Origin: a virus | Taxonomy: Duplodnaviria > Heunggongvirae > Uroviricota > Caudoviricetes | Virus record (IMG/VR): IMGVR_UViG_2541047945_000011 | Strand: one strand, 5' to 3' | Length of the DNA: 48,989 bases | Part shown: positions 1-48,989 of the stretch, piece after piece | How positions within the stretch are numbered: the stretch's first letter is position 1 | How the letters are laid out: each line of letters begins with the position of its first letter | Translations under genes and position numbers: made by a program | The notes under the pieces: generated by a model | What the model saw: only the letters and a program-made list of their open reading frames with translations | Databases searched by the model: none | What the model was told of the DNA's origin: nothing

Positions 1-294
1 TCACCCACGATTAACCAACAGCCAGACCAGCAGACACGCCACCACCGGCACAGCAAAATCCATCAGGCTTGCCACATCCCACGCGCGCGGATCAAAACCG
101 CCCCACCACGGCATATTCATACGCTTGCCATGCACGAACATTTCAATCCAGCGATATTCTGCCTGGGTGTGTTCACGCGCAATGAAGAACGTACAACCGG
201 CTATCGCCCCGTAAGCCCAGTTTCCGGTAAAAAGACCAGCCAGTACCTGCACCGCTACGGCACAAAGCGCATGAAGTATCGACGTGATATCCAT
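1..294 (-). CDS. Hypothetical small membrane protein (97 aa), downstream of the tail-fibre genes
   Basis: Complete ORF with ATG at 294 and AAGGA-type RBS about 7 nt upstream; hydrophobic segments (ILHALCAVAVQVLAGLF, FAVPVVACLLVWLLV). Family not recognised. Confidence 0.45.
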   Translation of the reverse strand: MDITSILHALCAVAVQVLAGLFTGNWAYGAIAGCTFFIAREHTQAEYRWIEMFVHGKRMNMPWWGGFDPRAWDVASLMDFAVPVVACLLVWLLVNRG

Positions 295-303
295 CTGCTA
301 TCC

Positions 304-582
304 TTAAAACCACTCCCTGAGCGGGCGCTCTGGTGTAACCACCCACTCACGGAACACGGAATCATCAAATCCATCGTCAAGAAGACGGATATTAACAAAG
401 TACCCTTCGTTTCGCGTGTATTCTGGTTCTCCGTCATCAGGAACATCTGTCTCCCTGAACGTAAAACCAATCTCATCAACCAGAACGGCATTCTGCAGCT
501 CTTCGTCCTCTTCCCAGTTAAGTTTCCTGAGAAATGTCCTGAAATCTGCTTTATCACTGAAACGCAACGTGAAATCTCTCAC
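304..582 (-). CDS. Hypothetical acidic protein (92 aa), translationally coupled to the side tail fibre gene
   Basis: GTG start at 582 overlaps the stf stop (GTGA), with GGGGAGG RBS upstream. Sits where lambda has tfa but does not resemble Tfa. Confidence 0.4.
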   Translation of the reverse strand: MRDFTLRFSDKADFRTFLRKLNWEEDEELQNAVLVDEIGFTFRETDVPDDGEPEYTRNEGYFVNIRLLDDGFDDSVFREWVVTPERPLREWF

Positions 583-2645
583 TCCACAACCTCCCCAAGC
601 TGCGCATCTGTTAGCTCTTTATGCCAGAGACGAAAATTCCTCACATGCCCAAATAAATGGCGTAATCCTGCTGTAGTTTGTCCACCAATGCGAATGGTTG
701 CTGTACTCCGGATATATTCCCATTTGGTTTTAGTTTCGCTGCTTAACTTACCGTTACTGACTACACATGTGGACCGTTCGGACTTTACCCGCATACCAAT
801 AAGCATTTTTTCCAGCCCGGCATTTTCATTTATTCGTCGGTTTGAACCACCAATATCGCAATAAGGAAATCCGTCTGGCCCATCTGCCGAAGATCCGAAG
901 CCAAGAATAATAGCCGCTCCGGTTTGATGACCGCCGGTATCAAAAACACGTGGCGCTGCATTTGGCGTTTTATACCAGTTCTTATGTACCTCACAAAGAA
1001 CCGTAAAAGGAAGATTATAAAGATTATTATTAATTGGAACTGTAACTATATCGCTTGCGCGGGTAGCCGCCGTCGTTCCTGAGATAATAAAAGATGATGC
1101 ACACGAACCATCCTCAACCTGAGGGGTGGCCAGATAAATATAGTCTCCAGATACGGTTGCTCCGCCCTGATTAGGAGAATACTGTATCTGAGATCCTATT
1201 TTTAACTCATCATCAATTGCCAGGATTGTTGCCTCTGCAAAAATCCATCCGGTAGCTTCGTCCTTTCTGACTCTCGCTGTAATCCCTGAGGCCGCGCCAC
1301 CTGTCATATTAATTTCAAGCGTTTGTGTATCAATATATGCATCACCAAGAAAAGTTGTTGCACTACCGTCATATTTATCAAAGCGGATACGCAACCTTAC
1401 CTGTCGTTCTGTTTTAAAACGACATGAGGTTGTCACGTACTTGTTATCGCCTGAAACATCAACTGACTTTGTAGCAGCAATTGATGCCATATTAATGGCT
1501 GACGTTTGCCCAATCAGAGAATCGTTACAAACAAACTTTCCATAAGTAAAACCAAAACTATCAGTTCCAACCTCAGCGACATTCATATTTGCAGATTTAC
1601 CCCAAGAAGCTGGAGTTGCTGAATTCAACATGTAGTTGGTTCGCTGACCTTCAATCAATAAACCTTCTTTTTCAAATCGTGGCTCATTAATTTCCGCCGT
1701 TTTCAGTTCGCCAGATTTGTTGATATATGTTGCCGTTGATGCGCGACTGAAATTAACCTGTTTATCACTGGCAACCTGAACCACATTATCACCAATCTTC
1801 ACTTTTTTATAACCCGGAGAATAGCCCGTAATCATATCCAGCGAATCATTAAAGGGTATCCACACATCCGGCAGCGGCTGTAAAACATATCTGTACGGCT
1901 CTGCTGTCTGGTTTGCGTATTCTCTGGCAGCATCTTCACTTGCTTTTGCTGCCGTCTGGCTTGCTGCCGATGCTTTCGCCGAGTTCGCCGCCGCTGTTTC
2001 GCTCACCTTTGCGTTGGCTTCACTGTCTTTGGCATTCGTCTCACTGGTTTTCGCTGCCGTCTGGCTGGATTTTGCGTTTTTTTCGCTGGCCTTTGTGGCT
2101 GTCTCGCTATTTTTCGCGTTGGTTTCTGATTTTTTGGCTGCTGTCGCGGAGTTTGCCGATGCAGTCTGCGAGGCCGCTGCCGCCTGTGCGCTGTTAGCTG
2201 CATTCGTTTCTGAGGTTTTCGCCGCATTCTTCGATGAGGCTGCTGCCGTTTCGGATTTCTTTGCCGCCGCTGCACTCTGTGATGACGCTCCGGCATGACG
2301 TGCCACTTCATTCACCATCAGCTCAAAACGGCGCAGTGCCTCCGGACGGGCATCATCCTCCGTCATGGCACCGAGAAAATCATTCAGCGTACCTGGTCTG
2401 GAACCTTCATAGACGGTAATGGTTCCGGCATGTGAAGGCGGAAAACCTTCAACCAGCAGGGTGACGCTGTACTGGCCATACTCAACATCCATGCTATAAC
2501 GCCCGGCTTCATCCGGATTTTCAGAGGCCACCGTGTTCACCAGTACCGTGGTGCTGTTACGCTTTGCCTTCAGTTGAATAGTGCAGTTCTGTATTGGTTT
2601 TCCCGCACCATCTTTCAGCACACCTGAGATTTTTACTGCTGCCAT
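579..2645 (-). CDS. stf: Side tail fibre protein (Stf-like)
   Basis: N-terminus MAAVKISGVLKDGAGKPIQNCTIQLKAKRNSTTV...FPPSHAGTITVYE matches lambda Stf from memory; long Ala/Ser/Thr/Lys low-complexity repeat (KxSETNAxNS); distinct C-terminal domain ending HVRNFRLWHKELTDAQL. ATG at 2645 chosen over the upstream GTG. Confidence 0.85.
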   Translation of the reverse strand: MAAVKISGVLKDGAGKPIQNCTIQLKAKRNSTTVLVNTVASENPDEAGRYSMDVEYGQYSVTLLVEGFPPSHAGTITVYEGSRPGTLNDFLGAMTEDDARPEALRRFELMVNEVARHAGASSQSAAAAKKSETAAASSKNAAKTSETNAANSAQAAAASQTASANSATAAKKSETNAKNSETATKASEKNAKSSQTAAKTSETNAKDSEANAKVSETAAANSAKASAASQTAAKASEDAAREYANQTAEPYRYVLQPLPDVWIPFNDSLDMITGYSPGYKKVKIGDNVVQVASDKQVNFSRASTATYINKSGELKTAEINEPRFEKEGLLIEGQRTNYMLNSATPASWGKSANMNVAEVGTDSFGFTYGKFVCNDSLIGQTSAINMASIAATKSVDVSGDNKYVTTSCRFKTERQVRLRIRFDKYDGSATTFLGDAYIDTQTLEINMTGGAASGITARVRKDEATGWIFAEATILAIDDELKIGSQIQYSPNQGGATVSGDYIYLATPQVEDGSCASSFIISGTTAATRASDIVTVPINNNLYNLPFTVLCEVHKNWYKTPNAAPRVFDTGGHQTGAAIILGFGSSADGPDGFPYCDIGGSNRRINENAGLEKMLIGMRVKSERSTCVVSNGKLSSETKTKWEYIRSTATIRIGGQTTAGLRHLFGHVRNFRLWHKELTDAQLGEVVE

Positions 2646-2662
2646 ATCCACTCCACAAAAAA

Positions 2663-2682
2663 GCCCGCCTGAACCGGCGGGC
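2663..2682 (-). terminator. Putative intrinsic terminator between lom and stf
   Basis: Minus-strand stem GCCCGCC / GGCGGGC with 6-nt loop, followed by a T-run (TTTTTTGTGG) on the minus strand. Confidence 0.45.
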
Positions 2683-2709
2683 TGTCATAACACTGTGTTA
2701 CCTGGCTAA

Positions 2710-3309
2710 TCAGAACTTATAACCGACACCCACGATGAAACCGTCAGTGCGCCAGTCACCACTACCGGAGCCTTCATAAGCAATATCAATGGCCACGGAT
2801 TCGGTCGGGTTAAACTGCACGCCAGCCCCCCACGCCAGAGACGTGTTGCTGTGGCGACCGTCATCACTTCCGGTCAGCACATCGTGCGTTTTCCCCTTGT
2901 TGTCAGTTACGCGGAGATAATCCCCGGAGAAAGTCGACACACGGCTGTAAGCCACACCCACCATCGCATACGCGCTGAACCATTCATTCACGCGTACAGA
3001 CGGCCCCGCCATCACGCTGAACCAGCGGTTACGCACGGAATCTTCATGCCAGCGGGTATCGCTGTAGTGCGTTTTTTGCTCATCCTCAGCATTGGCATAA
3101 CTGAAGGACGTAATCAGCCCCAGCGCGTCCGTAAACTCATAACGGTATTTCACGTTAATCCCGTTCAGATTATCGCTGCCGGGAGCGTTCGTACGGGCAT
3201 GAAGATACCCCGCGCTCAGTGTGGACTGATGTTCAGACGCCCATGCAGGCGCACCGGATACGGACAGACAGATGGCTGCGGACAAAATGGCTGCACATAA
3301 TTTACGCAT
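2710..3309 (-). CDS. lom: Outer membrane protein Lom (Ail/Lom family)
   Basis: 199 aa with signal peptide MRKLCAAILSAAICLSVSGAPAWA and beta-barrel signature ending ...GFIVGVGYKF; lambda position directly after J. Confidence 0.9.
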   Translation of the reverse strand: MRKLCAAILSAAICLSVSGAPAWASEHQSTLSAGYLHARTNAPGSDNLNGINVKYRYEFTDALGLITSFSYANAEDEQKTHYSDTRWHEDSVRNRWFSVMAGPSVRVNEWFSAYAMVGVAYSRVSTFSGDYLRVTDNKGKTHDVLTGSDDGRHSNTSLAWGAGVQFNPTESVAIDIAYEGSGSGDWRTDGFIVGVGYKF

Positions 3310-3333
3310 AATTACCTCTCGCTTTTCTGCAAT

Positions 3334-3358
3334 AAAAAAGGCGCCATTTCTGGCGCCC
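3334..3358 (-). terminator. Putative intrinsic terminator downstream of J
   Basis: Minus-strand stem GGCGCC...GGCGCC followed by TTTTTTATTG. Confidence 0.45.
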
Positions 3359-3376
3359 GTATATGGGTTATAAAAT

Positions 3377-6300
3377 TCAGCTAATCGTGATGCCTGCAGT
3401 GGCTTTCTTCATCACAACAACCAGCAAATCGCTGATACTTGCTGTGGGATACCAGCCATTTACCCACCATGCTGATACAGAAAACTCCAGCGTCATGTCG
3501 CCGCGACCAGCAGGCATATCAATAACACCACTGTAAACCAGCGTATTATCCATCGCGGTACGGTTATAAATTTCAGCACCGTTTTTCTTCACTATCAGGC
3601 GGCATGACGAATAAGTATCGCTGTTCTCCCGCTCATGTCTGGCACCGCTGAAAGCCACCGCCGGAATAACAATCTGCCGGTTAAACGGCTGATCGTCATA
3701 AACCCTGACGGTAATGGTTCCTGATGGCCAACGCTTCGGTGCACGGGAGTCACGAGGGAAAGCCTTACCCACTGTTTTAACGAGATCGCCTTCAATCTGG
3801 TTTGCAGACAGTTTCCCTCTGATGACACAGTTCTTGTTAATGGTGACATTATTGAGCGTGCCGGTATTCGCCGTGATGGCTCCACTGATATCCGCATTGC
3901 GGGCTGTCAGCCTGCCATCCGGCGTCAGGGAAAACGTCGGAGGATTGCCGGATGACGTGATGCTCACCGCAAACAGTCGCTTCAGGAACACGTCGTTCAT
4001 GAACAGCTGATTCCCCTGCGCCACAAACAGCGGCGTGGTGTTGCCGTTCTCCGGGGTAATCATCGCAATGCGATCGGCCTGCAGCAGAATGTTACTCAGG
4101 GTCTGACCATCAACATCCTCAATCCCCGCGCCAATCCCGGCCACATAGGGAATACCGTTTTTTGTTTTCTGCACCTTCAGCATATACATGGCATTCAGCT
4201 CATTGCGCGTGTCTGACTGAACCCGCTGGATTTGCTGTATGGTCACGGCCTGGTCACCCAGCTTTTTATCCGTGGTCGAGGTAATTTCACTCCCTTTTTT
4301 ATCCACGTACTGGCGGACCTGTGCTATCTGTCGGGCGTTTTCTGACTGCCCCTGGCTGACAGTCTGTGAGATTTCACTGCTCACCCGGTCCACTTTCTGG
4401 CTCACCTGCGCGATGGCCAGTGTCTGGTCCTCATTCTTTTTCGCAACCAGCTGCGTGAGGCTGTTTTCCGCCTTCCCGATTTTCCGGGTCACTTCTGCGA
4501 TATCCGTGTCCATCCGCTGACGGATATCTTCTTCCAGTTGCGTGACCTCCGTACGCAGCGCTGAAGCATCAATGCGCTCTTTCAGTGCCTGGCCCAGAAG
4601 CGTCTCATCTATCAGCCCCCGGAAAATTTCCAGATACCCTTCACCATCATTGCTGGGCTGCCCGCTGGCTTCCACAAAAGCAGATTTTCCCACCAGGTTG
4701 ACGCTTCGCACGTAAAACCAGAAATCCGTCCCCGGCTTAATCCGGCTCCCCTGGACAGTCCACTGACTGCCGGTCCCCAGATAACGGGCAGATTTTTCCA
4801 CCTGTGCTGTGTTCGTGATGCGTTTTTCTGAGAACCAGAATTCAAACTGCACCGTCGGGTCATACACCGCCAGCACCGGTACCGCCGTTATCTGAAAATA
4901 CCCCGGCGTCAGCTCAATGGTGGCGGGTTTTGCAGGCGCGTTAATCCGGAAGGTGGTGGTCGCAGGTTCGCCCTGCTGGCCGTAGCTGTTAATGGCCCGC
5001 ACCGTCAGGGTGTATTCCCCCAGCGGCAGACCACTGAAACGGTGCTCCGTGTCTGCGGTGATGGCGGTGCTCACCAGACGGCTGTCTTCTCCGCTTCCGC
5101 TGGTCAGACGCAGACTGAAGCGCACCCCCTTCACCACCCGCGGCGTGTCCCATTTCGCCTGTGCCAGATACTGACCGTCAGCTGCACTCACCTCCACCGT
5201 CAGGTGCTGCACTGCCGGTGGGATAACGCTGTTCAGGCTGCCTGACTGCGGCTCAAAGCTGGCCCCGTTATCCACAATGGCTTCTTTTTCCGGTACGTGC
5301 TGCACCGCCGTGATGGCAAAGGTGCCGTCCGTGTTTTCCCGGATGGAGACACAGCGAAACAGGCGACGACGCAGTGACGGCAGGGAGAGTCCCCACACCC
5401 CGTATGTCTCCACACCATCAGGCAGGGTACTGACCTGTATCCGGTCCGGCGCGGGGTGTGCGGTAATGGCCACGCTCGCCGGCTTACCGCTGCCGTTAAT
5501 CAGATTAACAGTGGCCGTGCCGGTCTCCGGCAGTGTCACCTCCCGGTCCAGCGTCAGGGTACGGCTGGCGGCATCGATGGACAGGACACGTCCGCCGGTC
5601 ATGGTCCCGGCATAGTCGTTATCACAGATTTCAATGATGTCACCGGGTGTGTGCCGCAGCCCCTGAGACCCGAGCGTGAAATCCACCGTCTGCGTTTCCA
5701 GCAGTTCGGTCTTTATCACCCACAGTCCGGCACGGTGGGCCTGACCGCGGCTGGTACAGCCGAACGCGTCCATCTTCAGCAGGTTGCGTCCGTAGCGCAG
5801 TATGGCTTCCGGGTCTTCCACCAGTTCCGTGGAGGTCTGCCAGCCGTTCTGCGGGTCGGTGTAATTCACCTCCACCGCCGTGTGCCGGTCCTTCAGGGCA
5901 CTGAAGCTGTAGCGGAACCCCACGCCGTTATCATCCACCACCACATCGCTGTTGGTGTACGGCCACACCACATCCGACGGACGGTCCTGAACGAACGTCA
6001 GCGTCTGGCCGTTCCATACCGGCATACAGCGCATCGCCGAGCAGAAATCACTGAGAACGTCCCACGCCTTACGCTGTTGTGCCAGGTACGCATTAAAGGT
6101 CATCCGCGGCTCGGTCCCCCCGAAACCATCCGGGACCGTCTGGTCGCAGTACTGCCCGATGGCATACAGCGCCCACTTGTCCACATCCGCCGCCCCCAGA
6201 CGTTTTCCCATGCCGTAGCGCGGGTGAGTCAGCATGTCCCACAGACACCAGGCCGGGTTGTTGCTGTATGCCGGTTTCAGGCTGCCGTCCCAGATACCAC

Positions 6301-7069
6301 TGTACGTGCGTTTTTCCGGGTCATAGTTTGACGGCACCTGGATGATGCGACCGCGGATATGGTAGTTCACCGTCATCTGCTGGCCGCCGAACTGCTCCGC
6401 ATCCACCTGCAGCCCCACAATGGCCGTGTTCGGGTAGCACTGTTTCACATCGATGATTTCGGTGTATGACGACCACAGCGTCTTATTCTGCAGCTGGTCC
6501 GTGGTGCTGTCCGCCGTCTCCCTGACCATCCGGATGTTAAAGGGCCGGGGAGGCAGATTATCCAGAATCACCGAGGCCAGGAACTGTGAGGTGGTCTTGC
6601 CGTTAATGGTGACGTCCTTTTCTGTCACCCAGTTACCGTTACGCTGTAACTGAATCAGCAGGCGGACGGATGCCGGGTTACGGTCACCCTTTGAGGTGGT
6701 CTCCACCAGTGACTGCACCCCGAAGGTAACCCGCAGGCGGTCAATGTTCGCGGACGTAATGGTGCGCGTCACCGGTTTTGCCTTCGTCACTTCCACGCCC
6801 AGTCCGGTTTCAGCTCCGGAGGACTCAAAGCCTTCCGGTGGTGTCTGCTCCTGCTCCCCGGCACGCCAGACCGCGGTCACACCGTGTATCACGGGATTAC
6901 CGTCCGTGTCCGTCAGCGGGGTTTTGTTCACCAGGATACTCTGCAGTCCCTTCACCGGGCCTTCTATCGGTCCCTCACCAATCGCATCAATCACACTCAT
7001 CATCTGCGTGGATTTGAGATTATCCTTCGCCTCACGAGGCGTGTGTGCCTTACCGCCACCTTTTCCCAT
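3377..7069 (-). CDS. J: Tail tip / host specificity protein J
   Basis: 1230-aa ORF starting [39 protein letters not shown]..., matching lambda J; position after I. Confidence 0.95.
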
Positions 7070-7175
7070 ACAGCCTTCCCCTGAATAAATTAACCGCCAC
7101 TTGCCATTCCGTACAGAAGTCGGATATCCTTCGCCCGAAAAGCATGAAACACATTTCTGCCATGCTAAAGAGAAA

Positions 7176-7209
7176 CCCCGGTATCAGCAGATACCGGGGT
7201 TTTCTTTCA
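7176..7209 (+). terminator. Hairpin plus T-run in the I-J intergenic region
   Basis: CCCCGGTAT-cagcag-ATACCGGGG followed by TTTTCTTTC. Confidence 0.35.
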
Positions 7210-7274
7210 TGCCCACCGATAATCCTGTTGGTTAAAACCGGTAATGGCATAAAAATTCTGAATATCTTCACATT

Positions 7275-7302
7275 TTCACAAACTGACTGTGGCGCGTATA
7301 AT
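7275..7302 (+). promoter_or_regulatory. Sigma70-like promoter (TTCACA-16 nt-TATAAT) in the I-J intergenic region, antisense to late transcription
   Basis: -35 TTCACA at 7275-7280 and -10 TATAAT at 7297-7302. Confidence 0.3.
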
Positions 7303-7367
7303 TTCTCTGCGTTAATTTTTTTGTCGTGATATAAGAATAATTCCTTACACTTAATCTTCGTAACTCT

Positions 7368-7408
7368 CCCGCAGTTCCTGTCCGCGATCACTGCGGGATT
7401 TTTTTATT
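7368..7408 (+). terminator. Hairpin plus T-run about 100 nt downstream of the antisense promoter
   Basis: CCCGCAGT...ACTGCGGG followed by ATTTTTTTATTCTTTTT. Confidence 0.35.
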
Positions 7409-7412
7409 CTTT

Positions 7413-8093
7413 TTACCCCTGCCGCCCGATAACCACGACCTTTCCGCCCCCGCCTTCATCACGGGTGCTGATGTCCTGGGATATACGGCGGGAGCCAACC
7501 AGCATTTCCCCGTAAGGCACCGGCATCGGGTTCCCCTGGGCAATCATGTTATCCAGCGAGGAAAAGTACGTGTTCTGTCTGCCGTTATCCGTTACGCGGT
7601 AATCCGGTGTTTTTGCCTTCGGGGCCAGCATCTGGGCCACACCGCCCAGTATCATGCTGGCCCCCAGTGAAAACAGCATCGTGGTGGCAGAAAAACCACC
7701 GGCTGCCAGGGCTGAACCCCATAACGCCATCGAGGCACCGGCCGTGAAGAAAGAGCCCACGATGGCTGCCGCCCCCAGCACAATCTGCAGTCCGCCCTTT
7801 CCGGCTCCGGCCAGTCGCGGCACAATGTGGATGACCGTTCCCTCACCCAGCTGTTCGTGAAGACGGGCGTACACCGCCTCCGGTGCCGTGTCATCACCGG
7901 CAATACGTATCTGGTACCAGCCTTCGTTCATCTGACGGCGAAAGCCCGGCACCTGTAACGACAGGGCACGGATGGCTTCCGCTGCCGTGTTCACATACAG
8001 GCTGAGGCGGCGGCCAAATCGTTGCAAATCCCCGTGAAGGCAGATGCGTGCCAGTGGCGGTGACGCCAGACAGAATGCGTTCGTCGTTGCCAT
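7413..8093 (-). CDS. I: Tail assembly protein I
   Basis: 226 aa; ...ARICLHGDLQRFGRR...GAAAIVGSFFTAGA...NTYFSSLDNMIAQGNPMPVPYGEMLVGSR matches lambda I. Confidence 0.9.
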   Translation of the reverse strand: MATTNAFCLASPPLARICLHGDLQRFGRRLSLYVNTAAEAIRALSLQVPGFRRQMNEGWYQIRIAGDDTAPEAVYARLHEQLGEGTVIHIVPRLAGAGKGGLQIVLGAAAIVGSFFTAGASMALWGSALAAGGFSATTMLFSLGASMILGGVAQMLAPKAKTPDYRVTDNGRQNTYFSSLDNMIAQGNPMPVPYGEMLVGSRRISQDISTRDEGGGGKVVVIGRQG

Positions 8094-8734
8094 TTTTCGG
8101 AATACCTCTCCCGTTTACTCAGTTGTTCAGGAATATGGTGCAGCAGCTCGCCGTCACCACAGTAAATGGCGGCATGATTCGGCACCGATGAACCAAAACA
8201 GCACAGCAGCACATCGCCCGGCTGCGCCGCTGACAACGGCACCTGATACAGCCCTGTGGCCTCCAGATTATCCAGATAGAGATTCTGACCGTGACGCCAC
8301 CAGTCATCCTCGCGATGAAAATCCGGCATCTCAGTCCCCGCCAGATGATAAGCATCCCGGAACAGCGTGTAACAGTCCGTCACCCCGTGCTCAAAGCGCC
8401 GTCCCGTCAGATGTGGCACACAGCGGAATTTGTGAATGTCACCCCGGCAGACCAGCCACCAGGGCAGTGCGCTTTTTATCTGCAGCCGCCGGTCAGCCTC
8501 GCTCAGCCAGGGCAGCCCACCGGGATGACTGTGGACCAGTGCCACAATCTCCCCCTGCATCTCTGCCCGCAGCCAGTCTTCCGGTGCGATACGAAAATAC
8601 GCCTCCGGCTCCGCGGAAATATTCACACAAGGGATATACCGCTCCCCCTCCGGCGTGCTTATCACGAAGCCGCACGACTCCGCAGGCGCACACCGCCGGG
8701 CATGCGCCAGAATCGCTGATTCAGTCTGTGTCAT
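7991..8734 (-). CDS. K: Tail assembly protein K (NlpC/P60-MPN-like)
   Basis: MTQTESAILAHARRCAPAESCGF...HSHPGG...; start taken at the internal ATG at 8734 just after the L stop. The ORF runs about 100 nt into I; the true 3' end is uncertain. Confidence 0.75.
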   Translation of the reverse strand: MTQTESAILAHARRCAPAESCGFVISTPEGERYIPCVNISAEPEAYFRIAPEDWLRAEMQGEIVALVHSHPGGLPWLSEADRRLQIKSALPWWLVCRGDIHKFRCVPHLTGRRFEHGVTDCYTLFRDAYHLAGTEMPDFHREDDWWRHGQNLYLDNLEATGLYQVPLSAAQPGDVLLCCFGSSVPNHAAIYCGDGELLHHIPEQLSKRERYSEKWQRRTHSVWRHRHWHASAFTGICNDLAAASACM

Positions 8735-8744
8735 AAACCGGGAT

Positions 8745-9443
8745 TTACTGCGAAAGTTTATTAATGGAAAGGAAACCGCCAAAATTGCCGACATTCCTGC
8801 GCAGTTCACACCCGCGCATGCACTTGCTGCATCTGTCCTTACGGATATCCGTGGTGGGTTTATCGAACTCATCCGCCACAGCCCCGCCCGTGTAACCACA
8901 CTCATCAGAGCGGTAGGTCCACATACAGGTGTTCGCCAGCATGATACGACCGGGAAACAGCGCCCCGTCCGTCTCGGTCGGTGTGGCCAGCACAAACGAG
9001 GCCGTCATGGCTGTCAGCTGCGACATCTGCTCCACCACCCAGCGGTCACTCAGCTCCTGCTCCGGGTCCGCCTCCGGATTGCCCGCAACGAAATTCACCG
9101 CATCCAGAAAACGGGCATACACCCGGCGGCGGACCACCGTGGCCCCCACCAGACTCTGCAGGTCTTCCGCCATCCCGGTGACCAGACCAAACAGATTGGA
9201 CACCGTCAGCGATGGTCTGGCACTGCTGCCCTTCCCGTTCATCTCAAAGCCACTCCCCTCAATCGGGTACGCCTGATATTCACGCCCCTGCCAGGTCACC
9301 GGCTCCCCTTTTTCATTCAGCTCATTGCAGAAAAAATACCGCTCACCGCCCTGCACCGTCAGGTCGATTTCCCAGAGTACCACCCGCGGTGACTGCTCTG
9401 ACTTAACCGACTCGTTCAGACTTTCTTCGCGAATATCCTGCAT
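8745..9443 (-). CDS. L: Minor tail protein L
   Basis: 232 aa, same length as lambda L; order M-L-K. Confidence 0.9.
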   Translation of the reverse strand: MQDIREESLNESVKSEQSPRVVLWEIDLTVQGGERYFFCNELNEKGEPVTWQGREYQAYPIEGSGFEMNGKGSSARPSLTVSNLFGLVTGMAEDLQSLVGATVVRRRVYARFLDAVNFVAGNPEADPEQELSDRWVVEQMSQLTAMTASFVLATPTETDGALFPGRIMLANTCMWTYRSDECGYTGGAVADEFDKPTTDIRKDRCSKCMRGCELRRNVGNFGGFLSINKLSQ

Positions 9444-9772
9444 CAGTTCACCACCTGCTTAAACTCCGCGCTGAACTCAACGCGCAACATCCCGACCCGC
9501 GCAGACCACCCGGCACAGGTCACCTTTATCTGCCGGTATGCATAGGGTGGCTTCCACAAAAATGCCTTCCAGCCACCGTGCTCTGCCAGGAACGCTTCCA
9601 GATGCCGGGCCTCCTCCCGGGTCACGGAAAGCGTCACCCTGTATGTTTTCAGGTCAGCATTCAGCCCTGCCGCCATACGCTGTGAGTACCCGTAACCAAA
9701 ACGCACTTCACGCACCGATGGCTGCGAGTTCACCTCCATATCCGGCTTCACTTTCCAGCGAAAGGTTTTCAT
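9443..9772 (-). CDS. M: Minor tail protein M
   Basis: 109 aa, same length and position as lambda M. Confidence 0.9.
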   Translation of the reverse strand: MKTFRWKVKPDMEVNSQPSVREVRFGYGYSQRMAAGLNADLKTYRVTLSVTREEARHLEAFLAEHGGWKAFLWKPPYAYRQIKVTCAGWSARVGMLRVEFSAEFKQVVN

Positions 9773-12342
9773 CCACCGCTCCCTGATAACATACCGCCAT
9801 CACGCAACTGCAGCCGGAGTTCATCCTGTGCCCCCTTGCGGGCCATCTCATACACCGCTTTCATCAGCTGCGGCCCTGCCCGCCCGTTGGGGCCGTCGTT
9901 CTGAATCACCACGTGATTGTTCTGATTAAAATTAATGCCTTCCGCCCGCCGCATCTGCGCCGGACTTCCGGCACCGCCGACATAACCACCTTCCGCATAG
10001 CCCCGCATCAGGCGGTACAGATTGCCGACACCAATCCGGCTGGTCGCCTCCTTCGTGAAGACAAACTCCCCGCGATGAACAATCCCCGCAGGTTCATATT
10101 TGCCGCCGGTTCCCGTAAATCCTCCGGTCGCAAAATGGAATTTCGCCGCAGCTGCCTGAATGGCTGTACCGCCTGACGCGGATGCGCCACCACCAACAGC
10201 CCCGCCAATGGCGCTGCCGATACTTCCGACAATCCCCACCATTGCCTGCTTCAGAAAAATCTCTGTCAGCATGGAGAGCACGGAACGGGTGAAACCACGC
10301 CAGTTCTGCTCACTGCCGGTCAGCATCGCCGCCATATTCTGTGCAATACCGTCAAAGGTCTGCGTGGCCGCGTTTTTAACCTGCGAAAAACTGTCCGTCG
10401 CACTTTCCGCCCACTCGCCCCAGCCGGACTTCATCCCGGCCATCCAGCTTCCACGAAGCTGCTCCTCCGCAGACCAGGTGTTCTTCAGTGCCGATGTGGC
10501 CTTCGCCAGCGCAGCCGGATTATCACCGTACACCTCACGAAGGCGCTGCTCTTCCGACTCCCGCTGCGCCTGACGGTCAGTGAGGCCGCGGGCTTTTGCG
10601 CTGATTGCCGCCTGCTTCGCGCTCTGCTGCTGCTCAAACCGCGCCGCCTGCTGTGCCAGCTCATTCAGCCGCTTCTGGTGTTCTATCTTGTCGCCCAGCT
10701 CAGCCAGCTGGCGTTTGTACTCCAGCGTTTCTTTCTCATGGGCCAGCAGGGATTTTTCCTGCTCAGATAACTGCCGTTTCGTGGCGGCCTCTTTCAGGAC
10801 CACATACTGATTTTCCGCTTCCCATAAATCCCGGCGCTGCTGGCTGATTTTCTCATTCACACCGCTGTGTTTTTCCAGCGTCCTGAGCTCGGTTTCAAGC
10901 GCCAGCATGGCTGCATGCGCCCGGTCTTCCTGGCGCTCACCGGCAGACACCTTCACACCTGACGGCTTTTTCAGCGTCGATTCATAATCCTTTTTTGCCG
11001 ACGCCATCAGCGTGTTGTAATCCGCCTGCAGGATTTTTCCGTCTTTCAGGGCCTTATTCAGCTCTTTCTGACGGGCGGTATATTTATCCAGCGGCGTCTG
11101 CAGGCGCTCATACGCCTTCTGCGCCTCTCCGGTATACTTCAGCTGTGACGCCTCACGCTCAGCCCGGTCCCTTGCCGCCAGTTCACCGGCTTTTTCCATA
11201 TCCGACTGCAGCGTGGCCGCTGCCAGACCCAGACGGGCATTTTCCCGGTCATCCCATGCCCCCTGAAGGTTCGCACGAAAAGAGGAGGTCTTTCCCCGGC
11301 GCTGGCTCCGGCTCTGGTACCACTGCCATTTTTTATCCGCCTCATCAAATGCCTTCTGCGCACTGGCGAGCATATCCGCTGAGGATTCAGGACGACCGAT
11401 ATCCAGAATGGCATCCCACATCGATTTGAATGCCTTCCCTGTTTTATCCGCCCAGGTCTCCAGTGTTCCCATGTTTTCTTTCAGGCGACGGGTCTGCTCA
11501 TCAAAGCCTTTCGTGGCGATATCGTTCGCCGCCTGCAATGCCCCGGCCTCGTCTCCGGAACGCTGCAGCTGTGCAACATACGCAATCTGCTCTGCCGTCA
11601 CGTTACGGAACTGGCGCGCCATCGCCATCAGTCCCGACGTCGGGTCAGTGGTCAGCTTCCCGAAGGCTTCAGCGACTTTATCCACCTCCACACCGGATGC
11701 AGACGCAAAACGCGCGACACTCTGGTTGATGGCATCAAACTGTTCACCACCACGCACACCGGCATTCACCAGGGCTGCCAGTGACTCTCTCGCCTGGTTA
11801 AACGTCAGCCCTGCTGCCTGCCCGGCTCTTGAGAGAGTCAGCATACGATCGGCAGTCAGTCCGGACTGATTACCGGAAAGAACCAGGGTTTTATTAAACG
11901 CTGAAAGCGTGGAATCTCCCTGGTACCAGGCGTACACCAGCGCACCTGTCGCCACCGCCAGCGAGGTGACCCCGACCATCGGCAGGGTGATCGCACCGGC
12001 AAGCCCCCTGAACATGGGGATCATCCCGCCGAAGGAGTCCTTCACCTGACCGCCCTGTTGCAGCAGGATGAGCCAGGGATTCTGACCACCGGCAAGCTGC
12101 GTGGCGATATCCGTAAACTGTGCGGGCAGGGTTCGCATGGCCGCTTTATACTGCCCGACGGAAATCCCGGCTTTTTGTGCAGCCAGCGCCTGGCGGCTCA
12201 GGCCCTGTTCAACAGCACTGGCGGTTTTTCTGGCGTCGGTATCCAGACCTGAAAAATGACGCCTTACCCGGCTCATCTGCTCATCGAAACGGACAGCATC
12301 CAGACTAAGGTCAATAACAAGATCACCAACCGGCTGGGACAT
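9769..12342 (-). CDS. H: Tail tape measure protein H
   Basis: 857 aa; MSQPVGDLVIDLSLDAVRFDEQMSRVRRHFSG matches the lambda H N-terminus; helical, Ala/Gln-rich body. Confidence 0.9.
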   Translation of the reverse strand: MSQPVGDLVIDLSLDAVRFDEQMSRVRRHFSGLDTDARKTASAVEQGLSRQALAAQKAGISVGQYKAAMRTLPAQFTDIATQLAGGQNPWLILLQQGGQVKDSFGGMIPMFRGLAGAITLPMVGVTSLAVATGALVYAWYQGDSTLSAFNKTLVLSGNQSGLTADRMLTLSRAGQAAGLTFNQARESLAALVNAGVRGGEQFDAINQSVARFASASGVEVDKVAEAFGKLTTDPTSGLMAMARQFRNVTAEQIAYVAQLQRSGDEAGALQAANDIATKGFDEQTRRLKENMGTLETWADKTGKAFKSMWDAILDIGRPESSADMLASAQKAFDEADKKWQWYQSRSQRRGKTSSFRANLQGAWDDRENARLGLAAATLQSDMEKAGELAARDRAEREASQLKYTGEAQKAYERLQTPLDKYTARQKELNKALKDGKILQADYNTLMASAKKDYESTLKKPSGVKVSAGERQEDRAHAAMLALETELRTLEKHSGVNEKISQQRRDLWEAENQYVVLKEAATKRQLSEQEKSLLAHEKETLEYKRQLAELGDKIEHQKRLNELAQQAARFEQQQSAKQAAISAKARGLTDRQAQRESEEQRLREVYGDNPAALAKATSALKNTWSAEEQLRGSWMAGMKSGWGEWAESATDSFSQVKNAATQTFDGIAQNMAAMLTGSEQNWRGFTRSVLSMLTEIFLKQAMVGIVGSIGSAIGGAVGGGASASGGTAIQAAAAKFHFATGGFTGTGGKYEPAGIVHRGEFVFTKEATSRIGVGNLYRLMRGYAEGGYVGGAGSPAQMRRAEGINFNQNNHVVIQNDGPNGRAGPQLMKAVYEMARKGAQDELRLQLRDGGMLSGSGG

Positions 12343-12790
12343 ATCTCACACCTCCCGGAATCCCCGCTGAAGCCATCATTAATGCGGCATCATCCACCAT
12401 GACATCCGCCACATCCGCAGACGATAAAATATCGCGCCCTCCGTCCCCACCGAACCGGACGCCTCCGGCAAGTCCTGCCGCTTTCTGCATCAGCATTTTG
12501 TCCTCATCCGGCCTCTCCACCTGCTCTTCCTCATGCCGGGGGACAAGCAGACTGAAATCAGAGGGATGCATATCCGGATCGCAAAAAAACAGGCTGAGTA
12601 CAGCGTACGTCAGCCCGGAAAAATGCATATCCAGCTGGGTATCCTGAAAATAATGCGTGCGGTAAAAACGGTGCCAGTCGGCATATTCGGTGGATGTCAT
12701 CCCGGCAAGCATGGCGCGCCAGTCGGGTCTCCCCATCTCACGCGCCAGTCTGAGGGCAAAGTTCAGCTCGCCGTCGAAGACTTTCCCGCA
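12323..12790 (-). CDS. T: Tail assembly protein T segment, expressed as a G-T fusion by -1 programmed frameshift
   Basis: The -1 frame is open from the slippery site through MGRPDWRAMLAGMTS... to 12323; lambda arrangement. Confidence 0.7.
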   Translation of the reverse strand, partial: CGKVFDGELNFALRLAREMGRPDWRAMLAGMTSTEYADWHRFYRTHYFQDTQLDMHFSGLTYAVLSLFFCDPDMHPSDFSLLVPRHEEEQVERPDEDKMLMQKAAGLAGGVRFGGDGGRDILSSADVADVMVDDAALMMASAGIPGGVRYVPAGW

Positions 12791-13194
12791 GAAAAATCAT
12801 CATCAGTCAGCGTGTTATTTTTCGCCACTTCAGTAATATCAGTATCCGGACGAACAGCTTCGATCATCCCGGACAGGCACAACACCACGTCTTCCGCCCG
12901 GGCAATGGCATCTGCAGGCCAGGTGGTGAGCACTTCCTGCTCTATCTTCATCACGGCCTCATTCATTGACGGTGACTGCGTTTTCTGTGGATGGTTATGC
13001 CACAGGGACATCGCCACCAGAAACGCGCCGGTTCTGACAAGATCTTCCACACTCACCTGCAGGTTGCCGCTGGCTTCAGCCTCTTCTGCCCGCCGTTTCA
13101 GGAGGGCAAGATGCTCAATACGCTGCAGCGCAGACAGCTCAGAAAGCGTGACGGATACACCGTTATATTCAAATTGTTCTGTTTTCAGGAACAT
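12763..13194 (-). CDS. G: Tail assembly chaperone G
   Basis: MFLKTEQFEYNGVSVTLSELSALQRIEHLALLKRRAE...FLVAMSLWHNHPQKTQ matches lambda G. Confidence 0.9.
   Translation of the reverse strand: MFLKTEQFEYNGVSVTLSELSALQRIEHLALLKRRAEEAEASGNLQVSVEDLVRTGAFLVAMSLWHNHPQKTQSPSMNEAVMKIEQEVLTTWPADAIARAEDVVLCLSGMIEAVRPDTDITEVAKNNTLTDDDFSAGKSSTAS
12781..12787 (-). promoter_or_regulatory. G GGA AAG slippery heptamer for the G to G-T -1 ribosomal frameshift
   Basis: Plus-strand CTTTCCC, i.e. minus-strand GGGAAAG, within codons Ala-Gly-Lys-Ser near the end of G. Confidence 0.75.
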
Positions 13195-13212
13195 CGCTTA
13201 TCTCTCAGCTCT

Positions 13213-13959
13213 TTAGCCACCCGGCACATTATTAACGGTAATTTCAGCCACCGCAGCAAACTGACCATTACCGGAAATCACAGGGATGCTGACTTTTCCA
13301 TCCTTAACCCCCGTCACAGTAATCGTCATATCTTTCACGCTAATGGTGGCTTTTGATGGATCGGCGGAAATCGCCCTGAATGTCTTATCCGTTGCATTTT
13401 CCGGTTCCACAGTAACGGTCAGGGTGGTTGTTTTCCCTTTTTCAACCGTACCTGTCGGCGTTACCTTAATCGCAGTGACCGGCGTAATTTTGCTGCGTTC
13501 TTCCGCTACAGAAGGTTTACCCACGTTAGTGACTTTCACCGTGCGGGTGATCACTTCTTTCGCCGTCACGGCCTTACCGATACTGCTGACCCAGCCACGA
13601 AACACATCCACCGTGCCATTCGGAAAACGGATTTTATAGGCCCGGACATCGCCGCTTTCAAACCAGCCTATAAGCCCTTTCTGGCCTTCCTCTCCCGGTT
13701 TCCAGGCCAGCGTAAAACTGGTATCACCTGCAGATTTCTGTCCCTGCCCGGTCGCGGTCCAGTCCGCGTCTTCATCATCCAGGTAGTTATCATCGTAGGG
13801 TTCAGCCGTCATCTCGCCCGGCGTCAGATCCTTCACCTTAGCCAGTCGCTGCCAGCCATCGTCTGACAACGGGTTTGCGTAAGCATCAGCCTTGCCGTTG
13901 TAAACCCACAGAGTGGTACCGGCACCTTTTACCGGCTCAAGGGGATTTGGTGTTGCCAT
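13213..13959 (-). CDS. V: Major tail protein V
   Basis: 248 aa; [10 protein letters not shown]...[25 protein letters not shown]...[41 protein letters not shown] matches lambda V; C-terminal Ig-like domain. Confidence 0.95.
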
Positions 13960-13966
13960 ATCGTCC

Positions 13967-14362
13967 TCACATCTCGTATGTAATGGAATAAGTCAGATCT
14001 GCAGAACTCCATAACGCCATATCGTCATCACGACGATACTCATAGCCCTGCGTAACCATCGTGGTAATCAGTCCTGCCAGTGCCGGGATCGCGGTCATCG
14101 CCGGGTAAATCCGGCTTTCCATCCACTGATCAAGCTCTGAATCCGGTACCTGTGCCGGTAAAAACACCTCAATATGCAGCGTGGCCCGCCAGGTATCTGC
14201 ATCCAGCTCTTCACCGGTATACTCTGCATCCGTCAGATAAACCGCGATCGCAGGAAAATCCTCTTCGTCAAAAACAACGGGGCGACCATCAAACAGCGTC
14301 GCCCCGTGTTCATGCTGCTCGAGTGCATCCAGCACTGCGGCACGAATGTCAGTGTGTTTCAT
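13967..14362 (-). CDS. U: Tail terminator protein U
   Basis: 131 aa; [28 protein letters not shown]...[17 protein letters not shown]...[14 protein letters not shown] matches lambda U. Confidence 0.95.
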
Positions 14363-14934
14363 CGTTTTATCGCAATCCTCAGTTGTTGTTTCAGCGCGTA
14401 TGCCAGTTCTTTAGGCAGGCGTTCACGCCGGATACGGTCAACATTCTCATCAAATGCCTGTTTCAGTGGGGCCGCCATCGGGATTTTCACCACCTGAATG
14501 GGAAGGCGATTACGCTTTTTCCTTCCCTTGTCGTCATTGCCCTCCTCATATCTGGCCTGAGGAAGACGTTGCATAACATGCCAGCGCCCATTATTTAATC
14601 GCTGGATAAATGCCCGCTGATAACGATGCTGACCGGCTTTGAGTATGCTGTCCGGACGACGCCCCAGCATTCTGATCCCCAGCTTAATCACAGGGAGATC
14701 ACCGCGGTTAACGATAATTTTTGCATTCGGATTTCTGACCGTGGCCCGTTTCAGTCTGGACCGTTCCTTAACCAGTTTCCGGCGTACCTTTGTCTCCCGG
14801 GCAACCTGTGATGAAGACTGATTAATCGCCGTTGTGGCCACGCGGTTAATCGTCATTGCTGAAGCCGCCGGAATGGCGTTTTTACGAACCCGGCTCAGAT
14901 TATCAATCGCCTGATCAAGCCCTTTTATCGCCAT
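14359..14934 (-). CDS. Z: Tail completion protein Z
   Basis: 191 aa, lambda Z position and length. Confidence 0.9.
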   Translation of the reverse strand: MAIKGLDQAIDNLSRVRKNAIPAASAMTINRVATTAINQSSSQVARETKVRRKLVKERSRLKRATVRNPNAKIIVNRGDLPVIKLGIRMLGRRPDSILKAGQHRYQRAFIQRLNNGRWHVMQRLPQARYEEGNDDKGRKKRNRLPIQVVKIPMAAPLKQAFDENVDRIRRERLPKELAYALKQQLRIAIKR

Positions 14935-14949
14935 AATTTCACCCTGCGT

Positions 14950-15303
14950 TTATCGTCGCCGGTTAACAGCGGGTGGTTGCCCACGGTTGAGCCAGAGATA
15001 ACAGCTTCCCCCGTCATCCGGAGAAACACGATCCACCCAGAACATCTCGCCGTTAATGGTCAGCGTGTCACCACGCCGCACGGCACGCACCGTATCCGTC
15101 CGCACAAATAATGACGGGCTGCTTCCTTCAATACGGACCCCGCCACCGGCAAAACCCAGCGACTCCGGATCGTCAAAAACCCCCTGAACTTCGCCGCCAC
15201 GTTGTGCTCCGGAGGTGAACTGCGCACGGATCCCCATCACTTCAACGATCGTACTGTCCACCCCGGCGAGGGCAGCATCAAAGGCATTCTGAAAATCACG
15301 CAT
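14950..15303 (-). CDS. FII: Head-tail connector protein FII
   Basis: 117 aa; ...GVFDDPE...EGSSPSLFVRTD...RGDTLTI...FWVDRVSPDDGGSCYLWL...PPAVNRRR matches lambda FII. Confidence 0.95.
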   Translation of the reverse strand: MRDFQNAFDAALAGVDSTIVEVMGIRAQFTSGAQRGGEVQGVFDDPESLGFAGGGVRIEGSSPSLFVRTDTVRAVRRGDTLTINGEMFWVDRVSPDDGGSCYLWLNRGQPPAVNRRR

Positions 15304-15679
15304 ATTCAGCCGTTCCGTGCTGTATCATGGCCGTTGCCAGTGATGATGGCACCAGAACACGCATACCCCGGTACGTCAGTTCAACGGGACGGCCTGTCTC
15401 CGGGCAATACCCCATTACTTGCAGGCACTTCCGTACCCGGACGGCTTTAACATCATCCGGAGCATCCGTGTTGTTCAACTGCTCACCATCGTCTGTGTGA
15501 TTTTGATCAGCCCCGCTCTCATCAGAGTGCATAATGCCCTCCGGGGAAACAGCAAGCTCCTCTTCCCACTCAGACACACGTTGAGCAATATCCGCAGCAC
15601 TCCCCGACATATCCGCCTCGCGCCCCAGCAGGCCAGCCAGTTGACGAAGACGATTCAGATTTTCTTCTTTTGTTGCCAT
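15296..15679 (-). CDS. FI: DNA packaging protein FI
   Basis: ATG at 15679 preceded by AGGAGG; MATKEENLNRLRQLAGLL...; lambda FI position. The track's longer ORF start at 15727 was rejected. Confidence 0.8.
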   Translation of the reverse strand: MATKEENLNRLRQLAGLLGREADMSGSAADIAQRVSEWEEELAVSPEGIMHSDESGADQNHTDDGEQLNNTDAPDDVKAVRVRKCLQVMGYCPETGRPVELTYRGMRVLVPSSLATAMIQHGTAEYA

Positions 15680-15730
15680 CTCAGCCTCCTGTGAAAAAAG
15701 ACACGGGGGCATTTCGCCCCCGCTCACGGA

Positions 15731-16759
15731 TTATTTCACCTGTACCACCACAAACTCATCCGGATCCGGCAGCACCATCAGCGGTGCGGACTGCGTCATG
15801 GTGAATTCACGGGCCGGATCGCCCACGGTCAGCCAGTGTTTCGGGTAACGGGAAGAGGCCACCACACCTTCGGACAACGCCTGCGCATCCTGAATGGCAC
15901 CATAGCAACGAATGCCCTCTGCTGCCGTATTCCCCAGGACCAGTGTGCCCTCCGGCAGATAACGTTTTTCGGTACCGTCTTCTGCCACATAAGACGTTTT
16001 CGCCACCACAATGGCCAGATCGCCGTAATACCCCTTGAAGGACACCACCGCCCCCAGGTCTTTCACTGCCGTTTCGAGTTGTGAATTTGAGCCGCGACGG
16101 GTATCCAGTTTTTCGCGGAACAGCTTAAAGCCATTCAGCAGACGCCAGACCGTACCGTCCATAATGGCGATATTCACAAGGCCGCTGGCCTGATCGCAGT
16201 AGAGGTCAATATCATGCGTCGGATCAAACGTATCACGGTCCTGCTCAGACCATTTTTTACCGTCAGCCTGCTCAATGTTATTTCCTTCAGAGCGCCCGAA
16301 ATCCACCTCGACAGTATCAAACTGATCCCCTTCCATGGTGTATTTGCCATACAGCACGGCATTCACCGCCTGCATTTCTTCCACCTGGACAATGGCGTGC
16401 TCTTCCTGTTTGAGGTTATCGGTAATGATACGCAGACGACGGTAGGCCGGGTCGTTCAGCTGAGCCGGATCTTCACCAGGAAGGCGCTCAACCGCCTGCT
16501 GGTAATTAAATTCGTGTTTGGGCTTGACGTAGCCCGGACGTAACACGCGGGTTTCACCACCGCGATGGCGAAGCACTTTTCCTTCAACGATCGGGGAGAC
16601 ATAGGCCGCCACCGGCGTTTTTCCGGTAATTTTGTCCAGCATCACCTCTTCGGTGTGGAAATTCACCGTACGGCGGAAAAACAGCTCCAGAAACAGCGCA
16701 CGGAATTTAACTTTTTGTTCGGTATAACCGAGTAACTGGCGGGTCGTAAACAATCCCAT
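15731..16759 (-). CDS. E: Major capsid protein E
   Basis: 342 aa; YVSPIV...GYVKPKHE...DPAYRR...VEEMQAV...KEKLDTRRGSNS.LETAVKDLG...RYPK.W.T.GDPAREFTM.QSAPLM matches lambda E. Confidence 0.95.
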   Translation of the reverse strand: MGLFTTRQLLGYTEQKVKFRALFLELFFRRTVNFHTEEVMLDKITGKTPVAAYVSPIVEGKVLRHRGGETRVLRPGYVKPKHEFNYQQAVERLPGEDPAQLNDPAYRRLRIITDNLKQEEHAIVQVEEMQAVNAVLYGKYTMEGDQFDTVEVDFGRSEGNNIEQADGKKWSEQDRDTFDPTHDIDLYCDQASGLVNIAIMDGTVWRLLNGFKLFREKLDTRRGSNSQLETAVKDLGAVVSFKGYYGDLAIVVAKTSYVAEDGTEKRYLPEGTLVLGNTAAEGIRCYGAIQDAQALSEGVVASSRYPKHWLTVGDPAREFTMTQSAPLMVLPDPDEFVVVQVK

Positions 16760-16816
16760 AAATCAGTTCCTTTCATTAAGAAATCAGTCAGGCCAACGCG
16801 GTGGCCTGATAACGTG

Positions 16817-17164
16817 TTACGGCAGCGCCGCGTGACTCAGGGCACTGCCGGTAAAGGCGTTGGCCTTTTTGTGTTCATCCACACTTTCAGGCCAGCGGAT
16901 TGCCTCCGTCGCAAAGGTCCCCGACTTGTAATAGGTCAGCACCTCCTCTGTGCCTTCAAGCGGCAGTACCAGTATGCCAACCGCACTACCGGCTTTCTGT
17001 CCGTCCCAGACCACCAGTTTCCCGGTGGCCCCATCCAGCATCAGGGGTGTCAGTGCCGGTGTTGCCGAGGAAATCCCGCTGCTGCCTGTGGCGGTGTGAG
17101 CCGGATCATTACCGGCAAAAATACGTACTTCCGCACGCTGTTCAGTGATGGTTTTCGTCACCAT
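16817..17164 (-). CDS. D: Head decoration protein D
   Basis: 115 aa; ...NDPAHTAT...TPLMLD...KLV.WDG...AVGIL...YKSGTF matches lambda D. Confidence 0.9.
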   Translation of the reverse strand: MVTKTITEQRAEVRIFAGNDPAHTATGSSGISSATPALTPLMLDGATGKLVVWDGQKAGSAVGILVLPLEGTEEVLTYYKSGTFATEAIRWPESVDEHKKANAFTGSALSHAALP

Positions 17165-17200
17165 ATTGTTAAAACCTCGTATTGATGTTCAGCACTGACT

Positions 17201-18706
17201 TCATGGCATGGCCATGAGCATTTTCACGTCCGCATCACCGTCTTCTGACGCCTGTGACACGCCCCCCTGGACCGCAGCCGGTGAATGGTTCGCCATGAAA
17301 TGTTCAAACAGGGCGGTTGTGGATGCAGAGACCGGTTCTGCCTTACCTGATCCCGCAGCCAGCACAGCCCGGGCGCTCTCCACAGTCATTCCCGGGCAGG
17401 CAGCCAGCTGTTCAGCCTGCGCCTCAGCCCCTTTTGCCTCATCCAGTGCCATGATCTGATCACGGAGTGATGGTCCGGCATTCGCCTGCGGTGAAGCAGC
17501 CAGGATCGGGCGGGCTTTTTCCACCGTCATCTCCGGCATCGCCGCCAGCGTTGCCGCCAGTTGTTCACGACCGTTCGCTTCTTCACACGCCATAATGCGA
17601 TCGGCTTCACTCTGTGCGGATGCCACCGGCTGCTGCGGTGCCGCCGCGGCCAGAATCGCCCGGGCCTGTTCAACGCTCATGCCCTGTTGCCCTGCCAGCA
17701 TCGTGGCAAGCTGTTCACGTCCTTTCGCTTCCTGGCATGTCAGGATCCCCATCACTCGCTGGTTCTCCTGCACGGCGGCTTCCGTTGCAGTTAATTGCGG
17801 CATAGTGCCTCCTCTGACATTACTGTTCAGCGCCGTGGCCATCACACTGATGGCATCCGACGCATTGATTAATTCATCCGCCAGCCCGGCCTCAATGCCG
17901 GACTGACCTTCAAAAACGGCAGCCTCTGTTCCCGTGACCGCATCAACAGACAGACCGGTATACATCGCCACTTTTTCGGCAAACATCCGGCGCGCCGCAT
18001 CAATCCGCTGCTGCATGTCCTGGCGAACCTCTGCCGGCAACGCTTCAAACTGATTGCCATCCACCTTGTGCGCTCCTGAGTAAATCAGCGTGATATCCAC
18101 ACCGGCCTGCGCCAGATGACCGGCATAGCTGACATGGCTCATCATCACGCCAATGGAGCCGATACGGGATGTCTGGGTAACCAGCCGTCGGGAGCAGGCC
18201 GACGCCAGCAGCATGGCTGCAGAACAGGCCGTGTCATTACACAGTGCCCAGACCGGCTTCTGCTGCCGGAGGCGGTAAATCATGTCAGCGCAGTCAAACG
18301 CGCCGGCGGCCTGCCCGCCCGGACTGTCAATGTCCAGCAGTATGCCCCGCACCTGGCTATCTGCCATTGCCTGCTGAAGACAGGCGACAATGCCGTCATA
18401 GCCAGTCATTCCGGAAAATGGCCGCATCCCCCCCAGCCGGTGCACCAGCGTGCCGGTCACCGGCAGTACCGCAATACCGTTCACCACCCGGTAAACACGG
18501 GCCGGTCGTTTACCTCCGGCCATGTACTCGTCCGTTTCAGCCAGCATCCCGGGAGCATCAAGCTGTACCTGCTGTTGCGGTACCGAAAGACTTGCTGCCC
18601 CCATCTCGCGCCCGAGCGCGCAAAAGAAAACCCGCGCATAGGCGGGCTCCAGAAGCAGCGGTTCATTGAATGCTGCGGCAATAATGTGTGAAAGATTACG
18701 TCTCAC
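17201..18706 (-). CDS. C: Capsid assembly protease C (S49/ClpP-like) with nested scaffold (Nu3-like) C-terminal region
   Basis: 501 aa; S49-like core followed by three tandem ~38-aa repeats (IMACEEANGREQLAATLAAMPEMTVEKARPILAA and two variants). Confidence 0.85.
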   Translation of the reverse strand: MRRNLSHIIAAAFNEPLLLEPAYARVFFCALGREMGAASLSVPQQQVQLDAPGMLAETDEYMAGGKRPARVYRVVNGIAVLPVTGTLVHRLGGMRPFSGMTGYDGIVACLQQAMADSQVRGILLDIDSPGGQAAGAFDCADMIYRLRQQKPVWALCNDTACSAAMLLASACSRRLVTQTSRIGSIGVMMSHVSYAGHLAQAGVDITLIYSGAHKVDGNQFEALPAEVRQDMQQRIDAARRMFAEKVAMYTGLSVDAVTGTEAAVFEGQSGIEAGLADELINASDAISVMATALNSNVRGGTMPQLTATEAAVQENQRVMGILTCQEAKGREQLATMLAGQQGMSVEQARAILAAAAPQQPVASAQSEADRIMACEEANGREQLAATLAAMPEMTVEKARPILAASPQANAGPSLRDQIMALDEAKGAEAQAEQLAACPGMTVESARAVLAAGSGKAEPVSASTTALFEHFMANHSPAAVQGGVSQASEDGDADVKMLMAMP

Positions 18707-20288
18707 GTGGTGTTGTCTCCTCTTCCGGCCTGCGACTCTCCGCTATCTGCTGCTGATACGCCTGCGCTATCCACACCGGACGTGAGAGTCCGGCTTTTTC
18801 CCGCTCTGCAGATTCCCTGACCTGCTGGCGGAAAATGTCCTGATAATCCTCGCCCATCAGCGCCAGCTCTTTCTCATACGTGCTCAGTCCGGCCTCAATG
18901 CGCATCACTGATTCCTGAACCTCCTTGAGCCCGTCAATGGCCATTCTTCCGGCTCCAATCCACTCAGCCCGTGACCAGGCTGATCGCGCCTGATAAAAAT
19001 CAAAACGCGCCCGTGGCGGACGAATAATCCCCCGAAGAAGTGCCTCTTCCAGCCAGCAGGAAAACATCTGCGTGGCCAGCCGGGACGCAATAAATTTTCG
19101 CCGCCCCATAAAATAGCGCCACGACTCATTGGCGGATGCGCGGGCACTTGAATAACTGACCTTCGAGTAATCACGGGACAACTGTTCGTAGGAAACGCCA
19201 AGACCGGCGGCGATATACCGCAGCAGCGCCTGTTCAAGCGCCGAAAATCCATTGTCTGAATCCTGCGCGGTCTGAAGTTTCAGATCATCACCGGGGAAAA
19301 GGTGCGGAATTTTGACACCGCCCAGCGTCACGCTATTCGTGTCATACCAGGTGGAGAACTTCTCCAGAATATTAATAAGCGGATTATCCTTCTGCCCCTG
19401 CGGCGCACCGGCGATATATTCAAAGGCCTTTTCGGTATCAAGTTCACTTTCAATCGTCGCTGCATACATCGCCTTCACTATGGCCGACTGAAGCTGTGTT
19501 GCCTGCAGGGAATCGAGCATCTTCAGCCGTTCCATTACGCTGTAAAACTGATTGGCCCCACGGGTCTGCCCGTCCTCCACCGGCTCGAAAATATGCAGCA
19601 TGGCCGGACGCCCGGTGGGAAGTTCACGCGGGATCCGTTCCCATCGTCCACTCCCGGAGCGAGGAAAATCATCCTCACAGATATGGTACGCAACGGCACG
19701 ACCATATCGATCGACCTCCACACCGGCCCGCAGAAAACGGTTCCCCATACCGTGTCCTGGCGTGTCCACCCGTTTCGGACTCACGGCTTTAAAACGCGTA
19801 CGAAACAGTTGCGTGCTCTCCGTATCCCAGACCGGCTGCACAAAGATTTCGCCGTTAAACGCATGAACGCCCACACCTTCACGGATAAATTCCGTGAACG
19901 TGCGTTTCCCTTCCATGTCGATCTCGCCAAACATCCCTTCGGCGTATTCCGACCAGGCCGCCTCCACCTCATCGACAAAACTTTTTGCCGCAGTCTCCCG
20001 CATCCCCAGCCAGCGCCAGTTCGGACGGTAGCTGATCAGAAACATATGCCCGACAATATGATCCTTATGCAGGGCCACCGCATTAGCCGCTATCCCGTTA
20101 TTGCGCACCAGATCATCTGCCCGGGCATTCCCCAGACGCAACGCAGGCAGCAGGGCTGCATCGGCACTCTGCGCCGGTGGCAACCACTCCGCCATTTGCC
20201 CGCCAAATCCTGCGCCGCCCCCGTTGTAGCTGAGACTCTCACGAAGCGGAACGCCGTTCACATCAATCAGGACAGGCGTTCGTTTCAT
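18696..20288 (-). CDS. B: Portal protein B
   Basis: 530 aa, lambda B length and position between W and C. Confidence 0.95.
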   Translation of the reverse strand: MKRTPVLIDVNGVPLRESLSYNGGGAGFGGQMAEWLPPAQSADAALLPALRLGNARADDLVRNNGIAANAVALHKDHIVGHMFLISYRPNWRWLGMRETAAKSFVDEVEAAWSEYAEGMFGEIDMEGKRTFTEFIREGVGVHAFNGEIFVQPVWDTESTQLFRTRFKAVSPKRVDTPGHGMGNRFLRAGVEVDRYGRAVAYHICEDDFPRSGSGRWERIPRELPTGRPAMLHIFEPVEDGQTRGANQFYSVMERLKMLDSLQATQLQSAIVKAMYAATIESELDTEKAFEYIAGAPQGQKDNPLINILEKFSTWYDTNSVTLGGVKIPHLFPGDDLKLQTAQDSDNGFSALEQALLRYIAAGLGVSYEQLSRDYSKVSYSSARASANESWRYFMGRRKFIASRLATQMFSCWLEEALLRGIIRPPRARFDFYQARSAWSRAEWIGAGRMAIDGLKEVQESVMRIEAGLSTYEKELALMGEDYQDIFRQQVRESAEREKAGLSRPVWIAQAYQQQIAESRRPEEETTPRET

Positions 20289-20491
20289 AACCTCACTCCC
20301 AGCGGACGACGGCGACGTCGGGTTGTCCCCAGTACCGACTCCGCATCATTGATCGCCCGGTTAAGCTCATCCAGAGAAGCCGCCGTATATTCAATTCTGC
20401 GACCATCTTTCTGGACAGACACCACCCGTTTACCGGTTAATAAATCAAGGCGCGCCTGACGCAGCGCCTGCAGTTCAGCGACTGTAACCAT
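20285..20491 (-). CDS. W: Head-tail joining protein W
   Basis: 68 aa; ...LLTGKRVVSVQKDGRRIEYTAASLDEL... matches lambda W. Confidence 0.9.
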   Translation of the reverse strand: MVTVAELQALRQARLDLLTGKRVVSVQKDGRRIEYTAASLDELNRAINDAESVLGTTRRRRRPLGVRL

Positions 20492-36395: not shown

Positions 36396-36752
36396 TTATT
36401 CAGTTCTGGATTTTGTCGCCCTGCGTATCCGCGCTTTCGCGTTACGCTCAATCTGAATTAGCTTTTCTATATTTTTTCGCCTTTCCCGCTCCTCCTGGCG
36501 CAAGTGCCTTACATCATCTGCCAGTCTGGTTTCTCTTTTCGCCACAGAGAGCATCCAGTCAAATGGCTCCACAACTGCACCGCAGATTTTACAGCGGACC
36601 TGACGCTCTTTTTCGTCAACCCGGACAGAGGCGTGATGACAATATGGTCTTTCCGATGGCTCATAAAGAAAATTAACCTGATTACGAGGGTCATCCTCTT
36701 TTACCGGAAATAAAACGATATTGCTTAACTCATCCTCTGGTTTTATTTCCAT
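36396..36752 (-). CDS. Hypothetical protein with putative zinc ribbon (118 aa)
   Basis: CHH...C.IC motif and basic C-terminal tail. Confidence 0.5.
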   Translation of the reverse strand: MEIKPEDELSNIVLFPVKEDDPRNQVNFLYEPSERPYCHHASVRVDEKERQVRCKICGAVVEPFDWMLSVAKRETRLADDVRHLRQEERERRKNIEKLIQIERNAKARIRRATKSRTE

Positions 36753-37191
36753 GCTCCTCTCCTTTGATGCGAATGCCAGAGACGCGTAATGCGTGTTCTA
36801 GGTCAATCAGGTAAAGCCAACTGCCATTTTCTTTAGGTATCATGACATGTCGCTCATCTGCATTTATCGGGTGTCCATATCGAAGGTCGTAGCGAGTCGG
36901 TAATTGAACTTCCCGCGCTTCCAGTTCAGCAATACGCTTGCTCCCATCAGAGATAACGCCTTCGTAATACTCACGCTGCTCTTTGAGTTGTGATTTTGCT
37001 TCTTCCAGTCCATCCAGCAAATCAGCGATAATATCCGCTTCCCGATGACGGATGTGACGCTTAAACGCAGCAAGAGCCGCATCACAATCCCGTTCAGCAT
37101 TTGGGCTGTCCGGGATAGCCTGATACCACGCCAGCGTCGACTGATAGTTTTGTGCTGCCTCACGAAGCGCCTCATAGTTAACCTCTCTCAT
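36730..37191 (-). CDS. Hypothetical protein (153 aa)
   Basis: ORF in the tightly packed nin-like operon. Confidence 0.5.
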   Translation of the reverse strand: MREVNYEALREAAQNYQSTLAWYQAIPDSPNAERDCDAALAAFKRHIRHREADIIADLLDGLEEAKSQLKEQREYYEGVISDGSKRIAELEAREVQLPTRYDLRYGHPINADERHVMIPKENGSWLYLIDLEHALRVSGIRIKGEEHGNKTRG

Positions 37192-37484
37192 TGAGCCACC
37201 TCCTGATAAATCACTGCATGCCCCAGTTTCTCCGCCAGTGCCAGCTCTGCCTTAGCGCCCGCTGACCGCTGCCAGCCATTCAGCATGTAAATCGCATCCA
37301 CACAACGAATCATTGCCATGCAAATATCCATGTAGTGCGGCTGTGTCAGCCCGTCCGGAAGTACTGCCGGGTTTAAGACGGTATGCCCTTCCCGTTTCAG
37401 TTCCTCTTCCGCCTTGTGAAACGCCTCACGGTTGAAATTTTCATATCCCGTCATTGGACCGGCAATATAAACTCTGACCCTCAC
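37188..37484 (-). CDS. DUF4406-like (nucleoside 2-deoxyribosyltransferase-like fold) protein
   Basis: GTG start at 37484 with AGGAGG RBS and GTGA overlap with the upstream stop; VYIAGPMTG...NF...F...A...L...GH.VLNP motif. Confidence 0.5.
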   Translation of the reverse strand: MRVRVYIAGPMTGYENFNREAFHKAEEELKREGHTVLNPAVLPDGLTQPHYMDICMAMIRCVDAIYMLNGWQRSAGAKAELALAEKLGHAVIYQEVAQ

Positions 37485-37888
37485 TCCATCACCTCCTGAA
37501 AGTTTCCCCGATAGAACGCCAGCACACGCTGCATAACTTCGCTCTGGCGGCACTCACGAAAAATTATGTTCTGCCGTCTGTTGTAACGACGTATTTCTCC
37601 GTCAGGTAACTTTCGAATCAGTGTCGGGTCAGCAGCCTTCTCCGGTGTCTTACGCCATACGCGATACGCCTGCTCTGATGGAAATACCCCGCAACCAGAG
37701 AGCCAGACATCACCACTGGCCGCAAGCGCACCAGATAAACGACGAATAGCGGTCTTACTGACACCCGTTTTATCTGCCAGTTGTCGAAAAGTTTCTCGTC
37801 CGCTCAGGCGCACGAATTCCACAATGCGCGCCTTCACTTCTTCCCGCTCTTCTGGTGTAAATACTTTTGCCATAAGCGCCTCCGGCAA
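37481..37888 (-). CDS. Hypothetical protein (135 aa)
   Basis: ORF; start may be at the second Met (MAKVF...). Confidence 0.45.
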   Translation of the reverse strand: MPEALMAKVFTPEEREEVKARIVEFVRLSGRETFRQLADKTGVSKTAIRRLSGALAASGDVWLSGCGVFPSEQAYRVWRKTPEKAADPTLIRKLPDGEIRRYNRRQNIIFRECRQSEVMQRVLAFYRGNFQEVME

Positions 37889-38677
37889 TCACTTTTCCGA
37901 TACAACACGGCGGGAAGAATCAGTAATCTGTCGAACAATATCCCGGTGCTTGTTCAGCTCCCGCAGCGCGGCGCAGACTCGCTCCCACTTCTGAACATCA
38001 CTTTTCGCCCTGCGCAGCGCCAGGTTTGCCCTGCGAAGGGACGGAAAAATCAGCTCATCTGCTTGCGTTTCGGTAAACGATGGCAACGGCTGCACAATGT
38101 CCGCCACAGTTTCTGTTTTAATTTCTTCCTGTGTTGCGGCTTCCCGGACTGGTAACGCAGCACCTGCTGGCTGAGGAAAGGCCTTACCATCACTTTCCGT
38201 TACCAGCGCGGCTTTCGGCTCTGCTGGTAAATTATCGCCCGGCATGCAGTAACGAAATTTACCGTTCTGATTAACGCGTGCCAGCCGCCCCATTGCGGTT
38301 ACCACCGCCAGCGTGGAGGCAACCTTGCGAGTACTGACGCCGAACTTACCCGCCAGTTCCTCACACGTTTTAGCACCATCCTGACCGATAAACTCAATCA
38401 TCATGTCTGCGGTAACTTTTTGTTCGACCTCTCCGGTCAGCATATCCTGTGCTTCAGATTTTACTGGCCGCTCTTCGGTTACCCGGGATTCACCTTCGCC
38501 AGCCAGAAACCAGGTGTGACCAGTTTTATCAACGACGCCATTTCTTTTGAGTTCCCACAGCTCGTTGAGAACCTCTTCACGACTGATATCAAGTCGCGCG
38601 GCCAGTTCTACCGATGTGGCTTTTCCCATTGCTTTCAGTGCGTCAAATACGGTTTCCATTAAAATTTCCTCCGACAA
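37889..38677 (-). CDS. Hypothetical DNA-binding protein with winged-helix-like repeats (262 aa)
   Basis: Two wHTH-like segments (...[28 protein letters not shown]... and ...[32 protein letters not shown]...). Confidence 0.5.
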
Positions 38678-38692
38678 AATCGTTTCTCAGAT

Positions 38693-39358
38693 TCAAATAA
38701 AACCAGCTGCCTTCCGGCGTTCGTATTCCTGTTTCAGCCGTTCAATTGGCGTTGGCCCTTGCGGGTGTTTCGCCCCTTCCAGTTGTCGTCGCACTGGCGG
38801 AACACTCATCCCGTTACCAACATGCTTTGCCCATTTCGTCAGTTGCCGTTCCGCAAGTCGTTTTAACTCACCCTGCGTCATCTGGCGCTCAATCCCTCTG
38901 GTACGCATTTCGAGGCAGATGTGGTACAGCACAGGCTGAGGCCACGGATATTTGTCGCTTCCGTCATATCGCCAGGACTCATCACGCCAGCGGCGGTACT
39001 CCTCCATCACAGCATCCACCGTCAGGCCAAATGGATTGGCCCCGCTTTCTGAAATCAGCGCCACAAACTCAGCCAGGTCCGGAGGCCATGTTTCACCCGC
39101 CCGGCAGCGGTCCATGCACTGGCGGCAGACCTGTCGGATTTGCTGCTCAGTCATCGCGCCAATCTGTGCAATCCAGAGCTTCGAAGGTGCGGCCCCGTTC
39201 TTCTGGGTCCAGCGGTTCGAATAAACCTCCCCCATGAGTTCCCACAGCTTCCAGACCGTTTCCGTCGCTGATAAATCCGTTTTCACGTTCCCACTGCTCA
39301 CGTGCTGCCCGAATTTCCTGAACTGCCCGTGATGCGGTGCCACCTGGTGCTGCTGCAT
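38693..39358 (-). CDS. P: Replication protein P-like (helicase loader)
   Basis: ...DKYPWPQPVLYHICLEMRTRG...MTQGELKRLAERQL resembles the lambda P C-terminus; ATG at 39358 with AGGGGG RBS. Confidence 0.7.
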   Translation of the reverse strand: MQQHQVAPHHGQFRKFGQHVSSGNVKTDLSATETVWKLWELMGEVYSNRWTQKNGAAPSKLWIAQIGAMTEQQIRQVCRQCMDRCRAGETWPPDLAEFVALISESGANPFGLTVDAVMEEYRRWRDESWRYDGSDKYPWPQPVLYHICLEMRTRGIERQMTQGELKRLAERQLTKWAKHVGNGMSVPPVRRQLEGAKHPQGPTPIERLKQEYERRKAAGFI

Positions 39359-40187
39359 GGTTTACCCCCTTGCTGACTGGTTTAACCTGCGCCCTGACGT
39401 GATTTACGTGACGGGCGAATTTCTGCTCCCACTGAATCTGAGTAAACACTTTCCCCTCCGCTGCCCAGTAGTCCCGGAAGGCGGCAAGTTCAGCAGGTGT
39501 AAATTCTGTCTCCGGCAAAGCCATCCCCCACAACGCAGCCCGTCGTCGAAAATCCCGTGACGGATACCAGCTATCGGTCATCGGAAATTTTCCGATGGGT
39601 TCGCTCAGGCCATCCAGGAATACAAGGGGTGCTGCCTGTAACGACAAAACTTCCTGCTCACTGGTCGGAGCACTCTCGCGTGCGTTATGTGTGGGGTTTA
39701 GATCTTTGGGTTCCTTTGGGTTCCGTGATCCGTTTTTGGGTGTCTTTGATGGAAAATTTGGGTGTCTTTGGTTATTTTCCATGCAGCTAAGAGTTCCGTT
39801 TTTGGGTCTGTTTTGTGCTGAAACATAACCATTTTCGGTACTGTTTTTATTAACAGCACCAATTTTACCCACCTTTAAAGACTCCCGTTTTTGGGTGTAT
39901 TCAGGCTCGGCAACACTTTCTTCTACACCGATAAGTCGGTACACCACAATTTGCTTTGTTCTGCCTTTTCTCTCACCGGTATCAACAATTAACCCAATCT
40001 CCATCAGGTGTCGTAAGCTGTCCTGCACAGTCTTTTTGTTTAGTTCCGTTACTTCTGCCAGTGCAGATACAGACGGGTATGCACACAAATCGGCACCGCA
40101 CATATCAGCAAGCCAGGTCAATACAGACTTACTGGATGAACTGCCGGTTTTCACCTTTTTAGCCCATCGTAGTGCATCGATACTCAT
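39147..40187 (-). CDS. O: Replication initiator O-like protein with internal origin iterons
   Basis: N-terminal HTH replication-initiator domain; iteron-encoded PKNG-rich linker; ATG at 40187 with AGGGG RBS. Its 3' end overlaps P by about 210 nt in another frame. Confidence 0.7.
   Translation of the reverse strand: MSIDALRWAKKVKTGSSSSKSVLTWLADMCGADLCAYPSVSALAEVTELNKKTVQDSLRHLMEIGLIVDTGERKGRTKQIVVYRLIGVEESVAEPEYTQKRESLKVGKIGAVNKNSTENGYVSAQNRPKNGTLSCMENNQRHPNFPSKTPKNGSRNPKEPKDLNPTHNARESAPTSEQEVLSLQAAPLVFLDGLSEPIGKFPMTDSWYPSRDFRRRAALWGMALPETEFTPAELAAFRDYWAAEGKVFTQIQWEQKFARHVNHVRAQVKPVSKGVNHAAAPGGTASRAVQEIRAAREQWERENGFISDGNGLEAVGTHGGGLFEPLDPEERGRTFEALDCTDWRDD
39698..39900. repeat. ori: Replication origin iterons followed by an AT-rich segment, inside O
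   Basis: At least four copies of CGTTTTTGGGTGTCTTTG-like repeats (39735-39748, 39753-39773, 39796-39817, 39885-39900) and an AT-rich stretch at 39818-39870. Confidence 0.7.
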
Positions 40188-40710
40188 ACAAACCCCTGGC
40201 AGACATTTGTTTATCTGCAAAGTAATATTGATATTGCTGACGATACGCATGCTTGAAAGCAATAGCTTTTTCTATAAGCTCGTCAGTCTCACGTTCCACA
40301 ACAGCTGGATCCGCAAAAAGCAGCCCGGACTCCACCACATCGCCATATTCTTTGTTTAATCCGGCGATCATGTACGTAATGCTTTTTCCATCACTGATCT
40401 CACGATACAACCTGAAATCACTAATTCGGATAGCCTCCATAATTGCCGGAATCAGCGCCGTGAATTTTTTCCGCTTATCCCTGGTGTCGATAGCTTTCCA
40501 GCGTTCGAATATCTTCACCCGGTTAACGCCCAGCGCCCGTTGATCAACCTCGCCATCATTAAACGTGACGCGTTGAACATCGATGTTCGGGCGTTCTTTC
40601 AGAGCCCAGAATGCTTCCGTGATTAATATCGTCGCTTGCTCCTGTGTCATTCCTGGTCGACATACCCAGGCATCCAGAGCCTCACAAACCTGTTCAGGGG
40701 TGATTTTCAT
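40159..40710 (-). CDS. YdaT-like protein (candidate CII-analogue regulator)
   Basis: 183 aa in the cII position between cro-like and O; ...KKFTALIPAIMEAI... resembles Rac YdaT from memory. Confidence 0.45.
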   Translation of the reverse strand: MKITPEQVCEALDAWVCRPGMTQEQATILITEAFWALKERPNIDVQRVTFNDGEVDQRALGVNRVKIFERWKAIDTRDKRKKFTALIPAIMEAIRISDFRLYREISDGKSITYMIAGLNKEYGDVVESGLLFADPAVVERETDELIEKAIAFKHAYRQQYQYYFADKQMSARGLYEYRCTTMG

Positions 40711-40921
40711 TGTTCAACCGCCCCGCCCGCTTTGCCTTACGATATTCGTCATAAACTTTGGGGTCGTACTGAAGTTCCCCGACGGATGCCTCTTGCAGGC
40801 GCATCGCGCGACCTTCAGGAACCAGTTCCCCCCATTGAGAAACAGCAGATGGATCAACACCAGCAGCTTTCGCTACTTTGGCTTTCGTCCCATAAAAATT
40901 AATTACGTCTGATTTAAACAT
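40694..40921 (-). CDS. dicC: Cro-like repressor (DicC/YdaS-type HTH)
   Basis: ATG at 40921 with GGAGG RBS; ...GTKAKVAKAAGV...VSQW...VPEGRAMRLQEAS.GELQYDPKVY; divergent from the repressor. Confidence 0.75.
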   Translation of the reverse strand: MFKSDVINFYGTKAKVAKAAGVDPSAVSQWGELVPEGRAMRLQEASVGELQYDPKVYDEYRKAKRAGRLNNENHP

Positions 40922-40998
40922 CACCCCTCCAAAGTTGAGTTTTCTCAATAGTAATCATTCAAGGAATCTCAAGTCAAGGGTTATTAAGATATCTAAAT
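40922..40998. promoter_or_regulatory. Divergent operator/promoter region (OR-like) between the cro-like and repressor genes
   Basis: Inverted repeat TTGAG-TTTT-CTCAA at 40935-40948 and related half-sites; 77-bp intergenic space. Confidence 0.5.
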
Positions 40999-41406
40999 AT
41001 GAACGAGAAAACTTTAGGTCAACGAATTAGAGAAAGACGCAAACAGGTTGGTTTAAGTCAAAACGATTTAAGCAAAGCCGCTGGCGTATCTGGCTCATCA
41101 ATTTCACTATGGGAAAGCGACCATACAGCCCCGCGCGGGCAAAATTTGCATCGCCTGGCTGAGGTATTGCAATGTTCACCAACTTGGATACTGTTTGGTG
41201 ACGAGGATAAAACACCAGATCCACCAGTAGCACTCAACAGCGCCTTAGACTTATCGGAAGATGAGTTGGAGATGTTGCGATTGTATCGCGCACTTCCAAA
41301 ATCAGAGCAGCAAGCACAAATCAGCGAACTCCGTGCCCGCGTTGAGAATTTTAATCGCCTATTCACCGAGCTACTAGAAGCTCGCAAACGTAACAAACAT
41401 CAGTAA
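40999..41406 (+). CDS. dicA: DicA-type prophage repressor (HTH-XRE, no S24 peptidase domain)
   Basis: 135 aa; ...GQRIRERRKQVGLSQNDLSKAAGVS...SLWE...LHRLAEVLQCSPTWILFGDEDK...ELRARVENFNRLFTELLEARKRN matches Qin DicA from memory. Confidence 0.85.
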   Translation: MNEKTLGQRIRERRKQVGLSQNDLSKAAGVSGSSISLWESDHTAPRGQNLHRLAEVLQCSPTWILFGDEDKTPDPPVALNSALDLSEDELEMLRLYRALPKSEQQAQISELRARVENFNRLFTELLEARKRNKHQ

Positions 41407-41467
41407 CCCCCTTCACAAATTTTAAAGCCTTACATTTCAATGTATTGGCTTTATTTTGCATTAAATA

Positions 41468-41519
41468 TTGAGTTTTCTCATTAAAAATGCTTGACCAACA
41501 TTCACGAGAAAACTAAATT
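41468..41519 (+). promoter_or_regulatory. PL-like early promoter with operator copies (TTGACC-17 nt-TAAATT)
   Basis: Operator-like TTGAGTTTTCTCA at 41468-41480, -35 TTGACC at 41491-41496, -10 TAAATT at 41514-41519, second operator-like GAGAAAACTAA in the spacer. Confidence 0.45.
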
Positions 41520-41595
41520 ACCACCCATCAAGACACCGCACGGTGTTCTCAGCAAACAGTTCCGCTACCCGGCGTTAAGGGGTAATGAGGTCAGC

Positions 41596-41748
41596 ATGGA
41601 TACTATCGATCTTGGCAACAGCGAATCTCTGGTATGTGGTGTGTTCCCCAACCAGGACGGCACATTCACCGCCATGACGTATACCAAAAGCAAAACGTTT
41701 AAAACCGAAGCTGGCGCGCGTCGCTGGTTAGCAAGAAACTCCGACTGA
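41596..41748 (+). CDS. ydfA: YdfA-like small protein (50 aa), first gene of the dicB-type early operon
   Basis: ATG at 41596 with GAGG RBS; MDTIDLGNSESLVCGVFPNQDGTFTAMTYTKSKTFKTEAGARRWLARNSD. The track's longer ORF starts at a TTG inside the promoter. Confidence 0.55.
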   Translation: MDTIDLGNSESLVCGVFPNQDGTFTAMTYTKSKTFKTEAGARRWLARNSD

Positions 41749-42098
41749 TGAGGTTGACGATGGAATTTAAAGATTTACCTCCTTCAATCCAGGAGATTGC
41801 AGCACACACACTTCGTCATCGTCTGAACGAACTTGAATTGGAATCGGTAACAAAAAAAGACACTGATAATATGGCTCGTAATGTGCGCGATGCGTTTACT
41901 GGGCTGTTTTCAGATACAGCTTTAAATATCCATGGCACAGAGGATACAGCAAAACAATTTGCAGAAAAAGAAGTGGAAGATCCCAGTTCAAAGAGCCAGA
42001 AACAGCCAAACAACCATGAAATTAACGAACTGCTTCTGGCAACAGGCTTCATAAATATTAACGAATATGAACGCCGTAAAAAAATGTTATCTGATTAA
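41748..42098 (+). CDS. Hypothetical acidic helical protein (116 aa)
   Basis: Start overlaps the ydfA-like stop (TGATG); no recognised family. Confidence 0.5.
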   Translation: MRLTMEFKDLPPSIQEIAAHTLRHRLNELELESVTKKDTDNMARNVRDAFTGLFSDTALNIHGTEDTAKQFAEKEVEDPSSKSQKQPNNHEINELLLATGFININEYERRKKMLSD

Positions 42099-42281
42099 TC
42101 CATCAAGATATCTTTTTAGCATCAGCGTTTCTACGTTATTAAAACCATCAGATTTTAACATAGCTTCGATTCGCTGATTTAAATTGCCAACTAACTGTTG
42201 ATACTGAGTAGATGGAAGCATGTGTACCAGCTCCTTGAGAACACAATAACATGCACCAAGTTTTAACTCCTGCTCTGACAT
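42087..42281 (-). CDS. Hypothetical small protein (64 aa), convergent to the early operon
   Basis: ATG at 42281 with GGAGGA RBS; AT-rich codons; MSEQELKLGACYCVLKELVHMLPSTQYQQLVGNLNQRIEAMLKSDGFNNVETLMLKRYLDGLIR. Confidence 0.45.
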   Translation of the reverse strand: MSEQELKLGACYCVLKELVHMLPSTQYQQLVGNLNQRIEAMLKSDGFNNVETLMLKRYLDGLIR

Positions 42282-42619
42282 TTTATCCTCCATTGAGGTT
42301 ACTGGTTGAGAATGGAGACCTCTCGTGACAGCGTGTGGTCGTGCGCCGGACACGGATAAGAATCCGGCACTGACAGTTTACTGAAAGGATATTTCCATGA
42401 AAAGTCAGACCATAACGCGAAAGCGCACGGCGAGGTAGCTGGTTCATAGATAGCCTGTCGTTAAATTTTCGTCGACCGTGCGCTTCCGGTTGTGACACTC
42501 CGCGAAATGGCGCGGCGGTAAGTATGACGGGGTTATTCCTTCCCCGTTGAGGACACCGGGTTGTCAGGTTGACCATACGCTTAAGTGACAACCCCGCTGC
42601 AACGCCCTCTGTTATCAAT

Positions 42620-42677
42620 TTTCTGGTGACTTTTGGCGGTATCAGTTCTACTCCGTGACTGCTCTGCCGCCCTTTTT
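42620..42677 (+). ncRNA. dicF: DicF small RNA
   Basis: TTTCTGGTGACTTTTGGCGGTATCAGTTCTACTCCGTGACTGCTCTGCCGCCCTTTTT matches Qin DicF from memory; sits between the ydfA-like genes and dicB as in Qin. Confidence 0.8.
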
Positions 42678-42965
42678 AAAGTGAATTTTGTGATGCGGTG
42701 AATGCGGCTCAGCGCACGCGGAACAGTTAAAACAAGCGGTCTTTTACGGGCGTAACGGGAATGCTCTGTATCCGACGTTAATTGTTAACTGGTTAACGTC
42801 ACCTGGAGGCACCAGGCACCGCATCAACAAAGTTCACTTCGGTGATGAAAGGTAGAGAAAATGTTGAATGTAGCTATTGAAAACCAGAACGGGTGGAATT
42901 ATAGTGCACCTGCACCTCATAAAACGGGTGCCGGGCGTGGAAACCCGAAATCATTCACGGCGCAT

Positions 42966-42988
42966 AACCGCGCTCAGGCGGTTTTTTT
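42966..42988 (+). terminator. Putative intrinsic terminator in the leader upstream of rha
   Basis: AACCGC-gctcag-GCGGTT followed by TTTTTTTA. Confidence 0.4.
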
Positions 42989-43157
42989 ATGCGTTAAGCA
43001 CAGCCACATTCGCATTATGGTGGGGCGTGCAGGGCAGCCGCAAGGCTGGCCGGGTTCCGTGATGACCGGTATTTCCACCCCTGTACGTCTCACCACCCTT
43101 ATGGTCGTGGAAAACCTCGGTGGTGAGTTAATCAAATTCATCGCGGAGGCTGCCATC

Positions 43158-43715
43158 ATGGCTACTATCCTTACCCTTTCTCACCCTGACGTAACCATCG
43201 AAAATGGTCGCGCTGTCACTACGTCTGTTGCGATCGCCGAGTTCTTTGGCAAACGCCACGAACGAGTGTTGGATAAAATTCGCAATCTGGACTGTTCAGC
43301 AAAATTCACTGAGCACAATTTTGTGTCAAGCGAATACACCGACTCAACCGGGCGCAAACTCCCAATGTACCAAATCACCAAAAACGGCTTCGTTTTCCTG
43401 GTGATGGGCTTCACTGGCAAAAAAGCCGCTGCATTTAAAGAGGCATACATTGCTGAGTTCGACCGCATGGAAGCAGAACTGCGCCAGAATAACGCCCCGT
43501 CTCCCGACAAAATGATTCACGGGGACGGACGCACCCTGGTTATCCGTCTCGACGAACACGGCAATATCAAATTCACTGAAACCGTTCCTGACGGCGCAAT
43601 GGTCTGCACCCTGGATACCTTCCGGTTTTATCTGGAGAAACAAGGATGGACTCTTGTAAACCGGAGCGCAATTAAAAATATGACTGTGGAGCAATTGCTA
43701 AAAATTCATTGTTGA
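43158..43715 (+). CDS. rha: Rha-family phage regulatory protein
   Basis: ATG at 43158 with GGAGG RBS; ...TTSVAIAEFFGKRHERVLDKIRNL...YQITKNGFVFLVMGFTGKKAAAFKEAYIAEFDRMEAEL matches the Rha domain. The track's N-terminal extension was rejected. Confidence 0.7.
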   Translation: MATILTLSHPDVTIENGRAVTTSVAIAEFFGKRHERVLDKIRNLDCSAKFTEHNFVSSEYTDSTGRKLPMYQITKNGFVFLVMGFTGKKAAAFKEAYIAEFDRMEAELRQNNAPSPDKMIHGDGRTLVIRLDEHGNIKFTETVPDGAMVCTLDTFRFYLEKQGWTLVNRSAIKNMTVEQLLKIHC

Positions 43716-43725
43716 GGACGCGATA

Positions 43726-43914
43726 ATGGAAACGTCACTACCAAACGTTAATACGTCTGAAGGTTGTTTTGATATTGGTGTTCTGCTCAGTAACCGGGAG
43801 TTTACGGAAGATGCCATTAAGATGAGAAAATATGAACCTTATCTTCTCAATGATAATTCCATACTTTCCAGAATTGCCCTTCTTGAACTTGGTATTATCG
43901 GAGAACAGCAGTGA
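43726..43914 (+). CDS. dicB: Cell division inhibitor DicB
   Basis: 62 aa; METSLPNVNTSEGCFDIGVLLSNREFTEDAIKMRK... matches Qin DicB. Confidence 0.8.
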   Translation: METSLPNVNTSEGCFDIGVLLSNREFTEDAIKMRKYEPYLLNDNSILSRIALLELGIIGEQQ

Positions 43915-44099
43915 CTTCAGCATTTGCACTGGTGATGACCGTTTTTCTTATAACGGGTGAGCCACAAAATGTGATTACCGGAATTTATGACAGTAAGTCA
44001 TCCTGCATTCAGGTAAGGGACGAACAAAAAATCCCCGGTGAATGCCTCCCGTTAAAAAAAGTATCGCTGAACCTGAATAACGAAATACCGGCTGGATAA
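43911..44099 (+). CDS. ydfD: YdfD-like small membrane (lysis) protein
   Basis: GTG start overlapping the dicB stop; ...SAFALVMTVFLITGEP...EQKIPGECLP...NNEIPAG resembles Qin YdfD. Confidence 0.65.
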   Translation: MTSAFALVMTVFLITGEPQNVITGIYDSKSSCIQVRDEQKIPGECLPLKKVSLNLNNEIPAG

Positions 44100-44194
44100 C
44101 CCGCCAGCCATATTAACGCCATACCAACGGATTAAAAATGCCAGCAATGGCAGGGATTCGTTCACCCTGAAATCTGTAATGAGGTTAAAACACA

Positions 44195-48989: not shown

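What the first reader, a model, noticed from the sequence alone, without database searches (positions are those of the whole stretch)
1..582. Two small unknown genes replace the tail fibre assembly gene downstream of stf
Lambda has tfa after stf. Here a 92-aa acidic protein is translationally coupled to stf (GTGA overlap, strong RBS) and is followed by a 97-aa multi-TM membrane protein. Neither resembles Tfa. The pair could be a fibre chaperone plus a lysogenic-conversion or exclusion membrane protein.
Basis: partly seen in the sequence, partly recalled or inferred. Interest (0 to 1): 0.35.

Follow-up and report, generated by a model that had tools for sequence, protein, structure and literature searches.

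The report
Fibre-tip partner gene plus membrane-protein gene
At the end of this E. coli prophage's tail-fibre operon, the usual fibre-assembly gene is replaced by a small acidic protein that always travels with this type of fibre tip, plus a separate, widely spread small membrane protein. Both are very common, and neither has been studied.

Summary
On the minus strand, stf (579-2651) ends in a GTGA overlap with a 92-aa acidic ORF (304-582, GGGGAGG Shine-Dalgarno). Nine nt later comes a 97-aa three-helix membrane ORF (1-294).

Neither protein matches Pfam, NCBIfam, PADLOC or PDB. Both fall in function-unknown PHROGs (1361 and 1443).

The two genes are separate modules.
- **ORF92** occurs in 197 phage records, temperate and virulent (lambdoid, T1-like, T5-like, rV5-like, Dhillonvirus, Nonagvirus). 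In all eleven loci inspected it abuts or overlaps the stop of a fibre gene carrying the same C-terminal module. In E. coli prophages the fibre tip plus ORF92 swap as one cassette. I read ORF92 as a fibre-specific accessory protein, a trans chaperone or a distal adaptor. It is unrelated to Tfa.
- **ORF97** belongs to a strongly conserved proteobacterial family. In temperate sipho-, myo- and podoviruses it sits at the far end of the receptor-binding-protein genes. It also occurs as a stand-alone chromosomal gene. Its function is unresolved.

A lambda-type tfa 3' stub lies 28 nt beyond the window in an identical genome, so "replacement" is literal. The region is in 35% of complete E. coli genomes. 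This is a common, uncharacterised module of modest interest.

The parts
579..2651 (-). stf, side tail fibre, 690 aa. It has a lambda-type N-terminus, a domain like the GTA head-spike fibre (about aa 300-547), and a conserved C-terminal roughly 140-aa tip ending RIGGQT..G.RHLFGH.RNFRLWHKELTD.
   Evidence: PF08400 at E 7e-67. NF048003 GTA_spike_fiber scores 55 bits against a cutoff of 36. PDB 6tb9 matches aa 301-547 at E 6e-8. phrog_1419.
582..1077 (-). Variable 3' part of stf (about the last 165 codons). Together with ORF92 it forms the exchangeable cassette.
   Evidence: DNA identity to phage 21 is 23-68% here. It is 83-95% at 1078-1557 and 95-100% across most of ORF97. The tip allele and the ORF92 allele agree in 73 of the 76 IMG/VR loci where both could be read.
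590..596 (-). Shine-Dalgarno GGGGAGG for ORF92, lying inside the end of stf.
   Evidence: Read directly from the sequence. It is 7 nt upstream of the GTG.
304..582 (-). ORF92: a 92-aa acidic alpha+beta protein (phrog_1361). Proposed fibre-specific accessory protein, either a trans chaperone or a distal adaptor.
   Evidence: GTGA overlap with stf. AlphaFold2 pLDDT 88.6. 197 phage records hold a homologue, and in all eleven loci inspected it abuts or overlaps a fibre gene. The tip domain occurs in a near-identical set of 201 records.
301..305 (-). Shine-Dalgarno AAGGA for ORF97, overlapping the ORF92 stop codon.
   Evidence: Read directly from the sequence. It is 6 nt upstream of the ATG.
1..294 (-). 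ORF97: a 97-aa three-helix inner-membrane protein (phrog_1443). Its conserved core is AREHTQAEYRWI..FG.GKR.NMPWWGGFD. It is the last gene of the late operon and of the prophage.
   Evidence: AlphaFold2 pLDDT 92.9. More than 564 clusters at 90% identity. 70 genome loci across alpha-, beta-, gamma- and deltaproteobacteria. dN/dS is 0.17-0.20.
2662..2683 (-). Terminator-like hairpin between lom and stf. It bounds the stf-ORF92-ORF97 unit on its upstream side.
   Evidence: 8-bp stem with 7 G-C pairs followed by a T-run. Phage 21 has an annotated terminator just upstream of its stf; it carries no lom, so there the site lies between J and stf.

Best explanation
The 582 bases hold two independent modules at the 3' end of the late tail-fibre transcription unit.

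**Module 1: the fibre tip and ORF92.** The last ~165 codons of stf and ORF92 form a host-range cassette. ORF92 is a small acidic cytoplasmic alpha+beta protein, translationally coupled to the fibre. It acts on the conserved C-terminal domain of this fibre type. Most likely it is a trans-acting folding or trimerisation chaperone that does the job Tfa does for lambda Stf. It may also stay bound at the tip or dock a second distal fibre protein. The cassette entered a lambda-like tail-fibre region by recombination and left a tfa 3' stub.

**Module 2: ORF97.** This is a separately inherited, strongly conserved three-helix inner-membrane protein. Temperate phages of three morphotypes carry it at the far end of their receptor-binding-protein genes. 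Here it is most likely made from the late transcript together with the fibre. I infer that it acts at the cell envelope, in exclusion, receptor masking or lysis and release. Its biochemical activity is unknown.

**Shown:** gene structure, coupling, distribution, synteny, cassette boundaries, absence of homology to known families.

**Inferred:** chaperone or adaptor activity, co-transcription, any envelope role.
For: **ORF92**
- tblastn finds ORF92 in 197 phage records and the Stf C-terminal 140 aa in 201. The breakdown by organism name is almost identical: Escherichia 161 and 161, Salmonella 15 and 16, Campylobacter 8 and 8, Dhillonvirus 3 and 3.
- In eleven loci from lambdoid, Drexlerviridae, Tequintavirus, Vequintavirus, Dhillonvirus and Nonagvirus phages, the homologue abuts or overlaps the stop of a fibre gene in ten. 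In the eleventh (HMD-P3) it follows 45 nt later. These fibres share homologous last ~400 aa, while their N-termini are unrelated between families.
- ORF92 identity tracks fibre C-terminal identity: Spearman rho 0.55 for the last 140 aa and 0.70 for the region before it. It does not track the N-terminus: rho 0.18, not significant.
- Against phage 21, DNA identity falls from 95-100% in ORF97 to 53-68% across ORF92 and 23-68% across the stf tip. It returns to 83-95% further up stf.
- In the 76 IMG/VR loci where both could be read, the ORF92 allele matches the tip allele in 73. The mid-fibre region and ORF97 alleles vary freely.
- Stf has no Peptidase_S74 self-chaperone domain.
- The AlphaFold2 model is confident (pLDDT 88.6) and resembles only uncharacterised phage proteins in BFVD, with TM-scores of 0.62-0.68 for the three best matches.

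**ORF97**
- AlphaFold2 pLDDT 92.9, three helices.
- The gene follows the receptor-binding-protein genes in:
  - lambdoid phages;
  - HP1-like myovirus prophages of Leclercia and Aeromonas, adjacent to or overlapping the fibre gene and lying mid tail operon;
  - phiHAP-1, with a 4-nt overlap with tfa;
  - GDSL-esterase tailspike prophages;
  - P22-like phages, between tailspike and int;
  - a Comamonas prophage, after gpJ.
- No sigma-70-like promoter lies between stf and ORF97.

**Replacement**
- The tfa stub beyond the window.
Against: **ORF92**
- There is no direct evidence of a physical interaction. Adjacency alone would produce much of the observed co-variation.
- Two IMG/VR loci (L168, L169) pair a phage-21-type ORF92 (96% and 91% identity) with a tip only 35-41% identical. 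Allele-level specificity is therefore not strict.
- In many phages ORF92 is followed by a second fibre protein with a shared N-terminal motif, TVIPxDITxLK. An adaptor role is as possible as a chaperone role.
- Foldseek finds no solved chaperone with this fold.

**ORF97**
- Relatives stand alone beside housekeeping genes: pirin in four Aeromonas species, and ligA, PNPase and RNase PH among the other loci. A phage-specific role is not required.
- Membrane topology is unresolved. K+R counts favour a cytoplasmic central loop, but Arg-rich C-tails in distant relatives favour the opposite.
- The promoter scan is a weak test.
Confidence: 0.6

Rival explanations
1. ORF92 is a structural adaptor rather than a folding chaperone. 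It stays on the fibre and links the conserved C-terminal domain of the first fibre protein to a second, distal fibre protein, giving a branched or extended fibre. In this prophage the second protein has been lost and ORF92 is a leftover or caps the tip.
For: In T5-like JLBYU40 and HMD-P3, Nonagvirus BRET, lambdoid IdasGreatGrand and PhiR49_1, and Drexlerviridae JLBYU19, ORF92 is followed about 10 nt later by a further fibre protein. Five of these six proteins share the N-terminal motif TVIPxDITxLK, even though they come from four unrelated phage groups. A shared N-terminus suggests a common docking partner.
Against: ORF92 is retained and under purifying selection where no second fibre gene exists: this window, phage 21, Dhillonvirus rolling and rV5-like JLBYU08. 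HMD-P3's second protein lacks the motif. No virion proteomics data were found.
Confidence: 0.25
2. ORF97 is lysogenic-conversion or superinfection-exclusion cargo (a moron). It is expressed in the lysogen and alters the envelope or blocks DNA entry of other phages.
For: It occupies classic cargo slots. In P22-like Gally and 611R6 it lies between tailspike and integrase, in 611R6 next to an O-acetylase. In phiHAP-1 it lies between tfa and the tail sheath gene, which from my own knowledge is the P2 Z/fun position. Here it is the last gene before the prophage end. It is nearly confined to temperate phages: 75 records, mostly lambdoid. It is present in 35% of complete E. coli genomes at a median of two copies.
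Against: There is no promoter-like site in front of it. The spacer is only 9 nt, and terminator-like hairpins lie upstream of stf. In several phages it overlaps the preceding late gene by 4 nt. It has no hit in PADLOC or in any named exclusion PHROG. The sequence stays at 53-60% identity in Comamonas, Aeromonas and Leclercia copies, although the Stf, S74 fibres and GDSL tailspikes it follows have unrelated domains. It therefore cannot be matched to one receptor.
Confidence: 0.3
3. ORF97 is a holin-like or lysis-accessory membrane protein that acts late to tune lysis or release.
For: Its size and three helices fit a class I holin, a comparison I make from memory. Relatives adjoin lysis genes in three lineages.
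- In E. coli L011 it lies just before Phage_holin_8, Phage_holin_3_7, a GH19 endolysin and DUF2514.
- In Comamonas L003 it overlaps by 4 nt the first of two multi-TM ORFs, which precede a phrog_3108 protein carrying the motif LQESR...GFWQFE. I read that motif as transglycosylase-like, but that reading is untested.
- In Aeromonas phage 62AhydR11PP it follows a phrog_3108 protein and a Gly-zipper TM protein.
Against: This prophage already has a complete lysis cassette 24 kb away: an S21-like holin, a SAR-type endolysin, and Rz/Rz1. No Pfam holin family is hit even at E <= 1. From my own knowledge, the 36-residue near-invariant central loop and the stand-alone chromosomal copies are unlike holins. 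The adjacency to lysis genes could be a by-product of the gene sitting after the receptor-binding-protein gene.
Confidence: 0.15
4. ORF97 has no phage-specific role. It is a host-type small membrane protein picked up as a passenger. Its high nucleotide conservation in E. coli prophages reflects its use as a homologous flank for swapping fibre cassettes.
For: It is 95-100% identical in DNA between this window and phage 21, right up to the junction with the divergent cassette. It follows ORF92 of either allele, a 234-aa short fibre, or a 346-aa S74 fibre. Chromosomal copies exist outside phages.
Against: dN/dS is about 0.2 even between diverged copies. The gene is retained in the same relative position in phages of three morphotypes and several bacterial classes. 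A pure passenger would not be expected to behave this way.
Confidence: 0.15

Closest known systems
Lambda Tfa / P2 G / Mu U tail fibre assembly chaperones (Pfam Caudo_TAP)
   Same: A small gene directly downstream of, and co-oriented with, the fibre gene. It is exchanged together with the fibre's C-terminal receptor-binding part. It occupies the place where lambda has tfa.
   Different: No sequence or profile similarity. The protein is half the size (92 aa against 194 aa) and has a different predicted fold. No solved chaperone appears in Foldseek. It partners a different fibre tip, made of a GTA-spike-like domain plus a C-terminal domain unassigned to any Pfam family.
T4 gp38-type factors (from my own knowledge: chaperone in T4, tip adhesin in T2- and S16-like phages)
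   Same: Encoded right after the distal fibre gene. It may either only assist folding or stay at the tip. It is part of a host-range cassette.
   Different: No hit to gp38 families in PHROGs or Pfam. Virion association of ORF92 is unknown.
Rhodobacter capsulatus GTA head spike fibre Rcc01080 (PDB 6tb9)
   Same: Stf residues 301-547 are homologous: phmmer E 6e-8 and NF048003 above its cutoff.
   Different: In the GTA the domain sits on capsid spikes. Here it is the distal part of a lambda-type side tail fibre, followed by a further ~140-aa domain and a dedicated small partner gene.
Phage cargo membrane proteins next to receptor-binding-protein genes (P2 Z/fun, P22 gtrABC, Sf6 oac, phi80/N15 cor, HK97 gp15) - recalled from memory
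   Same: ORF97 is a small membrane protein in the same genomic slots of temperate phages.
   Different: No homology to any of them. It has no promoter of its own here and is often translationally coupled to a late gene. It is far more conserved across host classes than receptor-specific exclusion proteins. Stand-alone chromosomal relatives exist.
Class I holins (for example lambda S)
   Same: About 100 aa with three helices. Some relatives adjoin holin and endolysin genes.
   Different: No holin family match. It has a long invariant central loop. The protein in this window has only a 3-residue C-tail (NRG). The phage has its own S21-like holin.

Membership tests
Tfa / Caudo_TAP tail fibre assembly chaperones | Sequence or profile homology to Tfa (PF02413 or lambda Tfa) | tested here: not met
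   No such Pfam hit at E <= 1. hhalign of the ORF92 family against lambda Tfa gives probability 0.07%.
Tfa / Caudo_TAP tail fibre assembly chaperones | Gene directly downstream of the fibre gene, on the same strand | tested here: met
   GTGA overlap with the stf stop. In ten of the eleven phage loci inspected the gene abuts or overlaps the fibre stop; in HMD-P3 it follows 45 nt later.
Tfa / Caudo_TAP tail fibre assembly chaperones | Co-inheritance with the fibre's C-terminal domain | tested here: met
   197 against 201 phage records with matching taxon breakdown. rho 0.55-0.70 with the C-terminus and 0.18 with the N-terminus. Cassette boundaries. 73 of 76 loci concordant; of the three exceptions I inspected L168, where the breakpoint falls inside the last ~40 codons of the fibre gene.
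Tfa / Caudo_TAP tail fibre assembly chaperones | Required for folding or trimerisation of the fibre tip, and binds it | not testable with these tools
   Needs co-expression or pull-down experiments, or a multimer structure prediction.
Intramolecular chaperone fibres (Peptidase_S74) | C-terminal S74 domain in the fibre itself | tested here: not met
   No PF13884 hit in Stf. A trans factor is therefore plausible.
GTA head-spike-fibre domain proteins (NF048003) | Score above the NCBIfam cutoff and homology to 6tb9 | tested here: met
   55 bits against a cutoff of 36, aa 332-532. 6tb9_F3 at E 6e-8, aa 301-547. This applies to Stf, not to the two small ORFs.
Morons / lysogenic conversion genes | Own promoter and terminator, expressed from the prophage | tested here: not met
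   No sigma-70-like site on the minus strand between stf and ORF97. The spacer is 9 nt. No terminator-like site was found after ORF97 in the identical genome. Consensus scans are weak evidence, and expression was not measured.
Morons / lysogenic conversion genes | Location in a known cargo slot of temperate phages | tested here: met
   Last gene before the prophage end. Between tailspike and int in P22-like phages. Between tfa and the sheath gene in phiHAP-1.
Known superinfection-exclusion / defence proteins | Homology to a described exclusion or defence family | tested here: not met
   PADLOC gives 0 hits. The only PHROG hits are to function-unknown families. Pfam and NCBIfam give nothing.
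Holins | Match to a holin family and adjacency to the endolysin gene | tested here: not met
   No holin family at E <= 1. The window's lysis cassette is at 24.5-27.2 kb. Adjacency to lysis genes is seen only for distant relatives.

The most novel reading that the evidence does not exclude
ORF97 represents an unrecognised, near-invariant three-helix inner-membrane protein family with the core motif TQAEYRWI...NMPWWGGFD. It is found from Alphaproteobacteria to Desulfovibrio. Temperate sipho-, myo- and podoviruses have repeatedly placed it directly behind their receptor-binding-protein genes for one shared purpose. One possibility is late control of an envelope process, so that progeny are not trapped or lysis is timed. 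In parallel, ORF92 would found a new family of trans chaperones or adaptors for GTA-spike-type fibre tips, shared by at least six coliphage groups.
Probability: 0.25. Interest if true: 0.6.

Novelty: new variant of a known kind. Interest (0 to 1): 0.38.

Why it matters
Fibre tips of this type are the variable host-range module in lambdoid, T1-like, T5-like, rV5-like, Dhillonvirus and Nonagvirus coliphages.

If ORF92 is the obligatory partner, anyone grafting these tips onto lambda or other delivery particles must carry ORF92 along. The natural cassette boundaries found here, about 165 codons into stf and the ORF92/ORF97 junction, show where to cut.

ORF97 is one of the most common unannotated prophage genes in E. 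coli. It is in 35% of complete genomes, often in several copies. It belongs to a conserved bacterial membrane-protein family that has no Pfam or NCBIfam model. Finding its activity would fill a gap in both prophage biology and envelope biology.

Neither point overturns current understanding.

Tried and rejected
- **Family searches.** Pfam, NCBIfam, PADLOC and PDB sequence searches of both small proteins found nothing usable. Pfam scans of ten divergent ORF97 relatives also found nothing.
- **Fold searches.** Foldseek of the ORF97 model against PDB gave no match at E < 3. Foldseek of the ORF92 model against PDB gave only generic ferredoxin-like hits (ribosomal S10, PII, NusG) at TM-score < 0.45, which I reject as meaningless. 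BFVD returned only uncharacterised phage proteins.
- **Spurious hits.** Long repeat proteins hit by the ORF92 profile (the two inspected, P0166 and P0187) are tandem-repeat or PKD-like chance matches.
- **Literature.** Searches for the families, the SEED identifiers, 'ybl63', and side- or lateral-fibre chaperones found no description of either protein. I checked the two BASEL papers, the DT57C paper and the lambda-STF engineering paper.
- **Failed scan.** A viral-contig scan with the diverse ORF92 alignment failed for lack of a conserved stretch. I repeated it with the close alignment.
- **Topology.** The positive-inside rule did not resolve the membrane topology of ORF97.
- **Primary holin.** I rejected the idea that ORF97 is the phage's primary holin, because the window has its own lysis cassette.

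Full report
**1. What is there**

The window is a lambdoid prophage read backwards. The late genes run on the minus strand, and an integrase-sized ORF (341 aa, not scanned) lies near the far end at 46931-47956 on the plus strand. The finding covers the last genes of the late operon.

- J is at 3377-7069 and lom at 2710-3309.
- stf is at 579-2651 (690 aa).
- A 92-aa ORF is at 304-582 and a 97-aa ORF at 1-294. All are on the minus strand.

- stf ends ...GTT GTG GAG TGA.
- ORF92 starts at the GTG that shares three bases with that TGA, which is the GTGA overlap.
- GGGGAGG lies 7 nt upstream of the start.
- ORF92 ends in TAA. AAGGA overlaps that stop.
- ORF97 starts 9 nt after the stop.

ORF92 is acidic, with pI 4.26. 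ORF97 has two strongly hydrophobic segments and one weaker one. AlphaFold2 models it as three helices at pLDDT 92.9. The ORF97 stop codon is the first three bases of the window.

**2. They are real genes, common, and unnamed**

- Both match function-unknown PHROGs over their full length: phrog_1361 at E 2e-40 and phrog_1443 at E 1e-56.
- Neither matches Pfam, NCBIfam, PADLOC or any PDB sequence.
- The same pair follows stf in phage 21, where it is annotated 'hypothetical protein' and 'putative membrane protein'. It also follows stf in PhiR40_1; megablast matches ev243, 2G7b and many other records over the region.
- The 600-bp region matches 1924 of 5426 complete E. coli genomes, with a median of two places per genome. 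RefSeq calls both genes hypothetical.
- The exact proteins are on more than 300 public contigs each.
- Both are under purifying selection.

**3. The two genes are separate modules**

- A word-indexed search found only 25 clusters for ORF92 but more than 564 for ORF97. The ORF92 clusters that carry a source name are all E. coli.
- An exhaustive profile search found 54 representative clusters for ORF92.
- Against the phage collection, ORF92 is in 197 records. These include virulent Drexlerviridae, Tequintavirus, Vequintavirus, Dhillonvirus and Nonagvirus.
- ORF97 is in 75 records. Most are temperate lambdoids, with some P22-like phages, Aeromonas phages and Halomonas phiHAP-1.
- In all six virulent-phage loci inspected, ORF97 does not follow ORF92.

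**4. ORF92 belongs to the fibre tip**

In all eleven loci inspected, the ORF92 homologue directly follows a fibre gene. In ten it abuts or overlaps the fibre stop, and in HMD-P3 it starts 45 nt later. These fibres share homologous last ~400 residues. That region is a domain related to the RcGTA head-spike fibre (PDB 6tb9, NF048003), followed by a ~140-residue domain. In most of them that domain ends RIGGQT..G.RHLFGH.RNFRIWHK.LTD; HMD-P3 and BRET have more diverged endings. Their N-termini are unrelated between phage families.

Several lines tie ORF92 to the tip.
- The tip domain alone is found in 201 phage records, with nearly the same taxon breakdown as ORF92's 197.
- ORF92 identity correlates with fibre C-terminal identity (rho 0.55 and 0.70) and not with the N-terminus (rho 0.18, not significant).
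- Against phage 21, the DNA is 95-100% identical in ORF97. It falls to 53-68% through ORF92 and 23-68% through the last ~165 codons of stf, then returns to 83-95%.
- So the tip plus ORF92 form one divergent cassette between conserved flanks.
- Among the 76 IMG/VR loci where both could be read, the ORF92 allele and the tip allele agree in 73. The mid-fibre region and the ORF97 alleles vary independently.
- I inspected L168, one of the exceptions. Its recombination point falls inside the last ~40 codons of stf. Specificity for the variable part of the tip is therefore not absolute.

Stf has no S74 self-chaperone domain. ORF92 has no similarity to lambda Tfa. Its model (pLDDT 88.6) is a small alpha+beta fold with no solved relative, and it resembles only uncharacterised phage proteins.

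In an E. coli genome identical over the 600-bp query, a 37-aa stub of lambda-type tfa lies 28 nt past ORF97. This shows that the cassette replaced the stf end and tfa by recombination.

**5. Chaperone or adaptor**

In several phages ORF92 is followed by a second fibre protein. Five of the six examined share the N-terminal motif TVIPxDITxLK, although they come from four unrelated phage groups. That hints at a common docking site, so ORF92 could be a connector.

ORF92 is also kept where no second fibre exists: here, in phage 21, in Dhillonvirus rolling and in an rV5-like phage. For that reason I favour a role directed at the first fibre. That role is a trans chaperone, which may remain bound. 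I keep the adaptor reading as the main rival.

**6. ORF97**

The family has a near-invariant core, RE.TQAEYRWI..FG.G.R.NMPWWGGFD. It runs through gamma-, beta-, alpha- and deltaproteobacteria.

In phages it sits at the far end of the receptor-binding-protein genes, whatever the fibre type.
- After ORF92, a 234-aa short fibre or a 346-aa S74 fibre in Escherichia.
- After an S74 fibre, mid tail operon, in HP1-like prophages of Leclercia and Aeromonas, adjacent or with a 4-nt overlap.
- After tfa in phiHAP-1, with a 4-nt overlap.
- After GDSL-esterase tailspikes.
- Between tailspike and int in P22-like phages.
- After gpJ in Comamonas.

In three lineages it also touches lysis genes.

It also stands alone beside housekeeping genes. 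The neighbour is pirin in four Aeromonas species, and ligA, PNPase and RNase PH among the other loci.

In this window no promoter-like site precedes it, and terminator-like hairpins lie upstream of stf. Late co-expression with the fibre is therefore the simplest reading. The window has its own S21-like holin, SAR-type endolysin and Rz/Rz1, so ORF97 is not the main holin. Its membrane topology could not be settled.

I conclude that ORF97 is a mobile, conserved inner-membrane protein placed at the fibre-locus border. It probably acts at the envelope. I cannot say whether in exclusion, receptor masking, or lysis and release.

**7. Verdict**

- The chaperone guess for ORF92 is well supported by association but unproven.
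- The conversion or exclusion guess for ORF97 is only positional.
- The genes are not a functional pair.
- This is a very common, already-catalogued but uncharacterised module. At most it is a non-homologous variant of the known 'fibre gene plus partner gene' theme, joined to an orphan membrane-protein family. Interest is modest.

Noticed in passing
Outside the window: L088 3859-3972 (E. coli CP091756), 28 nt beyond window base 1: A 37-aa 3' stub of lambda-type tfa, 85% identical to Tfa residues 158-191. It marks the recombination scar left when the stf-tip/ORF92/ORF97 block replaced the stf end and tfa.
   Followed up: yes
window 1078-1750 (stf aa ~300-547): The middle of Stf is homologous to the head-spike fibre of the Rhodobacter gene transfer agent (PDB 6tb9; NF048003). 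A capsid-decoration domain is reused in a tail fibre.
   Followed up: partly
L006 5289-7058, L017 5278-7017, L014 and L015 5292-5996, L005 2352-2612: The second fibre proteins encoded just after ORF92 homologues share the N-terminal motif TVIPxDITxLK. They come from T5-like, Nonagvirus, lambdoid and T1-like phages. This is possibly a common docking peptide for branched fibres.
   Followed up: partly
L003 8970-9521 and L173 2499-2996: Unknown-function phrog_3108 proteins near ORF97 homologues carry LQESR...GFWQFE. By eye this looks like a lytic-transglycosylase motif, suggesting unannotated endolysins. Pfam gives no hit.
   Followed up: partly
L004, L022, L024, L025, L030 (Aeromonas chromosomes): A stand-alone ORF97-family gene, 53-54% identical. 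In L004 the called genes place it between pirin and a RIO1-type kinase, with no phage genes nearby. The ORF upstream is 292-330 aa in L022, L024 and L025, and Pfam confirmed Pirin for two such loci.
   Followed up: partly
window 26005-26898 (-): A 297-aa ORF is inserted between the S21-like holin (26900-27169) and the SAR-type endolysin (25435-25968). I did not examine it.
   Followed up: no
window 3339-3358 and 2662-2683 (-): Terminator-like hairpins flank lom on both sides, which fits lom being a self-contained insert in the late operon.
   Followed up: no
L168 and L169 (IMG/VR): A phage-21-type ORF92 (96% and 91% identity) is paired with a third fibre-tip type only 35-41% identical. In L168 the breakpoint lies within the last ~40 codons of stf.
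   Followed up: partly
phage records labelled Campylobacter (C14, C15) and Listeria: The records carrying this coliphage fibre tip and ORF92 that I saw (C14, 87.5 kb; C15, 135 kb) have no annotation, and C15 matches like an rV5-type phage. The host labels are probably wrong or the records contaminated.
   Followed up: no

Follow-up and report, generated by a model that had tools for sequence, protein, structure and literature searches.

The lambda side tail fibre protein gpStf consists of a collar, a linker and a coiled coil, with four trimers per tail (PMC12617516). Its residues 1-91 form a dodecameric collar of solved structure at the gpV/gpM junction, and a trimeric proximal coiled coil is described for residues 102-393 (PMC12617516). 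A three-helix coiled coil was also seen in the shaft of DT57C LtfA (PMC10713586), and the lateral fibres of T5- and T1-like coliphages are thought to target the O-antigen (PMC8594841). In Rhodobacter capsulatus, the head spike fibre of RcGTA (Rcc01080, GhsB) has a single subunit of 325 aa and is not a trimer, and its N-terminal (I/L)-G repeat plugs into the pentameric capsid spike (PMC7296036). This fibre binds capsular polysaccharide (PMC7296036, PMC10218006).

The stretch of DNA analysed here (the window, 48,989 nucleotides in full) contains a ~49-kb lambdoid prophage that is apparently complete, with open reading frames across its full length. The late genes J (3377-7069), lom (2710-3309) and stf are arranged in this order on the minus strand, with stf following J and lom where a lambdoid late operon ends, and a GGAG motif lies 5 nt 5' of its ATG (Table 1). 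An identical 2067-nt coding sequence is present in RefSeq as WP_021572852.1, a 'prophage tail fiber N-terminal domain-containing protein'. At the DNA level, four E. coli genomes have annotated genes that are 100% identical to stf, and the protein matches PHROG 1419 over its full length. At a coverage of at least 80%, stf was detected in 516 of 5,426 complete genomes. Stf is thus an already known and annotated protein, i.e. an ordinary side tail fibre of E. coli prophages.

Among described phages, phage 21 encodes a Stf (OL657228, CPT_21_22) that is collinear over the full length and 71% identical. It has the same three-gene cassette of a fibre gene, a 92-aa gene (63%) and a 97-aa protein (93%) annotated as a membrane protein with two TMDs; the orf97 protein of the window has hydrophobic segments at residues ~3-39 and 76-95. 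A terminator is annotated directly upstream of stf in phage 21, at a position equivalent to that of the hairpin in Table 1. The two fibres differ in the shaft after residue ~180 and in the head, whose domain D1 is ~90% identical whereas its domain D2 is of an allele at ~46%. Phage 21 also has no lom between J and stf, unlike the window prophage. The comparison with other E. coli phage and prophage fibres confirmed the mosaic organization first proposed in a sequence-only reading of the locus.

Table 1. Features of the stf locus (window coordinates; aa, residues of Stf unless a protein length is given)
Feature	Coordinates	Strand	Description	Basis
orf97	1-294	-	97-aa small membrane protein, last cassette gene	phrog_1443
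orf92	304-582	-	92-aa acidic protein, pI 4.3	phrog_1361; partner of head module
stf	579-2645 (stop codon 579-581)	-	side tail fibre gene, 688 aa	ORF from ATG
Head domain D2	582-1070	-	aa 526-688, Laminin_G_3 / ConA-like	PF13385 in homologues, fold matches
Head domain D1	1071-1625	-	aa 341-525, GTA head-spike-fibre type, variable core	NF048003, 6tb9_F3
Neck	1626-1880	-	aa 256-340, conserved, start QPLPDVWIPF	junction, low entropy, pLDDT
Linker and heptad-repeat shaft	1881-2360	-	aa 96-255	autocorrelation, DNA repeats, lambda similarity
Collar (tail anchor)	2361-2645	-	aa 1-95, lambda gpStfN type	PDB match, PF08400, lambda identity
Terminator-like hairpin	2657-2683	-	between lom and stf	8-bp stem, 7 G-C pairs, T-run after

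The lambda-type anchor and shaft

The N-terminal part of Stf matches the Pfam family PF08400 (phage_tail_N) at residues 3-132 (E 7e-67), and the collar matches in sequence residues 2-94 of the lambda tail fibre protein in the PDB (9e7m_Ta, E 5.5e-49). Against lambda, tblastn gave 86% identity over residues 3-119 and BLASTP gave 75% identity to orf-401 over residues 3-159, while DNA similarity ends at window position 2254, about residue 131. The lambda-type anchor claimed by the sequence-only reading is borne out by these matches; its estimate of ~110 matching residues was slightly short, since 86% identity extends to residue 119 and DNA similarity to about residue 131. By homology to the solved structure, the N-terminal ~95 residues form a lambda-type collar. 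Twelve collar copies from four trimers would be clamped around the gpV/gpM junction of the tail as in lambda, whose four-trimer attachment is presumably shared.

The collar is followed by a shaft of 18 heptads in a single unbroken register at residues 123-248 (window 1902-2279), with the consensus x-S-E-T-A-A-K. The period is strictly 7, self-identity being 0.39-0.43 at lags 7, 14, 21, 28 and 35 and ~0.08-0.20 at other lags. The residues A, S, T, K, E, N and Q account for 93-100% of positions 121-240, in agreement with the Ala/Ser/Thr/Lys repeat shaft of the sequence-only reading. That reading had described ~150 residues of a KxSETNAxNS unit: the repeats are present, but they cover about 128 residues and their unit is a heptad, not a decamer. 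Repetitive DNA, which had been placed around 1900-2300, was found at 1921-2230 in the form of degenerate repeats of 61-77% identity, the largest repeat family (repeat family D1) being spaced by multiples of 21 nt. Because these repeats are so degenerate, Tandem Repeats Finder reported none in positions 400-2900.

The KTSETNA heptads of the shaft align, with weak similarity, with lambda Stf residues 205-286 (BLASTP), and such repeats also occur in a T5-like lateral fibre. Judging from its sequence, the shaft is a shorter version of the proximal coiled coil of lambda and not a foreign insert. Residues ~102-250 would form a three-stranded heptad-repeat coiled coil about half the length of that of lambda (~150 residues against ~290). 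The two fibres are alike in their collar (86%), their Ala/Ser-rich heptads, predicted to form the same type of coiled coil, and their position in the late operon. Beyond residue ~185, however, neither lambda orf-314 nor any frame of the lambda region showed similarity, and the hinge, the distal gp37-like domain and the OmpC-binding tip of lambda Stf are absent. Where lambda has a Tfa (Caudo_TAP) gene, the window prophage has orf92 after a globular lectin-like head. Lacking both a gp37-like distal domain and Tfa, the protein is therefore a lambda-type Stf by its anchor and shaft only.

Architecture and relatives of the head module

Residues 256-688 (433 aa) have no similarity to lambda orf-401, orf-314 or any frame of the J-ea47 region. 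This agrees with the earlier statement that the C-terminal ~450 residues are unrelated to lambda Stf, and full-length collinear similarity to the lambda protein is absent. The AlphaFold2 model of the head is all beta and of high confidence (pLDDT 93.8, pTM 0.90). On the basis of this model and of the family matches, each chain from residue 256 would be a self-contained all-beta head made of a neck and the domains D1 and D2. The neck consists of beta strands with high pLDDT and has low entropy across 38 alleles. D2 has a variable core at residues 571-645 between conserved ends. The residues conserved in the family (EPRFE..GLLIEG..TN and PQ.E.G..ASS.I.T....TRA.D) are located at the domain boundaries and not in the variable cores. 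D1 and D2 were considered as duplicates of each other, which was rejected (hhalign probability 0.1).

The domain search matched the NCBIfam family NF048003 (GTA_spike_fiber) to Stf residues 330-530 with 55 bits against a cut-off of 36. A sequence match to the PDB entry 6tb9_F3, i.e. the RcGTA fibre Rcc01080, covers residues 299-545 (E 6.4e-8). The RcGTA protein has the framework motifs PRY/F-D/E..LLxE..TN and Q.E.G...SS.I.T....TRA.D in common with Stf, but has no collar, coiled coil, D2 domain or orf92-like neighbour, no such gene being found after the head spike fibre gene of R. capsulatus. As the N-terminus of the window Stf is a tail collar and not an (I/L)-G repeat, it is therefore the domain that is shared with RcGTA and not the role. 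The RcGTA fibre is modelled in 6tb9 at residues 2-10 only and so provides no fold information for the Stf head.

Laminin_G_3 (PF13385) is matched by 31 of 49 homologues of the head module (best E 1.9e-11), whereas Stf itself gave no match at E <= 0.01. In the homologue P0172 the match is at residues 387-517 (34.2 bits against a cut-off of 27.6), corresponding to Stf residues ~554-684. The head model has a beta-sandwich jelly-roll fold with ConA-like matches; the strongest fold matches include AbnA domain 4 and CBM40, and botulinum Hc-N-type domains are also among the matches. The strongest ones are non-catalytic carbohydrate-binding modules and, together with the PF13385 matches of the homologues, therefore support the earlier guess of a jelly-roll/LamG-like end.

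Hundreds of E. coli genomes, several phage families and many isolated coliphages carry the head. The lateral fibres of virulent coliphages (T5_ev219, Warwickvirus tonn, JenP1, Dhillonvirus and others) carry a head 42-48% identical, followed by an orf92 homologue (46-47%), and have the KTSETNA coiled-coil repeats in common with Stf; they differ in their N-terminal anchors and in having a second tail-fibre gene after the partner in place of orf97. DT57C LtfA/LtfB were rejected as carriers, having a different head type and an intramolecular chaperone. Contigs of viral origin gave only short N-terminal matches to the distant head homologue P0241. The baseplate-fibre protein of the Pseudomonas phages Pa193 (gp46) and E217 (PDB 9b45, 8env) is 15% identical, belongs to a myovirus baseplate and is not an established homologue. 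A literature search for coliphage fibres with a head spike fiber domain returned nothing relevant. The head is a common, annotated module (phage 21 Stf, PHROG 1419, GTA_spike_fiber) and not a one-off swap.

The partner gene orf92 and cassette exchange

The GTG start of orf92 overlaps the stop codon of stf (GTGA), and in all 80 IMG/VR loci orf92 is immediately preceded by a head-bearing fibre gene. All three genes of the cassette (PHROG 1419, phrog_1361 and phrog_1443) are present in 78 of these loci. The last one, orf97, was found in 78 of the 80 lambdoid loci and not in P2-, T5- and T1-like contexts, where orf92 accompanies the head too. Among high-GC homologues, each of 15 distant fibre genes is followed by phrog_18574, a distant counterpart of orf92. 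Where the partner was weighed against D2 in 44 GTA-type loci, the D1 and D2 profile matches overlapped in the same regions and the partner was detectable in only six.

The DNA of a P2-like tail fibre gene becomes homologous exactly at window position 1880, and the homology extends from residue 256 past the stop codon into orf92; the junction at residue 256 is also that of three other homologues (P0047, P0080 and P0100). Remnants of displaced fibre and tfa genes are located downstream of inserted cassettes. Judging from these comparisons, the unit that moves between phages is the head (residues 256-688) together with the overlapping orf92. Within the head, D1 alleles at ~99, 90, 70, 48 and 30% identity and D2 alleles at ~92-98, 46 and 40% were found independently of each other. 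The mosaicism is therefore finer than three parts, with D1 and D2 cores exchanged independently between conserved linker segments. Specificity would change by such cassette exchange. A swapped receptor specificity had been suggested for this gene. The swapped head is upheld, but as a common module in which D1, D2 and orf92 are exchanged too and not as a single event.

Neither orf92 nor orf97 matched Caudo_TAP, and no sequence or fold match linked orf92 or the fibre C-terminus to Tfa/Caudo_TAP or Peptidase_S74. A literature search gave no description of the role of orf92. Most likely its product either serves as an assembly factor dedicated to this type of head or is an accessory subunit of it in stoichiometric amounts. 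In position it corresponds to Tfa in lambda and to the intramolecular chaperone in T5. The two-gene combination of head and small protein was found in lambda-, P2-, T5- and T1-like coliphages, high-GC prophages, Methylopumilus, Xanthobacter and a Saccharibacteria MAG. A wider proposal, slightly less likely than not, is that the head and the small acidic protein (phrog_1361 or phrog_18574) form a conserved two-gene adhesin module. The small protein could then represent an undescribed class of fibre assembly factors or accessory subunits that has no relation to Tfa or intramolecular chaperones and is needed whenever the head is grafted onto a new fibre.

Receptor and use of the fibre

Taken together, we consider it likely that this gene encodes a phage-21-type Stf of an apparently complete lambdoid prophage, in which a lambda-type collar and a coiled coil carry a lectin-like head for a surface glycan. 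The head and orf92 are exchanged as a cassette, orf92 probably serving as assembly factor or subunit. The head would bind a cell-surface polysaccharide, e.g. O-antigen, capsule or LPS, and provide a fast, reversible first adsorption before J meets its outer-membrane receptor, the three lectin-like heads of each fibre contributing avidity. Some T5- and T1-like coliphage lateral fibres carry the Stf-type head; a literature search returned no paper on the receptor of fibres with such a head.

It is rather unlikely that the head targets an outer-membrane protein instead of a glycan, its lectin-like folds then being protein-protein modules, although lambda Stf itself binds OmpC (PMC12617516). Many phages with this head were isolated on rough E. 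coli K-12, which has no O-antigen; the fibre is therefore either dispensable there or binds something else. ConA/LamG-like domains are able to bind proteins too, and LamG/ConA-like and botulinum Hc-N-type domains, both represented in the fold search, often do. A protein receptor nevertheless fits poorly with the strongest fold matches being the carbohydrate-binding modules AbnA domain 4 and CBM40, with the capsule binding of the RcGTA head spike fibre, the sole experimentally studied relative, and with the multi-allelic D1 and D2 cores, variation of the kind expected if the head follows the diversity of O-antigen or capsule.

That the head is an enzyme from the ConA-like glucanase superfamily, degrading capsule or O-antigen as a glycanase or lyase in a depolymerase-type fibre, is highly improbable: the top fold matches are non-catalytic binding modules, no GH16 ExDxxE-type motif was found in the head, the model has no beta-helix typical of depolymerase tailspikes, and the conserved residues are at the domain boundaries, outside the variable cores. 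Least probable is that stf is a decaying leftover of a cryptic prophage without use in the virion and its mosaic form recombination debris: partial copies dominate its 14,951 matching places in 4,821 E. coli genomes and an identical prophage has a tfa pseudogene remnant downstream, but the 688-codon reading frame is intact with its ribosome-binding site and orf92 overlap, many genomes keep stf at 98-100%, open reading frames fill the whole prophage, and collinear homologues are carried by sequenced, named phages (phage 21, HannyBb, Tritos, 2G7b, PhiR40_1), several with a recorded isolation host.

Overall, a lambda-type anchor and shaft bearing an exchangeable, probably glycan-binding head make stf, a gene common in E. 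coli prophages, a textbook case of tail-fibre mosaicism that changes little in the general picture. Its practical value lies in host-range engineering, where chimeric lambda Stf proteins have already been built on the lambda N-terminal part. For such chimeras, QPLPDVW at residue 256 is suggested as a natural graft point and the head with the 92-aa gene as the transfer unit, and the head may offer two separately exchangeable specificity cores.

Genomic setting and lambda-type parts of the fibre

The side tail fibre gene stf is an intact reading frame with a GGAG motif 5 nt upstream of its ATG, in a lambdoid prophage of about 49 kb whose reading frames span the entire window. The identical coding sequence is annotated in RefSeq as 'prophage tail fiber N-terminal domain-containing protein' and the product is assigned to PHROG 1419. 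Two terminator-like hairpins bracket lom; phage 21 has an annotated terminator ahead of its own stf, at a place equivalent to that of the second hairpin here. Compared with lambda J (58% identity), the J homologue has about 100 extra residues inserted around aa 838-960, and its last ~150 aa have diverged. As judged from these sequences, the receptor specificity of the central fibre probably also differs from that of lambda.

Features of the fibre region, in window coordinates
Feature	Position	Strand	Remarks
J homologue	3377-7069	-	1230 aa; precedes stf
Terminator-like GC-rich hairpin and T-run	3339-3358	-	after J
lom (Ail/Lom gene)	2710-3309	-	PF06316, E 2e-126; between J and stf
Terminator-like GC-rich hairpin and T-run	2662-2683	-	directly ahead of stf
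stf	579-2645	-	688 codons
orf92	304-582	-	92 aa; phrog_1361 (function not annotated)
orf97	1-294	-	97 aa; phrog_1443; window start is exactly its stop codon

The sequence-only reading had described a mosaic Stf with a lambda anchor of about 110 residues, Ala/Ser/Thr/Lys repeats over about 150 residues and an unrelated C-terminus, and this identity and build were confirmed. The anchor needed only a small correction in length: PF08400 spans aa 3-132 (Pfam, E 7e-67), aa 3-119 share 86% of their residues with lambda Stf, the BLASTP alignment reaches aa 159 at 75% identity and lambda DNA similarity stops at position 2254 (about aa 131). The 94-residue lambda tail fibre chain of PDB 9e7m aligns to aa 3-95 (E 5.5e-49). 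In the cryo-EM structure of Ur-lambda, residues 1-91 of gpStf form a collar domain, present in 12 copies as four trimers round the tail at the gpV/gpM junction; a linker (92-101), a trimeric proximal coiled coil (102-393), a hinge, a gp37-like distal part and an OmpC-binding tip follow (PMC12617516). The window protein has the collar in common with lambda Stf and, by homology to the solved structure, would be attached to the tail through it.

The residues A/S/T/K/E/N/Q make up nearly all of positions 121-240. The repeats were recognized in kind, with a slightly wrong length and a wrong unit, the period being seven residues. Self-identity of the shaft is 0.39-0.43 at lags of 7, 14, 21, 28 and 35 residues and about 0.08-0.20 at other lags; aa 123-248 form 18 heptads in one unbroken register (consensus x-S-E-T-A-A-K), and the largest family of DNA repeats is spaced by multiples of 21 nt. 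Since the heptads align locally with residues 205-286 of the lambda coiled coil, the shaft is a shorter homologue of the latter and no foreign insert of low complexity. Its periodicity and homology suggest a trimeric coiled coil. A T5-like lateral fibre also carries KTSETNA heptads, and the LtfA shaft of DT57C was directly seen as a three-helix coiled coil (PMC10713586).

Domains of the head

Residues 256-688, referred to as the head, resemble neither of the two lambda Stf fragments, nor the lambda J-ea47 region in any reading frame, in agreement with the unrelated C-terminus read from the sequence. The AlphaFold2 model of aa 250-688, built from an alignment of 49 diverse homologues found in a representative search, is all beta (mean pLDDT 93.8, pTM 0.90). 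Its fold matches are carbohydrate-binding domain 4 of the arabinanase AbnA (score 19.2), phage Pa193 gp46 (17.7), botulinum and tetanus Hc-N domains (15-17), sialic-acid-binding CBM40 modules (14-16), pentraxins (12-14) and LamG domains (about 12). The NCBIfam model NF048003 ('phage head spike fiber domain') exceeds its cut-off at aa 330-530 and the RcGTA head spike fibre Rcc01080 aligns to aa 299-545 (E 6.4e-8). Pfam Laminin_G_3 is matched by 31 of the 49 homologues, in one of them (P0172) over the equivalent of aa ~554-684, which supports the LamG-like end motif noticed earlier. The head thus divides into three parts: residues 256-340 are a conserved neck, 341-525 form domain D1, of the GTA-spike-fibre type, and 526-688 form domain D2, of the Laminin_G_3 type. 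No relationship between D1 and D2 was detectable, and no GH16-type catalytic motif was found in the head.

The GTA-spike-fibre-type domain also occurs far beyond Proteobacteria, in Saccharibacteria, Moraniibacteriota, Bdellovibrionales and Flavobacteriia MAGs. In Rhodobacter capsulatus SP108, the N-terminal half of the head spike fibre is present on three contigs.

Head exchange, partner gene and third gene

Homology to the fibre gene of a P2-like prophage (L005) starts exactly at position 1880, aa 256 (QPLPDVWIPF), and runs past the stf stop codon into orf92, to position 545. The junction at aa 256 is also visible in three database proteins (P0047, P0080, P0100). The 80 IMG/VR loci compared contain 38 distinct head alleles, which are conserved in the neck, at the junction of D1 with D2 (526-570) and in the C-terminal tail (646-688), and variable in the D1 and D2 cores. 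Identities of D1/D2 to the window combine as 99/93, 70/92, 48/91, 90/46 (phage 21 type) and about 30/40%; the two cores vary independently.

Just behind the inserted head and orf92, the P2-like prophage carries a P2-type fibre C-terminus of 303 aa that has been displaced, together with an intact Caudo_TAP gene (L005 2557-3999). In E. coli CP091756, a pseudogene remnant of the tfa 3' end follows orf97 (L002 8674-8787). The displaced fibre end and the tfa remnant are footprints of cassette replacement.

The GTG start of orf92 overlaps the stf stop codon (GTGA). Its product is acidic (pI 4.3), with no significant Pfam match, no NCBIfam match and no informative match in a fold search. The head-bearing fibre gene ends at the orf92 start in 80/80 IMG/VR loci, these having been retrieved through the orf92 protein. 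Homologues of orf92 follow the head in two P2-like prophages, in T5_ev219 and Warwickvirus tonn, and in 197 phage records in all, among them Dhillonvirus, JenP1 and rV5-like phages. This gene order is found in lambda-, P2-, T5- and T1-like phages. In high-GC prophages about 60 kb long, 15 distant fibre genes (P0164 family, 34% identity with the window head) are all followed by a 101-110-aa phrog_18574 protein, which aligns with orf92 and shares the motifs GY[FH]VN[IV]R and, C-terminally, P..[VE]W[AS]. Weak matches of the same profile are seen behind GTA-type domain genes of Methylopumilus, Xanthobacter and a Saccharibacteria MAG; none follows that of R. capsulatus. The head-orf92 linkage is strong; orf92 would act as an assembly factor or accessory subunit.

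The last cassette gene, orf97, codes for a small membrane protein and may serve in lysogenic conversion or in exclusion. It is present in 78 of the 80 loci and in phage 21, in lambdoid contexts only, and is absent after head and orf92 in other phage types. In both virulent phages examined, a second tail-fibre gene stands in its place, in T5_ev219 (573 aa; L086 5289-7010) and in Warwickvirus tonn (224 aa; L087 4292-4966); the N-termini of both products match phrog_4563 weakly. This arrangement may represent a branched or two-protein lateral fibre.

Distribution and proposed role

Four complete E. coli genomes contain stf at 100% identity and many others, including IHE3034, at 98%; in 516 of 5,426 genomes at least 80% of its length is covered. 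The phage 21 side tail fibre is collinear with it (71% identity), and phages HannyBb, Tritos and 2G7b carry fibres with 87% DNA identity to it. In an exhaustive profile-free search, 2,899 cluster representatives carry the head (E <= 0.001); among the near-full-length matches listed it is C-terminal in proteins of about 420-1,480 residues. At the N-terminus, members of the aligned set carry, among others, PF08400 (lambdoid), PF12571 and PF03406 (P2-like), PF13550 or a tailspike N-domain. Two database proteins with internal duplications, P0001 and P0002, look like assembly artefacts and not real fibre variants; the 'MCIRDR' at the duplication of P0001 is presumably the translated Nextera adaptor AGATGTGTATAAGAGACAG.

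The confident prediction and the family matches point to a globular, lectin-like head. A glycan receptor is suggested by the fold neighbours, the allelic diversity, the related RcGTA head spike fibre, which binds the capsule (PMC7296036, PMC10218006), and the prevailing opinion that T5- and T1-like coliphages, some of which carry this head, target O-antigens with their lateral fibres (PMC8594841); a literature search on receptors of this type of head gave no data. By analogy with lambda, Stf would mediate reversible primary adsorption before J binding. Overall, Stf is a known and widespread fibre type illustrating textbook tail-fibre mosaicism, of which only the independent shuffling of D1 and D2 and the conserved small partner gene were found to be without earlier description.

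Follow-up and report, generated by a model that had tools for sequence, protein, structure and literature searches.

Why should 343 bp lie between the tail genes I and J of a prophage when phage lambda has 60 bp at the same place, and does this extra DNA encode an RNA of its own? The window (the whole stretch of DNA analysed, 48,989 nucleotides of IMG/VR record IMGVR_UViG_2541047945_000011) carries both genes on its minus strand, so that the plus strand is antisense to the late tail operon:

3377-7069, minus strand: J, tail tip/host specificity protein, 1230 aa, with gpJ Pfam domains; the downstream late-operon neighbour of the gap
7413-8093, minus strand: I, tail assembly protein, 226 aa (PF06805, Lambda_tail_I); the upstream neighbour

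At 226 aa the I ORF shares about 100 nt (7991-8093) with the end of the K-like ORF that precedes it, and other records annotate the I protein as 192-193 aa (579-582 bp), which makes the true start of I in the window uncertain. The stop codon (7413-7415) is the end that borders the gap, which runs from 7070 to 7412. In lambda, I ends at 15444 and J starts at 15505. The statement in the original prediction that the two genes are adjacent in lambda is thus approximately right, 60 bp still separating them, and relative to lambda the gap has been expanded by ~280 bp of inserted DNA. BLAST finds the gap as a whole, free of any annotation, in 1662 of the 5426 complete E. coli genomes, and PPompW-type, Stx1a, Stx2c and other lambdoid phages have it too; the genome of 'FDA strain Seattle 1946' and SK1144 are among the carriers of an identical gap. 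Its right part (7249-7412) is more widely shared than its left part.

The original prediction had placed in the gap a near-consensus σ70 promoter on the plus strand, a hairpin with a T-run ~100 nt past it and another hairpin with a T-run upstream. All three are present, the last of them in a separate cassette. From left to right the gap contains:

7070-7248, no strand assigned: left cassette ('W module'), ~180 bp separating the J start codon from the region of the pasB promoter
7167-7208, no strand assigned: bidirectional-looking terminator in the W module, a 13-bp G+C-rich stem flanked by AAAGAGAAA and TTTTCTTTC
7249-7275, plus strand: upstream promoter element, an A/T-rich stretch followed by TCTGA-N6-TCACA at 7257-7272
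7275-7302, plus strand: σ70-type sRNA promoter, TTCACA (7275-7280), 16-nt spacer, TATAAT (7297-7302), 11 of 12 consensus positions
7309-7405, plus strand: predicted primary pasB-family transcript, 97 nt, its start inferred from the position of the -10 box
7333-7358, plus strand: conserved core, with AAG-AAU-AAU (ARN) at 7333-7341, UCCUU at 7342-7346 and AAUCUU at 7353-7358
7367-7405, plus strand: intrinsic terminator/Hfq-binding 3' module with a 9-bp stem, a 14-nt loop and U7

The arms of the terminator (7367-7375 and 7390-7398) are 100% complementary and are followed by T7 at 7399-7405, ending 8 nt short of the I stop codon. The predicted transcript contains no ATG-initiated ORF. Taken alone, scans for consensus signals are weak evidence: three promoter-like sites in the gap compare with 0.9 ± 0.9 in shuffled sequences, and three terminator-like sites with 1.6 ± 1.3, neither excess being significant.

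The identity of the unit comes instead from a known RNA. PasB, the pathogenicity-associated sRNA B, is one of five prophage sRNAs identified by Hfq RIL-seq in EPEC O127:H6 E2348/69 (Pearl Mizrahi et al. 2021, PMC8550237), an 83-nt RNA of prophage PP6 encoded on the minus strand of NC_011601.1 from 1466343 to 1466261 and probed on Northern blots with AATCCCGCAGTGATCGCGGAGCT (PMC8550237, Table S6). It is Northern-validated, its stability is Hfq-dependent, and its abundance is higher in the 'non-activating' growth condition; it accounts for 37 RIL-seq interactions and was ligated to many unlinked core and accessory mRNAs, the RIL-seq study giving no target motif for it (PMC8550237). The coordinates 1466261-1466343 lie between I (ending at 1466255) and J (starting at 1466496), both on the plus strand of E2348/69: the same gap, in the same antisense orientation. 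The reverse complement of the Northern probe, whose target lies in the terminator module, matches positions 7378-7400 of the window at 20 of 23 bases, with no such match expected by chance. Aligning the two gaps leaves the promoter invariant (the hexamers are identical, and the spacer differs at two positions), and likewise the 3' half of the terminator.

The two RNAs are identical at 65 of 89 aligned positions (73%), including the entire 3' 25 nt. They have in common the promoter hexamers and the upstream element, the 3' arm of the terminator, the U7 tail, a core of the form AAyAAyUCCUU...AUCUU, and their length: the published 5' end of PasB maps by alignment to 7322, for an RNA of 84 nt (7322-7405) as against 83 nt. 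The window allele has a different 5' third, a different spacer in front of the terminator and a different terminator loop, and the E2348/69 locus is without the 180-bp left cassette. Intermediate alleles bridge the two types. The promoter predicts a start 14 nt upstream of the published 5' end; RNA processing, a mis-predicted start or a coverage artefact could each account for the offset. Judged by sequence, the unit at 7249-7408 is a pasB homologue, a divergent copy of a known Hfq-dependent prophage sRNA. The proposal of a ~100-nt antisense sRNA within the late tail operon accordingly gains support from homology, from the probe match and from the identity of gap and strand; its promoter and terminator stand, while the expected mature size must be brought down to the ~83-85 nt of the prototype. 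The suggested comparison of I-J junctions in related prophages bears it out: a PasB-like unit recurs there, on the same antisense strand, with a terminator (9-bp stem plus U7 in the window) abutting the 3' end of I. By analogy with its documented homologue, such an RNA would be an Hfq-bound sRNA with many partners, going beyond antisense action in cis. Rfam holds no model for the PasB family, and a permissive scan of the gap against it gave only sub-threshold chance matches.

A second group of published RNAs appears to belong to the same family. EcOnc22, EcOnc23 and EcOnc24 are Hfq-crosslinked orphan sRNAs of E. coli O157:H7 Sakai (Tree et al. 2014, PMC4104026, Table S2). EcOnc22 is located in Sp15 at 2902714-2902774 on the plus strand, runs at ~85 nt on Northern blots and is destabilised in Δhfq (PMC4104026); EcOnc23 is in Sp14 and EcOnc24 in Sp11 (PMC4104026, Table S2). 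Each of the three maps to an I-J gap and runs antisense to the tail genes, and each of these gaps, in Sp15, Sp14 and Sp11, holds a PasB-like unit. The published coordinates are those of NC_002695.1 and their conversion to NC_002695.2 is approximate, depending on one anchor, AgvB, at which NC_002695.1 is shifted by +128 to +146 nt relative to NC_002695.2 (at 1.94 Mb); with this shift applied, the EcOnc crosslink peaks land on the body of the PasB-like RNA. The Sakai alleles resemble the window allele in -10 box, upstream element, core and terminator, and differ in a degenerate -35 hexamer (TCCGGC), a -10 box reading AATAAT, a shorter 5' body and another loop. From these coordinates, through the single AgvB anchor, and from sequence we infer that EcOnc22-24 are members of the PasB family, which would join two literatures: no paper making the connection was found, and neither Pas paper mentions the equivalence. 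As a side observation, J of Sp15 is annotated as two overlapping coding sequences, ECs_2943 and ECs_2944 (219-3691 of the extracted locus), which suggests a frameshifted, defective tail-tip gene beside a still-expressed sRNA gene; the short ECs_2720 of Sp14 suggests a J gene defective in the same way.

How widespread is the family, and what does it conserve? When promoter and RNA together served as the blastn query against 5426 complete E. coli genomes, it turned up at 4746 places in 1847 of them, with up to 9 in one genome. In 633 genome records the best match has an identity of 99% or more to the window, and many of the records listed are of human or clinical origin; in 880 records its identity is 80-90% (prototype-like). 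Species-representative genomes scanned with the promoter word yielded only E. albertii and one contig deposited as Streptomyces flavalbus, and matches in the plasmid database were all from Escherichia, to which the family appears to be confined. The Streptomyces contig (NZ_JBHTEB010000006.1, 3408 bp) carries an E. coli-type pasB unit together with flanking tail-gene sequence and is almost certainly an assembly contaminant.

For a closer comparison, 128 units from IMG/VR and reference loci were reduced to 38 distinct sequences, and eight divergent alleles were added through BLAST or published coordinates. Because the IMG/VR loci were fished with the promoter word, the invariance of the promoter in that set is there by construction; the eight additional alleles, retrieved with neither the promoter nor the upstream-element pattern, provide the valid test. 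All of the divergent variants inspected adjoin gene I, and they lie in the I-J gap wherever J is annotated. The family conserves the upstream element, the -10 box, a 5' leader GCGUUA, the core, the terminator stem and the U-tail; variation is found in the -35 hexamer, in the 5' body, in the spacer preceding the terminator and in the loop of the terminator, which has about 4-16 nt in the 38 variants, and these variable blocks combine differently among alleles, so that the locus is a mosaic. Even variants with as little as ~71-75% identity have kept the upstream element, the -10 box and the terminator. It is this conservation, and the recurrence of the unit in I-J gaps at thousands of places in about a third of the genomes, that takes it beyond chance.

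The consensus fold of the family has the terminator as its only structure. Nearly all of the 38 variants have the same stem core, CCCGCAG/CTGCGGG, one type having the shorter CCCGCA/TGCGGG, and no compensatory covariation was obtained among them; since the stem hardly varies, covariation speaks neither for nor against it. The core at 7333-7358 comprises the only positions of the body that are conserved in the 38 distinct and eight divergent variants alike, and the consensus fold leaves it unpaired. The anatomy, as read from sequence, is that of a typical Hfq-dependent sRNA, whose body is unstructured and bears the seed and whose 3' end is a terminator with a U-tail, and the core is a candidate Hfq distal-face site combined with a putative seed. 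The class II Hfq-dependent sRNAs, such as ChiX and MgrR, likewise combine a terminator with a long U-tail and ARN repeats in an otherwise unstructured body. They have no sequence relationship to the PasB family; the shared design suggests that a PasB-type RNA may bind both the proximal and the distal face of Hfq.

The upstream element is the other part of the locus that stands out. TCTGA-N6-TCACA is centred at about -44.5 relative to the predicted start, and the backbone AATAAAAnTTCTGA-N(about 5, inner T fixed)-TTCACATTT is invariant in the eight divergent variants, among which the -35 hexamer varies; the -10 box is kept across variants as TATAAT, AATAAT, CATAAT or TATCAT. This pattern marks the element as a candidate UP element or activator site. 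It can also be read as TGAA-N4-TTCA, resembling CRP or Cra half-sites, and it is constant even in alleles whose -35 hexamer has degenerated. One may speculate that carbon-source control would fit the reported higher level of PasB in LB than in virulence-activating medium. Class II activation by CRP is rejected: the centre is at -44.5 and not at -41.5, and for this reason the element is kept only as a candidate regulator site. Core and invariant upstream element are concrete targets for mutagenesis.

A recent survey of PasB in Escherichia genomes used a word size of 28 and a query coverage above 75%, and obtained 1158 matches, with a database and a query that differ from those of the present count (Zhu, Shabalina & Storz 2026, bioRxiv 10.64898/2026.05.13.724894). 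Its variants differ by a few nucleotides, PasB-2 for example at position 27, and the seed of PasB is placed just upstream of the terminator (bioRxiv 10.64898/2026.05.13.724894), a location that would fit the AAUCUU block. In the present alignment, PasB-2 is represented by the ASU11-type allele. The longest word that the window RNA shares with PasB is 25 nt; BLAST of one against the other returns nothing at word size 28 and only the 3' 25 nt at word size 11. Given that word length and the coverage threshold, the window allele falls outside the published catalogue. None of the RefSeq and GenBank records inspected annotates it, a full-text literature search for the terminator sequence found no paper, and it is a divergent, widespread and apparently uncatalogued member of the PasB family. 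What was known, then, is the sRNA family, whose RNAs rank with the most abundant partners of Hfq in EPEC; its size, the spread of its alleles and the link to EcOnc22-24 are added here.

These facts suffice for a model. The segment 7249-7408 is very probably an autonomous pasB-family promoter-gene-terminator unit, a 'moron' lying between I and J and directed opposite to the late operon. Host RNA polymerase would start at about 7309, 7 nt after the conserved -10 box and helped by the upstream element, and would stop at the hairpin-U7 at 7405; with termination so close before the I stop codon, I itself would not be transcribed in antisense. The U-tail and terminator, together with the (ARN)3 stretch, would bind Hfq, leaving the unpaired UCCUU...AAUCUU core to pair with target mRNAs. 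Since UCCUU resembles an anti-Shine-Dalgarno sequence, occlusion of ribosome-binding sites would be the most likely action. The homologous RNAs are made in lysogens at ~83-85 nt, require Hfq for stability and have dozens of chromosomal and accessory mRNA partners; for the window allele, expression level, processing and targets are extrapolated from them, by analogy. Its different 5' and central body on the PasB scaffold makes it probable that its target set is not that of prototype PasB. The hairpin of the W module probably insulates the unit in the lysogen from transcription arriving on either strand, and a terminator-like hairpin in front of J would give insulation against non-antiterminated transcription; Q-modified late transcription would be expected to read through the W-module hairpin.

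A bolder extension, which we regard as quite unlikely, would make the pasB locus a modular 'seed-swapping' cassette. The upstream element (possibly carbon-source-responsive and CRP/Cra-like), the -10 box and the terminator/Hfq module would remain constant while recombination shuffled the segments of the body, giving each prophage another repertoire of targets; in addition, since each RNA is complementary to the I-J junctions of related phages too, alleles could pair with the late tail mRNA of a rival prophage, a form of competition between prophages.

The left part of the gap has a history of its own. The W module occurs at 1694 places in 1446 genomes, nearly always with an identity of 99% or more; a genome has one to four copies (median 1), practically never without the pasB unit. 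Both types of pasB body are found beside it; it is present in ASU11 and absent from E2348/69, Sakai and PhiR5_1, which have a ~90-bp cassette in its place. By this distribution it is a separate, exchangeable cassette. The 13-nt arms of its hairpin (7173-7185 and 7190-7202) are 100% complementary and are followed by TTTTCTTTC; the hairpin folds with -26 kcal/mol (z = -6.5 on either strand) and, flanked left and right by A- and T-tracts, might act as a terminator in either direction. A different hairpin belongs to the alternative cassette, CAGGCACC...GGTGCCTG followed by UUGUUUUUG, on the tail-operon strand upstream of J (4425-4475 of the extracted E2348/69 locus, 3735-3770 of the Sakai locus, and also in IMG/VR loci). 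Other loci have CAGGCATC...GATGCCTG, a compensatory change from C-G to T-A, which hints at selection for a terminator or RNA structure on the sense strand immediately before J. In the lambda gap (15445-15504) the sense strand has the hairpin ACCGCC-TGCG-GGCGGT with TTTGTCATTT behind it, shortly before the J ribosome-binding site, in a position analogous to that of the hairpins of both cassettes. With the W module, the alternative cassette and lambda all providing one, a terminator-like hairpin directly upstream of J appears to be a conserved feature of lambdoid I-J junctions.

Might the RNA act chiefly at home, on the late mRNA that it opposes? It would then pair in cis with the I-J message, or with the junctions of co-resident or superinfecting lambdoid phages, and through RNase III cleavage or altered translation of J tune tail-tip output or compete with related phages. 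Complementarity to the intercistronic part of the late mRNA is perfect, the unit lies strictly in the I-J gap and antisense to the operon in every locus inspected, the convergent orientation is unusual for a moron, and with up to 9 related copies in one genome cross-pairing between prophages is conceivable. Yet the transcript from 7309 to 7405 covers spacer only and no coding sequence of I or J, and so lacks the overlap that characterises cis-antisense regulators of the lambda OOP or P22 sar type, even if the polycistronic late mRNA is still complementary to it. The J ribosome-binding site is about 230 nt away and the J start ~240 nt, beyond the left cassette. PasB, moreover, behaves as a trans-acting Hfq sRNA that is ligated to many unlinked mRNAs, and the RNA is found in uninduced lysogens, in which late mRNA is not expected. 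Both the reading as such and the particular route through RNase III or J translation are therefore unlikely.

The original prediction that no ORF of plausible length lies in the gap needs a small correction: an ORF of 113 codons starts from a GTG on the minus strand, 66 aa of it from the first ATG (7250 to 7050). That the gap encodes this 66-aa protein on the tail-operon strand, with the promoter and terminator signals incidental, can draw on the open frame itself and on one GenBank phage record, ASU11, which annotates a 66-aa 'hypothetical protein' at 2981-3181 of the extracted locus, corresponding to about 7050-7250 (minus strand) of the window. Searches of the gap ORFs against Pfam and PHROG gave no match, however, no Shine-Dalgarno sequence is visible before the ATG, and the frame passes through the hairpin with the 13-bp G+C stem and reaches across the J start in another reading frame; on these grounds the ASU11 entry is probably a mis-annotation. 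The ORF belongs to the left cassette and is absent from many pasB loci, E2348/69 included, and RefSeq has no annotation at that place in about 1450 genomes. A small protein is thus a very improbable content of the gap. An IS or MITE remnant, or a non-functional spacer with chance signals, is more improbable still. The consensus scans by themselves would allow it, and the near-identity of the left cassette in almost all of its ~1450 records is what a recently spread element might leave. Against it, the insert, checked for being a known repeat or IS remnant, has neither terminal inverted repeats nor target-site duplications, its copies are few and tied to the pasB unit, its homologues are transcribed and Hfq-bound, and its -10 box, upstream element and terminator persist in the most diverged alleles. 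An IS element or MITE as such is rejected on the missing flanking repeats, the median of one copy per genome and the linkage to pasB.

The preferred reading thus remains a trans-acting, prophage-borne Hfq sRNA moron, and the new data leave this kind of element unchanged. A phage moron, in the concept of Juhala and Hendrix, is an autonomous unit set among phage genes, and the sRNA morons downstream of PR' include AgvB and AsxR. The pasB unit has its own promoter and terminator, is extra DNA relative to lambda (343 against 60 bp) and sits between genes nearly adjacent there; by analogy it would be expressed from the repressed prophage. Unlike a standard moron, it faces against the late operon. 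It is not a member of the AgvB/AsxR family, whose RNAs of 51-60 nt lie downstream of PR' and combine a conserved 3' part GTATCTCATGC...GCCCGAAC with a variable 5' part that mimics an sRNA target: the pasB unit is in the tail-tip region, its sequence differs, it has no CACAACA (the GcvB-mimic motif of AgvB), and Rfam RF02702 and RF02703 (AgvB, AsxR) match neither the gap nor the rest of the window.

The unit has company elsewhere in the prophage. Five further small-RNA genes match Rfam at gathering level, so that the prophage carries at least six, and three tRNA genes are present:

30377-30566, minus strand: STnc100
34878-35049, minus strand: sok, implying a hok/sok-type toxin-antitoxin locus
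42621-42672, plus strand: DicF
42912-42988, plus strand: IsrK, adjoining C4
43013-43100, plus strand: C4-type antisense RNA, adjoining IsrK
31265-31339, minus strand: tRNA-Arg(tct), inside the prophage
31440-31515, minus strand: tRNA-Met(cat), inside the prophage
48009-48098, minus strand: tRNA-Ser(cga), near the end of the window

The last of these, tRNA-Ser(cga), may be the integration site.

What the first reader, a model, noticed from the sequence alone, without database searches (positions are those of the whole stretch)
40922..41520. DicA/DicC-type immunity switch: repressor lacks a LexA-like autocleavage domain
The repressor is 135 aa with an HTH and a helical C-terminus but no S24 peptidase domain. 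The cro-like gene is DicC-like. Operator-like inverted repeats (TTGAGTTTTCTCA) occur both in the divergent region and in front of the PL-like promoter. Induction therefore probably does not work by RecA-stimulated self-cleavage, and may rely on an antirepressor or other signal; a rha gene is present downstream.
Basis: partly seen in the sequence, partly recalled or inferred. Interest (0 to 1): 0.4.

Follow-up and report, generated by a model that had tools for sequence, protein, structure and literature searches.

The report
DicA-type phage switch without self-cleavage
This is the on/off switch of an E. coli lambda-like prophage, whose short repressor cannot cut itself and is most likely switched off by a small partner protein (Rem); this design has already been described for the Qin prophage and phage mEp460.

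Summary
Window 40922-41520 contains a 135-aa repressor gene (40999-41406). It has a P22-C2-like helix-turn-helix domain and a ~50-residue conserved C-terminal module, and no S24 peptidase domain. It is transcribed divergently from a DicC/Cro-like gene. Operator palindromes (ATTGAG-N4-CTCAAT) sit at the cro-side promoter and around the -35/-10 of the leftward promoter dicBp.

The design is already known. The repressor is 56% identical to K-12 DicA and 96% identical to the repressor of temperate phage mEp460. Published work shows that DicA lacks the cleavage site and is inactivated by the antirepressor Rem.

I found no LexA box at rem, so its trigger remains unknown.

An IsrK/C4 antisense-RNA cassette precedes it, as in P1 immI and Gifsy-1 isrK-anrP. 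The C4 loop co-varies with a target overlapping the rha ribosome-binding site. The whole cassette lies between dicF and dicB.

The Rha C-terminal domain shows weak but consistent profile similarity to the Rem family. That makes Rha a plausible second antirepressor, untested.

Verdict: ordinary and already explained, with one modest new lead.

The parts
40694..40921 (-). dicC-like cro gene (75 aa), first gene of the rightward early operon
   Evidence: ORF. Pfam P22_Cro 2.7e-17. 69% identical to K-12 DicC. RefSeq names it 'dicB transcriptional regulator DicC'.
40948..40977 (-). Promoter-like site for dicC (TTGACT-18-TACTAT), the PR analogue
   Evidence: Consensus scan, 9 of 12 matches. Its -10 abuts the operator at 40935-40948.
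40935..40948 (.). Operator TTGAGTTTTCTCAA, the positional equivalent of K-12 Oc; it lies 14 nt upstream of the dicC start codon
   Evidence: Exact motif. Same position as K-12 Oc TTGTTAGTCATAACTAACAA, which binds DicA in vivo (PMC3441716). Conserved in mEp460. Heteroimmune relatives have a different palindrome at the same place.
40999..41406 (+). DicA-type repressor gene (135 aa): P22-C2-like HTH domain (residues 1-72), variable linker, and conserved C-terminal LPxSE module (about residues 86-135). No S24 domain.
41005..41017 (.). Weak fourth operator-like copy (CGAGAAAACTTTA) over codons 3-6 of the repressor gene; possibly a site for negative autoregulation
   Evidence: Shares the 9-mer core and an 18-nt direct repeat with the dicBp-proximal operator (D4). 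Its function is inferred only.
41467..41482 (.). Distal leftward operator ATTGAGTTTTCTCATT, just upstream of the -35 of dicBp
   Evidence: Conserved in mEp460. K-12 and other immunity types carry their own palindrome at this position.
41491..41519 (+). dicBp, the PL analogue (TTGACC-17-TAAATT), driving ydfA - dicF - (rha) - dicB
   Evidence: Consensus scan. Aligns with the K-12 dicBp region. dicBp is the DicA-repressed promoter in K-12 (PMC10448788).
41503..41518 (.). Proximal leftward operator (CACGAGAAAACTAAAT) between the -35 and -10 of dicBp
   Evidence: (I2, I5). The equivalent K-12 site is ATGTTAGTCATGGCTAATCT.
34257..34508 (-). rem, the homologue of the proven DicA antirepressor (83 aa)
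   Evidence: 93% identical to K-12 Rem. RefSeq names it 'protein Rem'. 92% identical to mEp460 Rem. Rem derepresses dicBp 165-fold in K-12 (PMC10448788).
34587..34656 (-). Terminator-like hairpin (34656-34639) followed by a promoter-like site (TTGAAG-18-TAGAAT, 34616-34587) upstream of rem. No LexA box here.
   Evidence: The region is 99% identical to K-12. The LexA matrix scan finds nothing here.
42621..42672 (+). DicF small RNA
   Evidence: Rfam RF00039, 71.5 bits against a gathering score of 48.
42877..42905 (+). Promoter-like site of the isrK-C4-rha cassette (TTGAAA-17-TATAGT)
   Evidence: Best consensus match in 40600-43800, 10 of 12. It ends 7 nt before the IsrK 5' end.
42912..42988 (+). 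IsrK-like small RNA with its own terminator; it contains the upstream C4 target b1 (42951-42960)
   Evidence: Rfam RF01394, 67.7 bits against 50. Weak c4-a1b1 match at 42899-42951. Terminator. Best predicted duplex with the C4 core. Covariation.
43013..43100 (+). C4-type antisense RNA
   Evidence: Rfam RF01695, 81.9 bits against 45. Fully compensatory stem changes and loop/target covariation across L005 and L006.
43138..43149 (+). Downstream C4 target b2 (TCATCGCGG), overlapping the Shine-Dalgarno sequence GGAGG of rha
   Evidence: Second-best predicted duplex with the C4 core. Co-varies with the C4 loop in three loci.
43158..43715 (+). rha (185 aa): N-terminal Phage_pRha domain (residues 21-105) plus a ~65-aa C-terminal domain with weak Rem-family similarity. 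A candidate RNA-gated antirepressor.
   Evidence: Pfam. PHROG families named anti-repressor, and phrog_340. Codon-position bias begins at 43158.
43726..43914 (+). dicB (62 aa), cell-division inhibitor; the last known gene of the DicA-repressed operon
   Evidence: Pfam DicB 9.5e-37.
40159..40710 (-). cII-like / YdaT-family gene downstream of dicC
   Evidence: Pfam YdaT_toxin 2.3e-5. PHROG 'CII-like transcriptional activator' 7e-42.

Best explanation
This is the immunity switch of a complete lambdoid E. coli prophage of the Qin/mEp460 (DicA/DicC) type.

The 135-aa repressor joins a P22-C2-like DNA-binding domain to a short conserved C-terminal module. That module presumably serves dimerisation and partner binding. 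There is no protease domain.

Repressor dimers are predicted to bind ATTGAG-N4-CTCAAT operators at three main places. One covers the -10/+1 of the dicC (cro-side) promoter. Two bracket the -35/-10 of dicBp. Binding would silence both early operons, and the dicC-side site probably also supports the repressor's own weak promoter. DicC acts as the Cro-like counter-repressor.

Because the repressor cannot self-cleave, induction most likely goes through Rem. This 83-aa antirepressor is encoded 6.5 kb away in the nin region behind its own terminator and promoter. Rem would bind the repressor and remove it from DNA. The signal that turns rem on is unknown, and no LexA box was found at rem. Rem-independent flipping of the DicA/DicC bistable switch is a second route.

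Basis of each step:
- Shown here: domain content, operators, gene order, and the presence and conservation of rem.
- Shown elsewhere for K-12 DicA: repression of dicBp, binding to Oc, antagonism by Rem, and recA-independent switching of dicBp. That the repressor stays uncleaved during induction was shown for the related Gifsy repressors, not for DicA.
- Inferred: that all of this transfers to this 56%-identical repressor.
For: Repressor domains and absence of a protease:
- Only HTH families are found, and PDB matches cover residues 1-72 only.
- None of 120 listed homologues (mostly 133-135 aa) carries S24.
- The C-terminal LPxSEQ...NFN.LF module is conserved across 26 family members.

Relationship to known systems:
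- 56% identical to K-12 DicA, 96% to the mEp460 repressor, and 69% to DicC.
- Synteny with Qin.

Operators:
- The core 9-mer occurs 5 times against 0.40 expected, with 4 copies inside the switch.
- The sites are positionally homologous to K-12 Oc and the dicBp sites.
- Five heteroimmune relatives each have their own palindrome at the same positions.

Rem:
- 93% identical to K-12 Rem, with a 99% identical upstream region.
- All 15 phage records that encode Rem are ones carrying the dicA/dicC-type region.

The prophage has full head, tail, lysis, Q and replication modules.

Literature: PMC10448788 reports that DicA lacks the Ala-Gly bond, that Rem derepresses dicBp 165-fold, and that recA-independent switching occurs; it also notes that mEp460 carries DicA and Rem. 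PMC3441716 reports that DicA binds Oc. PMC3121763 describes Gifsy repressors that are not cleaved and names DicA and RacR as members of the same group.
Against: - Nothing was tested experimentally for this allele.
- The HTH half differs substantially from K-12 DicA. Rem specificity is therefore only inferred, from the conserved C-terminal half and from co-occurrence.
- No inducing signal can be assigned. The only strong LexA-like box lies inside the replication gene, not at rem.
- In K-12, spontaneous, urea-induced and stationary-phase dicBp activity was Rem-independent (PMC10448788). Rem may therefore not be the main physiological route.
- RefSeq flags the integrase as frameshifted, so the prophage may not complete excision.
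Confidence: 0.75

Rival explanations
1. The Rha-family protein (43158-43715), not Rem, is the working antirepressor of this repressor. It would be made when the IsrK/C4 RNA gate opens. Its C-terminal Rem-like domain would bind the repressor's conserved C-terminal module. This does not exclude Rem; the two could act together.
For: - The Rha N-domain hits several PHROG families named anti-repressor.
- The C-terminal domain hits phrog_340, the family that holds Rem. Four variants hit it at E 1.3e-6 to 5e-4, on the same profile columns as Rem relatives.
- A bridging protein, P0137, has a Rem-like N-half and a Rha-C-like C-half.
- The cassette is a validated P1-immI/Gifsy-1-type antirepressor control unit (PMC4825925).
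- Among 80 IMG/VR loci with this C-terminal domain, 52 have, as the nearest ORF upstream of ydfA, a short repressor (129-162 aa) carrying the shared C-terminal module. No S24-sized repressor was seen at that position.
Against: - Direct BLAST of Rem against Rha finds nothing.
- The profile-profile comparison is weak: probability 9.7%, E 0.003.
- Foldseek against BFVD gives no hit, and the Rem model has low confidence.
- HMMER over 1.84 billion proteins found no Rha-fused Rem relative.
- mEp460 and K-12 have the same class of switch without this cassette.
- Rha-N cassettes with other C-termini sit next to other repressor types: a LexA-family protein in L005 and a 230-aa XRE-family regulator in L006.
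- The co-occurrence may simply reflect linkage to the ydfA-dicF-dicB operon.
Confidence: 0.3
2. Induction is mainly antirepressor-independent. The DicA/DicC bistable switch would flip stochastically or under stresses that weaken repressor binding (heat, urea), with DicC then locking the lytic state.
For: In K-12, about 1% of cells switch dicBp on spontaneously. This is independent of recA and rem. Urea and high temperature induce it, partly through DicC (PMC10448788). DicA binds Oc less well at 37 C than at 25 C (PMC3441716). The window has the full DicC/operator architecture.
Against: Rem is conserved at 92-93% in a functional phage and in this prophage, with its own promoter. That argues it is used. 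Stress-driven flipping was measured for a cryptic prophage lacking dicBF, not for a complete phage.
Confidence: 0.3
3. The repressor is inactivated by RecA-stimulated self-cleavage through a cryptic catalytic site.
For: None was found. The N-terminal domain is homologous to that of P22 C2, which is a self-cleaving repressor.
Against: - Only about 63 residues follow the HTH domain.
- No S24 match appears in Pfam, PDB sequence or PDB profile searches.
- No homologue carries S24.
- The linker has no Ala-Gly or Cys-Gly.
- The related Gifsy repressors stay intact during induction (PMC3121763), and dicBp switching in K-12 is independent of recA (PMC10448788).
Confidence: 0.02
4. The locus no longer controls phage induction. 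It would be a domesticated host module that only regulates dicF and dicB, as in Qin.
For: RefSeq flags the integrase as frameshifted. dicF-dicB modules are retained in most E. coli genomes (4673 of 5426 genomes have a match).
Against: The window holds a complete 48-kb lambdoid genome with terminase, portal, capsid, tail, lysis, Q, O/P-like and recombination genes. The switch is 92% identical in DNA to that of the viable temperate phage mEp460 (PMC9836094).
Confidence: 0.1

Closest known systems
Qin cryptic prophage DicA / DicC / Rem of E. coli K-12
   Same: Same gene order: dicC | dicA - ydfA - dicF - dicB, with rem next to hokD. The repressor is 135 aa with the same two-part build and is 56% identical. 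DicC is 69% identical and Rem 93%. The operators sit at the same three positions.
   Different: The operator sequence differs (ATTGAG-N4-CTCAAT against TTGTTAGT-N4-ACTAACAA), as do the HTH specificity residues, so the two are presumably heteroimmune. The prophage here is complete, whereas Qin is a remnant. An isrK-C4-rha cassette lies between dicF and dicB here and is absent in K-12.
Temperate phage mEp460 immunity region
   Same: The repressor is 96% identical, the operators are the same, the switch DNA is about 92% identical, and Rem is 92% identical. The two are presumably homoimmune.
   Different: mEp460 lacks the isrK-C4-rha cassette. It also has a different replication module, without the LexA-like box.
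Gifsy-1/2/3 repressors GfoR/GtgR/GfhR with antirepressors GfoA/GftA/GfhA (Salmonella)
   Same: These are short repressors that are not cleaved and are inactivated by small antirepressors encoded outside the immunity region, downstream of the replication genes and behind a terminator-like hairpin. The authors list DicA as a member of the same repressor group (PMC3121763).
   Different: The Gifsy antirepressor operons carry a LexA box and a dinI homologue. No LexA box or dinI was found at rem here. I did not measure sequence identity to the Gifsy proteins.
P22 C2 repressor
   Same: The N-terminal DNA-binding domain is homologous (E 2e-15; profile 1.2e-23). From my own recollection, the operator layout of short half-sites around a 4-bp spacer resembles the P22 operators.
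   Different: P22 C2 is 216 aa and has an S24 self-cleavage domain. This protein stops after a 50-residue module (PMC10448788).
P1/P7 immI (c4-icd-ant) and Gifsy-1 isrK-orf45-anrP
   Same: The cassette upstream of rha has IsrK and C4 RNAs above the Rfam thresholds. The C4 loop is complementary to one site upstream and one site over the ribosome-binding site of the downstream gene. Loop and targets co-vary between loci. A partial terminator after IsrK matches the Gifsy-1 description (PMC4825925).
   Different: Here the small upstream ORF is in frame with rha rather than separate. The cassette sits inside the DicA-repressed left operon. This C-terminal domain was not found in the Salmonella enterica species representative by the pattern scan, so Gifsy-1 AnrP probably differs there. 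Antirepressor activity and target are unknown.
Coliphage 186 Tum and N15 AntC
   Same: Both are antirepressor-based induction systems for non-cleavable repressors (cited in PMC3121763).
   Different: Both are LexA-controlled and unrelated in sequence as far as tested. No similarity appeared in any search here.

Membership tests
DicA/GfoR-class short phage repressors (controlled by antirepressors) | N-terminal Cro/C1-type HTH DNA-binding domain | tested here: met
   Pfam HTH_3 1.2e-16. P22 C2 N-terminal domain 2e-15.
DicA/GfoR-class short phage repressors (controlled by antirepressors) | Short length (about 130-160 aa) with no S24 peptidase domain and no hinge cleavage site | tested here: met
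   135 aa with no S24 match in Pfam or PDB. None of 120 listed homologues has PF00717. No Ala-Gly or Cys-Gly in residues 68-88.
DicA/GfoR-class short phage repressors (controlled by antirepressors) | Sequence homology to DicA over the full length, including the conserved C-terminal module | tested here: met
   56% identity over 128 residues, E 2e-51. The LPxSEQ...NFN.LF...ARKR module is conserved in 26 sequences and is shared by seven or more HTH types.
DicA/GfoR-class short phage repressors (controlled by antirepressors) | Divergent cro-like partner, with repeated palindromic operators at both early promoters | tested here: met
DicA/GfoR-class short phage repressors (controlled by antirepressors) | Represses the early promoters by binding the operators | not testable with these tools
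   Inferred from positional homology to K-12 Oc and the dicBp operators (PMC3441716, PMC10448788).
DicA/GfoR-class short phage repressors (controlled by antirepressors) | Stays intact on induction and is inactivated by a cognate antirepressor protein | not testable with these tools
   The rem homologue is present at 93% identity. Rem antagonism of DicA was shown only for K-12 (PMC10448788), and lack of cleavage only for the Gifsy repressors (PMC3121763).
LexA / lambda CI / P22 C2 self-cleaving repressors (Peptidase S24) | C-terminal S24 domain with a Ser-Lys dyad | tested here: not met
   No S24 hit at E up to 0.01 in Pfam. No LexA-like chain in the PDB searches. Only about 63 residues follow the HTH domain.
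LexA / lambda CI / P22 C2 self-cleaving repressors (Peptidase S24) | Ala-Gly (or Cys-Gly) scissile bond in the hinge | tested here: not met
   The hinge DEDKTPDPPVALNSALDLSEDE has none. The only Ala-Gly is inside the HTH.
Rem/GfoA small antirepressors (the gene at 34257-34508) | Close homology to a Rem protein with demonstrated activity, in the same genomic position | tested here: met
   93% identical to K-12 Rem. It lies next to hokD, behind the same terminator and promoter region, which is 99% identical.
Rem/GfoA small antirepressors (the gene at 34257-34508) | LexA-controlled promoter (the Gifsy/186/N15 subtype) | tested here: not met
   The LexA matrix scan finds no site between hokD and rem. 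The nearest weak site, at 35131-35150, scores 14.7, within the range of shuffled sequence.
c4/IsrK-gated antirepressor cassette (P1 immI, Gifsy-1 isrK-anrP) | C4-type antisense RNA and IsrK RNA upstream of the regulated gene | tested here: met
   Rfam C4 81.9 bits (gathering score 45) and isrK 67.7 bits (gathering score 50).
c4/IsrK-gated antirepressor cassette (P1 immI, Gifsy-1 isrK-anrP) | C4 loop complementary to target sites, one of which covers the ribosome-binding site, with covariation | tested here: met
   The best two predicted duplexes are at 42932-42961 and 43129-43158. Loop, b1 and b2 change together in the window, L005 and L006. The Rfam c4-a1b1 model alone is below threshold: 25.7 bits against 46.7.
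c4/IsrK-gated antirepressor cassette (P1 immI, Gifsy-1 isrK-anrP) | The downstream protein is an antirepressor | tested here: inconclusive
   There is a Rha N-domain, PHROG families named anti-repressor, and weak Rem-family similarity. Structural support is lacking, and activity cannot be tested here.

The most novel reading that the evidence does not exclude
The Rha-family protein is a fusion of a Rha N-domain with a Rem-like antirepressor domain. It would target the conserved C-terminal LPxSE module shared by many heteroimmune short repressors.

The gene is gated by IsrK/C4 RNA and embedded in the very operon that the repressor silences. It would therefore act as a positive-feedback commitment device. 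Read-through from the derepressed dicBp would titrate C4 and release more antirepressor.

It could also cross-induce other DicA-class prophages (Qin, Rac and their relatives) in the same cell.
Probability: 0.25. Interest if true: 0.5.

Novelty: already known. Interest (0 to 1): 0.22.

Why it matters
As it stands, the result matters little. It is a correct reading of a switch whose logic was published for Qin DicA/Rem in 2023 and for the Gifsy phages in 2011. A near-identical copy exists in the sequenced phage mEp460.

It does have practical value for annotation:
- rem should be recognised as the antirepressor partner wherever a DicA-class repressor is found.
- The 284-aa 'Rha' coding sequence, and the 'Ash' protein family match within it, cover two RNA genes rather than protein.

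The one lead worth a bench test is the Rha protein between dicF and dicB. This arrangement occurs in about 7% of complete E. coli genomes. If Rha is a second, RNA-gated antirepressor of this repressor class, it would link a P1-type antisense immunity circuit to lambdoid induction and to cell-division control.

Tried and rejected
1. Cryptic peptidase domain. I looked with Pfam at E up to 0.01, PDB phmmer, PDB profile searches of the whole family and of the C-terminal module alone, and the precomputed domains of 120 homologues. Nothing was found.

2. SOS control. A LexA matrix built from 21 E. coli SOS boxes that I recalled from memory found no site at rem, at the isrK promoter or in the switch. 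The single strong site (21.3 bits, 39839-39858) lies inside the O-like replication gene among the iterons.

3. Direct Rem-Rha homology. BLAST was negative. hhalign was weak. A Rem profile search over 1.84 billion proteins returned 55 hits, none with a Rha N-domain. AlphaFold models of Rem (pLDDT 58) and Rha-C (pLDDT 68) were too uncertain for a firm comparison. Foldseek against BFVD gave no hit at E up to 0.001. The afdb50 library was unavailable. Only the PHROG profile and one bridging sequence link the two.

4. Rha-C in sequenced phages. There was no tblastn match in 50,697 phage records. Among species-representative genomes, only Escherichia and Shigella matched.

5. Exclusive association of Rha-C with DicA-family repressors. 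This was rejected. The cassette is also found next to other short repressors with different HTH domains, although these share the C-terminal module.

6. Pfam PF27490 (the Rem family) is not in the local Pfam copy, so it could not be scanned against Rha.

Full report
**Context.** The window is an E. coli chromosomal segment holding a complete lambdoid prophage of about 48 kb. The prophage is integrated at a tRNA-Ser gene next to mtfA. The 3.2-kb stretch around the finding (window 40600-43800) is identical or nearly identical in 26 complete E. coli genomes, and one of them (NZ_CM165902.1) supplied the RefSeq annotation of the whole prophage. The annotation lists terminase, portal, capsid, tail, lysis, Q, RusA, O/P-like replication, exonuclease, excisionase-like and integrase genes. 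The integrase is flagged as frameshifted.

**The observation.** ORF 40999-41406 (+) encodes 135 residues, and ORF 40694-40921 (-) encodes 75 residues, read from the ATG at 40921.
- Pfam assigns the first ORF only Cro/C1-type HTH families (HTH_3, 1.2e-16, residues 10-64). It assigns the second to P22_Cro (2.7e-17).
- Against all PDB chains, the repressor matches only through residues 1-72. The best match is the P22 C2 N-terminal domain (2e-15). A profile of 26 family members gives the same picture (1.2e-23). Neither search returns a LexA/S24 chain.
- A profile of the C-terminal module alone finds nothing significant.
- The 120 listed homologues, from many Enterobacterales genera, are mostly 133-135 aa. 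None has Peptidase_S24 among its precomputed domains.
- The hinge has no Ala-Gly or Cys-Gly.

The repressor therefore has no autocleavage domain, cryptic or otherwise, as far as sequence methods can tell.

**Identity.** The repressor is 56% identical to K-12 DicA (E 2e-51). The cro-like protein is 69% identical to DicC. The gene order dicC | dicA - ydfA(DUF1391) - ... - dicF - dicB matches Qin. DicF is present at 42621-42672 (Rfam 71.5 bits) and dicB at 43726-43914. The repressor is 96% identical to that of the viable temperate phage mEp460. The switch DNA of mEp460 is about 92% identical and has the same operators (PMC9836094 for its temperate lifestyle).

**Operators.** The core 9-mer occurs 5 times in 49 kb against 0.40 expected (0 of 100 shuffles reach 5). 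Four of those copies lie inside the switch. One of the four is a previously unnoticed copy over codons 3-6 of the repressor gene.

The sites are placed as follows.
- Site 40935-40948 lies 14 nt from the dicC start codon and abuts the -10 of a promoter-like site (TTGACT-18-TACTAT). This is exactly where K-12 has Oc (TTGTTAGTCATAACTAACAA). Oc binds DicA in vivo, and point mutations in it abolish binding (PMC3441716).
- The other two sites bracket dicBp (TTGACC-17-TAAATT, 41491-41519). One is upstream of the -35 and one lies between the -35 and -10, as in K-12.

In five further DicA-type loci of other immunity specificities, each has its own palindrome at these same positions. Examples are CTTAGATTTTCCTAAG and TTGTTAGATATTCCTAAC. 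Conserved position with variable sequence is the expected signature of operators that co-evolve with their repressor.

**Mechanism of induction.**
- DicA is shorter than P22 C2 and lacks the Ala-Gly bond.
- Rem, encoded on Qin, derepresses dicBp 165-fold.
- About 1% of K-12 cells switch dicBp on spontaneously, independently of recA and rem.
- The authors note that mEp460 carries both DicA and Rem (all PMC10448788).
- The Gifsy repressors, which are grouped with DicA and RacR, are not cleaved. They are inactivated by small antirepressors encoded downstream of the replication genes (PMC3121763).

The window encodes Rem at 34257-34508 (-). It is 93% identical to K-12 Rem and lies next to hokD/sok. 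A terminator-like hairpin and a promoter-like site precede it, in a region 99% identical to K-12.

All 15 phage records that encode Rem are the ones carrying the dicA/dicC-type region. A LexA matrix scan finds no box at rem. This agrees with the published statement that the Rem-inducing signal is unknown.

**The rha gene.** RefSeq annotates a 284-aa Rha-family coding sequence at 42861-43715. Rfam places an IsrK RNA (42912-42988), a C4 antisense RNA (43013-43100) and a weak c4-a1b1 match inside its first 240 nt. The Pfam Phage_ASH match of that ORF covers the same stretch. The best promoter-like site of the whole region (TTGAAA-17-TATAGT) ends 7 nt before IsrK, and IsrK ends in a terminator.

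I compared the window with two homologous cassettes that are 75-77% identical over the matched stretch (L005, L006).
- Substitutions in 42912-43100 show no codon periodicity (14/12/16 and 15/12/15 at codon positions 1, 2 and 3).
- From 43158 onward, substitutions are concentrated at third positions (19/17/51 and 22/21/60).
- One C4 hairpin shows fully compensatory changes.
- The C4 loop (CCGTGATGA; TCTATGTTGA; TCTTTGGTGA) changes together with both target sites. One target is in IsrK. The other, at 43138-43146, overlaps the GGAGG in front of the ATG at 43158.
- Duplex predictions independently rank these two sites first and second.

So rha most likely starts at 43158 (185 aa). It is translationally gated by C4, as in P1/P7 immI and in Gifsy-1 isrK-orf45-anrP (PMC4825925).

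The cassette (about 42836-43706) is absent from K-12 and mEp460. Both nevertheless retain the last ~20 nt of rha upstream of dicB. The dicF-cassette-dicB arrangement occurs in 386 of 5426 complete E. coli genomes.

**Is Rha an antirepressor of this repressor?** The N-domain (Phage_pRha, residues 21-105) is widespread with different C-termini, and it hits PHROG families named anti-repressor.

Evidence for a Rem-like C-terminal domain:
- The C-terminal domain, about 65 residues, hits phrog_340, which is also Rem's only PHROG.
- Four variants hit it: the window at 1.3e-6 and Shigella and Salmonella variants up to 5e-4. All hit the same profile columns as Rem relatives.
- Protein P0137 combines a Rem-like N-half with a Rha-C-like C-half.

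Evidence that does not support it:
- BLAST is negative.
- hhalign is weak.
- HMMER finds no fused relatives.
- The structural test was uninformative.

I examined 80 IMG/VR loci with this C-terminal domain, 74 of which have a recognisable ydfA. In 52 loci, the nearest ORF upstream of ydfA is a short repressor of 129-162 aa. In one further locus it is a truncated 86-aa version of the 129-aa type. In the remaining loci the nearest ORF is a toxin-like gene, or none was found. These short repressors fall into at least seven HTH types, all ending in an alignable L..E..LL.LF..LP.SE module, and no S24-sized repressor occupies that position.

That pattern fits a shared docking module for antirepressors. 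It could equally reflect linkage of this repressor class to the ydfA-dicF-dicB operon. Rha-N cassettes with other C-termini occur next to a LexA-family protein (L005) and a 230-aa XRE-family regulator (L006). I rate Rha as a plausible but unproven second antirepressor.

**Verdict.** Both describe a known system: Qin DicA/DicC/Rem, the mEp460 immunity region, and the Gifsy class. The additional material is useful for annotation and offers one testable lead, but it does not change the classification. That material comprises the RNA-gated rha cassette inside the repressed operon, its weak Rem-like domain, and the C-terminal module shared across heteroimmune short repressors.

Noticed in passing
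window 42861-43157: The RefSeq 284-aa 'Rha family' coding sequence, and its Pfam Phage_ASH match (residues 14-109), run through the IsrK and C4 RNA genes. Substitutions there show no codon periodicity, unlike the region from 43158 onward. The 'Ash' protein family therefore appears, at least here, to be a translation of RNA genes.
   Followed up: yes
window 43057-43065, 42951-42960 and 43138-43146; L005 and L006, within about 2440-2750: The C4 loop and its two target sites co-vary across three homologous cassettes. One C4 hairpin also shows fully compensatory stem changes. These cassettes therefore appear to form distinct antisense specificity types, as P1 and P7 do.
   Followed up: yes
window 39839-39858: A strong LexA-box-like sequence, TACTGTTTTTATTAACAGCA, scores 21.3 bits against a maximum of 16.2 in shuffles. 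It lies inside the O-like replication gene among iteron-like repeats (39723-39901). It travels with this replication module in many related loci, and L085 has a variant. mEp460 lacks it. Whether LexA touches the origin is unknown.
   Followed up: partly
window 42830-42845 and 43695-43725; L003 8560-8610: K-12 Qin and mEp460 lack the isrK-C4-rha cassette but keep its last ~20 nt (AAATTCATTGTTGA, the end of rha) upstream of dicB. Similar short sequences (CAAAGTTCA / AAAATTCA) flank the cassette in the window. This suggests the cassette-free state arose by deletion.
   Followed up: partly
L007-L086 (IMG/VR loci), ORFs just upstream of ydfA: At least seven different short repressor types (129-162 aa), with unrelated or distant HTH domains, share an alignable C-terminal module (L..E..LL.LF..LP.SE...). 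This is a candidate common handle for dimerisation or antirepressor binding.
   Followed up: partly
window 43683-43715 compared with 34476-34508: The last 11 residues of Rha (MTVEQLLKIHC) resemble the first residues of Rem (MNIEELRKIFC). This could be a recombination scar or a coincidence.
   Followed up: no
window 30377-30566 (-) and 42684-42831 (+): There is a full STnc100 small-RNA match downstream of the Q region (132 bits). A partial, sub-threshold match (35.6 bits) lies between dicF and the rha cassette. That stretch is also conserved in K-12 and mEp460.
   Followed up: no
window 34725-35049 (-): A hokD/sok type I toxin-antitoxin locus lies immediately upstream of rem (Rfam sok 106.7 bits). 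A weak LexA-like site (14.7 bits) lies at 35131-35150, upstream of it.
   Followed up: no
L033, L036, L043, L050, L055, L057, L061, L066, L067 (between the repressor and ydfA): In several related loci, a 95-96-aa ORF beginning MLPxLWL (my reading, untested: ParE/RelE-like toxin) is the nearest ORF upstream of ydfA, between the immunity gene and dicBp-ydfA.
   Followed up: no
window 46931-47956 and 48009-48098: The integrase ORF is 341 aa in the window but is annotated as frameshifted in RefSeq. It abuts the tRNA-Ser(cga) gene, which is presumably the attachment site.
   Followed up: no
window 41421-41460: A stem (AAAGCC ... GGCTTT) with a 17-nt loop and a T-run lies between the repressor stop codon and the distal leftward operator. 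It may be the repressor gene's terminator. The terminator scan missed it because of the loop size.
   Followed up: no

Follow-up and report, generated by a model that had tools for sequence, protein, structure and literature searches.

The interval 42340-42619 of the window (the whole 48,989-nt stretch of viral DNA analysed here) is probably a conserved sense-strand leader and precursor of the small RNA DicF, within a lambdoid prophage's early-left operon of dicBF type. It contains module B, a widespread and so far unnamed RNA domain without an Rfam family. The identity of this leader with its counterpart in the Qin prophage, the fold and its covariation, and the coupling to a terminator are established here or in the literature, as are the 190-nt and 53-nt DicF species and their dependence on nucleases. 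The features of the locus are as follows.

41748-42098, plus strand: ORF116, the N-terminal half of a phage gene (phrog_2151 match, RefSeq)
42087-42281, minus strand: 64-aa phage gene, phrog_4987, WP_001295058.1 (PHROG match, RefSeq annotation)
42282-42339, minus strand: sequence 5' of the 64-aa gene with its ribosome-binding site; the non-Qin segment ends here (the Qin/Tritos alignment starts at 42340)
42283-42618, minus strand: 111-aa frame, the only long frame in the region
42340-42495, plus strand: module A, ending in the long stem A3
42345-42368 and 42370-42408, plus strand: hairpins A1 and A2 of module A (MFE fold; RNAalifold consensus of 26 sequences)
42411-42495, plus strand: long stem A3, core 42421-42485 (about 21 consensus pairs, RNAalifold, 26 sequences)
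42488-42603, plus strand: module B, a four-helix junction with a pseudoknot, about 115 nt (pair counts, RNAalifold, MFE)
42489-42496 with 42596-42603, plus strand: module B helix P1
42500-42504 with 42511-42515, plus strand: module B helix P2
42528-42532 with 42542-42546, plus strand: module B helix P3
42558-42566 with 42586-42594, plus strand: module B helix P4
42522-42527 with 42573-42578, plus 42517-42519 with 42579-42581, plus strand: module B pseudoknot
42604-42620, plus strand: AU-rich linker GCCCUCUGUUAUCAAUU, ending at the RNase E-made 5' end of 53-nt DicF
42621-42677, plus strand: DicF small RNA with its intrinsic terminator and U-tract (Rfam RF00039)

[quoted passage not shown] DicF itself is recognised at 42621-42672 on the plus strand with 71.5 bits (gathering score 48). 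A preliminary description of this DNA had treated the interval as an insertion relative to Qin, but comparison with the ydfC-dicF interval identifies 42340-42619 as native Qin spacer, and only the segment 41748-42339 is foreign, replacing ydfB/ydfC. Its impression of unusual GC richness also dissolves: the leader region has a GC content of 0.49-0.55, which contrasts only with the neighbouring AT-rich gene, and 50-55% is ordinary for E. coli. A 751-bp query (42000-42750) finds at least a partial match in 4570 of 5426 complete E. coli genomes, at a median of two places per genome.

Proposed processing of the DicF leader

DicF is among the oldest known bacterial small RNAs, and a long DicF precursor of the K-12 Qin dicBF operon was reportedly described by Faubladier in 1990. 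According to a later K-12 study (PMC10448788), species of 53, 190 and 1146 nt are seen in vivo; the 5' end of the 190-nt species is made by RNase III, that of 53-nt DicF depends on RNase E, and RNase E converts the 190-nt RNA to DicF. The same study describes the 190-nt species as stable and as accumulating in stationary phase. The literature found on this RNA treats it as a processing species only, without a fold, pseudoknot, covariation or occurrence outside dicF, and an earlier description of the fold is possible.

A 190-nt RNA sharing the DicF 3' end would start at about 42484 (42673 minus 189), in the 3' strand of A3 and 5 nt before helix P1; this places the RNase III site by length arithmetic only, as the paper's "813/814" numbering cannot be reconciled with the window coordinates. 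The position suggests that the cut behind the 190-nt species falls inside A3, and on the predicted fold A3 is a probable RNase III substrate, yielding a 5' end near 42484. The RNase E end of 53-nt DicF known from the literature sits in the AU-rich linker just 3' of module B. The 190-nt "long DicF", in which 137 nt precede DicF, would consist of module B as its 5' body, the linker and DicF. The earlier proposal of a processing element for DicF is supported in this form, with the published RNase III end mapping by length into the predicted A3 and the RNase E end into the linker.

Within module A, hairpins A1 and A2 are dispensable, being absent in mEp460, while A2 is swapped in loci L007 and L261. 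Stem A3 has a basal extension in which CCAUAAC (42412-42418) pairs with GUUGUG, the 5' strand of helix P1. GUUGUGG has several partners among the variants, all of which keep the pairing (CCAUAAC, GCAUAAC, CACACAAC, CAUACAAC, UGCAAC), and in single sequences the pairing is not significant, 10-50% of mononucleotide shuffles pairing equally well. We infer a strand exchange from A3 to helix P1. A boxA-like reading of GUGCUCUC / GUGCGCUU, just 5' of helix P1, was rejected: the element is the 3' strand of A3 and covaries with its partner.

Under the proposed pathway, rightward transcription from a repressor-controlled early promoter would run through the leader. The nascent RNA would first fold A3, which would also capture GUUGUG(G), the 5' strand of helix P1. 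RNase III would then cleave A3 at about 42484, and the freed 5' strand would close P1, with module B folding as a pseudoknot-locked four-helix junction. Through the A3 cut and the module B fold, transcripts stopping at the DicF terminator would become the stable 190-nt "long DicF". RNase E would cut the AU-rich linker and release 53-nt DicF, and read-through transcripts would extend into isrK, C4, rha, dicB and the exonuclease gene.

Fold, covariation and distribution of module B

The interval 42330-42680 folds on the plus strand with z = -3.35, a value that 0 of 100 shuffles matches, and on the minus strand with z = -2.38, confirming that the region is structured. Module B was compared across 71 distinct sequences, all enterobacterial, of modest diversity and gathered by a search pattern in which two conserved blocks are fixed. 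Its pairs are 94.8% canonical, versus 33-57% in slid controls. Covariation amounts to 0.119 versus 0.084 and is reached by 0 of 500 shuffles, a control that is optimistic for related sequences. Double-sided changes occur at eight pairs, and many pairs never vary, as befits the pattern and the relatedness of the sequences.

Individual changes illustrate this. A pseudoknot pair goes from U-A to C-G in P1-type phages, a U-A pair in P4 also becomes C-G, and a pair of helix P1 changes from C-G to U-A between the K-12 and cdtI types. P3 differs in sequence with its hairpin kept in at least six variants, and the loops and junctions of the domain are invariant. RNAalifold picks the pseudoknot helix unprompted, and the four-way junction appears in the MFE folds of several variants. 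A covariance model of module B (R1) scores 155.9 bits at the single copy in the window. In this copy G has become A at 42495 and 42527, two paired positions that otherwise hardly vary, and the copy may be slightly impaired.

The suggestion of an antisense regulator fails on strand. The terminator, DicF and the published 190-nt RNA all lie on the plus strand, and the module B pairing is better there (94.8% of cells canonical versus 90.2% on the minus strand), so the leader is not antisense. The structured region had also been described as abutting DicF on the opposite strand; it lies upstream on the same strand, and only the 64-aa gene is opposite. An Rfam 15 cmscan of 41900-42900 on both strands at E up to 10 returned only DicF and a sub-threshold STnc100 match downstream of it, with nothing at the leader.

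Module B occurs without module A or ydfC in cdtI, 2H10, Ayreon, Stx2c phages, F1055, pPE4, P7 and P1, and it is also present in a Salmonella phage. In phage P1 the C1-controlled Pban promoter lies about 20-45 nt ahead of it, and the start site and the terminator are about 180 nt apart. For 100 of 101 instances, a scripted scan found a hairpin and T-run within 63-100 nt of where the search pattern ends, and the last one has a terminator by eye; these terminators fall into at least seven sequence types. A 15-base pattern scan of genome contigs gave mostly chance matches, the sole relevant one being E. albertii L029. Neither the window nor the entire cdtI genome showed a second copy of the kind seen in the putL/putR pair. 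As an autonomous domain that is strongly conserved and found also without DicF, module B is more than a spacer and probably binds a host macromolecule.

Candidate roles of module B and weaker readings of the locus

We tentatively suggest that module B represents an unrecognised class of phage RNA engaging host machinery, with N-independent antitermination through DicF-type terminators as the leading candidate and a protein-binding decoy as the alternative. Such a class might be common to lambdoid phages and P1/P7, and on that equally tentative reading DicF and its variants would form the exchangeable 3' terminator or seed of a unit of about 190 nt. A function as a biogenesis or stability scaffold only is about as likely as the decoy.

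Acting as a cis antiterminator, possibly, the nascent domain would bind RNA polymerase or a Nus factor and carry transcription past DicF-type and later terminators, with a fold unlike put. The operons that carry module B are always early ones under repressor control, and it is followed by a strong terminator that needs read-through. The genes beyond are dicB and the exonuclease gene here, a 192-aa ORF 25 nt beyond the terminator in Salmonella L261, and tRNAs and ban in P1, and a second terminator (isrK) follows downstream in the window. Annotations show no N gene between the repressor gene and module B in the phages examined, and phiSTEC1589-Stx1c, the one examined lineage with an N gene, has the module B interior exactly deleted, with GUUG-UGAAUAA-CAAC left in its place; the link to N absence consists of this one counter-example and the annotations. 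The terminators differ in sequence and fold independently of module B, which fits a sequence-independent mechanism, and invariant loops and junctions are expected of a protein contact surface. However, the put model is blank at module B, as is the module B model at putL/putR, each genome has one copy with none in the right operon, and termination at the DicF terminator is substantial in vivo, giving the 53-nt, 190-nt and 1146-nt species.

The decoy reading, which we hold with some doubt, sees module B and the terminator hairpin as an autonomous, stable noncoding RNA of about 180-190 nt that binds or decoys a host protein or nuclease, the DicF seed being a variable 3' appendage. It draws on the stability and stationary-phase accumulation reported for the 190-nt species. 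Unit length stays at about 180-190 nt both in the Qin type, with an RNase III-made 5' end, and in P1, where the promoter sets the 5' end, and a constant 5' domain is joined to a variable 3' hairpin. The cloverleaf-like four-way junction has a loop-to-junction tertiary pair, and the P1 copy lies beside tRNA genes. Yet ARAGORN finds no tRNA or tmRNA in 42200-42800, where a tRNA/tmRNA-like element was considered and discarded, Rfam gives no match, and we know of no partner of this RNA. RNase E is reported to turn the 190-nt RNA into DicF, as it would an intermediate.

A ligand-sensing riboswitch that sets termination at the DicF terminator is unlikely. The aptamer-like junction and pseudoknot, the invariant unpaired nucleotides and the position directly upstream of an intrinsic terminator would suit one, as would the competing pairing of the P1 strand with A3. 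Against this, module B and the terminator share no conserved overlap or complementarity, and the terminator forms in the MFE structure with or without helix P1 in 9 of 10 variants, the tenth (L133) having been cut inside the hairpin by the script. No Rfam riboswitch matches at E up to 10, and the Qin-type position is about 0.9 kb into the operon. A relay in which the 3' strand of helix P1 pairs with the 5' strand of the terminator was also rejected: possible in the K-12 type, it is not conserved in the cdtI type and is absent from the folds.

The 64-aa gene upstream was correctly recognised in the preliminary description as a minus-strand gene with a strong ribosome-binding site and AT-rich codons. 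It has an ATG start with GGAGGA 5 nt upstream, a GC content of 33-39% and a full-length match to phrog_4987 (residues 1-64 on profile positions 1-64 of 64, E 3e-49), and it converges with the plus-strand ORF at 41748-42098 with a 12-nt overlap. That ORF, ORF116, covers positions 1-101 of the 212 in phrog_2151 (E 2e-55), is flagged by RefSeq as incomplete with its C-terminus missing, and lies in a stretch (41748-42098) that gives no alignment to Qin; judged by the alignment, it and the 64-aa gene stand where Qin has ydfB/ydfC.

The 64-aa protein resembles IraP through a weak profile match over the C-terminal two thirds of IraP, whose N-terminal third it lacks. An IraP identity was nevertheless rejected as staying below threshold. 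Pfam IraP (PF10796) scores 14.4 bits (E 0.06) against a gathering score of 23.2, and an N-terminally over-extended homologue alone reaches 24.2 bits. The NCBIfam IraP model does not match the protein, and BLASTP against an IraP sequence is not significant. A Citrobacter homologue, 72% identical, carries the NCBI name IraP, and a PDB search with the 64-aa protein found no relative.

It is very unlikely that this gene and a structured antisense or processing RNA form an inserted unit acting together on DicF. The gene does adjoin the leader at the same junction in E. coli and Salmonella, where the homologue is 86% identical and locus L261 shares the junction sequence of 42282-42339, and its promoter must run antisense to module A. 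But the RNA region belongs to Qin itself, the plus strand is favoured by both structure and context, a promoter scan found no minus-strand promoter, and in mEp460 the corresponding spot holds an unrelated minus-strand ORF. The gene makes no functional unit with the leader, because most RNA-bearing loci lack it (including K-12, Tritos, cdtI, P1/P7, F1055 and pPE4) and the whole arrangement occurs in only 152 of the 4570 matching E. coli genomes. The pairing of a structured RNA with a small effector protein largely falls away, and the 64-aa gene is a separate, independently acquired moron-like cassette outside the RNA device.

Hardly credible is a decayed protein-coding gene or a real 111-aa minus-strand ORF: several phage records annotate hypothetical proteins across the region, but the frame has no family match in Pfam or PHROG and is closed in 29 of 71 variants, module B homologues range from 132 to 138 nt with 1-nt indels, substitutions by codon position (279, 308, 310) show no third-position excess, and the changes are compensatory within helices. 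The earlier judgement that the region holds no convincing ORF and may be a structured, non-coding RNA is upheld on both counts, by this lack of a coding signal, the plus-strand fold and the covariation.

The preferred reading, a sense-strand DicF leader with an autonomous module B, gives new weight to the 137 nt before DicF in the stable 190-nt form, so far treated as precursor only. This pseudoknotted domain travels apart from DicF, even into the P1 ban leader, and stays terminator-coupled. It raises the question of early-terminator read-through in N-less lambdoid phages and that of "long DicF" as a functional RNA in its own right.

Comparison with known systems

C4 (P1/P7 immI) and IsrK (Gifsy-1) resemble module B in being small structured RNAs that lie inside early phage transcripts or end in them, and copies of both lie 240-430 nt downstream in the window's operon. 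They belong to other families than module B, and the R1 model gives only 12-15 bits on C4. C4 and IsrK act by base pairing, whereas we know of no base-pairing target for module B.

The put elements of HK022 and HK639 resemble module B as structured cis RNAs upstream of terminators in the early operons of N-less lambdoid phages, and the HK639 putL-like element is annotated at 126 nt, near the size of module B. Terminator read-through in cis is promoted by put RNAs and blocked by rpoC zinc-binding-domain mutations. A put element consists of two adjacent stem-loops of about 70 nt, whereas in module B four helices meet at a closed junction spanning about 115 nt, with an added pseudoknot. HK022 carries a left and a right put, and a single module B was found here. 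Homology was rejected: module B shares a 9-mer, GCGCGGCGG, with HK022 putL, and reciprocal covariance-model searches are negative. With filters disabled and E allowed up to 10, a put model from seven sequences (R2; putL 95, putR 47 bits) has no match at module B in the window, P1, P7, cdtI, F1055 or pPE4. HK022 has no scan-detectable terminator right after putL, and that analogy was dropped.

In phage P1, the annotated "dicF-like region" (68791-68892, NC_005856) overlaps the P1 copy of module B, from helix P4 onward, and the terminator. The Rfam DicF model does not match there, and what this region shares with the dicF locus is module B rather than DicF itself. Neither a structure nor a function is given for it in the P1 record.

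The closest system is the 190-nt "long DicF" precursor of Qin, which has the same strand, the same sequence at about 97% identity and the same place before 53-nt DicF. Its 5' end comes from RNase III and the DicF end from RNase E (Ragunathan et al. 2023, PMC10448788). The two loci differ upstream, where Qin has ydfB/ydfC and the window has a truncated gene and the 64-aa minus-strand gene.

The early-left operon and the 64-aa gene

The window represents a lambdoid E. coli prophage whose early-left operon lies on the plus strand. The features around the leader are as follows.

40999-41406: DicA-like repressor gene
Between this gene and ORF116: DUF1391/ydfA gene
41748-42098, plus strand: ORF116, N-terminal half of phrog_2151 (1-101 of 212), incomplete according to RefSeq
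42087-42281, minus strand: 64-aa ORF, phrog_4987 over its full length (E 3e-49), RefSeq WP_001295058.1
42340-42619, plus strand: leader, comprising module A (42340-42495) and module B (42488-42603)
42621-42672, plus strand: DicF (Rfam, 71.5 bits)
42912-42988, plus strand: isrK, downstream of DicF
43013-43100, plus strand: C4, downstream of isrK
After C4, in this order: rha, dicB, DUF1482 gene, exonuclease gene

The preliminary description had taken the interval upstream of dicF for an unusually GC-rich insertion relative to the K-12 prophage Qin. Neither point holds for the leader. In Qin itself, dicF lies 340 bp beyond the ydfC stop codon, and alignment of the window with Qin and phage Tritos gives about 97% identity from 42340 to 42733, through DicF, with no similarity to either left of 42340. 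Since this identity starts only at 42340, the foreign segment is 41748-42339, made up of ORF116, the 64-aa gene and a 58-bp flank of that gene. Many phages share precisely this block starting at 42340. Leader GC (0.49-0.55) is ordinary for E. coli and seems high only beside the AT-rich 64-aa gene.

That gene was correctly recognized, with GGAGGA 5 nt before its ATG, a GC content of 33-39%, and the PHROG and RefSeq matches. PADLOC gave it no defence-system match, and no PDB relative was found. The IraP profile matches it only below threshold, at 14.4 bits where the cut-off is 23.2, although a Citrobacter homologue with 72% identity carries the NCBI name IraP. BLASTP with an IraP sequence gave no significant match. 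In Salmonella, a homologue with 86% identity occupies the identical junction beside module A, which makes the cassette an old one in one sublineage. The suggestion that the protein forms an effector unit with the leader RNA is not supported, because most leaders lack the gene and the full arrangement occurs in only 152 of 4570 E. coli genomes with any match; phage mEp460 has an unrelated minus-strand ORF at the same spot. We therefore treat it as an independent accessory gene. Its 3' end overlaps that of ORF116 by 12 nt, suggesting that insertion of the cassette truncated ORF116.

Several other elements were observed. The RefSeq-style Rha ORF (284 aa, 42861-43715, plus strand) begins upstream of the isrK and C4 RNA genes and spans both; its annotated N-terminus is probably over-extended, since GGAGG and an ATG near 43169 resemble the true start. 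An STnc100-like element lies directly 3' of DicF (42684-42831, plus strand; 35.6 bits, below the gathering score of 47), with comparable sub-threshold matches after the DicF-type terminator in mEp460, pPE4 and phiSTEC1589, and others in the P1/P7 ban leader. The minus strand holds a full STnc100 at 30377-30566 (132 bits). The prophage also carries a sok antitoxin RNA (hok/sok type, 106.7 bits; 34878-35049, minus strand) and three tRNA genes (31266-31339, 31443-31515 and 48012-48098, minus strand).

A non-coding leader and DicF precursor

The leader is non-coding and lies on the plus strand. On the minus strand, its 111-aa frame is without a Pfam or PHROG match and is closed in 29 of 71 distinct core homologues, which range from 132 to 138 nt and differ by 1-nt indels. 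Substitutions among these homologues show no codon periodicity (279, 308 and 310 by codon position). The same observations argue against a decayed gene and agree with the initial judgement that no convincing ORF is present. Folding on both strands revealed structure, stronger on the plus strand (z -3.35 against shuffles) than on the minus strand (z -2.38), and the proposed pairs are canonical in 94.8% and 90.2% of cases, respectively. The plus strand also encodes DicF, the terminator and the published 190-nt RNA; this argues against an antisense RNA.

The other role initially offered, a processing element for DicF, is well supported: the leader is the DicF leader and precursor, contributing both a stem for RNase III and the folded body of the 190-nt species. 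Ragunathan et al. 2023 (PMC10448788), confirming Faubladier 1990, report for K-12 a stable DicF species of 190 nt with an RNase III-dependent 5' end and one of 53 nt with an RNase E-dependent 5' end; RNase E inactivation causes the 190-nt form to accumulate. By length arithmetic, a 190-nt RNA ending at the DicF 3' end (42673) would start at about 42484 in window coordinates, the paper's own numbering ('813/814') being a different one. This position is in the 3' strand of A3, the long stem of module A, 5 nt before helix P1 of module B. From it we infer that RNase III probably acts on A3 and that 'long DicF' equals module B, the linker (42604-42620) and DicF.

Module A consists of two small hairpins and A3, with about 21 consensus pairs. 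At the base of A3, an upstream heptamer pairs with GUUGUGG, a segment that doubles as the 5' strand of helix P1. The upstream partner varies with pairing maintained (CCAUAAC, GCAUAAC, CACACAAC, CAUACAAC, UGCAAC), and the pairing is not significant against shuffles in single sequences. A comparable long hairpin, different in sequence, is present in the cdtI and F1055 types.

Distribution and fold of module B

Distant BLAST against phage records splits the leader into two independently occurring parts. Module A occurs without module B in phiSTEC1589-Stx1c and PhiR5_2, and module B alone (about 42489-42611) in cdtI, Ayreon, 2H10, twelve Stx2c phages, Salmonella phage F1055, pPE4, P7 and P1. The window and cdtI each hold one copy. 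In phage P1, module B is at a spot labelled 'dicF-like region', beginning a few tens of nucleotides past the C1-controlled Pban promoter and before tRNA genes and ban; the promoter-to-terminator distance gives a primary transcript of about 180 nt, similar in size to 190-nt DicF. Phage cdtI has a near-consensus PL promoter (TTGACA, 16 nt, CATAAT) and then some 600 nt without an annotated forward-strand gene, in which module B and a strong terminator, in that order, precede the first gene. The N-encoding phiSTEC1589-Stx1c (locus L007, 2630-2720) retains module A and a DicF-like hairpin, with a 7-nt loop, UGAAUAA, between GUUG and CAAC replacing the entire module B interior, a natural clean deletion.

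A two-block pattern gathered 120 viral contigs, and 71 distinct versions were aligned. From these, we propose the following structure.

P1: closing helix, GUUGUGGC pairing with GCUGCAAC
P2: hairpin
Single-stranded segment between P2 and P3: CGGUAAGUAUGG
P3: hairpin, variable in sequence
P4: 9-bp hairpin with a 19-nt invariant loop
Pseudoknot: GUAUGG with CCAUAC of the P4 loop

In this model, 94.8% of alignment cells pair, against 33-57% with partners slid by 1-3 columns. Both partners change in eight pairs, and none of 500 shuffles reaches the covariation score; such shuffling is an optimistic control for related sequences, the sequences here are all enterobacterial, and the collecting pattern fixes two conserved blocks. 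Compensation occurs in the pseudoknot (U-A to C-G in P1-type phages), in P4 (U-A to C-G) and in helix P1 (C-G in the K-12 type to U-A in the cdtI type), and each of at least six unrelated P3 sequences forms the hairpin. RNAalifold independently picked the pseudoknot helix and lengthened it by three pairs, and minimum-free-energy folds of several variants recovered the four-way junction. The window copy, identical in fifteen genomes, carries A instead of G at 42495, in a P1 pair, and at 42527, in a pseudoknot pair; other copies have a nearly invariant G at both positions, and the window copy may be slightly weakened.

Among the 101 distinct instances with enough flanking sequence, a script located a hairpin and T-run starting 63-100 nt past the end of the search pattern in 100; in the remaining one, F1055, the terminator is present by eye. 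These terminators comprise at least seven sequence types, and the DicF 5' motif starts only 62 of the 101. In cdtI, 2H10, F1055, pPE4, P1 and P7, no Rfam DicF follows module B. The terminator forms with or without helix P1 in nine of ten variants folded; the tenth (L133) is uninformative either way because the script's cut fell inside the hairpin. In a Salmonella prophage (L261, 2100-2180, minus strand), the terminator after module B is short and not of the DicF type (GCGGGAGGGGGCACCCGC followed by U7), and a 192-aa gene, with its RBS and ATG, begins 25 nt beyond it, a very tight leader-terminator-gene geometry.

Possible roles and relation to known RNAs

Its invariant loops, its pseudoknot and its occurrence without DicF suggest that module B is recognized by a conserved host macromolecule. 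An antiterminator-like element is possible, if doubtful: module B sits in repressor-controlled early operons with genes past one or more terminators, terminator sequence makes no difference, none of the carriers examined has an annotated N gene, and the sole related N-bearing lineage examined has the interior precisely swapped for a 7-nt loop. However, module B lacks homology to the put antiterminator RNAs, no right-operon copy exists, and substantial termination occurs in vivo. A stable protein-binding or decoy RNA is rather unlikely, and a pure biogenesis scaffold equally so. A ligand sensor is improbable, and no riboswitch-style strand shared with the terminator was seen in the ten variants folded.

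Among known families, Rfam at E up to 10 detected only DicF and the sub-threshold STnc100 downstream of it across 41900-42900, and ARAGORN found nothing in 42200-42800. A seven-put covariance model recovered putL and putR and nothing at module B, and the module B model had no match in the HK022 immunity region. The best secondary matches of the module B model fell three times exactly on C4 antisense RNA (12-14.6 bits, E 0.002-0.03; window 43010-43103, plus strand, and 40-133 in both L261 and another locus, L263), reflecting distant kinship or a generic GC-rich multi-helix resemblance. The fold, distribution and invariable terminator link of module B appear undescribed in Rfam 15 and the accessible literature, an earlier description being possible; the DicF locus itself is already known.

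What the first reader, a model, noticed from the sequence alone, without database searches (positions are those of the whole stretch)
42620..43715. DicF sRNA conserved, with a Rha-family regulator inserted between dicF and dicB
The 58-nt DicF sequence is intact, including its terminator. In Qin, as I recall, dicB follows dicF directly; here a ~480-bp leader (with a terminator at 42966-42988) and a Rha-family gene lie between them. DicF and DicB both inhibit host cell division on induction, and Rha proteins have been linked to host-factor-dependent control of lytic growth.
Basis: partly seen in the sequence, partly recalled or inferred. Interest (0 to 1): 0.4.

Follow-up and report, generated by a model that had tools for sequence, protein, structure and literature searches.

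The report
DicF plus IsrK/C4-controlled antirepressor cassette
Between the cell-division inhibitors dicF and dicB, this E. coli prophage carries an 874-bp inserted cassette in which two known small RNAs (IsrK-like and C4-like) control a Rha-type antirepressor-like gene, a known kind of phage switch in a new place.

Summary
DicF is at 42620-42672 (Rfam 71.5 bits, terminator intact, two substitutions vs K-12). About 874 bp (42827-43700) carrying a Rha-domain gene lie between dicF and dicB, compared with Qin and phage Tritos.

The "leader" is not a plain leader. The likely rha start is ATG 43158.

Across 30 distinct sequence variants, the two exposed C4 elements covary three ways. They covary with two sites in IsrK (a1, b1) and with two sites in the rha leader (a2, b2; b2 overlaps the Shine-Dalgarno). 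At least 5 a-types and about 11 b-types are reassorted.

This is the logic of the phage P1/P7 immI (c4-icd-ant) region and of Gifsy-1 isrK-orf45-anrP. C4 masks the rha ribosome site, and IsrK carries copies of the C4 target and relieves the block.

A stop-free frame runs from an AUG inside C4 into rha without coding-like substitution patterns. RefSeq therefore annotates a 284-aa ORF across both RNAs.

Whether Rha is an antirepressor of the resident DicA-like repressor is inferred, not shown.

Verdict: a new member of a known kind, of moderate-to-low interest.

The parts
42620..42677 (+). DicF small RNA (53 nt, 42620-42672) plus terminator U-tract. Differs from K-12 at G12U and U29C.
   Evidence: Rfam RF00039 71.5 bits vs gathering score 48. 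Aligned to K-12 and Tritos. Fold and target duplexes.
42673..42826 (+). Spacer shared with Qin and Tritos (the normal dicF-to-dicB spacer, left part). Weakly STnc100-like.
   Evidence: Alignment A1. Sub-threshold RF02076 match at 42684-42831, 35.6 bits vs gathering score 47.
42827..43700 (+). Inserted cassette relative to Qin/Tritos: promoter, isrK, C4, leader and almost all of rha. The last four rha codons and the stop come from the Qin-type sequence just upstream of dicB.
   Evidence: Alignments A1 and A2. Phage hits that join dicF directly to dicB. Junction sequences.
42877..42905 (+). Promoter of isrK: -35 TTGAAA (42877-42882), 17-nt spacer, -10 TATAGT (42900-42905). Predicted start near 42912.
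   Evidence: Best sigma-70 match in 40600-44300, 10 of 12. 95-100% conserved across nearly all of the related loci that carry the cassette.
42912..42990 (+). IsrK-like small RNA. Carries a1 (GUGGAAA, 42937-42943) and b1 (UCAUUCACGG, 42951-42960), both complementary to C4, and an intrinsic terminator (stem 42966-42983 plus T-run).
   Evidence: RF01394 67.7 bits vs gathering score 50. Terminator scan. a1:a' 7 pairs, 100% paired, 6 compensatory; b1:b' 9 pairs, 90.7% paired, 6 compensatory. RF03163 c4-a1b1 only 25.7 bits vs gathering score 46.7.
43013..43100 (+). C4-type antisense RNA. Long closing stem and two hairpins. Recognition elements b' (loop UUCCGUGAUGA, 43055-43065) and a' (UUUCCAC, 43072-43078).
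   Evidence: RF01695 81.9 bits vs gathering score 45. Stems keep pairing with compensatory changes: 27 pairs, 98.7-100% paired in each of the three internal helices.
43017..43157 (+). Upstream open frame of 47 codons. It starts at the AUG in the 5' strand of the C4 stem and runs, without a stop, in frame into rha. It corresponds to Gifsy-1 orf45.
   Evidence: No in-frame stop in 23 of 24 distinct variants, against 10 and 9 distinct stop sites in the other two frames. Same in four diverged phages. No third-position excess.
43101..43157 (+). rha leader with C4 target sites a2 (GUGGAAA, 43107-43113) and b2 (UCAUCGCGGAG, 43138-43148). b2 overlaps the Shine-Dalgarno GGAGG (43145-43149).
   Evidence: b':b2 11 pairs, 88.8% paired, 6 compensatory. 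Register-free check: cognate a':a2 7-8 bp and b':b2 9-12 bp in every type, non-cognate about 5-6.5 bp.
43158..43715 (+). rha, 185 aa. N-terminal Phage_pRha domain (aa 21-105) and a C-terminal domain (aa ~100-181) distantly related to the C-terminus of Gifsy-1 AnrP.
   Evidence: Pfam PF09669 107.6 bits. phrog_995 2.4e-83, phrog_25059 and phrog_2379 (2.5e-8) for the C-terminus. BLASTP vs AnrP E=0.007. Third-position substitution excess in homologues.
43726..43914 (+). dicB, 10 nt after the rha stop, with no terminator in between.
   Evidence: Pfam DicB 125 bits. Terminator scan. Sequence.
43911..44099 (+). ydfD-like DUF1482 gene. Its GTG start overlaps the dicB stop.
   Evidence: Pfam PF07358 56.4 bits.
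40999..41406 (+). DicA-type short repressor, 135 aa, HTH only. A possible target of Rha.
   Evidence: Pfam HTH_3. 56% identical to K-12 DicA. 28% identical, E=2e-10, to the Gifsy-1 repressor.

Best explanation
An 874-bp cassette has been inserted into the dicF-dicB stretch of the early operon of a Qin-like lambdoid prophage. The cassette is an antisense-RNA switch of the P1 immI / Gifsy-1 isrK type.

Proposed sequence of events:
1. Its own promoter (42877-42905) makes the 77-nt IsrK-like RNA, which mostly stops at its intrinsic terminator.
2. Transcripts that read through the terminator, or that arrive from the DicA-controlled promoter through dicF, continue into a C4-type RNA and the rha message.
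3. Two exposed elements of C4 (a', b') pair with a2 and b2 in the rha leader. b2 overlaps the rha Shine-Dalgarno, so rha translation is blocked.
4. IsrK carries copies of the same target sites (a1, b1). It pairs with the same C4 elements, so excess IsrK frees the leader and switches rha on.
5. A stop-free frame starting at an AUG buried in the C4 stem runs in frame into rha. Ribosomes that start there (as shown for orf45 in Gifsy-1) would melt the structures and make an N-terminally extended Rha.
6. Rha is most likely an antirepressor-type protein that promotes prophage derepression.
7. Because dicB and ydfD follow without a terminator, read-through from the cassette should also express these division and lysis genes.

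Shown here: the RNA family matches, the insert boundaries, the three-way covariation, the conserved open frame and the protein domains.

Inferred: the direction of regulation (by analogy with P1/P7 and Gifsy-1), the processing of C4, the target of Rha, and co-transcription with dicB.
For: - Rfam matches above the gathering scores: DicF, isrK and C4.
- Promoter and terminator scans.
- Insert boundaries against Qin and Tritos.
- The same context recurs in 80 IMG/VR loci.
- Covariation on 30 distinct sequences: a1:a' 100% paired with 6 of 7 pairs compensatory; b1:b' 6 of 9 compensatory; b':b2 6 of 11 compensatory. No shuffle of 500 reached the observed values. Slid controls gave about 40% paired against 93-98% observed.
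- Cognate versus non-cognate duplex lengths.
- Gifsy-1 has the same order isrK-C4-antirepressor, and Rfam's c4-a1b1 family overlaps its isrK.
- The published compensatory mutants in Gifsy-1 (G28A/C162U and G31A/C159U) fall, by my mapping, in a1 and a' (PMC4825925).
- IsrK supplied in trans activates anrP translation 139-fold, and this depends on orf45 (PMC4825925).
- The open frame from the C4 AUG is kept in frame with rha.
- Antirepressor families match both Rha domains.
- The resident repressor is of the short DicA/GfoR class, which lacks the RecA cleavage site and is controlled by antirepressors (PMC10448788).
Against: - No expression data exist for this locus.
- Rfam's c4-a1b1 model scores below its threshold here (25.7 vs 46.7 bits).
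- In the window's own type, b1 pairs with C4 only with a one-base bulge (6+3 bp).
- Rha shares only a distant C-terminal similarity with AnrP and has no solved relative.
- Rha C-terminal domains 99-100% identical to the window's sit next to repressors that are 100%, 53% or 23-27% identical to the window's. This does not fit a strictly cognate antirepressor.
- The prophage also carries a Rem homologue, 93% identical to the proven DicA antirepressor, so Rha is not the only candidate.
Confidence: 0.7

Rival explanations
1. The RNA switch works as described, but Rha is not an antirepressor of the neighbouring DicA-like repressor. It would instead be a DNA-binding regulator, act on another prophage's repressor, or have some other role such as the host-factor-dependent growth effect known for rha of phi80 and P22.
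For: The same Rha C-terminal domain is found next to very different repressors. The Phage_pRha domain is annotated as a regulator. P22 Rha is 46% identical over aa 12-110. A Rem homologue is already present for DicA-type repressors.
Against: Both halves of the protein match PHROG families annotated as antirepressors, including AnrP's own family. In P1 and Gifsy-1 the protein downstream of C4 is an antirepressor (PMC4825925).
Confidence: 0.35
2. IsrK acts mainly as described for Gifsy-1. It does not titrate free, processed C4. Instead, short IsrK in trans displaces the cis IsrK segment from the C4 region of the long transcript. That switches the fold so that the ribosome site of the upstream ORF opens, and rha is then translated by ribosomes coming from that ORF.
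For: Experimental data for Gifsy-1 (PMC4825925). The conserved in-frame upstream ORF here. The AUG at 43017 lies in the C4 closing stem.
Against: That model does not use a2 and b2, yet these covary with the C4 loops and b2 overlaps the rha Shine-Dalgarno. The two models are not mutually exclusive.
Confidence: 0.4
3. The annotated 284-aa ORF (42861-43715) is the real gene, and the small-RNA matches inside it are incidental.
For: RefSeq annotates it. The frame is stop-free in most variants back to 42861. Long in-frame ORFs are annotated in cdtI, F1055 and Stx2a_1447.
Against: Three Rfam families match above threshold. Compensatory pairing is extensive. The isrK-C4-leader part shows flat codon-position substitution and almost no synonymous changes, against a clear third-position excess in Rha. 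A promoter and a terminator lie inside the ORF. Natural variants L041 and L057 break the long frame with a 1-nt change, yet keep the module. A strong SD+ATG at 43158 is invariant.
Confidence: 0.05
4. One reading: a plain 5' leader with an attenuating terminator in front of a Rha regulator.
For: A terminator is present at 42966-42988.
Against: The terminator belongs to an IsrK homologue with its own promoter. A C4 RNA follows, and the variable patches covary three ways.
Confidence: 0.05

Closest known systems
Gifsy-1 isrK-orf45(STnc1160)-anrP-isrJ locus of Salmonella (Hershko-Shalev et al. 2016, PMC4825925)
   Same: Same order: promoter, IsrK with terminator, C4-type RNA containing the start of an upstream ORF, leader with a2/b2, then a two-domain antirepressor-like protein of about 185 aa. 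The host prophage likewise has a short, non-cleavable repressor. The a1:a' pairing matches the published compensatory mutants.
   Different: Here the upstream ORF is fused in frame to the gene, whereas Gifsy-1 orf45 ends in an ATGA overlap. The N-terminal domain is Phage_pRha, not ORF6N. There is no isrJ downstream; dicB follows. The cassette lies after dicF in the early-left operon, not after the Q-like antiterminator.
immI region of phages P1 and P7 (c4 antisense RNA, icd, ant)
   Same: A C4 RNA whose two recognition elements pair with a1/b1 upstream and a2/b2 downstream. a2/b2 cover a ribosome binding site. Specificity types differ by matched changes on both sides. (P1/P7 details are from established knowledge; the Rfam C4 and c4-a1b1 families are.)
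   Different: There is no separate icd gene. b2 overlaps the Shine-Dalgarno of the antirepressor-like gene itself. a1/b1 lie on a separately terminated small RNA. The protein is Rha-type, not P1 Ant. Many more specificity types are seen (at least 5 a-types and about 11 b-types).
dicBF operon of the Qin cryptic prophage, E. coli K-12
   Same: dicC/dicA-like pair, ydfA-like gene, dicF, dicB and ydfD in the same order and orientation.
   Different: The repressor is only 56% identical. DicF has two substitutions. The 874-bp cassette separates dicF from dicB.
isrK-C4-Rha modules between cII/ydaT-like and O genes of Stx-converting and related phages (Stx2a_1447, cdtI, F1055, Stx1_499)
   Same: About 70-77% DNA identity over isrK, C4 and the Rha N-domain. 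Same in-frame upstream ORF.
   Different: Different genomic position, a different promoter region and a different C-terminal domain.

Membership tests
DicF RNA (Rfam RF00039) | Covariance-model score at or above the gathering score | tested here: met
   71.5 bits vs 48.
DicF RNA (Rfam RF00039) | Lies in a dicA ... dicF-dicB operon and ends in an intrinsic terminator | tested here: met
   Gene order. Stem plus U-tract retained, fold -15.3 vs -15.9 kcal/mol for K-12.
DicF RNA (Rfam RF00039) | Loop complementary to the ftsZ ribosome binding site; 5' end complementary to xylR and pykA | tested here: inconclusive
   Predicted duplexes only. ftsZ -16.5 to -15.2 kcal/mol, pykA unchanged, xylR -20.3 to -15.3 kcal/mol. 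Pairing regions taken from PMC5069750.
DicF RNA (Rfam RF00039) | Processing by RNase E and RNase III, and Hfq binding | not testable with these tools
   Needs Northern blots or co-immunoprecipitation.
IsrK (Rfam RF01394) | Covariance-model score at or above the gathering score | tested here: met
   67.7 bits vs 50.
IsrK (Rfam RF01394) | Own promoter and Rho-independent terminator, followed by C4/orf45 and an antirepressor gene | tested here: met
   Sequence level only: promoter 10 of 12 and terminator; order of features.
IsrK (Rfam RF01394) | Short form activates translation of the read-through message in trans | not testable with these tools
   Shown only for Gifsy-1 (PMC4825925).
C4 antisense RNA (Rfam RF01695) / P1-P7 immI | Covariance-model score at or above the gathering score, with the stems supported | tested here: met
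   81.9 bits vs 45. Each of the three internal helices is 98.7-100% paired, with compensatory changes.
C4 antisense RNA (Rfam RF01695) / P1-P7 immI | a' and b' complementary to a2 and b2 at a downstream ribosome binding site | tested here: met
   b':b2 is 11 bp and overlaps GGAGG; a':a2 is 7 bp. Both covary across types.
C4 antisense RNA (Rfam RF01695) / P1-P7 immI | a1/b1 copies upstream (Rfam RF03163 c4-a1b1) | tested here: inconclusive
   The Rfam model scores 25.7 bits, below its gathering score of 46.7. Even so, a1:a' and b1:b' pair and covary.
C4 antisense RNA (Rfam RF01695) / P1-P7 immI | A separate icd gene between c4 and ant, and a P1-type Ant protein | tested here: not met
   No separate ORF: the upstream frame starts inside C4 and is fused to rha. 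The protein is Phage_pRha.
Gifsy-1 isrK-orf45-anrP-isrJ locus | orf45 ends at the antirepressor start (ATGA overlap), giving translational coupling | tested here: not met
   Here the frame is continuous with rha. The Gifsy-1 overlap was confirmed.
Gifsy-1 isrK-orf45-anrP-isrJ locus | AnrP orthologue downstream | tested here: inconclusive
   The N-domains differ (pRha vs ORF6N). The C-domain is distantly related (phrog_2379 E=2.5e-8, BLASTP E=0.007).
Gifsy-1 isrK-orf45-anrP-isrJ locus | isrJ downstream and a Q-like antiterminator gene upstream | tested here: not met
   No isrJ match in the window. dicF lies upstream and dicB downstream.
Rha family (Pfam PF09669) | Phage_pRha domain above the Pfam cutoff | tested here: met
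   107.6 bits vs 29.9, aa 21-105.
Antirepressors of DicA/GfoR-type repressors (Rem, GfoA) | Homology to Rem or GfoA, or demonstrated relief of DicA repression | not tested
   Rha was not compared directly with Rem or GfoA. A separate Rem homologue (93% identical to K-12 Rem) is at 34257-34508. A functional assay is not possible with these tools.

The most novel reading that the evidence does not exclude
The stop-free, non-coding-like frame running from upstream of isrK (ATG 42861), or at least from the AUG inside C4, in frame into rha may be a selected 'translate-through' bypass.

When the DicA-controlled early operon fires, ribosomes arriving from upstream would run through the IsrK terminator and the C4 fold. 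That would prevent termination and antisense control, and avoid polarity on dicB, exo, xis and int. Transcripts from the cassette's own promoter lack that start and would stay under RNA control.

Together with at least 5 x 11 reassorted recognition types, this would make the cassette a two-input switch with a combinatorial RNA 'address' that lets co-resident prophages tell each other apart.
Probability: 0.2. Interest if true: 0.6.

Novelty: new member of a known kind. Interest (0 to 1): 0.33.

Why it matters
The cassette places an RNA-controlled antirepressor-type gene, with its own promoter, directly upstream of dicB in the operon that also makes DicF. In these prophages the cell-division inhibitors may therefore respond to the IsrK/C4 switch as well as to the DicA repressor.

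The many matched recognition types give natural compensatory-mutation evidence for both C4-IsrK and C4-leader pairing. That evidence complements the Gifsy-1 genetics.

The analysis also shows that genome annotation (RefSeq) and the PHROG profiles include an ORF extension drawn across two small-RNA genes.

Tried and rejected
- **Whole-RNA duplex prediction.** RNAduplex on the full RNAs gave over-extended, uninformative duplexes. I replaced it with column-based pair counts, ungapped cognate/non-cognate comparisons and sub-region duplexes.
- **a':a2 in the MAFFT alignment.** This helix is out of register for types with a 3-nt deletion, which gives a misleading 74.7% paired. The register-free check resolves it.
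- **LexA box.** None lies near the isrK promoter or near rem, so SOS control through LexA is not supported at these promoters.
- **Solved structures.** No solved structure is related to Rha by sequence.
- **C-terminal domain.** No Pfam family matches it.
- **Literature.** Searches found no description of an isrK-C4-rha cassette inside a dicBF operon. The library is incomplete, so this is not proof of absence.
- **Not run.** I skipped the large protein-homology searches and structure prediction, because they would not decide the target of Rha.
Full report
**Observation**

The window is an E. coli lambdoid prophage, 100% identical over 42283-43930 to several complete genomes. The immunity region is Qin-like:
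- a P22-Cro-like gene at 40694-40948 (- strand);
- a 135-aa HTH repressor at 40999-41406, 56% identical to K-12 DicA;
- a ydfA-like DUF1391 gene;
- DicF;
- later dicB (43726-43914) and a ydfD-like DUF1482 gene.

DicF matches Rfam RF00039 at 42621-42672 with 71.5 bits (gathering score 48). Against K-12 it has two substitutions, G12U and U29C, and it keeps its terminator.

In Qin and in phage Tritos, dicB starts about 174 nt after dicF. Here 1053 nt separate them. Alignments place an insert of about 874 bp at 42827-43700. The last four codons of the Rha ORF are supplied by the Qin-type sequence just before dicB.

**What the "leader" is**

A whole-window Rfam scan finds two further small-RNA genes between dicF and rha:
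- isrK (RF01394) at 42912-42988, 67.7 bits against 50;
- C4 antisense RNA (RF01695) at 43013-43100, 81.9 bits against 45.

The best sigma-70-like site in 40600-44300 is TTGAAA-17-TATAGT at 42877-42905, placed to start transcription at the first base of the isrK match.

The Rha ORF has an invariant GGAGG (43145-43149) eight bases before ATG 43158. From there it encodes 185 aa with a Phage_pRha domain.

**Distribution**

- 309 of 5426 complete E. coli genomes hold at least 80% of 42283-43930.
- In the phage collection, most related phages join dicF directly to dicB.
- Eighty IMG/VR loci encode Rha at 79-100% identity. Nearly all keep the order Qin-type dicF-side spacer (with a recognisable dicF in many), promoter, isrK, C4, rha, and many also keep dicB.
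- The same isrK-C4-Rha(N-domain) unit, at about 70-77% DNA identity, sits between the cII/ydaT-like gene and the replication gene O in Stx-converting phages, cdtI and Salmonella phages.
- In Gifsy-1 the order isrK, C4, antirepressor (anrP), isrJ is confirmed. Rfam's family "a1, b1 targets of C4" (RF03163) overlaps isrK there.

**Covariation**

I aligned 40 distinct versions of the cassette. The promoter is 95-100% conserved. Almost all variation falls in six short patches:
- two in IsrK: a1 (42937-42943) and b1 (42951-42960);
- two in C4: the hairpin loop b' (43055-43065) and the single-stranded a' (43072-43078);
- two in the rha leader: a2 (43107-43113) and b2 (43138-43148).

a1 and a2 are the same sense and both complement a'. 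b1 and b2 both complement b'. b2 overlaps the Shine-Dalgarno.

Pair counts on 30 distinct sequences:

| Helix | Pairs | % paired | Pairs with changes on both sides |
|---|---|---|---|
| a1:a' | 7 | 100 | 6 |
| b1:b' | 9 | 90.7 | 6 |
| b':b2 | 11 | 88.8 | 6 |

No shuffle of 500 reached the observed values. Sliding the partner by 1-3 columns drops pairing to about 40%.

The MAFFT alignment puts a2 out of register in types with a 3-nt deletion. A register-free check shows cognate a':a1 and a':a2 of 7-8 bp in all five a-types, and cognate b':b2 of 9-12 bp in all b-types. Non-cognate combinations give about 5-6.5 bp.

The a- and b-types are reassorted. For example, the window's b-type occurs with three different a-types.

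By my mapping, the compensatory mutants that define "helix b-I" in Gifsy-1 (G28A/C162U and G31A/C159U; PMC4825925) lie in a1 and a'. The natural variation here therefore supports the same pairing. It also adds the C4-leader pairing known from P1/P7.

**The open frame**

An AUG in the 5' strand of the C4 closing stem (43017) corresponds to the first AUG of Gifsy-1 orf45. It opens a 47-codon frame that runs without a stop into rha, in frame.
- In 24 distinct sequences this frame has no stop, apart from one singleton with a 1-nt insertion. The other two frames have 10 and 9 distinct stop sites.
- The most diverged variant (L076) and four diverged phages keep the in-frame fusion.
- In Gifsy-1, orf45 ends in an ATGA overlap with anrP.
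- Substitutions in the isrK-C4-leader segment are flat across codon positions and almost all non-synonymous. Both Rha domains show the usual third-position excess.

So the frame is kept open but the peptide is not conserved.

In most variants the frame is also open back to ATG 42861, 51 nt upstream of the IsrK start. It is broken in L041 and L057.

RefSeq annotates 42861-43715 as a 284-aa "Rha family" protein and annotates none of the RNAs. PHROG profiles for the family carry a ~100-residue N-terminal extension. [quoted passage not shown]

**The protein**

- The N-terminal 108 aa are shared with many Rha and antirepressor genes, including P22 rha at 46% identity.
- The C-terminal ~80 aa match a PHROG of unknown function and, at E=2.5e-8, the C-terminal part of AnrP's own PHROG.
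- BLASTP against AnrP is marginal, E=0.007. AnrP has an ORF6N N-domain.
- No solved relative was found.

The resident repressor belongs to the short DicA/GfoR class. That class lacks the RecA cleavage site and is relieved by antirepressors (PMC10448788).

Two points weaken the idea that Rha is the cognate antirepressor:
- The prophage also has a Rem homologue, 93% identical to the proven DicA antirepressor, at 34257-34508.
- Rha C-terminal domains 99-100% identical to the window's occur next to repressors that are 100%, 53% or about 25% identical to the window's.

**Mechanism**

Shown here: the elements, their order, the pairing potentials with covariation, and the open frame.

Inferred from P1/P7 and Gifsy-1:
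- C4 blocks the rha ribosome site.
- IsrK, which carries target copies, relieves the block.
- Ribosomes starting at the C4 AUG contribute to rha expression.
- Rha promotes derepression.

There is no terminator between rha and dicB, and the gap is 10 nt. Read-through from the cassette should therefore reach dicB and ydfD; this too is inferred. No LexA box lies near the isrK promoter.

**DicF substitutions**

- U29C turns one A-U pair of the ftsZ duplex into A·C. The predicted loop duplex goes from -16.5 to -15.2 kcal/mol.
- G12U breaks one pair of the xylR duplex (-20.3 to -15.3 kcal/mol).
- pykA is unchanged.
- Among related loci all four combinations of the two positions occur.

These predictions do not indicate loss of function.

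**Comparison and verdict**

The cassette works like P1/P7 immI and Gifsy-1 isrK-orf45-anrP, and it contains bona fide members of the isrK and C4 RNA families. It differs in four respects:
- the in-frame fusion of the upstream ORF;
- the Rha-type N-domain;
- the absence of icd and isrJ;
- its position inside a dicBF-type operon.

Literature searches found no description of that position. I rate it a new member of a known kind. Interest is moderate to low.

Noticed in passing
window 42861-43715: RefSeq (PGAP) annotates a 284-aa 'Rha family' ORF that runs across the isrK promoter, isrK and C4, and it annotates none of the three small RNAs. PHROG profiles of the family (phrog_995 and phrog_821) carry the same ~100-residue N-terminal extension.
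   Followed up: yes
window 34257-34508 (-): An 83-aa ORF 93% identical to K-12 Rem, the experimentally shown antirepressor of DicA. It lies next to a hok/sok locus (sok, Rfam RF01794, 34878-35049), as in Qin. No LexA box lies upstream.
   Followed up: partly
L080 1841-2443: One related locus has two tandem isrK-C4 units in front of rha.
   Followed up: no
L047 2367-2456 (also L056): In two loci a 90%-identical rha is preceded by a match to sRNA-Xcc1 (RF02221, 67.4 bits) in the same position, instead of by isrK-C4.
   Followed up: no
window 42684-42831: The Qin-type dicF-to-dicB spacer gives a sub-threshold match to STnc100 (35.6 bits vs 47). A full STnc100 copy lies at 30377-30566 (-).
   Followed up: no
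L003 3644-4003; L088 847-1200; L092 841-1200: In Stx2a_1447, F1055 and cdtI the stop-free frame continues about 360 nt further upstream of isrK, to an ATGA overlap with the ydaT-like gene. Substitutions there peak at codon position 2 of that frame, so a different frame (or the other strand) seems to be the one under coding selection.
   Followed up: partly
window 43119-43127: GGUGGUGAG, lying between a2 and b2, is nearly invariant across the variants. In the predicted fold of the read-through RNA it pairs with b2, while the adjacent CCUC (43115-43118) pairs with the Shine-Dalgarno (z-score of the 264-nt fold: -4.6).
   Followed up: partly
window 42087-42302 (-): A small ORF on the opposite strand between the ydfC-like gene and dicF matches phrog_4987 (unknown function, E=4.5e-49) over its full length.
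   Followed up: no
window 39839-39858: The only good LexA-box-like site in the window (TACTGTTTTTATTAACAGCA, 15 of 20 matches to consensus) lies inside the replication-gene region.
   Followed up: no
window 31266-31339, 31443-31515, 48012-48098 (all -): Three tRNA genes. The last lies near the integrase end of the prophage and may mark the attachment site.
   Followed up: no
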